From Macrostomum lignano (lineage: Eukaryota), in the NCBI GenBank assembly GCA_002269645.1, contig NIVC01000989.1, forward strand, positions 62,001-126,000: a stretch of DNA of 64,000 bases. Direction: 5' to 3'. Positions 1 through 64,000 of this stretch are shown in pieces. Below the pieces are notes generated by a model. That model was not told where the DNA came from. It saw nothing but the letters and a program-made list of their open reading frames with translations, and searched no databases. Position 1 is the stretch's first letter. The number at the start of each line of letters is the position of its first letter. A program made the translations under genes and the position numbers.

Positions 1-40
1 CCCCGGTTTCTCAACCCTCCTGGGCCCACCTCCTTATACC

Positions 41-290
41 TTCCAACACCAACCCCCCACTTTTCTTACCCCCATTTGGGCCCACCACCTCACACCGCGT
101 CCAACACCAACCCCCCACTTTTCTACCCCATTTGGGCCCACCACCTCACACCGCGTCCAACACCAACCCCCCCACTTTTCTACCCCATTTGGGCCCACCA
201 CCTCACACCGCGTCCAACACACCCCAATTTTCTACCCCATTTGGGCCCACCACCTCACACCGCGTCCAACATCCACCCCCACTTTTCCTA
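41..290. repeat. Tandem repeat, ~56-bp unit, ~4.5 copies
   Basis: Unit CCAACACCAACCCCCCACTTTTCTACCCCATTTGGGCCCACCACCTCACACCGCGT; ARMH1 intron. Confidence 0.9.
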
Positions 291-393
291 GCACTCCTTG
301 TGCCGACCACCTCATGGACGCCCAGCACAACTCACACTGTCAAATTCTTCAACAGTAGCTGAGCCTGCATAGCTTCGTACATGTAACACTCAC

Positions 394-3342
394 CATAAAC
401 TGATCATAGAGCGCCTGTCCCATAGCCTCGCGCACGTGCTCATCAACGATAGGCAGTTTCCGACAGAGGAACTCCAGCGCAACAGATGCCTGCCTCTGGC
501 TATCGGCATGGTCCAAGTTGCCCATAGCGAACATCAGATGATGGACAGCTCGCAGATAGACAAGTCGATCACAGATTCTATCCGACTGTCTAGCCAATTC
601 GCCGATGCATTTCGCCGCGGCAGCCTGTTGAACGTAGATTGGCATCGGCGTGCTGCCGGCGTCGCCAGCGTCGCCGACTCCGCCAGACTGTTCCGCCCGG
701 CTGGTGTCGCGATTTGGTCGGAGAAGTGTCACTACGGCCTTGGATTTGGATAAAATGCGGAAAATTGTATCAACTTACATCAGGGAATCAGTTAACGTGG
801 CGCACCTCTGCTTTTCAACTGTTCAGAATCAACAACACCCCATTTCTCTACCCATGAGAATCAACAACACCCCATTTCTCTACAGATGAGAATCAACAAC
901 ACCCCATTTCTCTACCCATGAGAATCAACAACACCCCATTTCTCTACAGATGAGAATCAACAACACCCCATTTCTCTACCCATGATAATCAACAACACCC
1001 CATTTCTCTACCCATGAGAATCAACAACACCCCATTTCTCTACAGATGAGAATCAACAACACCCCATTTCTCTACCCATGAGAATCAACAACACCCCATT
1101 TCTCTACCCATGAGAAGCAACAACACTCCATTTCTCTACCCACGAGAGTCAACAACACCCCATTTTTCTACACATGAGAATCAACAACACCCCATTTCTC
1201 TACCCATGAGAATCAACAACACCCCATTTCTCTACCCACGAGAATCAACAACACCCCATTTTTTCTACCCATGAGAATCAACAACAGCCCACTTTTCTAC
1301 CCATGAGAATCAACAACACCCCATTTCTCTACCCATGAGAATCAACAACAGCCCACTTTTCTACCCACGAGAATCAACAACAGCCCACTTTTCTACCCAT
1401 GAGAATCAACAACACCCCATTTCTCTACCCATGAGAATCAACAACACCCCATTTCTCTACCCACGAAAATCAACAACACCCCATTTCTCTACCCATGAGA
1501 ATCAACAACACCCCATTTCTCTACCCATGAGAATCAACAACACCCCATTTCTCTACCCATGAGAATCAACAACCGCCCACTTTTCTACCCACGAGAATCA
1601 ACAACAGCCCACTTTTCTACCCATGAGAATCAACAACACCCCATTTCTCTACCCATGAGAATCAACAACACCCCATTTCTCTACCCACGAGAATCAACAA
1701 CACCCCATTTCTCTACCCATGAGAATCAACAACACCCCATTTCTCTACCCACGAGAATCAACAACACCCCATTTCTCTACCCATGAGAATCAACAACACC
1801 CCATTTCTCTACCAACGAGAATCAACAACACCCCATTTCTCTACCAACGAGAATCAACAACACCCCATTTCTCTACCCATGAGAATCAACAACACCCCAT
1901 TTCTCTACCCATGAGAATCAACAACACCCCATTTCTCTACCCATGAGAATCAACAACAGCCCACTTTTCTACCCATGAGAGTCAACCCCCCTTTTTTACC
2001 CATGAGAATCAACAACACCCCATTTCTCTACCCATGAGAATCAACAACAGCCCACTTTTCTACCCATGAGAGTCAACCCCCCTTTTTTACCCACGAGAAT
2101 AAACAACACCCTAACATATTCCAGAGAGATATATTTATTATATCAATACCTGCAGCAAGTCGTCAGCAATATTGTAATGCATGAGCTCCTTAATGAACTC
2201 AATAGTAGCCGACTGCACCTCGAGATGCAGCGTGTTCAACAAATTTGTGAGCCGTTCGACAATGACAGGATTGGCGTGCTTGACAATTGGCTGAACGAAT
2301 CGCAGAGTCTGCACGGCCATCTGCTGCGCAGTCGGCGAGGTGCACGGCAGCACAGCGATGAGGCCTTTGTAGACTTGCTCAACAAACCGAGCATTGCCAT
2401 CGGCCAGAGACTGGAGCAGGTAGCGGGCGGAGTCCTGAGTTCGCTCCGATTTTGATTTGGCCAAACATTCGGCCACGGCTCTGATTCCGTAGCTCTCGCA
2501 GATGATCTCCTTGTACTTGGTGCCTGAGCGGGGTTGCCGCGTTGAATTTGTGTTGTGATAAATTTTCAGTAGGGTTAACGAGGCCAATTCATCTTTGTGG
2601 GCGCCCCTGTCTCTTGTTGGGCGCCCCTGTCTCTCGGTGGGCGCCCCTGTCTCATGGTTGGGCGCTCCTGTCTCTTGTTGGGCGCCCCTGTCTCTCGGTG
2701 GGCGCCCCTGTCTCTCGGTGGTCGCCCCTGTCTCTCGGTGGGCGCCCCTGTCTCTTGGTGGGCGCCCCTGTCTCTTGGTTGGGCGCCCCTGTCTCTTGTT
2801 GGGCGCTCCTGTCTCTTTGTGGGCACCCCCTCTCTCTTAGTGTCATGGTGGGTCAAGCAGCACAATGGACGAAGTTTCAATCGAAAGTAATCATAAAAAT
2901 TAAAGAGACTTCTTCAAGTAGCACTTAGCAACGTACCGGCGTTAGCAATGCACTGCAGAATCCTAATAGCCCAATCTTTGTCCTCCTCTTTAGCCTTCTT
3001 GAGTCCCAGCAGCTCCAGCAAGCACATGATGCCGCCATGCTCTAGAAATTCTATCATAAAATTGTGACTTGTTGATGCGGATAGGAACAGGTGTATGGTC
3101 TCCAGCTGTTCTGTGACGCAGGTGCCAGTCATGTAGGTAAGCTTGAGCCAGACTGACACCCGGGCCAGAAATAAGCTGGCCATCTGGGCCAGCTCGAACT
3201 CCAACTCCGGACCCGACTTCTTCTGGTGCTGGTTGATAAAGTCTCGCAGGATGACCGATCGCTTAGCTTTGCTCGACTGATCCCACTCCCGCAGCATGTT
3301 CATGACATTCATTGTTGCTACTTCTTGCTTTGAGGAACCCAT
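394..3342 (-). CDS. ARMH1: Armadillo-like helical domain-containing protein 1 (C1orf228 homolog); 3' part lies beyond the window start
   Basis: Exons 3342-2937, 2523-2150 and 738-394 have GT-AG junctions in compatible phase (GCCG|gtacgt..ctcag|GCACC; CAG|gtattg..ccaag|GCC; ATG|gtgagt). The peptides LREWD, LFLARVSVWLKLTY, YKEIICESYGIRAVAECLAKSKS, QVYKGLIAVLPC, QQAAAAKCIG and MGNLDHADSQRQAS match the ARMH1 family as I recall it. Confidence 0.85.
825..2110. repeat. Minisatellite, 32-bp unit, ~40 copies
   Basis: Unit GAGAATCAACAACACCCCATTTCTCTACCCAT; ARMH1 intron. Confidence 0.97.
2597..2830. repeat. Minisatellite, ~20-bp unit
   Basis: Unit GGGCGCCCCTGTCTCTCGGT and variants; ARMH1 intron 1. Confidence 0.95.
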
Positions 3343-4818
3343 TTTTTCGCTGGCTACAATGAGCTGAAAACCAGGAAAAATCAATAGTTGTTGAGTTTCA
3401 AGCATCTCAACGAAGGAACGAGGCTAAGATTAGTTGAAGCGAATGGCTAGAATTATACTTAAAAAATTAAAAATAATAAAATAGCGTCGATCTCAGGTGA
3501 AGACTGAAGCGGTGAAGTAGATGTGGTGTTTACAGCGAAAGAGATGGTTTGCGCGAACATAATAAGTTTGAATTATGTGACAGGAGATCAACCATAGACT
3601 GCCTTGTACAGAAATAATTATTGCATTCAGAACAAGGCTATTTTCTTTATATGCCACCTAAGAAAATTAGGTTACTCTAACAGAATGATATGAAAGAAAT
3701 TATCAGCAGGCAATGTTAGCTGCCTCCAACAGTGACGCTTGAAGTGGAATTAAAAACGTGATTTACAAACCATGAAGTTATAATCTTTCCATGTAATTTT
3801 TTCTTACTTCAAATACAGTCTCACGGAAATCCATGGTGTTTCATAGGGGAGAAGGAAAACTATATTATAAAGAAACCCTGTACTGTAAGAGACCCAAATA
3901 TGCGAGCTATCGGGCTACCCTGCTACTTAACTGTAGAGATGCAAACTATGACTGTTAAAATATTTTAAACAGTTGATTAATTATGTCGTTAAAAATCGAA
4001 CAACTACCGTGCAATCCTAATATAAATTTTAGAGCTACTTTTAAACTTAAATTATTGATACAACATACAACTATTGAGTATTGAAATTTGAGGGTAACAT
4101 TTATTCTACCGTCTACAAGAAAATCACACTCATATCATAGTAATAGCTAAACTAAAAAATCTTAATTAGTCATTTTCCTAATAAAAGCCATAAATAAAAA
4201 ATATGGATATGGAAGGATACGTGAAATAAAAGTATTTATGTGATTGAACTTGATATGTAGCACTAAAACAACAATTTTTAGTCAAAGTTAAAATTTCCCT
4301 GTACGCAGAAGAAACAACAAACACATAGAATTTTCGACTGTAAGTTTTCTATAGCTATTTTTATTAATTAAAATACTTAATTATTCAAGCTACGGAATTT
4401 TACTTAAAATATACAAAACATTCTAATTTGATTTGTTTAACTATTAATAACCTATAGAAGAATTAAAGTAGTAAAAGTCTGCCCAAGTGTAGTTATTTTA
4501 TTCAAAGCCTGTATTTAAAGAGAAAAAATAGTAATATTTTCACTTTAGAGGACTGTCTGAAACTTTTTCTTTTTAAACAAAGTCCCTACAACTCTTCTGT
4601 GTAAAAAACATATTTCCGAGTTTTATAAATAACGTACCTAATGTCTTAACTTAACGACCTACGGAATTTGGTTAACGCTGAATCACTACACTATTATTTT
4701 TTGTGTCGCAAAGCTAGCACGTTACTTTCTTATTACGAAGGTGTAACTCTTTACTCTTAAATAATCTGCTCATTATTATTTTATTGACAAATACTTAAAA
4801 AGGCATTTCAGCGCCAAA
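3343..4818. promoter_or_regulatory. Putative bidirectional promoter between head-to-head ARMH1 and CCT5
   Basis: Divergent start codons at 3342 (-) and 4819 (+) are about 1.5 kb apart; no specific motif identified. Confidence 0.5.
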
Positions 4819-4938
4819 ATGAATGTTGGACCACAAGCTAGGCCTATGAATCTTGCTTTTGATGAGTATGGACGTCCATTCATTATTGTGAAAGATCAGG
4901 AAAGGCAAAAACGTCTTACTGGCATTGATGCTCATAAG
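4819..4938 (+). CDS. CCT5: CCT5 coding exon 1 (absent from the ORF track)
   Basis: Translates to [40 protein letters not shown], followed by donor gtatgt; joins in phase 0 to [10 protein letters not shown] at 8234. Confidence 0.93.
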
Positions 4939-7900
4939 GTATGTTAGCTTGTTAAGCATAACCTATTTATTGAAACTAGTTTATATACTTATTTAAAGTA
5001 AACTTATATACTATTAGAAAATGTTTGCCAAAAAACATAAGACAGACAGAGAGTATGCCCACATTTTTTATTAAAAAAAAACAAAAGAAATTATGTACTA
5101 AGCTAAGGACGTCAATATATATGATTTTATTATGCAATAAATATATTAGGTTCCCTTTTAAGTGCAAATTATTAAATAAAAAACTTTTTCTAGTTTTTTG
5201 AAATACAATATAATAGCAATGTATATACTTATAATTATAGTTGCAGGTTATTTTGTCTATTGTCAGTTATTTGTTGGAGGTCTATACTCTATGGTAAGGT
5301 GGACAGTTTGTTTGCTCTTGTATAAAATGAAAACAATTTTATACAAGAGCAGACAATAAAGGGATAAAATAAAAAAATTAGATATATATAAAAGTATAAA
5401 ATTAGTAAAAGTATAAATGCATATATTGGTGCAAAACCAATATTTGTTAGAAATAAGCATATATTTTTTATCATTTAGACTTAGTGCTATTTTTATTAAG
5501 ATAAAAGTATTAAGTTTGAATGCTTGTTTTAGTAGAAAGGTTGGGCAAAGGTTATGTTGCCAAAAAGTATATTACATAAAAGTTGCAAAATTTTGTAAAT
5601 TGAAATGCATTTTGTACCAGTAAAAGTGGAGTCTAATCTAAAAGTCTGAAGTTCACAAAGTCTATGAATCAAATAAATTCATCTAAGAAGCCTCATTTAG
5701 AAGCTCTTACAATAAAGCTACTACAACATTGCAATAGAGCTATTGCAGTTAGCTTGCCCATTGCATATAATTGCCAAGCTTCCTGCAATATAGCTGTAAA
5801 GTTCTGGCTAAAGACTATCATTGTGCTAGTAGCAGTGCTATATGCTACAATTACAAGTCAAACAGCTGCATCTGTGTTGCTAGCATATCTAATAGTAGGA
5901 AAAAGTTGGTGTTGCTTGTTTATTGTTTTCCCAACTTTGCATGTTAGGATTTAGCAATGTTGCTAGTCCAGTTGTACTGCATAAATATGGATGGTTATCA
6001 GTGCTCAAGATAGCTACAGGCAGATAAGGTAAAGTCATTAGCTTCTAGTAGAAAATATAGGTTGTCTGGTTAGTTGCATATGTAGAGATAAGTCCTAGAT
6101 TTCCAATGCAGTAATAGACAGCCTAAGAGTAATAGAAGATGCAGTCTTAGATGAGCACTTTAAGGAGTAGTTTGCGTAGTGCCATCTATACTGTTGTCTC
6201 AAAATCAATAAGTATGTCATTGCCATTATTAGGCATTACTGACTTAAGCATTGGTACCATCAGCAATGCTAGCAGCATTGACAGCCTAGCCCTAGCAATG
6301 TTAGCAACATTGGCAGTTGCAGCATTGGTAATATTGGCAGCTACAACATTGGCAGCATTAGTAGTATCAGCAGTTGCAGCATTGGCAACATCAGCAATAC
6401 TAGTAGCATTGGCTACCTTGGCAGTGCTAGCAGCATTGGTAGCACTAGTAGCATTGGCAATGTTAGCAGTATTGGTAGTTGCAGCATTAGTAGTACTAGT
6501 AGCATCAACAATATTGGCAGCATCAGCAATGCTAGCAGCGTCAGCAGTGCTAGTAGTATTAGCAGCTGCAGTGTTGGTAGCAGGATCTTAGCACTTGCTG
6601 CAGAACTAATCAAAACTGATGAGTTTTGTCAAGTATGCCTATTCTTCAGTGGATACACCTGGTGTGCAATAGACTATGCCTTTTAATTAGCAGTTCATAG
6701 CATGGGATGAATAAACATATAATTTTCTATGTATAGTATTAGAAATATTATGAAATATTAAAAATATTGTAACTTTTTTTTGTTTAAATCACAGCAAGAG
6801 AACCTATAAATCTAGAAGCAGCCAGCAAGAGAGGAGTCAACTTGTTCTTTTGTTTGCTTCTGCATTAAAAAGCTTAAGCAATACTTCTGTCTAGGTTATT
6901 AAGGAGCATTGAAAGCCCTAAGATTGGGAGAATTCACTCCAATCTCAGAGAATAAGACCTATAGATTTATAATCTAGGAAATTGCCTTAGAAGATAGAAC
7001 ATCTACCCAAGGGTAAGAACTCCAGTCCTAAGATCTAAGATATTTGCCTAAAGGCAGTCAACTTCCAGAGTGTAAGCTAGGACCCTCTGATCCCTATGCT
7101 AGGACTAAGAGAATTCCTGGGAATTCTCTCAATTCTCTCAATTGCAGTGTACATGATCCCTTTTAGAAGAATAATTAGAAGTATAGAAATAGGGTTTAAT
7201 GCCAATAGACTGCTAAGGCCAAGAAATAAAACATATTACCAATAGCTAAGTACATATTTAGTATGTACTTAGTACATATTTAGTAGATAAGTACATATGC
7301 TACCAATATGTACATTTATAGGCTACCAGTAATATCTGTGTACATGAAATATTAGCAAAGTATATTTAGTAATAGGAACATTAGGAAATTGTAGCAGCTT
7401 GGTGGTAGCAACAAAATTATAGTAGAGGAAACAGCCCTAGCACAACTTTGGTGATAGTTTTCAAGATTATTATAGACAGAAAACACTATTATAACTTTTG
7501 GTAATAGCAATTAAGATTTAGAAAAAAGAAGTGAGCCCCTTTGACATGTCTAACATATTTATATATATATATATATATATATGTAGGATTAATCTGTTTT
7601 TTTTTTAAAAAACCTATTTCTTTCTTTTTTAGAATGTCTATACTACAGTATGGTTTTTTGACTTGGAGTTAAGACTTTATTGAACTCTGTTAATATCAGC
7701 ATAAATATATCCATTCTTATCATTCCATAAGAATTCTGGCTACTTTTAGTTGCATATTATAAGCTGATTAAATGTTTTTGCATGATCAAGTTTGGAGCAT
7801 TTTCTTATTATAAAAATAAGTGACTACAATCTATTTATGACACTAGATTGATGAAAATTGCTAAATTAAAGTTGAGAATCACCCAGGTAACAAAGCAAGT

Positions 7901-10900
7901 CATATACATATTTTGTTTTATCTTTTAACTAGATAAATTTCAATTCTATCTTTAAATTGATAGACCAAAAGTATATTATTATAACTGATAATATAAGAAT
8001 TTTTATATAATGATATATACTAAAATAAATAAAATAGAAACAGTATAATAGCTATTGTATATGCATTATTAAAATGATTAATTTTTAATAATTAATTTAA
8101 TTAAATCTAATATCCATTTGTTCAATCCTAATAAATGTTTTACAAGTATCAGTTCTAAAAATGTTTATATAGTCAGTTTTTTTAAATCCTAACTTTTTAT
8201 AAATTAACCTGTACTAAATAAACAAAATTTTAGTCGCACATCCTGGCAGCCAAGTCTGTTGCCAATTGTCTGCGAACATCCCTAGGCCCAAAAGGCCTGG
8301 ACAAACTGATGGTCAGTCCAGATGGCGACCTTACTGTTACCAACGATGGCAGAACTATTTTAGAGAAGATGGACGTCGATCATGAGATTGCTAAGCTGAT
8401 GGTGCAGCTCAGCAAATCTCAGGATGACGAGATTGGCGATGGTACCACTGGTGAGTCGGTCTGCTTTTTAGTGGAGAAGATCTGCTTAAATATTGCTCTC
8501 AGATCAGGAGGGTGAGATTCTCATTCCAGTCTCATCTCTAGAGGTTTAGATTCTTATTCCAGTCTCATCTCTAGAGGTTTAGATTCTTATTCCAGTCTCA
8601 TCTCTAGAGGTTTAGATTCTTATTCCAGTCTCATCTCTAAGAGGTTTAGATTCTTATTCCAGTCTCATCTCTAAGAGGTTTAGATTCTTATTCCAGTCTC
8701 ATCTCTAGAGGTTTAGATTCTTATTTCAGTCTCATCTCTAGAGGTTTAGATTCTTATTCCAGTCTCATTTCTAAGAGGTTTAGATTCTTATTCCAGTCTC
8801 ATTTCTAAGAGGTTTAGATTCTTATTCCAGTCTCATCTCTAGAGGTTTAGATTCTTATTCCAGTCTCATCTCTAAGAGGTTTAGATTCTTATTCCAGTCT
8901 CATCTCTAGAGGTTTAGATTCTTATTCCAGTCTCATCTCTAAGAGGATTAGATTCTTATTCCAGTCTCATCTCTAAGAGGATTAGATTCTTATTCCAGTC
9001 TCATCTCTAAGAGGATTAGATTCTTATTCCAGTCTCATCTCTAAGAGGATTAGATTCTTATTCCAGTCTCATCTCTAAGAGGTTTAGATTCTTATTCCAG
9101 TCTCATCTCTAGAGGTTTAGATTCTTATTCCAGTCTCATCTCTAAGAGGATTAGATTCTTATTCCAGTCTCATCTCTAGAGGATTAGATTCTTATTCCAG
9201 TCTCATCTCTAGAGGATTAGATTCTTATTCCAGTCTCATCTCTAAGAGGTTTAGATTCTTATTCCAGTCTCATCTCTAAGAGGTTTAGATTCTTATTCCA
9301 GTCTCATCTCTAGAGGTTTAGATTCTTATTCCAGTCTCATCTCTAAGAGGATTAGATTCTTATTCCAGTCTCATCTCTAGAGGATTAGATTCTTATTCCA
9401 GTCTCATCTCTAGAGGATTAGATTCTTATTCCAGTCTCATCTCTAAGAGGTTTAGATTCTTATTCCAGTCTCATCTCTAAGAGGTTTAGATTCTTATTCC
9501 AGTCTCATCTCTAAGAGGATTAGATTCTTATTCCAGTCTCATCTCTAAGAGGATTAGATTCTTATTCCAGTCTCATCTCTAAGAGGATTAGATTCTTATT
9601 CCAGTCTCATCTCTAAGAGGATTAGATTCTTATTCCAGTCTCATCTTTAGAGAGTGAGATTCTCATACCAGTCTCATCTCTAAAGGGTAAGATTCTCATT
9701 CCAGTCTCATTTCTAGCTTAAGGGGTGAGATTCTCATTCCAGTCTCATCTCTAAAGGGTAAGATTCTCATTCCAGTCTCATTTCTAGCTTAAGGGGTGAG
9801 ATTCTCATTCCAGTATTATCTCTAGAGGGTGAGATTCTGATTGTAGTCTCGGCTCTTGGTATGGTTCTCTTTTCAATCTTAACCCATTATAGGGTGAGAT
9901 TCTCATCATGGTCTGAATTCGATACTTTAATATGATTATAGTATAATAATTATAGTACAGTTAAGCAAGTCAGTGGGATGGAAGATTCTCATAAGCCTTT
10001 CAACCTGCCGCAGGCGTAGTGGTCTTGGCCGGAGCCCTGCTGGAACAAGCTGATGTACTGCTAGACAAGGGCATTCACGCTACACGAATTGCCGAAGGCT
10101 ACGAGCAAGCCGCCGCCATTGCTATTCGTCATCTGGAGTCCATCGCTGACAAGTTCGAGTTTAGCCGCGATAATAAAGAGCCACTGATCGAGACCGCCAT
10201 GACCACCCTGGGCTCGAAGATTATCAACCGGTTGCACCGGAAGTTCGCCGAGATCGCTGTCGACGCTGTCCTATCCGTGGCCGACTTTGAGCGCAAAGAT
10301 GTCGACTTTGAATTGATCAAAGTTGAAGGCAAAGTTGGCGGCAAACTGGAAGATTCTATGCTAATCCGAGGGGTCTTGGTGGACAAAGACATGTCCCATC
10401 CGCAGATGCCCAAGCGCGTTTCCGATGCTCGCATTGCCATCCTGACCTGCCCGTTTGAGCCGCCAAAGCCCAAGACTAAGCATTCGCTTCTGGTGCAAAC
10501 TGTTGAAGACTATGAGAAATTGCGCGAGTATGAGCACAATAAATTTGAAGAGATGGTCGACCAGGTGAAGGCTACTGGCGCTAATCTGGTTATCTGTCAG
10601 TGGGGCTTCGACGATGAGGCCAACCATCTGCTGTTGCACAAGCAGCTGCCCGCCGTTCGCTGGGTTGGCGGCCCAGAGATTGAACTTATTGCTATTGCAA
10701 CTGGCGGTAGGATTGTGCCCAGGTCAGTTTGGGGTGAAGATCTGATGGTTATGGTTGATCAGCCCGCTACCTCACTTATTATTGGATTGATCCACCCCCT
10801 ACTTCACTTATTATTGGATTGATCCGCCCCCTACCTCACTTATTATTGGATTGATCCGCCCCCTACCTCACTTATTATTGGACTTATCCACCCCCTACTT

Positions 10901-13227
10901 CACTTATTATTGGATTGATCCGCCCCCTACTTCACTTATTATTGGATTGATCCGCCCCCTACCTCACTTATTATTGGACTGATCCGCCCCCTACCTCACT
11001 TATTATTGGATTGATCCGCCCTCTACCTTGCTAATCTAATCCGCCCTCTACTCAAACTAATGCACCCCTACTCATTGGACTCATCCGCTCCCTATTTGAC
11101 AAATCCGCCCCCCGGTCACCGCCCCCGCAGATTCGAGGAGCTGACAGCCGAGAAGCTGGGCCGGGCCGGGTTGGTCCGCGAGTTAAGCTTCGGCACCACT
11201 CGCGAGCGCATGCTGGTTATCGAAGAGTGCGCTAATAGTCGAGCTGTCACAATCTTCATTCGCGGCGGCAATAGTATGATTGTTGAGGAGGCTAAGCGCT
11301 CGGTTCACGACGCTCTGTGCGTTGTTCGCAATCTGGTGCGCGATTCTCGCATCGTGTACGGTGGCGGTGCCGCTGAGCTGGCCTGCTCACAGAAGGTGCG
11401 CTTGTTGATTGCTTTTCTTTGTTTAATATAGTCAGATATAAATCCCAGATTTGGGATCTGAATCCCTGATTTGGGATCTGAATCCCTGATTTGGGATCTG
11501 AATCCCTGATTTGGGATCTGAATCCCTGATTTGGGATCTGAATCCCTGATTTGGGATCTGAATCCCTGATTTGGGATCTGAATCCCTGATTTGGGATCTG
11601 AATCCCTGATTTTTGGGATCTGAATCTCTGATTTAGGATCCGAATTTCCGATTTGGGATTTGAATCTCTTATTCGGGATTTGAATCTCTGATTTTTGGGA
11701 TCTGAATCCCTGATTTGGGATCCTAATTTCTGATTTGGGACCCGAATCTTTGATTTTTGGGATCCGAATCCCTGATTTTTGGGATCCGAATCCCTGATTT
11801 TTGGGATCTGAATCCCTGATTTTTTGGGATCCGAATCTCTGATTTTTGGGATCCGAATCTCTGATTTAAAATCAGATCCCTGATTTCTGATTCAGGATTT
11901 GAATCTCTGAAAAAGAGACTCTGGATCTGGGATTGGGATCTAAATTTGGGACTTTAATTCACTGAATCTTGGATTGGGAACTGATACTGAATTAATTTTA
12001 AAGTACTGGAATTCCTATATTTTTACTCTACTTGAAGTACTATCTATATACAAACAAAAAGTTTTGCCAAATCTGCGCAGGTGATGCAAGTGGCCGACAC
12101 GGAGACCCCTGGCCTGGAGCAGTACGCTATGCGGGCCTTCGCCGAAGCCTGCGAGTCCATCGTACTGGCTCTGGCTGACAATTCCGGCTTCGGGCCAATT
12201 GAAACTCTGGGCGAATTGAAGGCTCGCCACGCTACGGAGGACAACCCTAGGCTTGGTGTGGACTGCCTGCAGCGCGGCACTTGCGATATGCGAGAGCAGA
12301 AGGTAACTGGCTGGCTGGTTAAGGCTGTTCCCTGACTCAGTTCCCTGTTTCCTGTTTTTCTTTATCTCAACTCTTTTCCTTACCCTCACCTTCCCTCACC
12401 ATCTATCCACTTCTTCCCTTCTTCGTTACCCTCTCACTTAACCTCTCGCTTTCTACCTCTGCGTCACCTTCTCCCTCCCTCACTCCCACCCTCTCTCTGC
12501 CTCCCTCATTCTCCCCCTCCCTCACTCCCTCTCCCCCTCCCTCACTCTCAGTCTCACCCTCTCTCACCCTCTCCCTCTTCTCCCTCTCACTCTCACCCTC
12601 TCACTCTCACCCTCTCTCACCCTCTCCCTCTTCTTCCTCTCACTCTCATCCTCTCCCTCGTCTCCCTCTCACTCTCACCCTCTCACTCTCACCCTCTCCC
12701 TCTTCTCCCTCTCACTCTCACCCTCACCCTCTCTCCCTCTCTCACCCTCTCCCTCTTCTTCCTCTCACTCTCATCCTCTCCCTCGTCTCCCTCTCACTCT
12801 CACCCTCTCCCTCTTCTCCCTCCCTCACCCCTCCCCTCCCTCACTTCCACCCTCTCTCTGCCTCCCTCACTCCCTCTCCCCCTCCTCACTCTCACTCTCC
12901 CTCTTCACCCTCCCTCACTGTCATCCTCTCCCTCTTCCTGACTCACTCTCTCTCACCCACCATCTCACCATCTTCGTATGCTTCATATATAAAGTTAATT
13001 AAAATACAATGCCGCCAAAAAGTTGATTTGTTGCTGCTCTCAAACAAACGAACACAAAATTTAATCGTACAATTAAAAATAACCAACACAATCCGCAGGT
13101 AATCGAGACGCTGAGCAGCAAACGTGCTCAGCTTATGCTGGCCGTACAGCTGTGCAAGATGATTCTAAAAATCGACGACATCCGTGCTATGGAGGACAAG
13201 CAGGAGTACAGCTATCCTATGGGCTAA
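4819..13227 (+). CDS. CCT5: T-complex protein 1 subunit epsilon (CCT/TRiC chaperonin), 553 aa
   Basis: Exons 4819-4938, 8234-8450, 10014-10722, 11131-11395, 12081-12302 and 13099-13227 total 1662 nt in one frame. Chaperonin motifs: [89 protein letters not shown]. Confidence 0.96.
6280..6600. repeat. Degenerate GCA/GTA/TTG low-complexity tract
   Basis: Recurrent agcattggca/gtagca motifs in CCT5 intron 1. Confidence 0.75.
8508..9835. repeat. Minisatellite, 33/34-bp unit, ~38 copies
   Basis: Unit GAGGTTTAGATTCTTATTCCAGTCTCATCTCTA(A); edge units read GAGGGTGAGATTCTC; CCT5 intron 2. Confidence 0.97.
10755..11060. repeat. Minisatellite, 32-bp unit, ~9 copies
   Basis: Unit GGATTGATCCGCCCCCTACCTCACTTATTATT; CCT5 intron 3. 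Confidence 0.95.
11441..11900. repeat. Minisatellite, 20-bp unit
   Basis: Unit TTTGGGATCTGAATCCCTGA; CCT5 intron 4. Confidence 0.95.
12390..12965. repeat. Polypyrimidine (CT-rich) tract
   Basis: About 570 bp of ctctcactctcaccctctccctc-type sequence; CCT5 intron 5. Confidence 0.95.
13099..13227 (+). CDS. CCT5: CCT5 terminal exon (absent from the ORF track)
   Basis: ccgcag|GTA ATC GAG; translates to [42 protein letters not shown]. Confidence 0.93.
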   Translation, partial: VIETLSSKRAQLMLAVQLCKMILKIDDIRAMEDKQEYSYPMG

Positions 13228-13764
13228 TTGGATTGATTTGAGCTAAGGCAAATTCTGATATACTACTTACTACTACTACTTTTAATAAGTTTTTGTTTAC
13301 AATAATTAATATTTTGCTTTTAAACAGTGCCGCCATCTTGACTAAGTGTTAAGTTGTTAAACCGTGTTGCTAAGGCATCCCCTGTCCTCACAATACTACT
13401 TACTCTCTCTCTATGAAAGCTTGATAAGTAGCCTTGTTGTTTCATTGTTAGTTATGAGCAGAATAGGGCAAGTCTTAAAGAATATTGAGCAGCTAGATTG
13501 AAGGCTAAAGAATGCAAAATTAACATCTCTGCTATTAATTATTACTTACTCAGTAGTAGCTACAAAATCCACATAAAAATAAATGAATAAATCAACCGTC
13601 TCGTCAGCTTTTTTACTATCTTCAGCTATCCTCCTTTTTGACTTGGATCAAAATTGTTTGACTTTGATTTATTGTGCTATATATTTCTTATATATATTTT
13701 TGTATTCTGAGCATATCTGAGTTCTGAGTAATTATGATACCTAGATATGGACCACTAAAAGCTA

Positions 13765-14660
13765 GCTATCACCTATTTAGCTCCTAGCTATGACCTGTTT
13801 GTCTCCTAGCAATGACTCTTTTGGCTCCTAGCTATGACATATTTGTCTCCTAGCTATGACTCTTTTGGCTCCTAGCTATGACATATTTGTCTCCTAGCTA
13901 TGACTCTTTTGGCTCCTAGCTATGACCCTTCTAGCTTCTATGACCCACCTAACTCCTAGCTATGAACCATTTAGCTCCTAGCTATGACCTATTTAGCTCC
14001 TAGCTATGAACCATTTGGCTCCTAGCTTTGTCCTATTTAGCTTCTAGCTATGACCCATTTAGCTCCTAGCTATGACCCATTTAGCTCCTAGCTATGACAT
14101 ATTTAGCTCCTAGCTATGACCCATTTAGCTCCTAGCTATGACCCATTTAGCTCCTAGCTATGACCCATTTAGCTCCTAGCTATGACCTATTTAGCTCCTA
14201 GCTATGACCCATTTAGCTCCTAGCTATGACCCATTTAGCTCCTTGCTATGACCTATTTAGCTCCTAGCTATGACCCATTTAGCTCCTAGCTATGACCCAT
14301 TTAGCTCCTTGCTATGACCTATTTAGCTCCTAGCTATGACCCATTTAGCTCCTAGCTATGACCCATTTAGCTCCTAGCTTTGACCCATTTAGCTCCAAAC
14401 TATGACCCATTTAGCTCCTAACTATGACCCATTTAGCTCCTAGCTATGACCTATTTAGCTCCTAGCTATGACCCATTTAGCTCCTAGCTATGACCCATTT
14501 AGCTCCTTGCTATGACCTATTTAGCTCCTAGCTATGACCCATTTAGCTCCTTACTATGACCCATTTAGCTCCTAGCTTTGACCTATTTAGCTCCTAATTA
14601 CAAATAATCGAAATCCCGGCTATGACCCATTTAGCTACTAGCTATGACCCATTTAGCTAC
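13765..14660. repeat. Minisatellite, 22-bp unit, ~38 copies
   Basis: Unit TAGCTATGACCCATTTAGCTCC; between CCT5 and GET4. Confidence 0.97.
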
Positions 14661-14876
14661 TAGCAGTAACTTATCTAACTCGTCAAAAACTAATAGCCAT
14701 GACCCACCCTGGGCTGCACATTGTTTTGCTCTATTAAGTAGTAAAAATGTTGCTACTAATTTCGATCAACAAATTTCTTCTGGCGTTTGTGAATAATTGT
14801 GAAACTCACTCAAATTGCGTCTCAATCTTAACGAGATAATCAAACTAGAAGAAGAAGACAGCTGCCAACAGCTTAC

Positions 14877-16590
14877 ATGACTCTTCGACTGCAGGCCAGA
14901 CTAGCTGATGCCCTGGCTTCGGGTGAATTTTATGAAGCTCAGCAGCTTTACAGGACGCTCAGTTTCAGATTGACAGCTCGCGGCCAATATGACGAAGCGG
15001 CCAGTCTGCTGTACAACGGCGCCACAGCTTTACTAAACGAAGGTCTGCACGAAAGTGGCGGCGATCTGGCCTGCCAGATGGTGGCAGCGCAGGCCAAATC
15101 CACTGCCGAGCCGCCTAGCGCAGAGTTTGTCAGCCGGGTGTCCGCTCTGTGCAGACTGATGAAGCCGGGCTCGCCAGAGAGGGAAATGCTCACTGCTAAG
15201 TGAGTAGTATGACTGATTTTTTATTCTGCTAAAAATACTTTCTTCTGTCACTTAAATCATCTTATGATCATCTTATGATCATATCTTATGATCTTAAATC
15301 ATCTCTGACCCATTATCATCATCTTATGACCCACTATGCTAGTCATCTCATGACCCATTATTATCATCTCATGACCCACTACGATATTCATCTCATGACT
15401 CACTATGATAGTCATCTCATGACCCACTATGATAGTCATCTCATGACCCACTATGATAATTATCTCATGACCCACTATGATAGTCATCTCATGACCCACT
15501 ATGATTGTCATCTTATGACCCACTATGATAGTCATCTTATGACCCGTCATAACATCCATCTCATGACTCACTATGATAATCATCTCGTGACTTACTATGA
15601 TAGTCATCTCATGACCCATTATTATCATCTCATGACCCGCTATGATTGTCATCTTATGACCAGCCATGATATCCATCTCTATGACCCACTATGATAGTCA
15701 TCTCATGACCCACTATGATAGTCATCTCATGAACCGCCATGATAGTCATCTCATGACCCACTATGATAGTCATCTCATGAACCGCCATGATAGTCATCTC
15801 ATGACCCACTATGATAGTCAACGAATCCCATTTGCAATTGTCAATCATTACCAAATCAACCACATTCGCATAACGTTACAGTTTCAAGTACATTGCATGC
15901 GACACTGTTTCCATAAGCTATAATCTGCATAATTCTTTAATCCTACTCAGATCCATCGAACTACTGAAGCCTCATCAGGAATTAAAGCAACAATTGCACC
16001 GAGAATTCGGATTCAATTATTGGATTGAACGAAACTACAGCCTGTCCCAGTATCATTTTGTACGATCTAGCGATGCCGGCTATCATTTCGGTCGCATGCT
16101 AGTGGAGTACAGTCAGTTAGGTTACAAATCCGAGGTGGACTTGTTCCTTGCCCTCACCGTGTTGCAATTGTTGTGCTTAAAAAAGCTATCGCCAGCATCC
16201 GTGTGCTTCTACACGTACACTCGACATCATCCGAGTCTGCTTAGGACTCAAGCGCCGCCTTATCCGTCAAATTATCCGTTGTTAAATTTCACCTGGCTAT
16301 TATTAATGTCTATTCGTTCCAATTGGCCGCTGTCGTGTTTTCAATACCTGTGCCAGGTGTACAGGGCACCGCTAGATCGGGATCCAATCTGTGGTGAATA
16401 TCTCATCAAAATTAGTCAGCTTTTCTTCGGCGTACCAGCTGAGAAGACTGACCAGTCTGGTGGATTCTTTGGTAGTATTATGCGAATGCTCGCTACTGAT
16501 GATGCGGCTCTGGATGCTGAGGATGCGGAGGGGTCGGATCCCGGCGCCAACCACAATGCTGTCTCGTTGAAGGCTGACGATATGGACTGA
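14877..16590 (+). CDS. GET4: Golgi to ER traffic protein 4 (BAG6/GET pathway), 320 aa
   Basis: Exons 14877-15199 and 15951-16590 (GCTAA|gtgagt..ctcag|ATCC) total 963 nt in frame. Motifs: GEFYEAQQLYRTL, NYSLSQYHF, SEVDLF..VLQLLCLK, PLLNFTWLLL, YLIKISQLFFGVP. Confidence 0.93.
15260..15820. repeat. Minisatellite, 24-bp unit
   Basis: Unit CATCTCATGACCCACTATGATAGT; GET4 intron. Confidence 0.95.
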
Positions 16591-16709
16591 GTGCGAATGC
16601 CTAGTTGAACTTGCGCTGTTTAGTTGCTTGGATTCCTTTCTGGGTGAATGCTTGTTTTATAGTTTATTCTTGACAATACCTCGTATTTCATCTTTGTTGT
16701 TTACTCAAA

Positions 16710-17335
16710 GCCAGCCTCCCAGATCCTCAGTTGCTGGGCCAGCCTCCCAGATCCTCAGTTGCTGAGCCAGCCTCCCAGAGTGTCAGTTGCTGGGCCAGCC
16801 TCCCAGATCCTCAGTTGCTGGGCCAGCCTCCCAGAGTGTCAGTTGCTGGGCCAGCCTCCCAGATCCTCAGTTGCTGGGCCAGCCTCCCAGAGTGTCAGTT
16901 GCTGGGCCAGCCTCCCAGATCCTCAGTTGCTGTGCCAGCCTCCCAGATCCTCAGTTGCTAAGTCAGCCTCCCAAATTCTCAGATGCTAGGCCAGCCTCCC
17001 AGATCCTCGGTTGCTGGGCTAGCCTCCCAGGTCCTCACTTGCTGGGCCAGCCTCCCAGATCCTCAGTTGCTAGGCCAGCCTCCCAGATCCTCAGTTGCTG
17101 AGCCAGCCTCCCAGATCCTCAATTGCTAAGTCAGCCTCCCAAATTCTCACTTGCTGGACCAGCCTCCCAGATCCTCAGTTGCTGGGGCAGCCTCCCAGAT
17201 CCTCAGTTGCTGGGCCAGTCTCCCAGATCCTCAGTTGCTGGGCCAGCCTCCCAGATCCTCAGTTGCTGGGCCAGCCTCCCAGGTCCTCACTTGCTGGGCT
17301 AGCTTCCCAGGTCCTCGGTTGCTGGACCAGCCTCA
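16710..17335 (+). repeat. Minisatellite, 28-bp unit (array A), ~22 copies
   Basis: Unit GCTGGGCCAGCCTCCCAGATCCTCAGTT, with variant ..CCCAGAGTGTCAGTT; downstream of the GET4 stop. Confidence 0.97.
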
Positions 17336-17944
17336 GAACTTACTTATGATGGTTTACTTTTAGTTTTCACGATAGAATTTAAGACAAATCGGTTATCTTT
17401 AGTTACTGAAAACAGTAACAATTATCATCGAAATTGATACCCAATTCGGAATATTAATATAAAGCGATTTTATCTATAAACTCATCTTAAGCAGCATCAG
17501 TAATCTTTTTTGTAATAACTATTTAATTTAAGCCTTAGCTGTACTTGTTAGTTTCGTAAATAGATTTATTTGTGTATGTTAAGTCTCTTCGACCAGTTTA
17601 GGTCTGCCCTGTATTAATGTCAGCGCGTCGAGAGAAGCACGAGAAAAAATGCGTTTTCTTTTCATTTTAAATGCAGAAATTGTCGACTTGGACAGTTCTG
17701 CAATCGCTTTTTTTGCGTTGAGCAGCGGTTTTTGAATAAACTGTTCAGTTATTCCGGTTTTGGAGTTTCCTTCATGATGCGTGTTCCTCTACCAAATATT
17801 TTGCCCAAGCTGTCATTATTTAATGATTTGATCTCCAGCTAAGCTTTGTTTATAATCAGAGTGTAGCTATTCAGTGTTCCGAGCTTCGAGTAATTCTAAA
17901 ACTGCAACTACACCAATTTTCTGAAAATTAAACTAAAAATTGAC

Positions 17945-18375
17945 TATAAACTACACTAAAAAAACGACTATAAACTACGAGCGTACACCGAATATCCGCT
18001 ATAAGCTGCGCCGAGTATCCGCCATAAACTACACCGAATATCCGCCATAAACTACACCGAATATCCGCCATAAACTACACCGAATATCCGCCATAAACTA
18101 CACCGAATATCCGCCATAAACTACACCGAATATCCGCCATAAACTACACCGAATATCCGCCATAAACTACACCGAATATCCGCCATAAACCACACCGAAT
18201 ATCCGCCATAAACTACACAATATCTATCATAAAATTACACCGAATATCCGCCATAAACCACACCGAATATCCGCCATAAACCACACCGAATATCCGCCAT
18301 AAACTACACAATATCTATCATAAAATTACACCGAATATCCGCCATAAACCACACCGAATATCCGCCATAAACTGC
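17945..18375. repeat. Minisatellite, 23-bp unit, ~16 copies
   Basis: Unit TAAACTACACCGAATATCCGCCA. Confidence 0.95.
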
Positions 18376-20132
18376 ACGAAATTCTAAGTGCTCCGAAGCT
18401 CGAATGGGCACTGAAATTTTCTTATACTCGTAAAATGCCCTAAAGAACTTCTGTGAAAGTAAATGTCCCCTATGAATTGTTCCGAGAATCACTTACTGTA
18501 TATGACAGACTCGTTAATAATTATTCATTAACCAAGTCAAATTGAATTAACAAAAGCTAGTATTTATGCTATTATAAATTTAGTTTATCGTGTATTTGAG
18601 TCTTGAGAACAAACAGTGTGAGTATGCATAGTAATTTGATAGTTAGTGTCACAAGAAAATTTCTCGATTTCACTGTATGATTATATCTTGTACTTCTTTG
18701 ACTGTTAGAGAAGCAACATGATTAAGCCAGAACAGTATTTTAGTAACAATCATAATAGATAATAAAAATTCAGATTTTTAAAATAAAAAAAGTACCCAAA
18801 AATAATTACAGCAGCTTTTCTAAGAAATGACTTACTTCTCATGGAACGGCGAGACTTAAAAATATTCAAATTGCACAAAAGCTTGAAAAATATAAATTAT
18901 TTGTCATAAAATATTGTATGCTTTGATTACTTATATAAAATGTGTTTTATATTCTTGTTACTCTGTAAAATGTGTAGATGTCAATTATTTAACTGTATAC
19001 TTAATAGATACTTAATATGTAATCACAGACGCCACTAACAGTTATAAGAATGGATGACAAAGTGACAAATAGTTTAATAGCAGCTTATAAGTCATAATGG
19101 AAGATGCAATTATGATTTCTGATGTTTAAAAGTAAAAATAGTATTTTTGTCTATGGCCAAAAACATGAACAACAACATGGCTATGTCCTCAATATTTCTT
19201 TTAAAATCCAGTTTGTACTGGTAAGTGAAGAAGCCAAAGCAGTTGAAGAGTCAAAAGTACTAATTATGCAATAACGATTGCGTAATGCGCTCTGCATATA
19301 GAGAAATTACAAACAGCTGTTATCAACTGGCCAGTGACTTTTTTAAGGATGTTTTTTACCAAGTAACTTGTATTCCGTGGGATCAGAGAATTGCACAAAA
19401 ATATGAGTACAAAATTGGCTCATTTTTCCAAGAAGAATACATATATCTGATGCAGCTTTGTATCGACGCTAATAGCCTGATTAGCTTAGCCAAAAGACAA
19501 TACGTCTTTAGCTGTCAGACCTTCAATCTGCATATCTAATTCCAAGTAAACTATCCATTTCGGAAAAATGAAACAAAAAATACAAATTTGCACGCATGAT
19601 GGACTAGGGGCCACAACATTCGAGTAGCAAATACAATTTTCAGCTACAGTACTATTTATGATTGATCTAGTTAGTTGCTATAAACTACTCAAAAACAGCA
19701 AGCATGGTAAATAGTGTGCATATAAAGTACAATTGCAAAATAGTATAGGCATGCTTAATTATTTATATTGCACTGAGATAGCAGTCAACATATATGTAGC
19801 TACGCTACCTGTAATACATTTCTACTATTGCTTGAAACCTTAATCTTGAGTGCTAATATTTTATATACATATTCAAATTTTAATTGCAAGTTCATAATAA
19901 TTTGGTTTTATACATCTATATTTACTACTGTATATTAAGCTTATGTACCCTGAAGATCACTGAACCTCTCAGAACGGACCAACCTCAAGCACACAGTTCT
20001 GTACTGTCATCTTAGTCCAAGAATAAGAAACTCAACTTTGGAACAACCTTGAATCGAAATTCCTACCTCTAAACTTCTAATTGGAATATATCGTTCGATT
20101 GGAATATAATAGAAGCTGGGTCCGCACCTGCA

Positions 20133-23100
20133 TTATGCAATCAAACACTTTGAACGTTTCCGATGCCTCAACTTTCTCACCGGCTTGAGCACACAGATTC
20201 GTCGCCTAGTGCACACCAGGATTTTGTCCTCGCCCAGCGGCGCTATCCCAGTGATCTCGTCCAGCTCCTGCAGAAACTGCAGCCGCTGGACGAAAATGAA
20301 CTCGCTCCTTCTGATCACCCAGAACAGCCTCTGGCGCTGGTTATCCGTGAAGATAATTCTCTTGTCGCTTGTAGTGATGATATGCGCCGGTACTGAATCA
20401 AAGATCTGAGTTGTTGTCAGCTTTCTGTACACTCCGGTTCTGTCATTCACAATCAGGATGTGACCTTCTGCTGGGCAGGAGACCCACAGCATCTTGCGCT
20501 CGCGTGTCCAGGTGACGTACTGCGGATGCAGATTCTCGAATGTGAACCAGTGCCCCGTGCGGCCCAGGCAGGGGGTGAAGAACTCCACTTTCTGATCCGA
20601 CGGCTGCGCCACCACCATGTCGCCGCGTCGACTGTCGACGAAGAAACCGGCAAACAGCGGCTCGTCTCTGCTGCCACCGGGCCGTTCGATCCGTTTGACC
20701 ACCTGACCGTCCAGCTGCAGACAGGCGACCACGGATAGCCAGCCAGTTGGGGCTCCCGTGGAGTCTGCAGCTTGCTGCTGCTGCTGCTGCTGAGCCACTC
20801 CGCTGACATAAACCAGACCGTTCACCAGCCGCATGTGATGGCACTGCAGCCTGCCTCCCGGGTTCGAATCTCCAATCAGCACCGGCAGGTCTTTGATTTG
20901 GCCTTCCTGGCTAGAATAGACTAGCAGCGATCTTGAGCAGCTGTTCAGCAGCACCAGCTCCGCCTGGTCAGTTGAGCCATCCGCGTCAGCCAGCAGTCCG
21001 GCCGCACCGATCTCCAGTTCGCCGCGAGTCGATTGGAGCAGCTCGGCGCAGGTTCCCATGTCGATCTCCTTCATCTTGTAGCTGCTATTTCGCTTCATAT
21101 TGTGCCTGATGAAGCTCAGATCCAGGGCGTCCTCAGCATCCGAGCTGTCGCTGCCGCCGCCGCCACCGCCGCCGCTGCCGCCTCGAATTTCGTCAAGATC
21201 GACATCGTTGAGGTGGTCGTTGACGGTCGGGTAGCGAGCTGCGGCAGCGGACGCGGCAGCGGACGCGGCGCCGAACTGATGATGATGCTGGTGCGCTCCA
21301 GCTGTCGCCGCCTCCATTGCGTCCTGCAGTTTCTGCGAGCGACTCTCCGCGTCGTCCAGCCGAGTGATCAACTTGTTGAGATTCTCGCGCACCGCCAGCA
21401 GCTCGGCCTTGTCGAATTCGCTCATCAGCGACATGCCGGCGCCGCCGCCAAGACCGCCGGCTCCGACCTCCTCAGAGCGTCGGACAAAATCCTCGGCCAG
21501 ATGGGCCAGGATCTCCTGCTTGCGCTCCAGGCTGCGCTTCCGGCTCCCGCCGCCGCCGCTGCCGCCGCTGAAGACGCCGCTGCTTCGACCTCTCGGACTG
21601 CCGATGCTCGAGGCGACTGCGGCAGCGGCGGCTGCGGCGGCGGCTGCGGCAGCAACTGCCGCAGTAGCTCCACCCTCAGTTGAGGCCTCTCCGCCGCTGC
21701 CGCTGCCACGGCTGCCGCCGCCGCCAGGTAACTGCAGCCGGCGACACTGCCTGTCTACAATGTACTTGATGATCGACTGGTGCACATGCGCCGGCGGCAG
21801 GCAGCGCAGACCCCCCGCTGGTAGTCTGGCTTCAACGCGGCATAGTGGACAGGGGAATCTGTCTCTGCTAGGCTGCTGGCTGTCCCACTTCTCCAGGCAG
21901 GTGAGGCAGAACACGTGAGAACAGGTGAGCAGTTTGGGCTCGAGCAGACGGCCCAGGTGAATCGGGCAGGTGGTCAGCTCTTCCAGGGATTCGATGCTGC
22001 CGCTGCTAGAGGACGAACTGGCGCAGCTGGGCTGCAAGTAAGACCATAGACGTAAGGGGTTACAGGGTTGATAATATTGAGTTACTATTGAGTAGCTCAG
22101 CGATAATTTTGCACTAAGAAATTGGCTAACCAACTGAAACAAGCTACTTAGTTATTCCCGGTTGTAAGTAGTATCTGATATGATACGAGCCATTTGGTTA
22201 ATTGTTCTTTGCCTGCTTGTATACTCTTTAATGATCCAAAGATCTCATACTCTCGTAGAAGATAGAGGAATGAGGAATAGAAAATTTGGTTGTGGTTGAG
22301 AAGTTTCTTCTCTATTGATTTTTATTTATAACTTTGACAGAGATTATATTAGATGTCATCAATTCCCGATACTGGAACTGGGGATCTGGAACTGGGGATC
22401 TGGAACTGGGGATCCGGAACTGGGGATCCGGAACTGGGGATCCGGAACTGGGGATCCGGAACTGGGGACCTGGAACTAGGGATCTGGAACTGGGAATCTG
22501 GAACTGGGGATCTGGAACTGGGGATCTGGAACTGGGGATCTGGAACTGGGGATCCGGAACTGGGGATCCGGAACTGGGGATCCGGAACTGGGGACCTGGA
22601 AATAGGGATCTGGAACTGGGGACCTGGAACTGGGGATCTGGAACTGGGGATCTGGAACTGGGGATCTGGAACTGGGGACCTGGAACTGGGGATCTGGAAC
22701 TGGGAATCTGAAACTGGGGATCTGGAACTGGGGATCTGGAACTGTTGATCTGGAAGTGGGGACCTGGAACTGGGGATCTGGAACTAGGGATCTGGAAGTG
22801 GGGATCTGGAACTGGGGATCTGGAACTGGGGATCTGGAACTGTTGATCTGGAAGTGGGGATCTGGAACTGGATCTAACTGGGGATCTGGAACTAGGGATC
22901 TGGAACTAGGGATCTGGAACTGGGGATCTGGAACTGGGGATCTGGAACTGGGGACCTGGAACTAAGGATATGGAACTGGGGATCTGGAACTGGGGATCTG
23001 GAACTGTTGATCTGGAAGTGGGGACCTGGAATTGGGGATCTGGAACTGGGGATCTGGAACTAGGGATCTGGAACTGGGGACCTGGAACTAGGGATCTGGA

Positions 23101-26100
23101 ACTGGGGATCTGGAACTGGGGACCTGGAACTGGGGACCTGGAACTGGGGACCTGGAACTGGGGACCTGGAACTAGGGATCTGGAACTGGGGATCTGGAAC
23201 TGGATCTAACTGGGGATCTGGATCTAGAAAAGAAATTACTTTTCCTATCTTGGACAGCTGCTGCTAGGAATTTAGGATTTTCGCATGCTCATGCTACTAA
23301 ATCAGCTTGTAAATAGTAGTGCACGGAACAAGATTGCAAGGTAGAAATGTGTCCTGCCAGAGGAAGCGCAGCACGCAGACACCATTAATTAGGAATGCAA
23401 TGTTTTGTATTCAATATGTATCAGACAGCCATATAAAGCATAAACATGCTTGTAATTTAATAGCTACATTCTGAGAGTAAATGAACGCCTTCAAACTCTT
23501 ATAACGAGACTATCGTTAGAGCTTGTTAACTAAAGCCATTAGCCGGAGCTGTTGTGTTGAATGCTTGTCTAATTGGAGAACATAAGAGAGACTATCGACA
23601 CTGTGCATGTTGCATGAACTCTATTCTCAAGGCTCAACTTGGCCTTTTTTCTCACAGTTTTTTTCTTTAGATTGATGAAGAGTTACATGCAGCCTACAAA
23701 GAAACCGGTTTTTACCAGCTACCTACTACACGTACTAAACAGTTTACATAGTACATAGTAAACTTGAAATGAGATGGTCTGCAGCAAAGAGCATGCGAAA
23801 CTCTCTCTATGTGTATGTTTTTGGTACTGAATATAGAAATTATTCTCTACATTTATTGGAGAGACCAAACTCTGTTTACCCGAGCTCTGCACTGCAACTT
23901 TGTATTGATTCTTCCCACGAGTCGATGCAACAGAAGCGGCAGTGCGTGGACAATATATATTCCACACGTTTCGTTTGATTGAGTTTTCTGTGTGCGTGCG
24001 TGTGCCGATTCTGTTTTGTGTATGATATTTTCGTTATTTATGTACTTTTGCAACTGAAGTGAGACGAGAGAGAGGAGGGAGATGGAAAGGAAGAGAAGGG
24101 ATAGTGAAGAGAGAGAGAAGAGGAGAGGGAATCAAGAGAATGCAGGAGAGAAGGAGAAAGGGAAGGGAGAGAAGGAAAGAGAAGGGAGGAGAAGGGCGAG
24201 ATAGAAGAGAGAGAAGGAAAGACAGAAGGGACAGAATGGAGAGAGAATATGGAGAGAAGGGGAGAGAATCATGAGAAGGGGAGAAGGGGAAAGAGAAGGA
24301 AAGAGAGAAGGGAAATAAGACGAGAGAGTATTGAGAGAAGGGGAGAAAGAAGGGAGAGAATGGGAGAAAGAAAGAGAGAAAAGGGAGAGAGAGAAGGGAG
24401 GGAAGAGAGAGAAAAGGAAGAGAGAGAAGGGAGGGAAGGGATAGAAAAGGGAGAGAGAGAGAAGGGAGGGAAGGGAGAGAAAAGGGAGAGAGAGAGAAGG
24501 GAGGGAAGGGAGAGAAAAGGGAGAGAGAGAAGGGAGAGAAAAGGAAGAGAGAGAAGGGAGGGAATTGGGAAAGAAGGGGCAGAGGGGATCGAGGAGGGAC
24601 AAAAGGGAGGGAATTGGGAAAGAAGGGACAGAGGGGAGAGAAGAGAGCAAAGGGAGGGAATTGGGAAAGAAGGGACAGAGGGGAGAGAAGAGAGCAAAGA
24701 GAGGGACGAGAACACAATGGAACAGAATCCAGCTTTACCAGCTCAAATAAATATCAGTGTGCAGCAAGCAGTGTTAGCAACTGAAACGCATGCAGTGCTT
24801 ATAGATTTTTAAAAACTAATTCTAACTGATATAGACAGTATAAAAACAGAACCTATAGCTACATGTAATTTTTTACAGGTATAGACAAGCACTTGGCTTG
24901 AATTCAGCGATATACTCGCGTAGTTACAATCGAAACAATAGCAAACAAATTCTACCTAGATATAGAATTGAACTCTAACCCGAAGCGCTGTTCTGCGTGT
25001 GCTATAGCTAGAACTGATAAGAATTCCCCTACAAGTCCAACTCTTGTCTCTCATTTTTGTCTGTTCCTCCCTTCTCTGCCCTCTTCTAAAAGAAGATTGC
25101 AGAAATAAAAAACTAATCTGTGTGTTTGTGTGTGTGTGCGTCTGCATTGCGGTGACCCCGTCAGCCCTTTGGTATCAGCAAATTTCAATGCACAATGGAC
25201 TTGCTTTAAGAAAAGAAAAGAAAAGACTGCAGAAACCCGAATGAACTATAACAGGCTTTGGTTAAACAACTTCTGCTTATTCAGGTTGGATCAGGGGAAT
25301 TCAGGTTGGATTAGGGGAATTCTGGTTGGATTGGGGGAATTCAGTTTGGATCGGGGGAATTCTGGTTGGATCGGGGGAATTCTGGTTGGATCGGGGGAAT
25401 TCTGGTTGGATCGGGGGAATTCTGGTTGGATTGGGGGAATTCTGGTTGGATTGGGGGAATTCTGGTTGGATTGGGGGAATTCAGTTTGGATCGGGGGAAT
25501 TCTGGTTGGATCAGGGGAATTCAGGTTGGATTGGGGGAATTCTGGTTGGATCGGGGGAATTCTAGTTGGATTGGGGGAATTCTGGTTGGATCAGGGGAAT
25601 TCAGGTTGGATCAGGGGAATTCAGGTTGGATTGGGGGAATTCTGGTTGGATTGGGGGAATTCTGGTTGGATTGGGGGAATTCTGGTTGGATCAGGGGAAT
25701 TCAGGTTGGATTGGGGGAATTCAGGTTGAGTTGGAGGAATTTAGATTAAATTTGGGGGGCTTCAGATTGAATCGGAGGGAATTCAGATTGAACCGAGGGA
25801 ATCGAGATTGAACTATGGGAATTCAGATTGAACCCGGGGAGTTCAGATTGAACCCGGGGAGTTCAGATTGAACCGGGGGAATTCAAATTGAACCGAGGGA
25901 ATTCAGATTGAACCGGGGGAATTCAGATGGAACCGGGAGAATTCAGATTGAACCGGGAGAATTAATATTAAACTGGAGGGATCATTCAATTTGAACCGAG
26001 GGAATTAAGAATGAATTTTGATAAATTAAACTACTTGAAGAATTTACCGCAATCCTTTATAGTACCGTTAAGAAGGTTCCGAAGAGTATAAATGAAAATA

Positions 26101-26228
26101 CCCCCTTAGCAACCAGATTAACATAGCAGAATAGCAAGCATAGAGTGGTAGCCATCATCTACCTGATCGCAGACGCAGGACGTTGAAGAGCCAGCTGCAT
26201 CATCCGCGGCTTCGCAATCGCTTTCCAT
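20133..26228 (-). CDS. RING-finger + coiled-coil + NHL-like beta-propeller protein with C-terminal polybasic-CaaX; putative E3 ligase, 654 aa
   Basis: Exon 26228-26163 ([22 protein letters not shown], donor CAG|gtagat) joins in phase 0 to acceptor ttacttgcag|CCC at 22031; the frame is open to TAA at 20133. [21 protein letters not shown] lies at 21968-21840, followed by a heptad segment and repeated beta-blade-like segments (e.g. [33 protein letters not shown]). Confidence 0.85.
22371..23225. repeat. Minisatellite, 14-bp unit, ~60 copies
   Basis: Unit GGAACTGGGGATCT; RING-gene intron. Confidence 0.97.
24060..24710. repeat. Polypurine (GA-rich) tract
   Basis: About 650 bp almost entirely G/A; RING-gene intron. 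Confidence 0.95.
25283..25960. repeat. Minisatellite, 20-bp unit
   Basis: Unit GGTTGGATTGGGGGAATTCT, grading into AGATTGAACCGGGGGAATTC. Confidence 0.95.
26163..26228 (-). CDS. Predicted first coding exon of the RING-propeller gene (absent from the ORF track)
   Basis: A CpG-rich 66-nt ATG-to-donor segment in an otherwise repeat/AT-rich intron; its phase matches the acceptor at 22031. An upstream acceptor-like ttctctatacacag near 26300 suggests a 5'UTR intron. Confidence 0.7.
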
Positions 26229-26489
26229 GGGTTGTCCAGCGGCGGCAGAAACGTGAAATTGTATTAAATTTTAATTTATTCACCGCCCTCTCTAAATCTG
26301 TGTATAGAGAACTGACCTCTAAAACTACCTTATCCCCCTGTGATCGGGATCCCTGATGGTGAAATTCAAATTAGTACCCAGGTTATATAAGGGAGGGACT
26401 TAAAAATGAAGACAGGGCAACTGAGGACAGCTCGGGGACTGTACTAATCTTTCCCAAGCTCCCAAGAGTTTTTCTTCCCAAATTTATGC

Positions 26490-26530
<41 letters not shown>

Positions 26531-26665
26531 CGTGTACTCAGTTACACCTCTCACCCTCCACTTCTCCTCTCTACCCAACCCCCCCCCCTGTATTTCAGTT
26601 TGTAGTTAAGGCGAGGGAACTGCGTGTGTTCTCTCCTCTCCTCTCCTCTCCTCTCCTCTCCTCTG
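26490..26665. repeat. (GA)n and (CTCTC)n microsatellites upstream of the RING gene
   Basis: (GA)n at 26490-26527 and (CTCTC)n at about 26628-26665. Confidence 0.85.
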
Positions 26666-27276
26666 TCTCCGCGCTCTGGGTTGGTGGCAATCAAGTAGTA
26701 CAGCTCGTTAGGTCAAACCAATAGTTAGGATCTGCTATACACCAGCGCGTACTATTAGGCCTTGGTAGTAGTGCTGCCTGCCTATTGGCTAATGCCGCAT
26801 TGGGGGAGAGACAGACAGAAAGACGGAGTACGCGGCAGGCTTGTGTGTTTCTCCCTTTCTCTCTCTCTCTCTATCTCTCTCCCCTCTCCACTGCCCATAG
26901 TCCAGTTGCAGGCGCAGATATACAGGCCCTATACCACACGATGCTGCTACGCATATAAACATTCAGATAGAATGATAGATGAAATGCACACAGCACACTT
27001 AGATGGAGTCTGCCGGGTTGGACCGATCGTGTCCTTAAAACCCCGGTGTGTTTCCGGGGGAGCAGGAATTCTGTGCTGTTTATAGGTTTCCCCAGAGAAC
27101 ATTTGAAAATAAAATTGCAGTGGCTACAAGTAACAGCTGGGGCTAAATTATTTTATGTTGCAGGATCTTTTTTTACAGCTGTCTTGGTTTTGTTTACACT
27201 GCGAACAATTTATTGGTAGGGTAATAAAAGTACATGGCAGTAAATACCTATAAACTTATGGCTTAGTAACTTTATA

Positions 27277-28435
27277 ATCTGGGAGTGTAGCGGGTGGCCC
27301 AGCAACTGAGGATCTGGGAGACTGGCCAAGCAACTGAGGATCTGGGAGGCTGGCCCAGCAACTGCATGAGGATCTGGGAGGCTGGCCCAGCAACTGAGGA
27401 TCTGAGAGGCTGGCCTAGCAACTGAGGATCTGGGAGGCTGGCCCAGCAACTGAGGATCTGAGAGGCTGGCCTAGCAACTGAGGATCTGGGAGGCTGGCCC
27501 AGCAACTGAGGATCTGAGAGGCTGGCCTAGCAACTGAGGATCTGGGAGGCTGGCCCAGCAACTGAGGATCTGAGAGGCTGGCCTAGCAACTGAGGATCTG
27601 GGAGGCTGACCCAGCAACTGAGGATCTGGGAGGCTGGCCCAGCAACTGAGGATCTGGGAGGCTGGCCCAGCAACTGACACTCTGGGAGGCTGGCCCAGCA
27701 ACTGAGAATCTGGGAGACTGGCCCAGCAACTGAGGATCTGGGAGGCTGGCCTAGCAACTGAGGATCTGGGAGACTGGCCCAGCAACTGCATGAGGATCTG
27801 GGAGGCTGGCCCAGCAACTGAGGATCTGAGAGGCTGGCCTAGCAACTGAGGATCTGGGAGGCTGGCCCAGCAACTGAGGATCTGAGAGGCTGGCCTAGCA
27901 ACTGAGGATCTGGGAGGCTGGCCCAGCAACTGAGGATCTGAGAGGCTGGCCTAGCAACTGAGGATCTGAGAGGCTGGCCTAGCAACTGAGGATCTGGGAG
28001 GCTGGCCCAGCAACTGAGGATCTGGGAGGCTGGCCCAGCAACTGAGGATCTGGGAGACTGGCCCAGCAACTGAGGATATGGGAGGCTGGCCCAGCAACTG
28101 ACACTCTGGGAGACTGGCCCAGCAACTGAGGATCTGAGAGGCTGGCCTAGCAACTGAGGATCTGGGAGGCTGGCCCAGCAACTGAGGATCTGGGAGGCTG
28201 GCTCAGCAACTGAGGATCTGGGAGACTGGCCCAGCAACTGAGGATATGGGAGGCTGGCCCAGCAACTGACACTCTGGGAGACTGGCCCAGCAACTGAGGA
28301 TATGGGAGGCTGGCCCAGCAACTGACACTCTGGGAGACTGGCCCAGCAGCAACTGAGGATCTGGGAGGCTGGCCCAGCAACTGAGGATCTGGGAGACTGG
28401 CCCAGCAACTGACACTCTGGGAGACTGGCCAAGCA
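27277..28435 (-). repeat. Minisatellite, 28-bp unit (array B), inverted copy of array A, ~41 copies
   Basis: Unit AACTGAGGATCTGGGAGGCTGGCCCAGC is the reverse complement of array A; the variant AACTGACACTCTGGG is also shared. Confidence 0.97.
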
Positions 28436-30039
28436 AAAATGCCTTTGTCAAAAATGCCTTTCTTCTAGCCTTCAAAGTATGCTCATTAGGCATCGAACCG
28501 TGTAAATGCATTGAAGCATATCAGATTGCAGAAGCAAGCACAGAGTAGACTGTACTTCCCTGTCCTTGACAACCAGAGGAGAGAGAGAGAGTTATGCATT
28601 CATGGGAGCTGATAGCAATGCTGGCAGAGGCGTGTAGCCTCCCCTCAGCCAGGGCTATTCCAGTGCAGCCTCTATTTACACAGCTGTCTACGCATATAAA
28701 GAAGTCTTGGCATGCTTGTAAAGTAATGTCAACTCTCCTCAACTGTTTTATTGCACGTCAGCAGATCACAGTAATGTGTGTCTTGTATTATTCTTCAAGC
28801 TATATAGTCTTACGTGTTCGTATATAGAATTATTTTACTGCATATATACTTTTTGGTTTAAAAGCATTACACTGAGTTGGTCATTTCCGTCTACAGAGGC
28901 TAATGTGTCTCGATTTTTTAGCGGTTTGCATAAATAATTTAAAGATTTCCACGCGGTCCTTTTATACAATACTCATCTGAGACTGTGCAGCATTTGTGAT
29001 GGGAATCCAGAAAAAAATCCAACATTTCACCTCCTTTTACGCTTGAATAAATATTCCGCCTGTAATAAATATCCCCCACTGTTGCAAAACATCGGGGGGG
29101 GGGGAGAGATCTGTCCCAATCTGCAGATTTCGTCTCTTATGATGGGTCCGTGTGTTGAATTCTTGATGGGAGTTGAGAATTTTGCCATCTCCTAATCCTA
29201 TCGGCCGTCTGTGACCGATAGGGATGGCGATTAGCATGCGTGTCTGCAGGCCGCCAAAGCGCGGGTTCCGGAACGCAACAGCTGGTTTTGGAATAAAAAA
29301 ATGCTCAGCTTCATAACAAAATGCAGCTATGGAAGAGAAGTAAATGGGTATAGATTCTCAGTGAGACTAATCCCCCAGCTTCATCTGCAAAGAGCAGCTG
29401 GAGAAGAGCAAAATGAGCCGGTCCTGTCCATGCAAAAAATGAAAACCTCTTACAGTTCAAATCCACATGTTTTCTTTGACAGCTCTCTGTCATCAAGTAG
29501 AAAGCCAGAGAAACGTGCAGTGCAACACGCGACTCGGCTCAAGAAAAAGTCATTTCAAATCAACTGGAAATTTAATCAGCAAGACGAGCAACGATCTCGT
29601 CATCCAGTGAGAGCGCCCTACTAATAATAATATTTATTCCTGGCCCAGAGCTATAGTTCAGCCACATCAAAGCTAGGACGTCAACAACACAGACTTGTCA
29701 AATAAAGCTGCAGTCTGTCGCTCTGATAGGAGGTATATATTATACTAATCCAAAAACATGTTTATGAATGCACTAATCTCTCAAGTGACGCGAAAATGAG
29801 ATCCTTCAGTTAATTAGCTTTAGCGCTAAAAGTACACTTGTACTGGTTCGCATGCACTCATGTAGTGCAGACAAACAATTAGCTAAGTAAGTCTGCGAAT
29901 AGTGTGCCTATACCCAACTTTTTTAGCTAGTTCTTTACCTGGGTAAGAAGACTCTTGGGCGAGTCTAACGTTGAGCTGTTGATGTGTAATTTTGTGTTGT
30001 TATGTGCCGTCGGCGTTTTGTTGGTTTTGGTTCTGTTAG

Positions 30040-30780
30040 TGCTGTGTGTTTTGCTGTTGTAACGCTATGTGTGTTCTGCTGTTGTAGCGATGTGTGTTTT
30101 GCTGATGTAGCGCTGTGTGTTTTGCTGATGTAGCGCTGTGTGTTTTGCTGATGTAGCGCTGTGTGTTTTGCTGATGTAGCGCTGTGTGTTTTGCTGTTGT
30201 AGCGCTGTGTGTTTTGCTGTTGTAGCGCTGTGTGTCTTGCTGTTGTAGCGCTGTGTGTTTTGCTGATGTAGCGCTGTGTGTTTTGCTGTTGTAGCGCTGT
30301 GTGTTTTGCTGTTGTAGCGCTGTGTGTTTTGCTGTTGTAGCGCTGTGTGTTTTGCTGTTGTAGCGCTGTCTGTTTTGCTGTTGTAGCGATGTGTGTTTTG
30401 CTGTTGTAGCGATGTCTGTTTTGCTGTTGTAGCGATGTGTGTTTTTCTGTTGTAGCGCTGTGTGTTTTTCTGTTGTAGCGCTGTGTGTTTGGCTGTTGTA
30501 GCGCTGTCAGTTTTGCTGTTGTAGCGCTGTGTGTTTTGCTGTTGTAGCGATGTCTGTTTTGCTGTTGTAGCGATGTCTGTTTTGCTGTTGTAGCGCTGTC
30601 TGTTTTGCTGTTGTAGCGCTGTCTGTTTTGCTGTTGTAGCGCTGTCTGTTTTGCTGTTGTAGCGCTGTCTGTTTTGCTGATGTAGTGCTGTGTGTTTTGC
30701 TGTTGTAGCGCTGTCTGTTTTGCTGTTGTAGCGCTGTGTGTTTTGCTGATGTAGCGATGTGTGTTTTGCTGATGTAGTGC
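30040..30780. repeat. Minisatellite, 23-bp unit, ~32 copies
   Basis: Unit GCTGTGTGTTTTGCTGTTGTAGC. Confidence 0.96.
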
Positions 30781-31529
30781 TATGATTTTCTGTTGAGCAG
30801 CAATGGGTTTAATGTGCTGTTGGTGTAAAACTAATGTGTATAGGATTAATGTGTATAGTAAAATAAGTGCACGTGAGGCAGTTACTAAAAAAGAGTGGCA
30901 AGGCGAGTGCCGCACAGTGGCTGCAGTCCGCATGTGTCAGCTTGATCAAAGTTGAAAAGCTGATTACACGACCAGTGGTCCGGACGCCAAGCAGGCCACA
31001 CACATATTTATGAGTTCGCTGCTATACCATATGAGCTGTCTGGGCCATAAAGGCATGAGCAGACGCATCAGTAATGAGTTAATTCCGTTAAACCCCCCGG
31101 CGGCCATACCACGCTAGAGTGCAAGGATGAGCCACTGGAAAGCAATTTTTCTAACTTTACAGTATTGTTGTTGACGGTGTGTACTATATTGTTGTCGTAG
31201 CGGCCACCGTCTGTGCCTATACAGTATATAGTGGCTATATATGGTAATTTATTTGGGGGCTGGTAATTAATGCGGGGTGTAGGATATCGGGCGTTTAATT
31301 ACGCTCAAGTATTAGTTTATCATAAACGTTATTTACATACAGTATACAGTATCTGCTTGTCGCCCGTGATCGTCCAAGCCCTCTCGGACTCTTAATAATA
31401 AAACGCACCGATATCTCATCACACAGACTAAAGATGAGTGATTCTTTTTAAAACAATTTTTTTTATCAAAAACAAATTTTCAATAGGGCATTTTATACAT
31501 GTAGATACTACATGTAGGTACATGATACT

Positions 31530-32490
31530 ATACGGGAAAGTATACGGGAAAGTATGCGGGAACCATGCGGGAAACCATGCTGGAAAGTATGGGGGAAAGT
31601 ATGCGGAAACCAAACGGGAACGTATGCGGAAACCATGCGGGAAACCATGCGGGAAACCATGCGGGAAACCATGCGGGAAACCATGCGGGAAAGTATGCGG
31701 AAACCAAACGGGAAAGTATGCGGGAAACCATGCGGGAAACCATGCGGGAAACCATGCGGGAAAGTATGCGGGAAACTATGCGGGAAACCATGCGGGAAAG
31801 TATGCGGAAAACCATGCGGGAAACCATGCGGGAAACTATGCGGGAAACCATGCGGGAAAGTATGCGGAAAACCATGCGGGAAACCATGCGGGAAACCATG
31901 CGGGAAAGTATGCGGGAAACCATGCGGGAAACCATGCGGGAAACCATGCGGGAAACCATGCGGGAAACCATGCGGGAAACCATGCGGAAAACCATGCGGG
32001 AAACCATGCGGGAAACCATGCGGGAAAGTATGCGGAAAACCATGCGGGAAAGTATGCGGAAAACCATGCGGGAAAGTATGCGGGAACCATGCGGGAAACC
32101 ATGCTGGAAAGTATGCGGGAACCATGCGGGAAACCATGCGGGAAAGTATGCGGGAAACCATGCGGGAAACCATGCGGGAAACCATGCGGGAAACCATGCG
32201 GGAAACCATGCGGGAAACCATGCGGGAAAGTATGCGGAAACCAAACGGGAAAGTATGCGGGAAACCATGCGGGAAACCATGCGGGAAACCATGCGGGAAA
32301 CCATGCGGGAAACCATGCGGGAAACCATGCGGGAAACCATGCGGGAAACCATGCGGGAAACCATGCGGGAAAGTATGCGGGAAACCATGCGGGAAACCAT
32401 GCGGGAAACCATGCGGGAAACCATGCGGGAAACCATGCTGGAAAGTATGCGGGAAACCATGCGGGAAACCATGCGGGAAAGTATGCGGAA
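31530..32490. repeat. Minisatellite, 12-bp unit, ~80 copies
   Basis: Unit ATGCGGGAAACC with variant ATGCGGGAAAGT. Confidence 0.97.
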
Positions 32491-34214
32491 ATCGTCCGGG
32501 ATAAGTTAAACACATCTATACGTCATCCTGGTTAAGCTTAAAAACATATCTATGGCGTTGGCGTTCATGTCTCTTTCACTCTCCCTTTTCTCTCCTTTCC
32601 CTTTCCTTTGTTCGCTGTTAGCCTTATAGTCATCATAATTTAGTCTATGGTTGAAAGTTAAAATCCCTCCCTTTCTTGCCTTCTCTTCGCCTCACCCCAT
32701 ACGGTTTAATTCTCTAATACCCGCCAAAACTTTGTCTGCGGTCGAAAGTCTTCCAACTTATTAGTAATTTTTCTGGTCGTTCAAATATCTAATAGATACT
32801 TTTATTATGGCAAATTTGGGAATATTTGAAACATATTGGGACATATTTGGGAATGTGTCCTCGACCACAGAGCACAATTTTGGAGGGTACACTAAAATAA
32901 TGTTAAAAAAACTGAAAATTTACCATTTGACTGATGCGTTTTGCAGGATGTCTCACACTTCCTTTTACACCACATATTCTATAAAAATATACCCTGTTAT
33001 AAAATATCTTTTTGATCCTTGCACAAGATTGCGCTATAGGACTCGAATACAAATGTTTTCTGTACTGTACTAATAGAGACGATCGAGTCCATTGGTTGAT
33101 CAATTCAGGTGTGCATGGTGACATGATCAGAACTTACATGTTAGCAGCTAGCATGCAAGAACATATGCAGGTCCTGCAGGTAGTAGCTAGGATTCGCGAC
33201 CAGATTACCGCTTATTTCATCGGCCCTCAGATCGAGCTCCACGCTCGTCGTACACTGTATAGTGTCAATTTACAAACTACTGTATGAATGGATGACATGA
33301 TATTCAGGACTTCGATCAGCCGGGGACAGACGATTATTCAGGACTTACAAAGTGAGACGATCGACTGCGAGTTTTAAATTTCAGATAGATAATAAGACAT
33401 TTTGGCTTTAAATTCTGTGTTTTAAAATTGACATTTGTAAAATATGTTACATCTACATGCATGTAAAGGCCGATTATGGATGCAAGATACGACGCGTATA
33501 AAACTAGTTTTTGGCAAGCTGCGCGAACACCATGCATTATATACATATTCCGCCATCTTTATGTATGACTGACGTCGGCTATCGCTAAACATCGGCATAA
33601 AATTACACTGTTATATATCACACCACTGCTGTTGCAGACGTTGTTGCAGGCGCATTGTTGCAGGTGTCACCGCTGTTGAAGGACATTAGTAAACCATATC
33701 TGTGAATTGACATCTCTCTGACATTAGACAACGCTGTACATATACATACATGATGTACACAGGATCTGTACGAGCTACTTGATCTGGCTTGTATTAAGCC
33801 ACTTGCGCCGGAAAGATCCAGAGCAGCTGCAGTCGAAGTCGACGAAACGGGAAGTGCGCAGCTGTCCGTCGTTACGTAAAGTAGTCTAGCTACCGCGTTA
33901 CATGTTACATGCGATATAACCGATGCCGAAAAGTATCGACATTGAAACAGTTACTGGGTAAAGCAATGTTTAAATAGTCTTCAGGTTTTGACGTTTGACA
34001 CGTACGAGTTTGAGGCTTTTAAAGATTTGCAAGCTTTCTAACGACTTGAGAAGCAATATTTATATTTAGGAATAGGAACTAGAAGCAATAATTTAAACGA
34101 GTTTACTGTATTATTTTTTAAACTTGATAAACTTTAAACTTTTATACTTTTTAATAATAAGTGACTTACAACACAAATGTCTTGTAAAATTGAACAAGAA
34201 GATCAATAAACGAA

Positions 34215-35397
34215 TAGGGCTCCTGAGTTTTGAATCCCGGGATACTCGGGATCGGGATATCCCAGACTTCGAAAATACCGGGATTCTCGGGATCGGGATT
34301 TCCCGCGGACTTTGCCAATCCCGGGATCCCGGAATTAAAAAAATCTAATCTTGGTTTTGGTTTACGAAGCCATCTAAACTGATCATTTTTAAAGGGCTCT
34401 CAATGATAAAGTAGAACAGCTAACAAAATATTTTGCTATACAGCAGGAAACTGACACACTGAGCTCTGAATTGGAGTGTGATGTACGGGCTGGCGTATTA
34501 GACGTGCTTTTTATATGCCAGTATCAGCTCAAGAAAATCACACTTGATTGTGATGTAACCTGGGGAATGATAGCTTATATTACAATATTACAGAGCTTAA
34601 TGGTCCGAGTTTACTGATCGATACCAGGGTGTAGAAGGGGAACAGACCTCACCCTCCCAGGGGGCACCCGCCCTAGATGGAGAACTGTAGCTTGGGTTTT
34701 GGTCCGGTAGCAAGGTCCCACTGTTCTAATCCCTAGCTACTACGGCCTTAAGGAGTTTGAAGGTAGGAACTGCTTAAAGTACATGTAGTTCTGCCACCCC
34801 TATGCTGGGAATAAAGGGTGTCCTAGCTGACAGTGCTAAGAATGAGGCCTTTCGCATAGGTGGGGGAGACTTCTAATCTGCGCAAGTCAAGACTTGAGAT
34901 CCCCTGATTCTAGCTGGGTTTGAGATAGAGCTGGGAGAGTTCAAGACTGCAAATGATTTGACTCCCGTCTGGCAAGCTATAGCACTGTGATCGGAAATAA
35001 TGAGGAATTGGCCTCTTTTGCTTTAGACTCTGTGCACAGGTTTTAGAATAATAATTAAATTTGTCTGCGAGTACCATATGCAAACAGTTACACGTACTAC
35101 ATTAATTATTACACCTGAAATCTCCTATACGATCTGCCCTGCAGCACTAGACTTCTGACTAGCCTGCATGTTTAAAAGATTATTAAATCAAAAGCAGGCC
35201 AACTGGGTTATGATTTTCACCTGATAAACTCAGCTGCAGATACTACTACTCGGCAATGAATGATTGAATTATTGCAAACCGGGATCGCGGGATCCCGATG
35301 GTCAATCCCGGGATTTTCGAATCTCGGACAAGTGTGATCCTGGGATTTAGAATCCCAGGATTCGGGCATAATCGAAATCCCGGGATTGTATTCCCTA
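34215..35397. mobile_element. Possible hAT-like non-autonomous DNA transposon
   Basis: TAGGG...CCCTA ends with dense subterminal CCCGGGAT/ATCCCG motifs at 34225-34335 and 35278-35390. No TSD found. Confidence 0.5.
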
Positions 35398-36343
35398 ATA
35401 CCCGAATCTACACAAACAGCTGGCCAGTCGCTTTCGTCATTTCGGTTTTAAATGTTTTACGATCTATTACGACAATGAAGTGATAATTTAAAAAGCGACA
35501 ACACTTAGCGTGTGAACTCAGACATGCAGCGCGCGCTGCTACAACTTGTGCGAGTGAGCGAGTCACTTAAATTTCCAATTACTACGAAACGTGTGTACGC
35601 GTGAAAGGAAGGGTGGAAAAATTATGAATAATTTTATTTGGCGTATGTATTTACAATGTGAAGTTTTAGGAAAGAGTGTAGAGAAGATTCGCAGTGATTT
35701 TTAAGCGCTAATTTCATGATTCACGATTCATTCATCAAGGTCTATCTAATACTCTAATAGTACTAATACTAGCACTAGGGCCTACTATCACTAGGCCTAA
35801 GCTTTAACCCTTGGGCCTTATTACCTGCTTTACTTACTTTTATATATGTATATATACCTTAGACATAGCTGTTAGACATAAGTCATAGGACATAGGGGCT
35901 TATTTAATCTAACTTGCCAGTGAAATTTATAACTAGGGGCCTATATAATTTTGAGTTTAGGCCCCCTATTAGTTAATTAATAGGAGGCCTAATATCTGAT
36001 CTTATATCTGGCCTAGGCCTATATCTGGCCGATATTAGATCTAGACTAGAGCTTAAAGTTTAGGCCTTAGGCCTAGTTTTAAATATATCTACTCTAAAAA
36101 AAAAAAAACATTGACTAGCAGACTAGCTAGGGCCTAGGCCTAAGCTAAGATTGGTTGAATATGCCTTTAAATCTAGATCTAGGCCTAGCCTAGCCAAATA
36201 ATTGGGTGGCCTGCCATGTGCCACCCCAAAATTTGATAGATGGAATGAATAGGCCTATTTGGTATTTATAAGCCTATCTAGGCCTAGGCCTAGTATTTAG
36301 AAAGTAGGTCATTTTTTTCTATTCGGCTCATTCTTAGATTTGT

Positions 36344-37293
36344 GGACTTCTTCAAGTTTATGTTGATAAAATACTTTCGATTTTTTGATTTTTCTGAAAC
36401 TTGCGGTGGAGACTTATGGGGTACCCAAAATTACAAAAGTGCAAAAAAGTGTAGAAAGTTACCTGTATGGTTGATGCAATGATGATTTACTTGATTCCCT
36501 ATTCTCTTAATGAGGTTCGGTGAGAAAAAGTTTCTACAAATACATTTTTGAAAGTGTATCCACTTGACTTTTAATTTTATGGCACATGTGCTCGAACTTC
36601 ATTAGGCCAATTAAAGATGAATATTAATAATAATATCTACAAATTAATATGCAAATGTTTTTTATATTTGCGGATTATAGTTTTTTAATTTAGTTATAAT
36701 GCATAGACAGTGCCATGTCACTATGTGCTTTTTTTTAAAAACTGCCACGTCACAACCCGCTCAATCTTTGCACTTGCACTTTCACTGCACCCAGCCAAAG
36801 CAACGTTCAAAACTCACACTTGTATTTCGCACCTCAAAACCAACTACTGTACAAGGCTAGATTACTGATTCTATTGTATTAAGGCAGTAACAGCACTTAA
36901 TTTCGGTAAGCAAATTCATTTAGATAAAGTTATTTTGATTCAAGTTTATGTTGATATAATTAAATAGAGATTCATTGTCAAATAAATTCCAACTTGTTTC
37001 ACCCCCCCCCCCCCTATTAGAATTGGAACTTATCAACACAATCTTGAATAGGTCTCTATGCCTCTATTCAAGTTTATGTTGATAAAATCAATCCCCATGA
37101 AGAATCTCCCCACCCTAAAACCCCCCATTCCCCATGCCCCGGTGGTTGGTTTTAAGCTACATATAATTGGGTTAAAGCTACCTAAAAATGGAGCGCAAAT
37201 TTGAAATCAGCACCATCAAAAACCCTTATAGAGACAAAATTATGATCCTATCCAAATTGAAACTATTTTATCAACATAAACTTGAAGAAGTCC
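36344..37293. mobile_element. Non-autonomous DNA transposon (MITE), 950 bp
   Basis: Perfect 30-bp TIR GGACTTCTTCAAGTTTATGTTGATAAAATA and its reverse complement; 8-bp TSD AGATTTGT at 36336-36343 and 37294-37301; internal partial TIR copies near 36938 and 37068. Confidence 0.88.
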
Positions 37294-38101
37294 AGATTTG
37301 TTTCCATTTTTTAAACAAATATAAGAATAAAACAAGATGGCAATTGTCAAGTTTCATTTATTAAATTATTTTGATTCTAGAAAAGTACTATACAAACTAT
37401 TTTAAGTAGGCCCCTATAAATAGCTATTCTCAAGAGACCTAGGCCTAAGCTTAATCAGATCAATAGACCCTAATTTTATGCTTTAAAACTTGTTATAATA
37501 TATGACACCAAAAAGCTACAATGGTCTATGGCCAAAACATTAATAAGTGAATGAGTCTTTATAGAAACCAATAAAAATATTGTGCTAGCCTATACTTCCT
37601 ATAAGTTTTTAGTATTTCTATGTGCCTAATAAACATCTACAATGATAGTGCTATTATATTATTGCAATTTATACAAGTAAATTAGCTGATTAATAACAAT
37701 GTTGAATTCACATGCAAACTAGAAATTAAACTAGCCATTTTGTTTTACTAAGCAAAATAATAACAATAAATAGTTTTTGTTATAAACATAGTCATCTAGA
37801 CAGTATATATATATGAGCCAATTTTTGCCCAAATAAACCCAACTTTCTAAACTTGCTAACTTACTGCTTGCTCTTAGCTCGTTCGTTCTATATTCTCAGA
37901 TAAACTTTGAAACTTTATTGAGTTAGTCATTTTAAGGAAAGAGAGAGTTACCATGCTCAGAAAATTGCTAAAAGAAGGGTTTGTAAGATATACAAAGGAA
38001 ACTCAAAGAGTTGTGTTATGACCTTCTAATCCCAGTGAATGCCCGAGTAGGACAATCTAATAAGTTCAAGTAGGCCCTATTAGTACTAGACCACTCAGGC
38101 C

Positions 38102-38190
38102 ATACATAAGATGCTACCAGACTAATACATAAGATGCTACCAGACTAGTACATAAGAGGCTACCAGACTAATACATAAGACGCTACCAGT
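38102..38190. repeat. Short tandem repeat, 23-bp unit, ~4 copies
   Basis: Unit TACATAAGATGCTACCAGACTAA. Confidence 0.85.
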
Positions 38191-38380
38191 ATATTCAAAT
38201 GAAATTTAAAAAAACAGTTAAAGAGTGAAAATAGAAAGTGCAATTAAGATAACTTTAGTAGATAGGAACAACACCTGTACAACTTTGGTGGCAGCTCGTA
38301 GGATATTTAATAAACACTAGCATCAATAGTTAGAGTTTAGAAAGACAAAGCCAAAAGCCCTGTCACAATATTATTGTTTA

Positions 38381-38900
38381 GGAAGTGCTTATCCCCACAG
38401 TCCCTTGCCAATAATTCCAATTTTATCCACATAGATCCGTGTCAATAATTTTCAGCTTATCCCCACGGCTAAAAACTAGATTGTGCAGTTGTTTATGTTT
38501 AGTTTTGTATACTGACGTTAAATCAATATTGTCATTATTATTTGTAATATTATCATTAAGATTATTATATTTTGAATTTTGAATTTTGCAAGTCTTATAT
38601 TCGCCTTGATCTTTGGGTTGTTTGGTTGTTCTAAGCATAAGCCAACAGCTAAGCAAATATTTAAAATTAACCCTTTTAAGGACAAAAGTTTTAACAAATT
38701 TTAACAAATACTCAGTATTATTCAGTATTCAGTACATGTAGTTTATTTGGAAGATTTATAAAACAAGGTTTTTGAACAGATTCATTTTAAGGTTCTTTAT
38801 TCCAATAAGCTGCCATGAGGATAAGCTGGAAATTATTGACATAGATCCATGTGTATAAAATTGGAATTATTGGCATGGGACTGTGGGGATAAGCATTTCC
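38381..38900. mobile_element. Mutator-like (MULE) MITE, 520 bp
   Basis: About 90-bp imperfect TIRs starting GGAAGTGCTTATCCCCACAGTCCC; 9-bp TSD TATTGTTTA at 38372-38380 and 38901-38909. A 9-bp TSD with long G-initial TIRs is typical of Mutator. Confidence 0.85.
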
Positions 38901-38949
38901 TATTGTTTATGGTCAAATTGCCATATTAGAAAAACTATATTAGAATAAC

Positions 38950-39680
38950 ACATTTTAATATAGCTTTTTGCAATCCATTTGGGCTTATACACCTTGAATT
39001 TAATCTAAGATAAGTCAATGTAATCAAGTTTTTGTCTATAGTAGCAAGGCTAAATATAGCTGCATTTAATTTGGTCTAAAAAGTATCAATTTGGTCCATA
39101 GCTGCAATTACAACTGCTGCAAAGGACTAGAAGAGCAAGATTAACCTTAGAATTGTAGACCCTTTGCTAGGCTTCCAGAAGAATGCCATTGGCTTGTGAT
39201 CAAAGCATGTGAATACCTGAAAGATAAGGAAACCATTGCTAGCATAGATTGCCTGCAAAAGGATAACAATTACCAAGGCAAGTTGCTAGAAGCTCAGGTC
39301 CAACTGCTACTAGATGTAATTGAGACAAACTCTTTGTTGACATTGCAGAAAATGTAGTACTTAGTTGAAGGAATGGTTCCATTTGGTTGTCAGATTTTGT
39401 CTACTAGGAGAGCTCTAAAAAAGCCACAAAATTGTTAGTAGAGATGCTACTATTCCAGTAGTATGCAATAGTCTACATATAGTTGCAAGAAGGCAAGAAT
39501 TTGCCAAATGGCTTATGAGAGTTTAGACCAAATTGATACTTGATGGACCAATCTAATTGCCACTATGCCAGCCTTGCTACCATAGACAAAAGCTCCATTA
39601 CATTCAAAAATGTATCCCGGATTAAATTCAATGTGCGTTAGCCCAAATAGGCTGCAAAAAGCTATATCTAATGTAATATT
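38950..39680. mobile_element. Old fold-back/TIR element with ~150-bp diverged arms
   Basis: 38950-39098 aligns to the reverse complement of 39523-39680 (shared blocks ATATAGCTTTTTGCA, TTGAATTTAATC, TTTTGTCTAT, GTAGCAAGGCT, AAGTATCAATTTGGTC). Termini and TSD unresolved. Confidence 0.75.
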
Positions 39681-40278
39681 AACATAACTGACCTAGCTAG
39701 TAACATAGCTAGCTAGAATAACTTGAAACCAAAAGTTTAGAAGTAAGTTTAAATGTGCTAATACCAATATTTGAAAAAATAGACCAGGTTGGCTAGAAAG
39801 ACTAAATTTTCTATAATTATGCCAAAAAAATCTTATTATATTTAATAGACTAAGCTATTTGAAGAATTTTATTTAGGCTGCAGAAGAAAAATGAGTAGAT
39901 TGGAGTGGGAACACTGGTTGAAACTAATTTATTAACATAATCTTATAGAAGTCCAATTTCCTTTTTATTTGTTACTTTCAACATTTCATTTTAAATATAA
40001 TTGCAATGCATAATATACCTTTTTAAATCTTCAAAAATGTTATAATACTTTGCCAAAATATTACTTTTGTGATTTATTAAAACATTACTTTACCAAAATG
40101 TTATGTAGATATAGCCATTATATATAAGATAAGCTATTGAAACTTTGATTTTGAGGTTGCTAAATTTGAATCCCTAGAACTATTTTTGCATACATTTTTT
40201 TGAAATCAAAAAGTCATTCCTATATTATTCTTAGACACTAGACACAAAATGGCTCTTTTTGCTAGCCATTCAATGTTA

Positions 40279-40415
40279 CTTACTTACTTACTTAGCTGCA
40301 GGGCTGTCCTGGAGGGGACACAGCGGGAAGCCGCGGGTGCCCATTTCGCTAATCCCTGAATGGCCGATGCGTCGCTATGGACAGAGGGTTGGCGCCGCCC
40401 AGGGAGGTCCCCAGT
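40279..40415 (-). mobile_element. Short retroposed insert (5'-truncated non-LTR element or SINE 3' end) with (TAAG)n tail
   Basis: 14-bp TSD GCCATTCAATGTTA at 40265-40278 and 40416-40429; (CTTA)4 on the plus strand reads as a TAAG tail on minus; CpG-rich relative to its flanks. Confidence 0.8.
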
Positions 40416-42478
40416 GCCATTCAATGTTAGAAAATCTGTGCAAAATGTAACAAGTGGTAAAAATCCATCCTTAGAGCTAACCTTTAGTTAGCCATCACCA
40501 ATTTGCAAGAGAGTGGTAAAAAATTGATAAGTTATTTTATCCCTATAATGCAGCCCTCATGTTGGTTCTCAATTGCAATCACAAATCTAAAATCATACTT
40601 AAACAAAAACTTGTTATTACTTAAAGATAAATAAAATTGAACTAAAATTGGAATTAATTTTTATTAGTTCAAGATTTAAACCAAACATTGGTTGGATTTT
40701 AGGGTGTCATACAGAATGATACGCAACATCTATCTAAAGTATGCAATAGCAAACTATGGTCTCTAGCCTTTGCATCTTTCTAATATCTCTTGGGTCTTTT
40801 AAAACTTCTCTTTTCTCTTTTCTCTTTCTTTTCTTTTCTTATCTTATTTCTCTCTTTTCTTTTCTCTTTTTTCCTACTTCATTTTATATTTGCCTTCTTT
40901 TCTAGCTAGCATTTATAAATTTGAAAAGAATAGCAATATAAAAATTGTTCAATTTGTTAACAATTAATAGGCCTATTATTTTGTGATTCAAAAATTTATT
41001 TTATCTCCTAAAAATTATATTATAGGCCCTTCTTTCTTCCTTAAACAAGGGTTTTGTTATTTTTTGCCATATGTCTGTAATGCTTATGCTTTCCTACTCT
41101 TTGATGACTACTATTGCTACCTACTAACTCTGTTTGTCCTTAATAACTAGCACAGCAGGTAGCTGGCCTGAGTAGTCTAGCACTATGGTCCAAGAACCCT
41201 CGCTTAGTCTCTATTAAGTTACAATCAGATATTAGACCAAGTTCTGGTAGTTGGGTTGCTGCCACCTTGTAGGTCTTTAGGTAATATCCTCAACAGGTTA
41301 TTTCCTATGTTAACCTACTGTAAGTAGAAAATAAATAAGACAAGTTAGTTAAATGTTTAATAATGTAAATAACAATCATAGGCTGATCCTAAATTATCGT
41401 TTAATTGCTCAACTGGTGTTAGAGTAACAAGCCCTAAGCCTTATTAGGTGTCAATTTGATGTTGCCCCACAGTGTAGGTTGTAGGCCATGAAACCAGGTC
41501 TTGACAATGTTGAAGGTCTGGCATGCTATCGACACAATAGCCTGTGGCAGTCTTTAATAAGCATCCCTAGGTTATCCCTAGGAAAAATGTCTAGCGAATC
41601 TGCCTAAGCTAGGGCCTAGTTTGTCTAGGAAAAGCATCTAGGAATACTAGCTCTTGCTCAAAGCCAAGCAGGTAGTCTCCTTGGATCAGATGATGGTCTC
41701 TTTGGGCCCTCACCTACTCTGTATTTATACTAAAATCTGGGGGGGGGGCTCAGAGTTAATAGGAGGCTCAGAGGCAGTTCCATGGACTATCCAGAGCTAG
41801 GAATGATCTCAGAGATGTCCATAAAACATCTGCCTCATCACAAGGCCTCTGCATGGCCTACTGGTACACTGCTTGCATGTTGCAGCATGCAAGAAGTGCA
41901 ACCAAGACCCCATGAAAGCCTATCCCCTGGGTGGAAAGCTATGCTCTTCTTCCCCTTGACTAATAAGGACCATAATAAGGGAGAAATATCCCACTGACTA
42001 ATATTCTATTTTGAGTCCATTGCAGCCTAAGCCAGATCCCCACTTGGTCATAGTTAGTTAGTATTCGAGTTGTAGCTATGGGAGCAGGGCATAGGGTCTG
42101 TGTGCTTGCAGCGCGCCCTACCCTTCTTCCCTTTCCTTGTGCAGGCTCAGGTTGGGTGTGCAGCTGTCACGGGACAGGGAGAGAGTCTCTCCCTATCTCC
42201 CACCAAGAAATAGCCTATGCTAACTATGCTGGATCACAACATATCTATAGCTCTTAATTGCCATATATCTGTAGCTATTTAAAAAAATTAGACAAGGAAA
42301 AACAAAGGATATACATATAAAAAGATAGGTGCAATTTTTCAATAGCCAATATATGCACAAACTCTAATTTATATTAGTCATACAGCTTTTAAAAAATGAT
42401 TTGCTAATTCTAGTTTTGTCTTAGTTCATTTTAAGCTCTAATAGTTTAATTGAAATTCTTTAGTCAGATAAGCTAGGT

Positions 42479-42769
42479 CATACATGCGCAACAGTTGGCC
42501 GAGTCGGCCGATCCGGCCGACCGATTTGGCGGACAACCAAGGAAGTCGCAAAAATGCCCACCCAAAAAAAGTAGTAGTACTAAGTAGCTGACGAGGCATT
42601 TTGACTTAATAAGACAGTTATAAGTACTCCTGCCGTTTACCCAAAGTTGCGTTAATTTTGCGTTAGGGTTTTTTTACATGTAAGTCGCATTTTTGGCCAA
42701 AAACTACGTCGCATTTTTGTTAAAACTAAGTCGCATGGCCGACCGAATTTTGGAGGTTGCGCATGTATG
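42479..42769. mobile_element. hAT-type MITE, 291 bp
   Basis: Perfect 14-bp TIR CATACATGCGCAAC / GTTGCGCATGTATG; 8-bp TSD AGCTAGGT at 42471-42478 and 42770-42777. Confidence 0.9.
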
Positions 42770-43245
42770 AGCTAGGTTGGCTAGGCCTAGGAGTTGTTTA
42801 TATAAATGATAGCCTATATAATTACTTTTGGCCTAATGATAGTTTAAAAATTATAAAATATATAGGCTTAGACCATGTGTTTTAGACTAAGGCTAATTAT
42901 ATAAGTATTTATGCAATAGCAGATTGTTACTTTTGCAAATGATGGAATGATTTTTTAATAAATAGTTTTTTGATAGAAAAAAAAGTAAAGCTGCTCAATG
43001 GACTATTGAGTCTTGACTAATATACCTATATTCTATAACAGTAAACATTTATTTAGTGGCTTTGCCAAATTCCGACTTTTCAGTATATGGTATTTGCCAT
43101 AATAATTAGATAAGAAAACAGCTTGCCTTGTGCATGCCTTTTTCAGCCAATAAAACAAATGCACTTTTGCACTGGCTAGAAGTTCCCAGTGCTTCAAAGC
43201 TAAGCCCTGTAATACCCACAAAGAGAATTATTTTAACCTTCGAGC

Positions 43246-46200
43246 ATGTCCGCCGAACTTAATCCCGCGTGGATTCGCGAAACCAAACAGCTATTCGTTG
43301 ATTTAACATCAAAGAATGACGAGACTCGGGCTGAGGCTTACAAACGCCTTTGCCAATTTATTCAATTCGACCTGCCAGAAGCCTCCGCCGAAGCTGTTAA
43401 TGCCTATGTTGAACGATGGAATGGGAAAATTGTTGAGTTGATCAACTCTGGCGATGTCAATGACAAGCGAGGCGCCGTTCTAGCAATTGTAGCCCTGCTG
43501 GATATTGAGCACAGAGATTTGGCTGCTGCTATCTCGCGCTACGATAGCAACTTAAGGGTGCTGTTCAGGTTAGTTGGTGACTTTAGTCCCCTGAGTTAGG
43601 TGCTTCTGACACGATCTAAGTGCGCAGAGAAGAGATTATACAATTCTGACATTGATTAAGCAGTTGTAAAGTGAATGGTTAGAGCATCGGACTCACAACT
43701 GAGAGGTCAGGGGTTCGATTCTCGACCATCTGGGAACTATTCGTGCCATTGAGCAAGGCACTTAACTCTGCATTGCTTCAGTTCACCCAGCTGTAAAATG
43801 GGTGCCAGCATTAGCTGGGGTAATTGAGGCTGTGTGTGGCGACCCTCCCAGTCCTTGGACTGAACAGCCGTACGCAGCCTTCAGATGCGCCGCGCAATAG
43901 CTGCGGCTGAGCTGTCGGTTGCACATCCGCGTATCAAATGGAAAAAATAGAAAAAAAGAAAAAACATGTATTTTAATTTTTCTGAAAGTACTATATTTTT
44001 TTAATAACGCATCGCATTAATTAGTAGGTTGAATCAAAGCAACCTATTCCAATCAGGCTAAGGGTTTTGAAAACTAGAAGTACGAGTAGAATGGACTTTT
44101 ATATGCGGGCTCATAATTTGCCCGACGGGTGACCTTGTAAATTAAAAATATTGGCAGATGGGCTGCAGTGCTCGCGCATCACATGGCTTGTAGAATCCTA
44201 AGAGTCTCGAAAAAAGTCGTCCAAAAGTCGTTGCGTTAGCGCTTAACTGTCTAATATCTCAAACAGATTAAATAGAGTTGCTATAAATGCAAAATGCGAT
44301 TCTGAATTCATCAAGTGACGCAGATGCGCTTTAGACGCAACTTAGTGATTCTACAGCGACTTGGCGACTTGTACCGCGACATCTTGTCGTTTTAGAGTCG
44401 TCTAAAGTCACTTCACTGTTACCTCTAAAAACTTTGTGGAGTGACTCTTCATTGGATGACAAGGATGCTGTTTTGTACTCATCCCAATTTATCATCCTCA
44501 AACATATCCTCCTCAGATCATTGGACGTTTCTCTGGCGGAAACTTTAGCAATCGCCTTCTCCTTGGTAGCGTCTCGAGCTCCGCCCGGCTTCCTATCGCA
44601 GGACTTGGTCTCTAAGCACATCGATCGTTGCGCTGAAAATGTCTATCACCAGGAGGTCGGCCGGCGTCTGTTTAGCGTGCATTTGATGCGAGAATTTGCT
44701 AAAAAGTGTCCCACAGTAGTCTATCAGGTATTGGGGCTTGTTTGCGTGATGCCTTAGTTTTGTAAATTCTTTGATATCAAGTGTGTGTCTAAAGTCTCTT
44801 TTTTTCTAATCTATAATATTTTAAGTCTAATCTAGCTAATCTATCCTATCGTATCTACCGAATGTATCTAAACTAATCTAGCTAATCTAACCTAATCTAT
44901 CTAATCTACCTAAATTGAATCCGTTTGATCAAACTATCTTATATACTCTCTAATCTACGTAATCTAATCTAATCTAATCTGTTTAATCTTAGAATTTGAT
45001 AATCTTAGAATTAGAATTACACGTTTATTAAATTCGTCTACTCAACCTATCTTATCTAATCAAATATATCATATGAAATCTAATCTAATCTAATCTATCT
45101 AATCCGTCTAATCCATCTAAGTAACTCCATCTAAACTGGTCTATCTAATCCAATCTAATATAATCTAATCCACTCTTATCTAATTTAATCCGATGTATTA
45201 TTATCTATCTAGTCTAATGTATCTAATCTAATCTATCTGCTCTGTTTCACCAATCGAATCTAATCTAGTCTAACCTAATCTAACCTACTTATTAAAAATA
45301 GGCATCTAATCTATCTCTCAGAATCCAAGACAACCTGAAACCCCGTTGTACTGCTGTCCCATTGAATCTGAAAAAAATCCCATCGCACTTTCTGACGCCA
45401 CCACAGAGCATTGAAACGGTATTCGGCATTCTGTTTAGCGGCCTGCGCGACTCCAAGCAGGCGGTTAGAGAGGCCGCAGCCAGCGGTTTCCGCGCCTGCC
45501 TACGCATCACGGCCGACCGGGAGGTGACTCGGAAAGGCGCCCGATCTCGCGAGCTGCCCAGCTACTATCAGAAGATGTTCAGCACCATTATCGAAGCGCA
45601 CGAGGATAGCGAGGCTACTAAAAAGAATCGACTTAGCAAGGAAGATTTCGTTCACGGCTCGTTGCTATTGCTTAATGAGCTGCTGGTTGCCAGCAATGCG
45701 GATGCTGAGCGAGTCCGGCAGGCGGTTGTGCGAGCGTCTGCTCAGACGCCGCAGCCGATGACCACGACTAGCCTGCTTGGTCGTAGCGTCGGTGTACCAT
45801 TGGATCGTCTGGGCATCGGCTCGGCTGCCGTAGTCAGCGTTGGCGGCGGTTCAGCCTCCGCTATTTCGGCTGCCGCTTCATCTGGCGTAGCTTCCGTTGT
45901 TGGTGCCGCGTCCAGCGCCGCCGTCGGTTTGTTGGGCTCGGCGGTGGGCTTAAGCATAGACGATCGAGATGACGCATCGGGGACTGTGCCAGTTGAATCT
46001 GTGTGCTGTAGGAATATGTTTGCCGAGGTTAAGAATTATCAGACTATTGGCAATAAAGTGTTTAGGCATTGTTCGGCCAGATGCGGCCCGCAGGTTGGTT
46101 TTATTGCTTGTTTGTTAATATTTTAATGCATTACAGACACTTACAGATGGTATTACAGACACTTTTACAGATGTTATTACAGACAATTACAGATGGTATT

Positions 46201-49200
46201 AGATACCTACAGATGGTATTACAGATACTTACAGACACTTACAGATGGTATTACAGACAATTACAGATGGTATTACAGACACCTACAGATGGTATTACAG
46301 ATACTTACATACACTAACAGATGGTATTACAGATAGTTACAGATAATACTGCAGACACTTACAGATGATATTACAGATACTTACAGACACTTACAGATGG
46401 TATTACAGATACTTACAGACACTTACAGTTGATATCACAGATATTTAAAGACACTTACAGATGGTATTACAGATACTTACAGATGATATTACAGATACTT
46501 ACAGACACTTACAGATGGTATTACAGATACTTACAGACACTTACAGATGATATTACAGATATTTACAGACACTTACAGATGGTATTACAGATACTTACAG
46601 ACACTTACAGATGATATTACAGATATTTACAGACACTTACAGATGGTATTACAGATACTTACAGACACTTACAGATGATATCACAGATATTTAAAGACAC
46701 TTACAGATGGTATTACAGATACTTACAGATGATATTACAGATACTTACAGACACTTACAGATGGTATTACAGATACTTACAGACACTTACAGATGATATT
46801 ACAGATACTTACAGACACTTACAGATGGTATTACAGATACTTACAGACACTTACAGATGGTATTACAGATACTTACAGACACTTACAGTTGATATCTCAG
46901 ATACTTACATACACTCAATAAAAAGTGTCCCATATTTCCATCATCATCCCGCTCAGGTGTACCAAATTCTGCTGCACATCCTGCCCCGCCTAGCCGCGTT
47001 CAATCCTGAGAAATTCTCAGAATTTTATCTGAACCAAACTATGCAATTCCTGCTGGACGCTGTTAGGCGAGACAAACAGAAATCGCTAACTCTGCAAGCG
47101 ATTGGCCTGGTAGCTCTGGTTGTCAAGGACGAGTTCGTACCCTATTTGAATAGCGTTATGCCTGTGGTGCGACAGATGTTGCCAAATAGAGATGCACCGC
47201 CGAAGTAAGTACTGAGTTATTGTTTAATTTCTTTTATTTGGGTTGTAGTGCGACTCGCGCAGTCATGAGGGCCAGCCCCCAAGGCACCGAGGGTGTGTAT
47301 GCCTGACAATCAGACCGTCAGGGGCCGATGAACACCCTGTGTGCGTCTATGATCGCATGCCTGCGTACAGTATTGGCTAAATCCCTAATGTAATTTCTAA
47401 TCCAATACCTAATTCAATCTCTAATCCGATCCTAGATCTAATACCTAATCCAATCCCTGATCTAGTCCCTAATCTAATCCATAATCCAATCCTTGATCTC
47501 ATACCTAATCCAATCCCTGATCTAGTCCCTAATCTAATCCATAATCCAATCCTTGATCTCATACCTAATCCAATCCCTGATCTAGTCCCTAATCTAATCC
47601 ATAATCCAATCCTTGATCTCATACCTAATCCAATCCCTGATCTAATCCCTTATAATCCAATCCCTAATCCAATCCCTAATCCAATCCCTAATCCAATCCC
47701 TAATCCAATCCCGAATCCAATCCCTAATCCAATCCCTAATCCAATCCCTAATCCAATCCCTAATTCAATACCTAATCCAATCCCTAATCGAATCCCTAAT
47801 CGAATTCATTCAATCCCGAATCCTAGATCTTAAGATTTTTGAAAGCTTAATTCTACTTTCGTGGCGTGATAAAGCAGAACTGAACCCAAAACTTGGTCAT
47901 CTTATAGGGGGGGGGGGGGTTACAAGGGGGTGCTTGTACGCCAGGTATTTACTTCAATCTGTTAAAAGATATAATTAAAATTCAAATCGTCTTGTTTGTT
48001 TCTTAAAAAACCTTACAATTTTAGCATGTCTGCGCTGTCAGCCATTCAGCTGAAAATCAAGTAGGAGTTTAGTGTCTTAAAACCTTTCCTATATATGCTA
48101 AGTATTATTAAAATGCTTTATTCAATTTGTGTTGTCTTTAGTTACACCCTTAATACAGTTGTTAATAATATCTACACAAGTTCCATATTAGATATGAATA
48201 TATTATCTTATGCTTATAATCTATCCATATATATATATATATATATTCTATATATATATACTCATATAGTTTTCTAAATATAGCTGGAATCATTTCTGTT
48301 CTTTGCTGAAAATCAGGTGATTGTGACGGTTCTGTACTGAAAAGCAGGGATTGTGATTGTGATTGTGATGATTCTGTACTGAAAATCAGGTGATTGTGAT
48401 GGTGATGGTTCTGTACTGAAAATCAGGCGATTGTGATTGTGATGGTTCTGTACTGAAAAGCATGTGATTGTGATGGTGATGGTTCTGTACTGAAAATCAG
48501 GTGATTGTGATGGTTCTGTACTGAAAATCAGGTGATTGTGATTGTGATGGTTCTGTACTGAAAATCAGGTGATTGTGATTGTGATGGTTCTGTACTGAAA
48601 ATCAGGTGATTGTGATTGTGATTGTGATGGTTCTGTACTGAAAATCAGGTGATTGTGATTGTGATTGTGATGGTTCTGTACTGAAAAGCATGTGATTGTG
48701 ATGGTGATGGTTCTGTACTGAAAATCAGGTGATTGTGATGGTTCTGTACTGAAAATCAGGTGATTGTGATTGTGATGGTTCTGTACTGAAAATCAGGTGA
48801 TTGTGATTGTGATTGTGATGGTTCTGTACTGAAAAGCAGGTGATTGTGATGGTTCTGTACTGAAAATCAGGTGATTGTGACTGTGATTGTGATGGTTCTG
48901 TACTGAAAATCAGGTGATTGTGATTGTGATGGTTCTGTACTGAAAAGCAGGTGATTGTGATTGTGATGGTTCTGCACTGAAAATCAGGTGATTGTGATTG
49001 TGATTGCGATGGTTCTGTACTGAAAAGCAGGTGATTGTGATTGTGATTGTGATGGTTCTGTACTGAAAAGCAGATGATTGTGATTGTGATGGTTCTGTAC
49101 TGAAAAGCAGATGATTGTGATTGTGATTGTGATGGTTCTGTACTAAAAAGCAGGTGATTGTGATGGTTCTGTACTGAAAAGCAGATGATTGTGATTGTGA

Positions 49201-52200
49201 TGGTTCTGTACTGAAAAGCAGATGATTGTGATTGTGATTGTGATGGTTCTGTACTAAAAAGCAGGTGATTGTGATGGTTCTGTACTGAAAAGCAGATGAT
49301 TGTGATTGTGATGGTTCTGTACTGAAAAGCAGATGATTGTGATTGTGATTGTGATGGTTCTGTACTAAAAAGCAGGTGATTGTGACGGTTCTGTACTGAA
49401 AAGCAGATGTTTCTTTTAGCGAGAGTAATTTGATACAATTTTCAATGATTTTAAAATTGTATCATATTGTTTATTAGTGTAATTCTAATCTAGTTTAAAT
49501 TGATGTATATTATCTTCTGTTTTATAAGCTAGAGTAATAATATTTCTCTGCTTGTTTATTTTATTATTTGCAACAGACAATTAATGTTTGTTTGTTTATG
49601 CTGTAGCTATATAGTTCATTTATTAAGAGTTGTGCCTCTGTTTAATGTCATATTATCGATACATGCATGATATGTCTTTTTTAAGCTACTACTTAATAAA
49701 TTTTTATTAACCATTTTAGGAGTCGAACTTCGCTAATCGAATCCTCAGTATTCCTGTGCATCAGCCTGATTGCCAAATCTGTTGGCACACATTTGGAACG
49801 GGGCACTATGAAGGAGCTGCTAGATTCCATGTTTGCTAGTGGTCTTAGGTGAGCTTATTGTTATTCTCTCTTGTCAGGTGTTTGGAATTCTCGTAGAATG
49901 TCTTCTGGTCTAACCTCATGGTCCTAGCTACTGTCAATCAGATATGGCGCTTTCAAATAAACTCATTTTCCTTCAGCTCTGGCGCTTTCCAATAAACTCA
50001 TTTTCCTTCAAATATGGCGCTTTCAAATAAACTCATTTTCCTTCAGATATGGCGCTTTCAAATAAACTCATTTTCCTTTAGATATGGCGCTTTCAAATAA
50101 ACTCATTTCCTTCAGCTCTGTGGCTTTCAAGTAAACTCATTTTCCTTCAGCTCTATCGCTTTCAAATAAACTCATTTTCCTTCAGCTCTATCGCTTTCAA
50201 ATAAACTCATTTTCCTTCAGCTCTATCGCTTTCAAATAAACTCATTTTCCTTCAGCTCTATCGCTTTCAAATAAACTCATTTTCCATCAGATATGGCGCT
50301 TTCAAATAAACTCATTTCCTTCAGCTCTGTCACTTTCAAATAAACTCATTTTCTTTCAGTTTTGTCGCTTTCAAATAAACTCATTTTCCTTCAGCTCTGT
50401 CGCTTTCAAATAAACTCATTTTCCTTCAGCTCTGTCGCTTTCAAATAAACTCATTTTCCTTCAGCTCTGTCACTTTCAAATAAACTCATTTTCCTTCAGT
50501 TTTGTCGCTTTCAAATAAACTCATTTTCCATCAGATATGGCGCTTTCAAATAAACTCATTTCCTTCAGCTCTGTCACTTTCAAATAAACTCATTTTCCTT
50601 CAGATATGGCGCTTTCAAATAAACTCATTTTCCTTCAGCTCTGTCGCTTTTAAATAAACTCATTTTCTCTAGCTCTGTGGCTTTCAAATAAACTCATTTT
50701 CCTTCCGATATCGCGCTTTCAATTGGACCCTGATCCAGTTACATAATTTTTTATGTTAATTGTTTTCAGTCCCGCACTGACCGAAGCCCTGAAGCAGCTG
50801 GCTCTGCAAATACCAGCTCTAAAGAAGGATATTCAGGATGGCCTGTTAAAAATGCTCTCCCTAGTGCTCATGAACAAGCCATTGAGGCATCCGGCAGCCA
50901 GGATCTCCTCTACAATGATCTCGTCCGGTTCATTGGGTTCAAGCAGTTCCGATGTACCGCCAGATGCCACCAATATTGTGCTGGCACTGAGGACACTAGC
51001 TAATTTCGATTTTGAAGGTTTGATTTTTTTAAAGTTTTTTATGTAGCATCCCTGAAGCTTTATGTAGCATCCCTGAAGCTTAATGTAGCATCCCTGAAGC
51101 TTTATGTAGCATCCCTGAAGCTTTATGTAGCATCCCTGAAGCTTTATGTAGCATCCCTGAAGCTTAATGTAGCATCCCTGAAGCTTTATGTAGCATCCCT
51201 GAAGCTTTATGTAGCATCCCTGAAGCTTTATGTAGCATCCCTGAAGCTTAATGTAGCATCCCTGAAGCTTTATGTAGCATCCCTGAAGCTTTATGTAGCA
51301 TCCCTGAAGCTTTATGTAGCATCTCTGAAGCTTTATGTAGCATCCCTGAAGCTTTATGTAGCATCCCTGAAGCTTTATGTAGCATCCCTGAAGCTTTATG
51401 TAGCATCCCTGAAGCTTAATGTAGCATCCCTGAAGCTTAATTTAGCATCCCTGAAGCTTAATGTAGCATCCCTGAAGCTTTATGTAGCATCCCTGAAGCT
51501 TAATGTAGCATCCCTGAAGCTTTATGTAGCATCCCTGAAGCTTTATGTAGCATCCCTGAAGCTTAATGTAGCATCCCTGAAGCTTTATGTAGCATCCCTG
51601 AAGCTTTATGTAGCATCCCTGAAGCTTTATGTAGCATCCCTGAAGCTTTATGTAGCATCCCTGAAGCTTTATGTAGCATCCCTGAAGCTTTATGTAGCAT
51701 CCCTGAAGCTTTATGTAGCATCCCTGAAGCTTAATTTAGCATCCCTGAAGCTTTATGTAGCATCCCTGAAGCTTTATGTAGCATCCCTGAAGCTTTATGT
51801 AGCATCCCTGAAGCTTTATGTAGCATCCCTGAAGCTTTATGTAGCATCCCTGAAGCTTTATGTAGCATCCCTGAAGCTTAATTTAGCATCCCTGAAGCTT
51901 TATGTAGCATCCCTGAAGCTTTATGTAGCATCCCTGAAGCTTTATGTAGCATCCCTGAAGCTTTATGTAGCATCCCTGAAGCTTTATGTAGCATCCCTGA
52001 AGCTTAATTTAGCATCCCTGAAGCTTTATGTAGCATCCCTGAAGATTATTTTAGCATTCCTTAATATTTGTTCATTTAATTCTCTTTTAAATAACGTAAC
52101 TGAAACTTGCAATTTTAGTATTGTAAATGGAATTACATTTAGCATTTCATGGAATTACATTTATAACAAATATTGCGAATTTCTAGTTGCTAAGTATGAA

Positions 52201-55200
52201 GACTACCCCCCCCCTGTAATAGCAGCCAGTGTGCCACTGTGTTATTAAGATCCTCATGTCGTCAGCGGAGGGGAGCGTGCGTGAGAGAGAAGGCAAGCAC
52301 GAACTAGGAAGCTCAGTCTAGCTATGCTCATGAATTTTGCTCAGACTCTTAAAAGCTAGCAGTTGCAATAAGTTATTATTTTGGCCTTCTTGTCTGTAAT
52401 GCATGCTCGCTCAAGATTACACGCTTCATGACAGGGCTTTTGCAGCCAGATGGTGTTCTTATTTCTAGGTCCCTCTGTATTCCTTTCTGTTCCTTAAACA
52501 TGTAATCTATTTTAGCTGCCTTGGTTCATCTTCAAGCCACTTCGAAATTGCCTTTTTCCAATTGGAGAATTGCTCTGAAGATTTAGCCTGCTTTAAATAT
52601 TTGTGACAAGTCGCCCTGACGCAGAAAATAATCGCCCTGACACAGAAAATTATCGCCTTGACACAGACAGGAATCGCCCTGACTCACAAAAGAATCGCCC
52701 TGACTGATAAAAGAATCGCCCTTACTCATATAAAAGAATCGCCCTGACTCATGAAAGAATCGCCCTTACTCATGAAAGAATCGCCCTGACTCATGAAAGA
52801 ATCGCCCAGACTCAAAAGAATCGCCCTGACTCATGAAAGAATCGCCCTGACTCAAAAGAATCGCCCTGACTCATAAAAGAATCGCCCTGACTCATAAAAG
52901 AATCGCCCTGACTCAAAAGAATCGCCCTGACTCATAAAGAATCGCCCTGACTCATGAAAGAATCGCCCTGACTCATATAAAAGAATCGCCCTGACTCATA
53001 AAGAATCGCCCTGACTCATAAAGAATCGCCCTGACTCATAAAAGAATCGCCCTGACTCAAAAGAATCGCCCTGACTCATAAAAGAATCGCCCTGACTCAT
53101 ATAAAAGAATCGCCCTGACTCATAAAAGAATCGCCCTGACTCATAAAGAATCGCCCTGACTCATGGAAGAATCGCCCTGACTCAAAAAAGAATCGCCCTG
53201 ACTCAAAAGAATCGCCCTGACTCATAAGAGAATCGCCCTGACTCATGAAAGAATCGCCCTGACTCATAAAAGAATCGCCTTGACTCATAAAAGAATCGCC
53301 CTGACTCATGGAAGAATCGCCCTGACTCAAAAAAGAATCGCCCTGACTCAAAAGAATCGCCCTGACTCATAAAAGAATCGCCCTGACTCATATAAAAGAA
53401 TCGCCCTGACTCATAAAAGAATCGCCCTGACTCATAAAGAATCGCCCTGACTCATGGAAGAATCGCCCTGACTCATAAAAGAATCGCCCTGACTCATAAA
53501 AGAATCGCCCTGACTCAAAAGAATCGCCCTGACTCATAAAAGAATCTCCCTGACTCAAAAGAATCGCCCTGACTCGTAAAAGATCGCCCTGACCCAGAAA
53601 AGAATCGCTTTAAAAGCAATCGATATTCCTTTCTTTAATCAATCATTGCGTTAAGCGTATAAACTGTTTGTTTGAACCTGTGCGTACATAGTTCATACAA
53701 ACCTTACATTGCAGGTCATTCGCTCATTCAGTTCATCAAGCACATTAGCAACGATAATTTTCTTGCGAACGAGAACAAAGAGATCCGATTGGAGGCAGTA
53801 AAAACCTGTTCGCAGTTGCTGACGCCTCTTGTGAAAGCTGTAAGTTACTTATGACTTTTGTGTCATTTTGATGTTTTTTTCGAGGGCTGAGATTCCTGCA
53901 CTCGATCCCAAAAAAATCAATATTTTCCATTCTTCAGTCTGGTTAGGATTTGCGGAGCTTCAGTAATTAGGGGTAATATTCCCAAAGCTTCAGTCTTTTA
54001 GGGTGAAATTTCCGGAACTTCAGTTCAAGGGTGAGATTTCCGGAGCTTCAGTCTTTAAAGGTAAGATTTACAAAACTTCAGTTCGAGGGTGAGATTTCCG
54101 GAGTTTCAGTCTTTGAGGGTGAGATTTCCGGAGCTTCAGTCTTTGAGGGTGAGATTTCCGGAGCTTCAGCTTTTGAGGGTGAGATTTCCGGAGCTTCAGC
54201 CTTTGAGGGTGAGTTTTCCGGAGCTTCAGTCTTTGGGGGTGAGATTTCCGGAGCTTCAGCCTTTGAGGGTGAGATTTCCGGAGCTTCAGTCTTTGAGGGT
54301 GAGATTTCCGGAGCTTCAGCTTTTGAGGGTGAGATTTCCGGAGCTTCAGCCTTTGAGGGTGAGTTTTCCGGAGCTTCAGTCTTTGGGGGTGAGATTTCCG
54401 GAGCTTCAGCCTTTGAGGGTGAGATTTCCGGAGCTTCAGCCTTTGAAGGTGAGATTTCCGGAGCTTCAGTCTTTGAGGGTGAGATTTCCGGAGCTTCAGT
54501 CTTTGAGGGTGAGATTTCTAGAGCTTCAGTCTTTAAGGGTGAGATTTCCGGAGCTTCAGTCTTTGGGGGTGAGATTTCCGGAACTTCAGTATTTAGGTGT
54601 GAGATTTCCAAAGCTTCATTTTTTCAGTAATTCCGCACATTCAATGTCTGAATTTGTGACAAGGTAGGTAGGGAAAGGTGGGAAAAGCAAAAGTGCAATT
54701 CCAGACTCAACAATCCGCCCATTTTTTCCCGCATCAACCCACCCGCTTGATTATGAAAGAAGAGACTTAATTAAATTAGAAACCACGCCCACGCGCACGT
54801 CTACTCTAAACCGGCCGCATTTCGTGTAGATTTAGTATACAGGATTATTTGTTGCTAATTGGTGATGAAGCAAAGGGAAAAAATTGTTTTTGTTTTGCTC
54901 GGAACGCAATCTTTTTGGAAGACTTTTTGTTCCATGCTTTTTATGATTTTTGTTCCTGTGTTATTTTAGGTTAAACACAGACATCAGGATGCCCTTATTT
55001 GAAATATTACAATTTGTGTCAGGAACTCTACATTAGAATCAAGATCCCCATATTAGAATTAAGATCCCCATATTAGAATCAAGATCCCCATATTAGAATC
55101 AAGATCCCCATATTAGAATTAAGATCCCCATATTAGAATCAAGATCCCCATATTAGAATCAAGATCTCCATATTAGAATCAAGATCCCCATATTAGAATC

Positions 55201-58200
55201 AAGATCCCCATATTAGAATCAAGATCCCCATATTAGAATCAAGATCTCCATATTAGAATCAAGATCCCCATATTAGAATCAAGATATCCATATTAGAATC
55301 AAGATATCCATATTAGAATCAAGATCTCCATATTAGAATCAAGATCTCCATATTAGAATCAAGATCTCCATATTAGAATCAAGATATCCATATTAGAATC
55401 AAGATCCCCATATTAGAATCAAGATATCCATATTAGAATCAAGATCTCCATATTAGAATCAAGATCTCCATATTAGAATCAAGATCTCCATATTAGAATC
55501 AAGATATCCATATTAGAATCAAGATCTCCATATTAGAATTAAGATCCCCATATTAGAATCAAGATCTCCATATTAGAATTAAGATCTCCATATTAGAATC
55601 AAGATCCCCATATTAGAATCAAGATCCCCATATTAAAATCAAGATCCCCATATTAGAATTAAGATCTCCATATTAGAATTAAGATTCCCATATTAAAATC
55701 AAGATCCCCATGTTAAAATCAATATCCTCATATTAGAATTAAGATCTCCATATTAGAATTAAGATTCCCATATTAAAATCAAGATCCCCATGTTAAAATC
55801 AATATCCTCATATTAGAATTAAGGTCCCCACATTAGAAATATAAATCCCTCATATTAGAAATCTAAATCCCCATATTAGTTATCGAAATCCCTCATACTG
55901 GAAATCCAAATCCCTATATTAAAAATTTAAATCCCCGATTAGAAACCAAAATCCCCATACTACAATTAAGATCCCCATATTAGAATCAAAATTCCCATAT
56001 TGCGACCATATTGCAATCCCCATATTGGAAACTAGTCCTTTAAGAAAAGAGCATTTTAAAATCCCCACTCCTGATTTATCCCAGTGCTCGTCACCGGATG
56101 GCGCCTCCGAGAGCGGCGTGAACACAATTAGCAGCGTACTAACCAGACTACTGGAAGTAGGCATCACGGATTTTGAATCGGACATACGCAAAGCTGTTTT
56201 ACTGTGCATGGACGATCGGTTTGACCTGTATCTAGGCCAGATGGAGCATCTGCACACACTGTTTGTGGCTTTAAACGACGAGAATTTCAAAATTCGCGTC
56301 CTAGCTTTGCGAACTATTGGCAGATTAAGTGCTGTTAATCCGGCTTATAGTCAGCCAAATTTGAGACGGTTTCTGCTGCAACTGCTCACTGATTTGGATC
56401 TGGCTTTGCCCAATAGGCAGCGCGAGCAGTCTGCGGTGCTGCTCAGTCACTTGTTGAATACGACACCTAGGTACGGCTGGATTTTCGCCCTGATGCTCAA
56501 ATCTCACTCTCCCTGGTTCTCAAATCTCACTCTCCCTGATGCTCAAATCTCACTCTCCCTGATGCTCGAATCTCACTCCCTGATGCTCAAATCTCACTCT
56601 CCTTGATGCTCAAATCTCACTCTCCCTGATTCTTAAATCTTACTCTCCCTGATGCTCAAATCTCACTCTCCCTGATTCTCAAATCTCACTCTCCCTGATG
56701 CTCAAATCTCACTCTCCCTGATGCTCAAATCTCACTCTCCCTGATTCTCAAATCTCACTCTCCCTGATGCTCAAATCTCACTCTCCCTGATGCTCAAATC
56801 TCACTCTCCCTGATGCTCAAATCTCACTCTCCCTGATGCTCAAATCTCACTCTCCCTGATTCTCAAATCTCACTCTCCCTGATGCTCAAATCTCACTCTC
56901 CCTGTTGCTCAAATCTCACTCTCCCTGATTCTCAAATCTCACTCTCCCTGATGCTCAAATCTCACTCTCCCTGATTCTCAAATCTCACTCTCCCTGATGC
57001 TCAAATCTCACTCTCCCTGATGCTCAAATCTCACTCTCCCTGATTCTCAAATCTCACTCTCCCTGATGCTCAAATCTCACTCTCCCTGATGCTCAAATCT
57101 CACTCTCCCTGATTCTCAAATCTCACTCTCCCTGATGCTCAAATCTCACTCTCCCTGATGCTCAAATCTCACTCTCCCTGATGCTCGAATCTCACTCCCT
57201 GATTCTCAAATCTCACTCTCCCTGATTCTCAAATCTCACTCTCCCGGATGCTTAACTTTCACTGTTCACGGTCAAATCTTAGCCCTAAATTTTATATCTC
57301 ACCCCGTGAGCCTTTAATGCCAGCAAATCTAACCAATCATCAGGTTTGTGCAACCATACGGCAAGTCTTTGTTCGCGGCTCTGCTACCTCGCCTTGACAG
57401 TCCTCAATTAGAGAACAGCAGCTCCCCGCTAACCGTGGCTCTGCTTCAATGCGTTGGCGAACTGGCCCGGATTTGCCCGGCTCCACTGCGAGACCACATA
57501 GACACCATCTATCCTATGCTGCTTGGCCTTCTATCCGATCAGCAATCGCCGGATAAACGCGAGAAAGCAATTTGGGCTTTAGGTCACGTGGTTAGTAGTT
57601 CAGGATTTCTAGTTCGGCCCTACGAACGGTTTCCGGATCTGTTGAATACTCTGCTGACCATGATGCGTACGGAGCATTCTAAGGCTATTCGTAGGCAGGT
57701 AAGTGGCACTTTGTAGTTTTATAGTACACGTACTTTAATTTTAAATCAACTTGCACTTTACTAAAAAGTACACGTGTACTATAGCGTTAAAGTACATGTA
57801 TGTATGCACACCAAATAAAAAAATATGTTGATATTAAAATACGAGCATCTGCGTACTTCTCTGACCAAAAACGTACTTTTACTTAAAGTACATGCACGTA
57901 AATTTTTTTGAACAAAAACGCTGAATAACTCTCTAAGTGACTCCAGCGACTCCAGGGGCAACTCTTGTGACTTATGAGCCATGAGCGCATCACGTGAGGG
58001 GTAGAATCGTAAATAGGTCGCGAAAAAATGGTCCAAATGTTAAAAAATTTCTTGTAACTTTCCAGGTGCTTCGCGTGATCGGCTGCATCGGGGCCCTGGA
58101 TCCGTTCACGCTAAAAATCTATCTGAACGAAGTTGACGCTGTAGGCGATACTCAATACATTTTGTCCCTGCACGAAGTTGAGGAACGTTCGGAGGTTGAC

Positions 58201-61200
58201 TTGACTCAGAATGAATTGTTAGTGTCAGTTAACTGGGCCACTTTCAATGAGTTTTATGCGGCGTGCGCCTTCTCTGTCCTGATGGGCTTGCTGAGAGATC
58301 CTGGCAATCAGAATTCCTCTCTGACTAATAATATTGTAGCCGCTATTATGTTTATGTTCTCTTCGCTGCAGTCCCAGGCTACTAAATACCTTAATCAGGT
58401 GAGAGGACTTTGAGTGAATTTTTTTTAAGTTATCGACTTAACTTTATCGACTCATGCGTGATAGTCATCGTATTCGGGATTGTAAGTTAAGATTTATGAT
58501 TCAAATTCGGACTTTTATGTTTAAAATTCGAATCTTATTGATACAGTGATATGGGATTCGTATGTTTAAGATGTAGGGATATGGGATTCGAATATTTGCA
58601 ATGTAGAGATATGGGATTCGAATATTTGCAATGTAGAGATATGAGATTCGAATATTTGGGATGTAAGGATATGAGATTCGAATATTTGGGATGTAAGGAT
58701 ATGAGATTCGAATATTTGGGATGTAAGGATATGAGATTCGAATATTTGGGATGTAAGGATATCAGATTCGAATATTTGGGATGCAGCGATATGGGATTCG
58801 AATATTTGGGATGTAAGGATATGAGATTCGAATGTATGGAATGTAGGGATATGATATTCGATTCGAATATTTAGGGTATCAAAATATGGGATTCGAATAT
58901 CTGCAGTACCAAAGTATTATATCTAATTTTAATATTGCAACGCTATTTCCAAACAATGTCCCTCTACACCTTAAAAACGCAGGTGGTTCCTCTGTACCTG
59001 GACGTCGTAGGCCAGAAGTCGCTGTCATCCGACATTCGCCGCTACATGATAAGCCAGCTAGCCGAAATGGTCAACATTGTCAAATTGCACATTAAACCAT
59101 TTATGCCGCAGATTGTCAAATTAATGCACGAATTCTGGAGCGAAGAGGATAGCGAAATATTAATCTCGCTAATTGAACTGTTGGTCAGCTGTTTGTACGC
59201 CTGCGGCACCTGTTTTCGCGAGTACCTGCCCGTTGTGCTGCCGAATTTGCTCAACGTATTAAATAATGATTCGTGCGAAGATAAGCGATTGACTACTCAG
59301 GTGAGCGAATATAGTAATCTGATTCTTTCTAATGTACCTTTGTTCTGAGTATTTTTTATTACACCTGCCCCAATGGGCAGATGTGCAACCGACAGCTCAG
59401 CCGCAGCTATTGCGCGGCGCATCTGAAGGCTGCGTACGGCTGTTCAGTCCAAGGACTGGAGGGGGGGGGGGTCGCCACACACCCTCAATTAGCTAATTCT
59501 GGCAACCCATTTTACAGCTGGGTGAACTGAAGCAATGCAGAGTTAAGTGTCTTGCTCAAGGATACAGATTGTTCCGAGTTGGTCGAGAATCGAACCCCCA
59601 ACCTTTAAGTCGTGAGTCCGACGCTCTGACCACTAGGCTACAACTACAACTCCATCTAAGTATCTTAAAGTACTACTATAAATAGTTTTCTCTTAGTAAT
59701 TCATATTTAATTTTTATTAATTGTTGCGATCTCAATACTTTTATCTGTTGTCAATTTTGAGTAAATCTGTAAACATGGAGTCTCTAGACTTATGCAGACT
59801 TTTGAGAATCATAGAGGCTCAGAAATATGATCAAATTATTGTTTCTAAAATATTCATTATCTAATAATTGAAAAAGTACATTTATATGCTTTTTATTAAG
59901 ATCCGATTTAAATATTTCTAAAAAGACATGTGTGTATGTTTCTCTAAAGGATATTTCTAAGAAACTCCCATAATTTACATACCGGGTATTCTTCGAGCAA
60001 AGTAGTTTCTAAGAAACTCGAGAAGTACATTCTCTAGAAACTAACTAGAGGTACATTTCTTAGCTTTTCTCATGAATTACATTTCTAAGAAAATCTTCCG
60101 AATTTAATTTCTAAGAAACTCTAGAACCTTATCTCTGAAATAACTATATTTCTAAGAAACTCTAGAACCTCATCTCTGAAATAACTATATTTCTAAGAAA
60201 CTCTAGAACCTTATCTCTGAAATAACTATATTTCTAAGAAACTCTAGAACCTCATCTCTGAAATAACTATATTTCTAAGAAACTCTAGAACCTTATCTCT
60301 GAAATAACTATATTTCTAAGAAACTCTAGAACCTTATCTCTGAAATAACTATATTTCTAAGAAACTCTAGAACCTTATCTCTGAAATAACTATATTTCTA
60401 AGAAACTCTAGAACCTTATCTCTGAAATAACTATATTTCTAAGAAACTCTAGAACCTCATCTCTGAAATAACTATATTTCTAAGAAACTCTAGAACCTTA
60501 TCTCCGAAATAACTATATTTCTAAGAAACTCTAGAACCTTATCTCTGAAATAACTATATTTCTAAGAAACTCTAGAACCTTATCTCTGAAATAACTATAT
60601 TTCTAAGAAACTCTAGAACCTTATCTCTGAAATAACTATATTTCTAAGAAACTCTAGAACCTTATCTCTGAAATAACTATATTTCTAAGGAACTTCCGAA
60701 AGTTACTGTATATTTATACAAAAACTCCACGAGTGATATTTTCTAAATTTCTGGTAAAGTGTGTTAAAAATCACTTTATTATCGTTAACTATACCTAGTG
60801 TGCATGTTTCAACCTACACAGGTGCTGGATGCTGTTCAACAGCTGGGCCCCAACGCTGAAGAGTATCTGCACGTCCTGGTGCCCGCCATAGTGAAAATTG
60901 TAGTCTCAGATCACACGCCATTGAGCATTAAGACAACGGCGGTTGAGACTCTGTCCATACTAAATCACAACTTCGATCTGGGACCCTACGCTAGTAGAAT
61001 CGTATTGCCAACATTGAAAATGGTTCAGAAAGTTGCCGTACAACCTGCTACGCAAGATCAGCGCGATCTGCTCACCGCAGTTATGGATTTATTCTCCTCA
61101 ATGTTCCTACAATTAGGCACCAAATTTATGACATTTTATCCCATTGTGGATAGAGTTATTCGGCGCTGCAAAATTCAACAGCATCAACGCTTTGATTTGA

Positions 61201-63643
61201 TTGCTAATAAGGTAAATACATTGGCTTACGATAGGAATATTTTTATTCTAATACAAATCCCTTGTAGCCCTTTAATAATCCCCCTCTAAGCTGCATTTAA
61301 AATCGCCATATAACAATCCCACCCAAAGGCCCTTCGAAAATCGCATTAATAATAATTCCCCTGTAAGCCAAAAAATCGTTCTATGATAATTCCCCCGTAA
61401 GCCTCACTTTAAATCGCCCTATAATAATAATTCCCCCCAAGCCTCACTAAAAGTTACTCTATAATTATTTTCCCCTCAAGCCTCAATAAAAATCGCCCCA
61501 TAAGAACTACCATCCAAGCCCCCAATAAAAATCGCCCTATAGCAATCTCCCCAAGCCTCAATAAAAATTCTTATAATAATCCTCCCTCAAGCCTCATTAA
61601 AAATCGCCCTATGAATTCCCCTCAAGTCTCAATAAAACTCGTACTAAAATAATTCCTAAGCTTTATTGAAAATGCAGAGCTTATTTAATTTCCAAGGAAT
61701 TTCGACTATGCAATCAAAGCTCCAGAATTTAATAAAATTTATTAAAACTCTCAACCGCCATCTTCAGGTGTCAAAAAACACGGTGCTGAGCGACTTTTTT
61801 GCTAGCGACCCGGCTCTACTCCGTGTCACAGAGATTGGCGGCCGTCTGTCCTCAGCATCCACTGGCGGCCGGCTTCATCATTCGACAAGTCGGCGACGGG
61901 ACAAGCTGGTCGGTAGCGCCGCCAATGCCGCCGTTGCAGCGGCTTCGTCGACAGCCAACGCCGCGGCCGTCAGCGCCCAGCAGAATCAGAAACTGCAATC
62001 TTTGGTGCTGCAACGATCGTGGCAGATTTCTTCGGTAGTGTCTAAAGACGATTGGCATCAGTGGTTGAGAAATCTAACGGAGACGCTGATTAGGGAGAGT
62101 CCGTCTGTTAGCATTAGGGCTTGCAGGCTGCTAGCTCAGGCCAATCCCGCTATTGGTAAGGCTATTTATAGTATTTTTTATCATGAGCTATTATCTTTTG
62201 GGAGGTTAAAATTTCTTATTTATTGCTTTCTGGGAAAGAGATTTCTAATGCCCGAGTCTCAAAGCCTCAAAATTTGATTTTCTAGGCTTACAGTATCTGA
62301 GGAGGAACATTTCCAAAGCTTCTAAAGTCTGGAAGGGGTGAGATTTTCGAAGCTTGCTTCTCAGAGGGGTGAGATTTCTGAAGCTTCAGTATCTGAGGAG
62401 TGAGATTTCCTAAGCTTTAGTCTCGGAGGGGTGCGATTTCTAAAGCTTGAGTCTCAGAGAAGTGAGATTTCCCAAAGCTTCAATATCTAAGGGGTGAGGT
62501 TTCCTTAGCTTCCGTATCGGAGCGGTGAGATGTCCTTAGCTTCCGTATCTGAGGGGTGAGATTTCCAAAGCTTTAATCTCAGAGAAGTGAGATTTCCTTA
62601 GCTTCCGTATCTGAGGAGTGAGATTTCCTTAGCTTCCGTATCTGAGAGGTGAGATTTCCTAAGCTTCCGTATCTGAGGAGTGAGATTTCCTTAGCTTCCG
62701 TATCTGAGAGGTGAGATTTCCTAAGCTTCCGTATCTGAGGAGTGAGATTTCCTTAGCTTCCGTATCTGAGGAGTGAGATTTCCCAAGCTTCCGTATCTGA
62801 GAGGTGAGATTTCCTAAGCTTCCGTATCTGAGAGGTGAGATTTCCTTAGCTTCCGTATCTGAGGAGTGAGATTTCCTTAGCTTCCGTATCTGAGGAGTGA
62901 GATTTCCTAAAGCCTCATTATCCAAGGAGTGAGATTTCCTAAAGCTTCACTATCTGAGGAGTGAGATTACCTAAAGCTTCATTAGTTAAGGGGGTGAGAT
63001 TTTTTAAGCTTCAGTATCTGATTTAAGATTTCCTTAAGTTTCATTATATGAGGGGTGAGATTTCCTAAGCCTCATTATCTGGGGGGTGAGATTTCCAAGA
63101 ATAAACTATATGTTTAGTCCCGCAACGCAACGCACAGGCAAGCAACTATTCAACGCGGCATTCGTGAGCTGCTGGAGCGAACTACCCGACAGCCTTCAAG
63201 ACGAACTCATCCAAGTGCTCGAACAGGCTCTCAGCGCCTCTAAAGATGTACCAGAGATCTCCCAGACAATTTTAAACCTGTCCGAATTCATGGACCACCG
63301 GGACAGCTCGCCACTGCCGTTGAGCGTGAAACTTCTAGCCGATAAAGCTATCAAGACCAGGGTGTACGCCAAGGCGCTCTATTACAAGGAGACAGAATTT
63401 CGCGACTGCGTACAGTCGAAATTCGATCCGTCTAATTATAGCGACATCCTAGAGAGTCTAATTAGCATTAATAATAAACTGGGCATGGTGGAGTCCGCCG
63501 AAGGCGTGCTGCAGAATGCCGCCTCGTATTTTAAAGACGGCCTGCGGAATCAGGAGTTCTGGTTTGAGAAGCTGCAGGATTGGACTAAAGCTCTGATGCT
63601 CTACGAGAGAAACATTGATCAGCATCCCAATACTGCTAAACTG
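43246..63643 (+). CDS. MTOR: Serine/threonine-protein kinase TOR: HEAT repeats to the start of the FAT domain; continues beyond the window
   Basis: Exons 43246-43568, 44517-44727, 45407-46093, 46957-47204, 49720-49848, 50770-51017, 53715-53839, 56085-56470, 57344-57698, 58066-58398, 58983-59300, 60822-61211, 61768-62155 and 63138-63643; all GT-AG and phase-consistent (4647 nt). TOR motifs: LPRLAAF, LKKDIQDGLLKMLS, FDFEGHSL, IGALDP, VSKDDWHQWL, LFNAAFVSCWSEL, TILNLSEFM, YAKALYYKE, LISINNKL, WFEKLQDW. Confidence 0.95.
43660..43930 (+). mobile_element. tRNA-derived CORE-like SINE, copy 1 (mTOR intron 1)
   Basis: tRNA-like head with A-box-like TGGTTAGAGC and B box GGTTCGATTC; then GAGCAAGGCACTTAACTCT..CAGTT..CTGTAAAATGGG, which resembles the CORE domain; a second copy lies at 59378-59646. 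Confidence 0.85.
44825..45290. repeat. Degenerate (AATCT/ATCT)n tract
   Basis: Recurrent ctaatct/ctatct motifs; mTOR intron 2. Confidence 0.85.
46130..46915. repeat. Minisatellite, ~32-bp higher-order unit built of TTACAGA subunits
   Basis: Unit ACAGACACTTACAGATGGTATTACAGATACTT; mTOR intron 3. Confidence 0.95.
47380..47820. repeat. 60-bp higher-order repeat (x3) followed by a (CCCTAATCCAAT)n 12-mer array
   Basis: The 60-nt segments starting at 47461 and 47521 are identical and the one at 47581 repeats them; the 12-mer array follows. mTOR intron 4. Confidence 0.93.
48305..49405. repeat. Minisatellite with variable 30-42 bp unit (internal GTGATT copy-number variation), ~29 copies
   Basis: Unit (GTGATT)nGTGATGGTTCTGTACTGAAAA(T/G)CAG; mTOR intron 4. 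Confidence 0.96.
49720..49848 (+). CDS. MTOR: mTOR exon 5 (absent from the ORF track)
   Basis: cattttag|G..CTTAG|gtgagc; translates to (K)SRTSLIESSVFLCISLIAKSVGTHLERGTMKELLDSMFASGL(S), which fits the TOR HEAT region just before PALT. Confidence 0.92.
49943..50720. repeat. Minisatellite, 34/35-bp unit, ~22 copies
   Basis: Unit GCTTTCAAATAAACTCATTTTCCTTCAGCTCTGTC; mTOR intron 5. Confidence 0.96.
51040..52043. repeat. Minisatellite, 21-bp unit, ~48 copies, highly homogeneous
   Basis: Unit TTTATGTAGCATCCCTGAAGC; mTOR intron 6. Confidence 0.98.
52612..53605. repeat. Minisatellite, 19-23 bp unit
   Basis: Unit AAGAATCGCCCTGACTCATAA and length variants; mTOR intron 6. Confidence 0.96.
53990..54620. 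repeat. Minisatellite, 30-bp unit, ~20 copies
   Basis: Unit GAGGGTGAGATTTCCGGAGCTTCAGTCTTT; mTOR intron 7. Confidence 0.96.
55033..56020. repeat. Minisatellite, 20-bp unit, ~45 copies
   Basis: Unit AAGATCCCCATATTAGAATC, degenerating toward the acceptor; mTOR intron 7. Confidence 0.96.
56490..57245. repeat. Minisatellite, 23-bp unit, ~33 copies
   Basis: Unit CTCAAATCTCACTCTCCCTGATG; mTOR intron 8. Confidence 0.97.
58545..58900. repeat. Minisatellite, 30-bp unit, ~11 copies
   Basis: Unit ATGTAAGGATATGAGATTCGAATATTTGGG; mTOR intron 10. Confidence 0.94.
59378..59646 (-). mobile_element. tRNA-derived CORE-like SINE, copy 2 (mTOR intron 11), inverted
   Basis: Reverse complement of copy 1; 59380-59459 is identical to 43848-43927 over 80 nt. 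Confidence 0.87.
60105..60690. repeat. Minisatellite, 41-bp unit, ~14 copies
   Basis: Unit TTTCTAAGAAACTCTAGAACCTTATCTCTGAAATAACTATA; mTOR intron 11. Confidence 0.97.
61290..61650. repeat. Degenerate minisatellite, ~40-bp unit
   Basis: Recurrent AAAATCGCCCTAT..AATTCCCC..AAGCCTCA; mTOR intron 12. Confidence 0.75.
62320..63095. repeat. Minisatellite, 31-bp unit
   Basis: Unit GAGGAGTGAGATTTCCTTAGCTTCCGTATCT; mTOR intron 13. Confidence 0.94.
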
Positions 63644-63704
63644 GTGAGCGGAAGTCGCTTTCTTGTGCTTAATAACTTACTTCTTCGTTGGATTAATTTG
63701 TTTG

Positions 63705-64000
63705 GAGCTGAGCATTTGATAGTGATGAAGCGGAGCATTGGATAGTGATGAAGCTGAGCATTGGATAGTGATGAAGCTGAGCATTGGATAGTGATGAAGC
63801 TGAGCATTGGATAGTGATGAAGCTGAGCATTGGATAGTGATGAAGCTGAGCATTGGATAGTGATGAAGCTGAGCATTGGATAGTGATGAAGCTGAGCATT
63901 TGATAGTGATGAAGCTGAGCATTTGATAGTGATGAAGCTGAGCATTGGATTGTGATGAAGCTGAGCATTGGATAGTGATGAAGCTGAGCATTAGATAGTG
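63705..64000. repeat. Minisatellite, 23-bp unit, runs off the window end
   Basis: Unit GAGCATTGGATAGTGATGAAGCT; mTOR intron 14. Confidence 0.96.

Follow-up and report, generated by a model that had tools for sequence, protein, structure and literature searches.

A Macrostomum lignano protein with a TRIM-like RING, an NHL-like propeller and a K-Ras4B-like polybasic-CaaX ending belongs to an undescribed family with only flatworms among its named members

TRIM71 and Brat bind RNA through their NHL propellers in the cytoplasm, TRIM-NHL proteins are to our knowledge soluble, and the NHL fold itself implies no membrane role. In NHLRC1 (malin) a RING precedes a six-bladed NHL propeller, and there is no B-box. 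Other RING ligases are tethered to membranes, TRIM13 and TRIM59 by a tail anchor and ZNRF1/2, RNF11 and MGRN1 by N-myristoylation. Prenyltransferases recognise a Cys at position -4 followed by a free a1, a hydrophobic a2 and a restricted X, and a farnesyl-type CaaX standing directly after a contiguous basic patch of at least +8 is the plasma-membrane signal of K-Ras4B; such a patch can double as a nuclear localisation signal. FBXL2 is placed on membranes by a C-terminal CaaX, and the prenylated ligase examples that we know of are F-box adaptors of this kind, not RING proteins. FBXO10 is likewise a ubiquitin-ligase component put on a membrane by a C-terminal CaaX (PMC11573457). Literature searches for a prenylated RING or NHL ligase returned none.

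The window analysed here, a stretch of 64,000 nucleotides from Macrostomum lignano, contains on its minus strand (26228-20133) a real, expressed two-exon gene for a protein with a TRIM-like RING and a six-bladed propeller. Exon 1 (26228-26163) comprises 22 codons starting with the ATG and ends at the donor CAG/gtagat; its peptide is identical at 22/22 residues to the GenBank protein P0001 (tblastn). The single phase-0 intron (22032..26162, 4.1 kb), of which both donor and acceptor were read, is filled with tandem arrays. Exon 2 (22031-20133) follows the acceptor ttacttgcag/CCC and holds 632 codons plus a TAA stop at 20135-20133, which was read directly and whose homologous codon is a stop in the paralog too. 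An exon 2 start at 22034, the end of the tblastn alignment, was rejected: the product would gain a Q that is missing from P0001, the boundary being one codon off because the acceptor CAG mimics Gln. The gene span proposed from the letters alone is thus confirmed, and the encoded protein is 654 aa long.

Two M. lignano GenBank hypothetical proteins, PAA52542 and PAA87625, are 97.5% identical to it, and the GenBank models for this genome are RNA-derived, coming from a genome-guided transcriptome assembly and TransDecoder (PMC5730564). GET4 lies downstream of the gene, as it does in the GenBank contigs. A literature search with the Mlig gene ids found nothing. GenBank and UniProt already list sequences of the family, under the labels "hypothetical" or "RING-type domain-containing"; what is new is the recognition of the family and its anchor, not the gene.

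The RING finger (aa 44-87; 21968-21837, minus strand) is matched above cut-off by two Pfam models, PF13445 (28.7 bits) and PF00097 (26.6 bits). Its spacing is C-x2-H-x11-C-x-H-x2-C-x2-C-x15-C-x2-C-R, with a first ligand pair C-x2-H and not C-x2-C. The RINGs of TRIM30, 2, 39, 31, 5, 32 and 3 are its best PDB sequence matches, and TRIM proteins, with TRIM2, TRIM3 and TRIM32 among them, make up 22 of the 30 PDB matches; judged by these similarities, the RING is of TRIM type. In all 13 family RINGs that were aligned, His or Asp takes the place of ligand 2 and Cys never does, which is unusual. The remaining seven ligands, and the linchpin Arg that follows the last Cys, are invariant (13/13), the E2-contact Ile of C-P-I-[H/D] is retained in 12 of the 13 RINGs (Val in P0017), and the Pro of C-P-x-C is also kept in 12 (Ser in P0016).

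The place usually taken by the TRIM B-box is occupied by a translated Gly/Ala/Ser low-complexity linker (aa 124-184; 21546..21728, minus strand), whose length varies between copies. Domain searches gave no B-box match in the protein at E<=1 and none at E<=0.01 in 10 relatives (11 by another of our counts). Of a TRIM-type coiled-coil region, sequence reading recognises only two short conserved helix-like segments. One is a putative helix of 26 residues (aa 185-210; 21468..21545, minus strand) that recurs in P0002, P0003, P0004 and P0009. The other is coiled-coil-like (aa 228-264; 21306..21416, minus strand): it shows an unbroken a/d spacing over four heptads, and relatives conserve it as D.AEL..V...LNKL..RL.

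The C-terminal region is, according to structure prediction, a six-bladed NHL-type propeller preceded by a helix (aa 323-639; 20181..21131, minus strand). The AlphaFold2 model of the last 335 aa, obtained with a 15-sequence input after a 3-sequence run (pLDDT 52) had been discarded, has a pLDDT of 86.3, a pTM of 0.85 and about 24 strands. Its closest Foldseek matches are NHL domains, those of Thin/TRIM32, TRIM71, Brat and Mei-P26 (E 4e-10 to 1e-8, TM 0.5-0.68), with a Foldseek probability of 1.00 for Thin, TRIM71, Brat, Mei-P26, TRIM2 and NHL-2. These structural alignments reach only about 15% identity. No Pfam model, the NHL model PF01436 included, matched these 335 aa at E<=10 or the 15 family members, and a PDB profile search with the propeller gave nothing significant (TRIM71 at E 0.22, NHLRC2 at E 0.88). 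The sequence-only reading had described an N-terminal RING, a 31-residue heptad segment, about six blade-like segments and no recognisable B-boxes. All four descriptions hold: two Pfam models place the RING, hydrophobic or small residues recur along the heptad segment (21404-21312) at 3-4-3-4 intervals that run unbroken through four heptads, the model is confident and its top matches are six-bladed, and B-boxes are missing from the protein and its searched relatives alike.

The last 17 residues were likewise found precisely where they had been placed. A polybasic stretch of 13 residues (20186-20148, minus strand; AAG CCG GTG AGA AAG TTG AGG CAT CGG AAA CGT TCA AAG) begins directly after the last propeller strand and abuts the Cys of the CaaX box; it contains 8 K/R and 1 H, with 0 D/E. 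The farnesyl-type box CLIA (20147-20136; TGT TTG ATT GCA, then TAA) has its Cys, Cys651, exactly four residues from the C-terminus, and its a2 Ile and X Ala fit the published acceptance rule of FTase or GGTase-I. The pLDDT of the tail is low in the AlphaFold2 model, and the tail is therefore probably flexible. A paralog that is 55% identical ends in RKLRRRRRPR-CDLM and stops at the same codon. Between the two tails 9/17 residues are identical, every K/R stays K/R, the H becomes R and the Cys is kept, even though synonymous change has reached saturation (pS 0.62 for the pair overall and 0.80 within the tail). This persistence of the residues and the basic pattern marks the tail as coding sequence under constraint.

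A HMMER search run exhaustively over 1.84 billion (1.84e9) representative proteins retrieved only 15 relatives at E<=0.001. All named ones are Platyhelminthes, including flukes and tapeworms, and no named non-flatworm protein, malin orthologues included, was retrieved by this profile search at that threshold. The protein is thus a member of a small, so far undescribed family in which every named representative is a flatworm, and the earlier impression of an architecture outside any named family stands, the propeller having neither a Pfam nor a PDB sequence match and no described family having been found.

A Cys at -4 is present in 12 of the 16 family groups, which are less than 50% identical to each other. 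In these twelve, a1 varies, a2 is I, L, V or F in 11, and X is L, M, A or S in all; the end motifs are CLIA, CDLM, CELL, CVVM, CNFL/CNIL, CRIL, CNIL, CNLL, CNLS, CNVL, CSLL and CGKL. The binomial probability of this recurrence, about 7e-18 for independent groups and a 2% background, overstates its significance, since the groups share ancestry. The contigs that carry several of the relatives are uninterrupted and transcript-like, and in them the stop directly follows the box. A strict CaaX is missing from four groups, namely P0010, which ends in ...SCLK, P0011 (tapeworms), P0012 (monogenean) and P0014 (liver flukes); ...GCCSWPS, ...HKVSM and ...DCTSIFSC are the endings among the latter three. 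Only two Macrostomum paralog groups have the strong polybasic patch (net +8 here, +9 in the paralog), other members having net +4 or less (+3/+4) or an extra Cys. Three of the four farnesyl-type boxes come with a strong second signal: a net charge of +8, one of +9 or, in CCVVM, the adjacent Cys. Of the conservation in relatives against which the sequence-only reading proposed to measure the ending, the terminal Cys is therefore widely kept, and the strong basic patch only in the two Macrostomum groups. The heat-map file of a yeast CXXX screen gives CDLM 3.48 / 11.4 and CELL 4.15 / 1.04, values on which no weight is placed (PMC10320760).

Taken together, these observations lend support to the earlier proposal of a prenylated, membrane-anchored RING-propeller E3, and make it reasonably likely that the protein is a farnesylated, membrane-anchored RING E3 from the TRIM-NHL lineage, the lipidation, location, ligase activity and substrate all being predicted from its parts. 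Protein farnesyltransferase would attach a farnesyl group to Cys651, as suggested by X = Ala and a2 = Ile, after which a CaaX protease would cut off -LIA and the new C-terminus would be methylated. The farnesyl group and the +8 patch may then keep it bound to the acidic inner leaflet of a membrane, the plasma membrane being the likeliest site, as for K-Ras4B. The propeller, about 13 residues from the bilayer, would select a membrane-proximal substrate or partner, and the RING, which the flanking helices may bring into a dimer, would recruit E2~ubiquitin.

Several alternatives should be weighed, one being that the ending is an annotation artefact, with the mRNA spliced at 20180 to another last exon and KPVRK...CLIA a translated intron. 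At the junction of propeller and tail, direct reading indeed finds a donor-like GTGAGA after a G (CCG/GTGAGA; 20175..20180, minus strand), a good donor consensus. The paralog, however, has no GT there (ACGCGT) and still has a tail of 17 codons that agrees in frame, basic pattern, Cys and stop; the same type of ending recurs in 12 family groups, and the gene models are RNA-derived (PMC5730564). No conserved coding sequence was found downstream of the stop in a comparison of 3.5 kb in the window with 6 kb at the paralog locus. A different last exon, for which the sequence-only reading had allowed, thus has no counterpart in the RNA-derived models, which carry the CLIA exon; intron read-through at GTGAGA was rejected on these grounds, and we give the artefact almost no credence. 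It also seems highly improbable that the RING is catalytically dead, with His or Asp in place of the second Cys, and the protein a membrane scaffold and not a ligase. Such a reading could draw on the fact that no family member has Cys as ligand 2 and on Pfam scores barely over threshold. His and Asp are nevertheless competent zinc ligands, and the invariance of the remaining ligands and of the linchpin Arg, as well as the near-complete retention of the E2-contact Ile and the Pro, argues for an active RING.

The other two alternatives concern the meaning of the tail. As a soluble regulator resembling the TRIM-NHL proteins, such as an RNA binder, the protein could have kept its terminal Cys for a purpose other than prenylation, for instance a C-terminal degron, metal binding or acylation alone; its nearest folds are the RNA-binding NHL domains of TRIM71, Brat and Mei-P26, and the fluke and tapeworm members keep Cys-rich, non-CaaX tails. 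This we regard as distinctly unlikely, since the pattern of the endings is position-specific in the manner read by prenyltransferases (Cys at -4, a1 free, a2 hydrophobic, X L/M/A/S) and farnesyl-type boxes pair with second signals. Alternatively, the protein may be prenylated and reside at endomembranes or the nuclear envelope, with the patch serving as a nuclear localisation signal in the manner of the NLS and CaaX of B-type lamins. Ten residues of the tail resemble a classical basic NLS, and most family members have boxes with X = Leu and modest charge, a combination frequent on endomembrane proteins. The geranylgeranylated F-box protein FBXO10, moreover, goes to mitochondria (PMC11573457). 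Against such a location, the patch stands directly before the Cys, and disorder is predicted for it. It is also established that a K-Ras4B-type signal, a farnesyl-CaaX with a contiguous patch of at least +8, directs proteins to the plasma membrane, and an endomembrane or nuclear-envelope address appears unlikely for this protein.

At the scale of the phylum, it is tempting to propose that Platyhelminthes evolved from a TRIM-NHL ancestor a lineage-specific, single-chain RING E3 family through loss of the B-box and gain of a C-terminal prenyl anchor. Macrostomum paralogs would have reached the K-Ras4B solution (farnesyl plus polybasic patch) independently, other members would use an H-Ras-like adjacent Cys or geranylgeranyl alone, and flukes and tapeworms would have swapped the box for Cys-rich tails; taken jointly, we consider this scenario evenly poised between right and wrong. 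If true, a conserved CaaX would here be seen for the first time in a RING E3 family, as far as literature searches show. Lipid-anchored ubiquitin ligases choose the membrane-proximal proteins that are to be marked, and a family in which a CaaX is joined to a TRIM-type RING and an NHL-like propeller would add a new build of membrane E3, with a natural anchor series on one scaffold (farnesyl and basic patch, farnesyl and Cys, geranylgeranyl, Cys-rich). Every named member is a flatworm, with flukes and tapeworms of medical importance among them, and the family could therefore explain lineage-specific biology. Since transgenesis works in M. lignano (PMC5730564), the prediction is directly testable.

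Set against the described systems, the protein resembles the TRIM-NHL proteins (TRIM2, TRIM3, TRIM32/Thin, TRIM71/LIN-41, Brat, Mei-P26, NHL-2), with which it shares an N-terminal TRIM-type RING, a putative helical segment and a C-terminal six-bladed propeller. It differs from them in having no B-box, an apparently short helical region, no PF01436 match, His or Asp as RING ligand 2 and a C-terminal CaaX. The order of RING and propeller without a B-box is that of malin, which is set apart by description, having recognisable NHL repeats and neither a conserved helical linker nor a CaaX. With K-Ras4B the protein has in common a Cys-aliphatic-aliphatic-X with a farnesyltransferase-typical X, at least 8 basic residues in the preceding 13 and a probably flexible tail, but the signal sits on a RING-propeller protein and not on a small GTPase, and the patch is a mixture of Arg, Lys and His, not a Lys run, and is conserved in the nearest paralog only. 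Like TRIM13/TRIM59, ZNRF1/2, RNF11 and MGRN1, it would be a RING ligase anchored at the cytosolic side of a membrane; those ligases, however, are held by a transmembrane helix or an N-terminal myristate where the flatworm protein would have a C-terminal isoprenoid, and a propeller is missing from them. FBXL2 and FBXO10, finally, substrate receptors of cullin-RING ligases, are geranylgeranylated F-box adaptors that need a separate RING subunit, whereas the flatworm protein carries the RING and the predicted anchor on one polypeptide.

The RING gene occupies two exons on the minus strand and encodes a 654-aa product whose anatomy is near-certain. Because the long open frame at 22142-20133 has no ATG upstream of the RING and a good-quality acceptor (ttacttgcag) lies directly before exon 2, this exon is placed at 22031-20133. 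A homologue search returned two Macrostomum lignano proteins, the near-identical copy P0001 (PAA52542, BOX15_Mlig023823g1; 97% identical) and the paralog P0002 (BOX15_Mlig004309g3; 55% identical), and residues 1-22 of P0001 map at 100% identity to 26228-26163, a block ending CAG/gtagat that forms exon 1 and delimits a phase-0 intron of 4.1 kb (22032-26162). The window copy shares 97.5% identity with both GenBank copies, the differences being mostly poly-Ala/Gly indels; poly-Ala, poly-Gly and poly-Gln tracts (21546-21728, 21150-21180) vary in length, giving 654 aa here and 646 and 649 aa in GenBank, and the C-terminal 335 aa match P0001 at 100% identity. The copy is a third allele or homeologue in the partly duplicated M. 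lignano genome.

Nearly the whole intron consists of tandem arrays (a 14-mer x61 at 22372-23222, GA-rich arrays at 24145-24706 and a 20-mer x34 at 25279-25963), which account for its long spurious repeat ORFs. Downstream and convergent lies a GET4 homologue (14877-16590, plus strand), the same neighbour as on both GenBank contigs, with two coding blocks matching Pfam PF04190 (E 4.7e-10 and 1.5e-34) and a 24-bp array (15319-15820) filling the gap between them. On either side of the RING gene, at 16710-17334 and 27295-28436, stands the same 28-bp minisatellite in opposite orientation (GCCAGCCTCCCAGATCCTCAGTTGCTGG or the reverse complement).

As the sequence-only reading had proposed, the protein ends in a polybasic stretch of 13 residues (20186-20148; 8 K/R, one H, none acidic) and a CaaX box, CLIA (20147-20136), followed by TAA at 20135-20133; the heptad segment described there also holds, with L, V, L, L, L, A, S, L, M at uninterrupted 3-4 intervals (21404-21312). 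A Ser within the basic patch (RKRS, 20151-20162) sits in a basophilic-kinase-like R-K-R-S context and recalls the Ser181 electrostatic switch of K-Ras4B; it is Pro in the paralog and thus not conserved.

The tail opens with a plausible donor, CCG/GTGAGA (20175-20180), placed exactly on the propeller/tail junction, so that intron read-through, which would make the anchor an annotation artefact, needed to be excluded. We reject a translated intron, and an artefact is very unlikely. Paralog P0002 carries ACGCGT in place of GTGAGA yet has the same 17-codon tail, ending at the same stop position (KPTRKLRRRRRPRCDLM). Synonymous sites between the two paralogs are saturated (pS 0.62 overall, 0.80 in the tail), yet 9 of the 17 tail residues are identical, all basic positions remain basic and the Cys codon is conserved as TGT/TGC. 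The exon alignment breaks off no more than 60 nt short of the stop codon, and 3' of that codon no coding similarity between the two loci was found in the stretch compared (3.5 kb in the window, 6 kb at the paralog locus). Moreover, the GenBank gene models of the assembly derive from a genome-guided transcriptome, built with StringTie/TACO and supplemented by a de novo transcriptome that had been mapped, whose ORFs were called by TransDecoder; they are not ab initio (PMC5730564). If ever used, the GTGAGA donor would yield an anchorless isoform.

When 1.84 billion representatives were scanned exhaustively by HMMER, using the C-terminal 335 aa as query, only 15 proteins came up at E<=0.001. All members with an organism name are Platyhelminthes: three M. 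lignano paralog groups (Mlig023823/015500, Mlig004309, Mlig013350), the monogeneans Protopolystoma xenopodis and Cichlidogyrus casuarinus, the flukes Trichobilharzia szidati, Opisthorchis felineus, O. viverrini and Clonorchis sinensis, and the tapeworms Spirometra and Sparganum. The remainder come from read-set assemblies, including three paralogs of one run (P0008, P0016, P0022) on uninterrupted contigs of 1.6-1.9 kb, with the stop read immediately after the box in P0016 and P0022, and one member from a run that a coral-microbiome study lists.

Among 16 groups less than 50% identical to one another, 12 end in a CaaX box: CLIA (window group), CDLM (P0002), CELL (P0003), C-CVVM (P0004/P0022), CNFL/CNIL (P0005/P0023), CRIL (P0006), CNIL (P0007), CNLL (P0008), CNLS (P0013), CNVL (P0016), CSLL (P0015, Protopolystoma) and CGKL (P0009, Trichobilharzia). 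Position a1 varies freely (L, D, E, V, N, R, G, S), a2 is I/L/V/F in 11 of the 12, and X is L (8), M (2), A (1) or S (1) and nothing else. Farnesyltransferase and geranylgeranyltransferase I recognise precisely such a position-specific Cys-a1-a2-X signature, and the family pattern is hard to explain otherwise. Of the K-Ras-like anchor first proposed, the CaaX box stands in 12 groups and four lack it in strict form. Only the window group and the paralog nearest to it have the strong basic patch (net +8 and +9); in the others the net charge of the 15 residues before the box is -1 to +4. CaaX is a family trait and the strong patch is not. Boxes of farnesyl type (X = A or M) carry a strong second signal, either a polybasic patch (CLIA, CDLM) or an adjacent Cys (CCVVM), and most with X = Leu (geranylgeranyl type) have none. 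This pairing is what the classical two-signal rule would lead one to expect of farnesylated proteins; the sample is small, and CNLS departs from the rule.

The four groups outside the strict box end in SCLK (P0010, stop verified), GCCSWPS (Spirometra), DCTSIFSC (opisthorchiids, identical in three species) and HKVSM (Cichlidogyrus). Tails of the fluke and tapeworm members (P0011, P0014, P0026-P0029; L006 2160-2176) are Cys-rich but non-CaaX, GCCSWPS and DCTSIFSC each being clade-conserved. These tails and the CLK end of P0010 suggest either a changed anchor chemistry or mis-modelled last exons; in yeast reporters, three-residue CaX ends can undergo farnesylation, to an extent that varies (PMC11152559).

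For the propeller, a three-sequence alignment gave an uninformative AlphaFold model (pLDDT 52), and a 15-sequence alignment was used instead. The structure prediction that the earlier reading had called for produced about 24 strands with an N-terminal helix (pLDDT 86.3, pTM 0.85), the disordered tail beginning right after the last strand, ICVLKP. Best Foldseek matches in the PDB (E 4e-10 to 1e-8, TM 0.5-0.68, about 15% identity) were the NHL domains of Drosophila Thin (TRIM32), TRIM71/LIN-41, Brat and Mei-P26, together with virginiamycin B lyase, YncE and designed Pizza6 propellers; those of TRIM2 and NHL-2 rank lower (E about 4e-8). The RING (aa 44-87) scores above the cut-offs of Pfam RING models, and its top PDB sequence matches are nearly all TRIM proteins (TRIM30, TRIM2, TRIM39, TRIM31, TRIM5, TRIM32, TRIM34, TRIM3, TRIM56, TRIM21; E 2e-8 to 4e-4). 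Both protein ends therefore point to the TRIM-NHL lineage, from which the protein differs in two defining features, the B-box, undetectable by Pfam in any member tested, as first noticed for this protein, and sequence-level NHL repeats. It is TRIM-NHL-like, not a TRIM-NHL member.

We propose that Cys651 would be farnesylated, the -LIA tripeptide cut off and the new end methylated, whereupon lipid and +8 patch would bind an acidic inner-leaflet membrane; the propeller, about 13 residues from the lipid, could pick a membrane-proximal target, and the RING, possibly once dimerised via its flanking helices, would recruit E2~Ub. Prenylation is a strong expectation for the window protein; the rival, a soluble TRIM-NHL-like regulator, draws on the nearest folds, which are RNA-binding NHL domains, and on the non-CaaX tails of the fluke and tapeworm members, and has the 12 conserved boxes against it. 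The plasma membrane is modestly favoured as the target over another membrane or the nucleus.

Ligase activity is probable. A catalytically dead RING could be read from its aligned pattern, C-x2-[H/D]-x11-C-x-H-x2-C-x2-C-xn-C-x2-C-R, in which ligand 2 is His or Asp in every member and never Cys (CPIH, CAIH, CPVH, CSIH, CYIH, CPID; window His47 at 21957-21959), an unusual yet conserved variant. Of the 13 aligned RINGs, 12 retain the Ile of C-P-I-[H/D] (P0017 has Val), 12 retain the Pro of C-P-x-C (P0016 has Ser) and all 13 retain the Arg after the final Cys, the 'linchpin' that primes E2~Ub in well-studied RINGs. These three features favour an active enzyme. The complete five-step chain we hold somewhat likelier than its failure.

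No Pfam family was found over the C-terminal domain, and the gene ids are mentioned in no paper found; the member sequences are already public, without names. As far as our literature searches show, neither the family nor its fold has been described, and the same holds for its conserved lipid-anchor motif and for the finding that all named members are flatworms. The membrane-tethered RING ligases known to us use transmembrane helices or myristate as anchor, and the prenylated ligase components we know of are F-box adaptors, FBXL2 and FBXO10 (for the latter, see PMC11573457). The RING-propeller-CaaX protein is a variant on known kinds rather than a new category.
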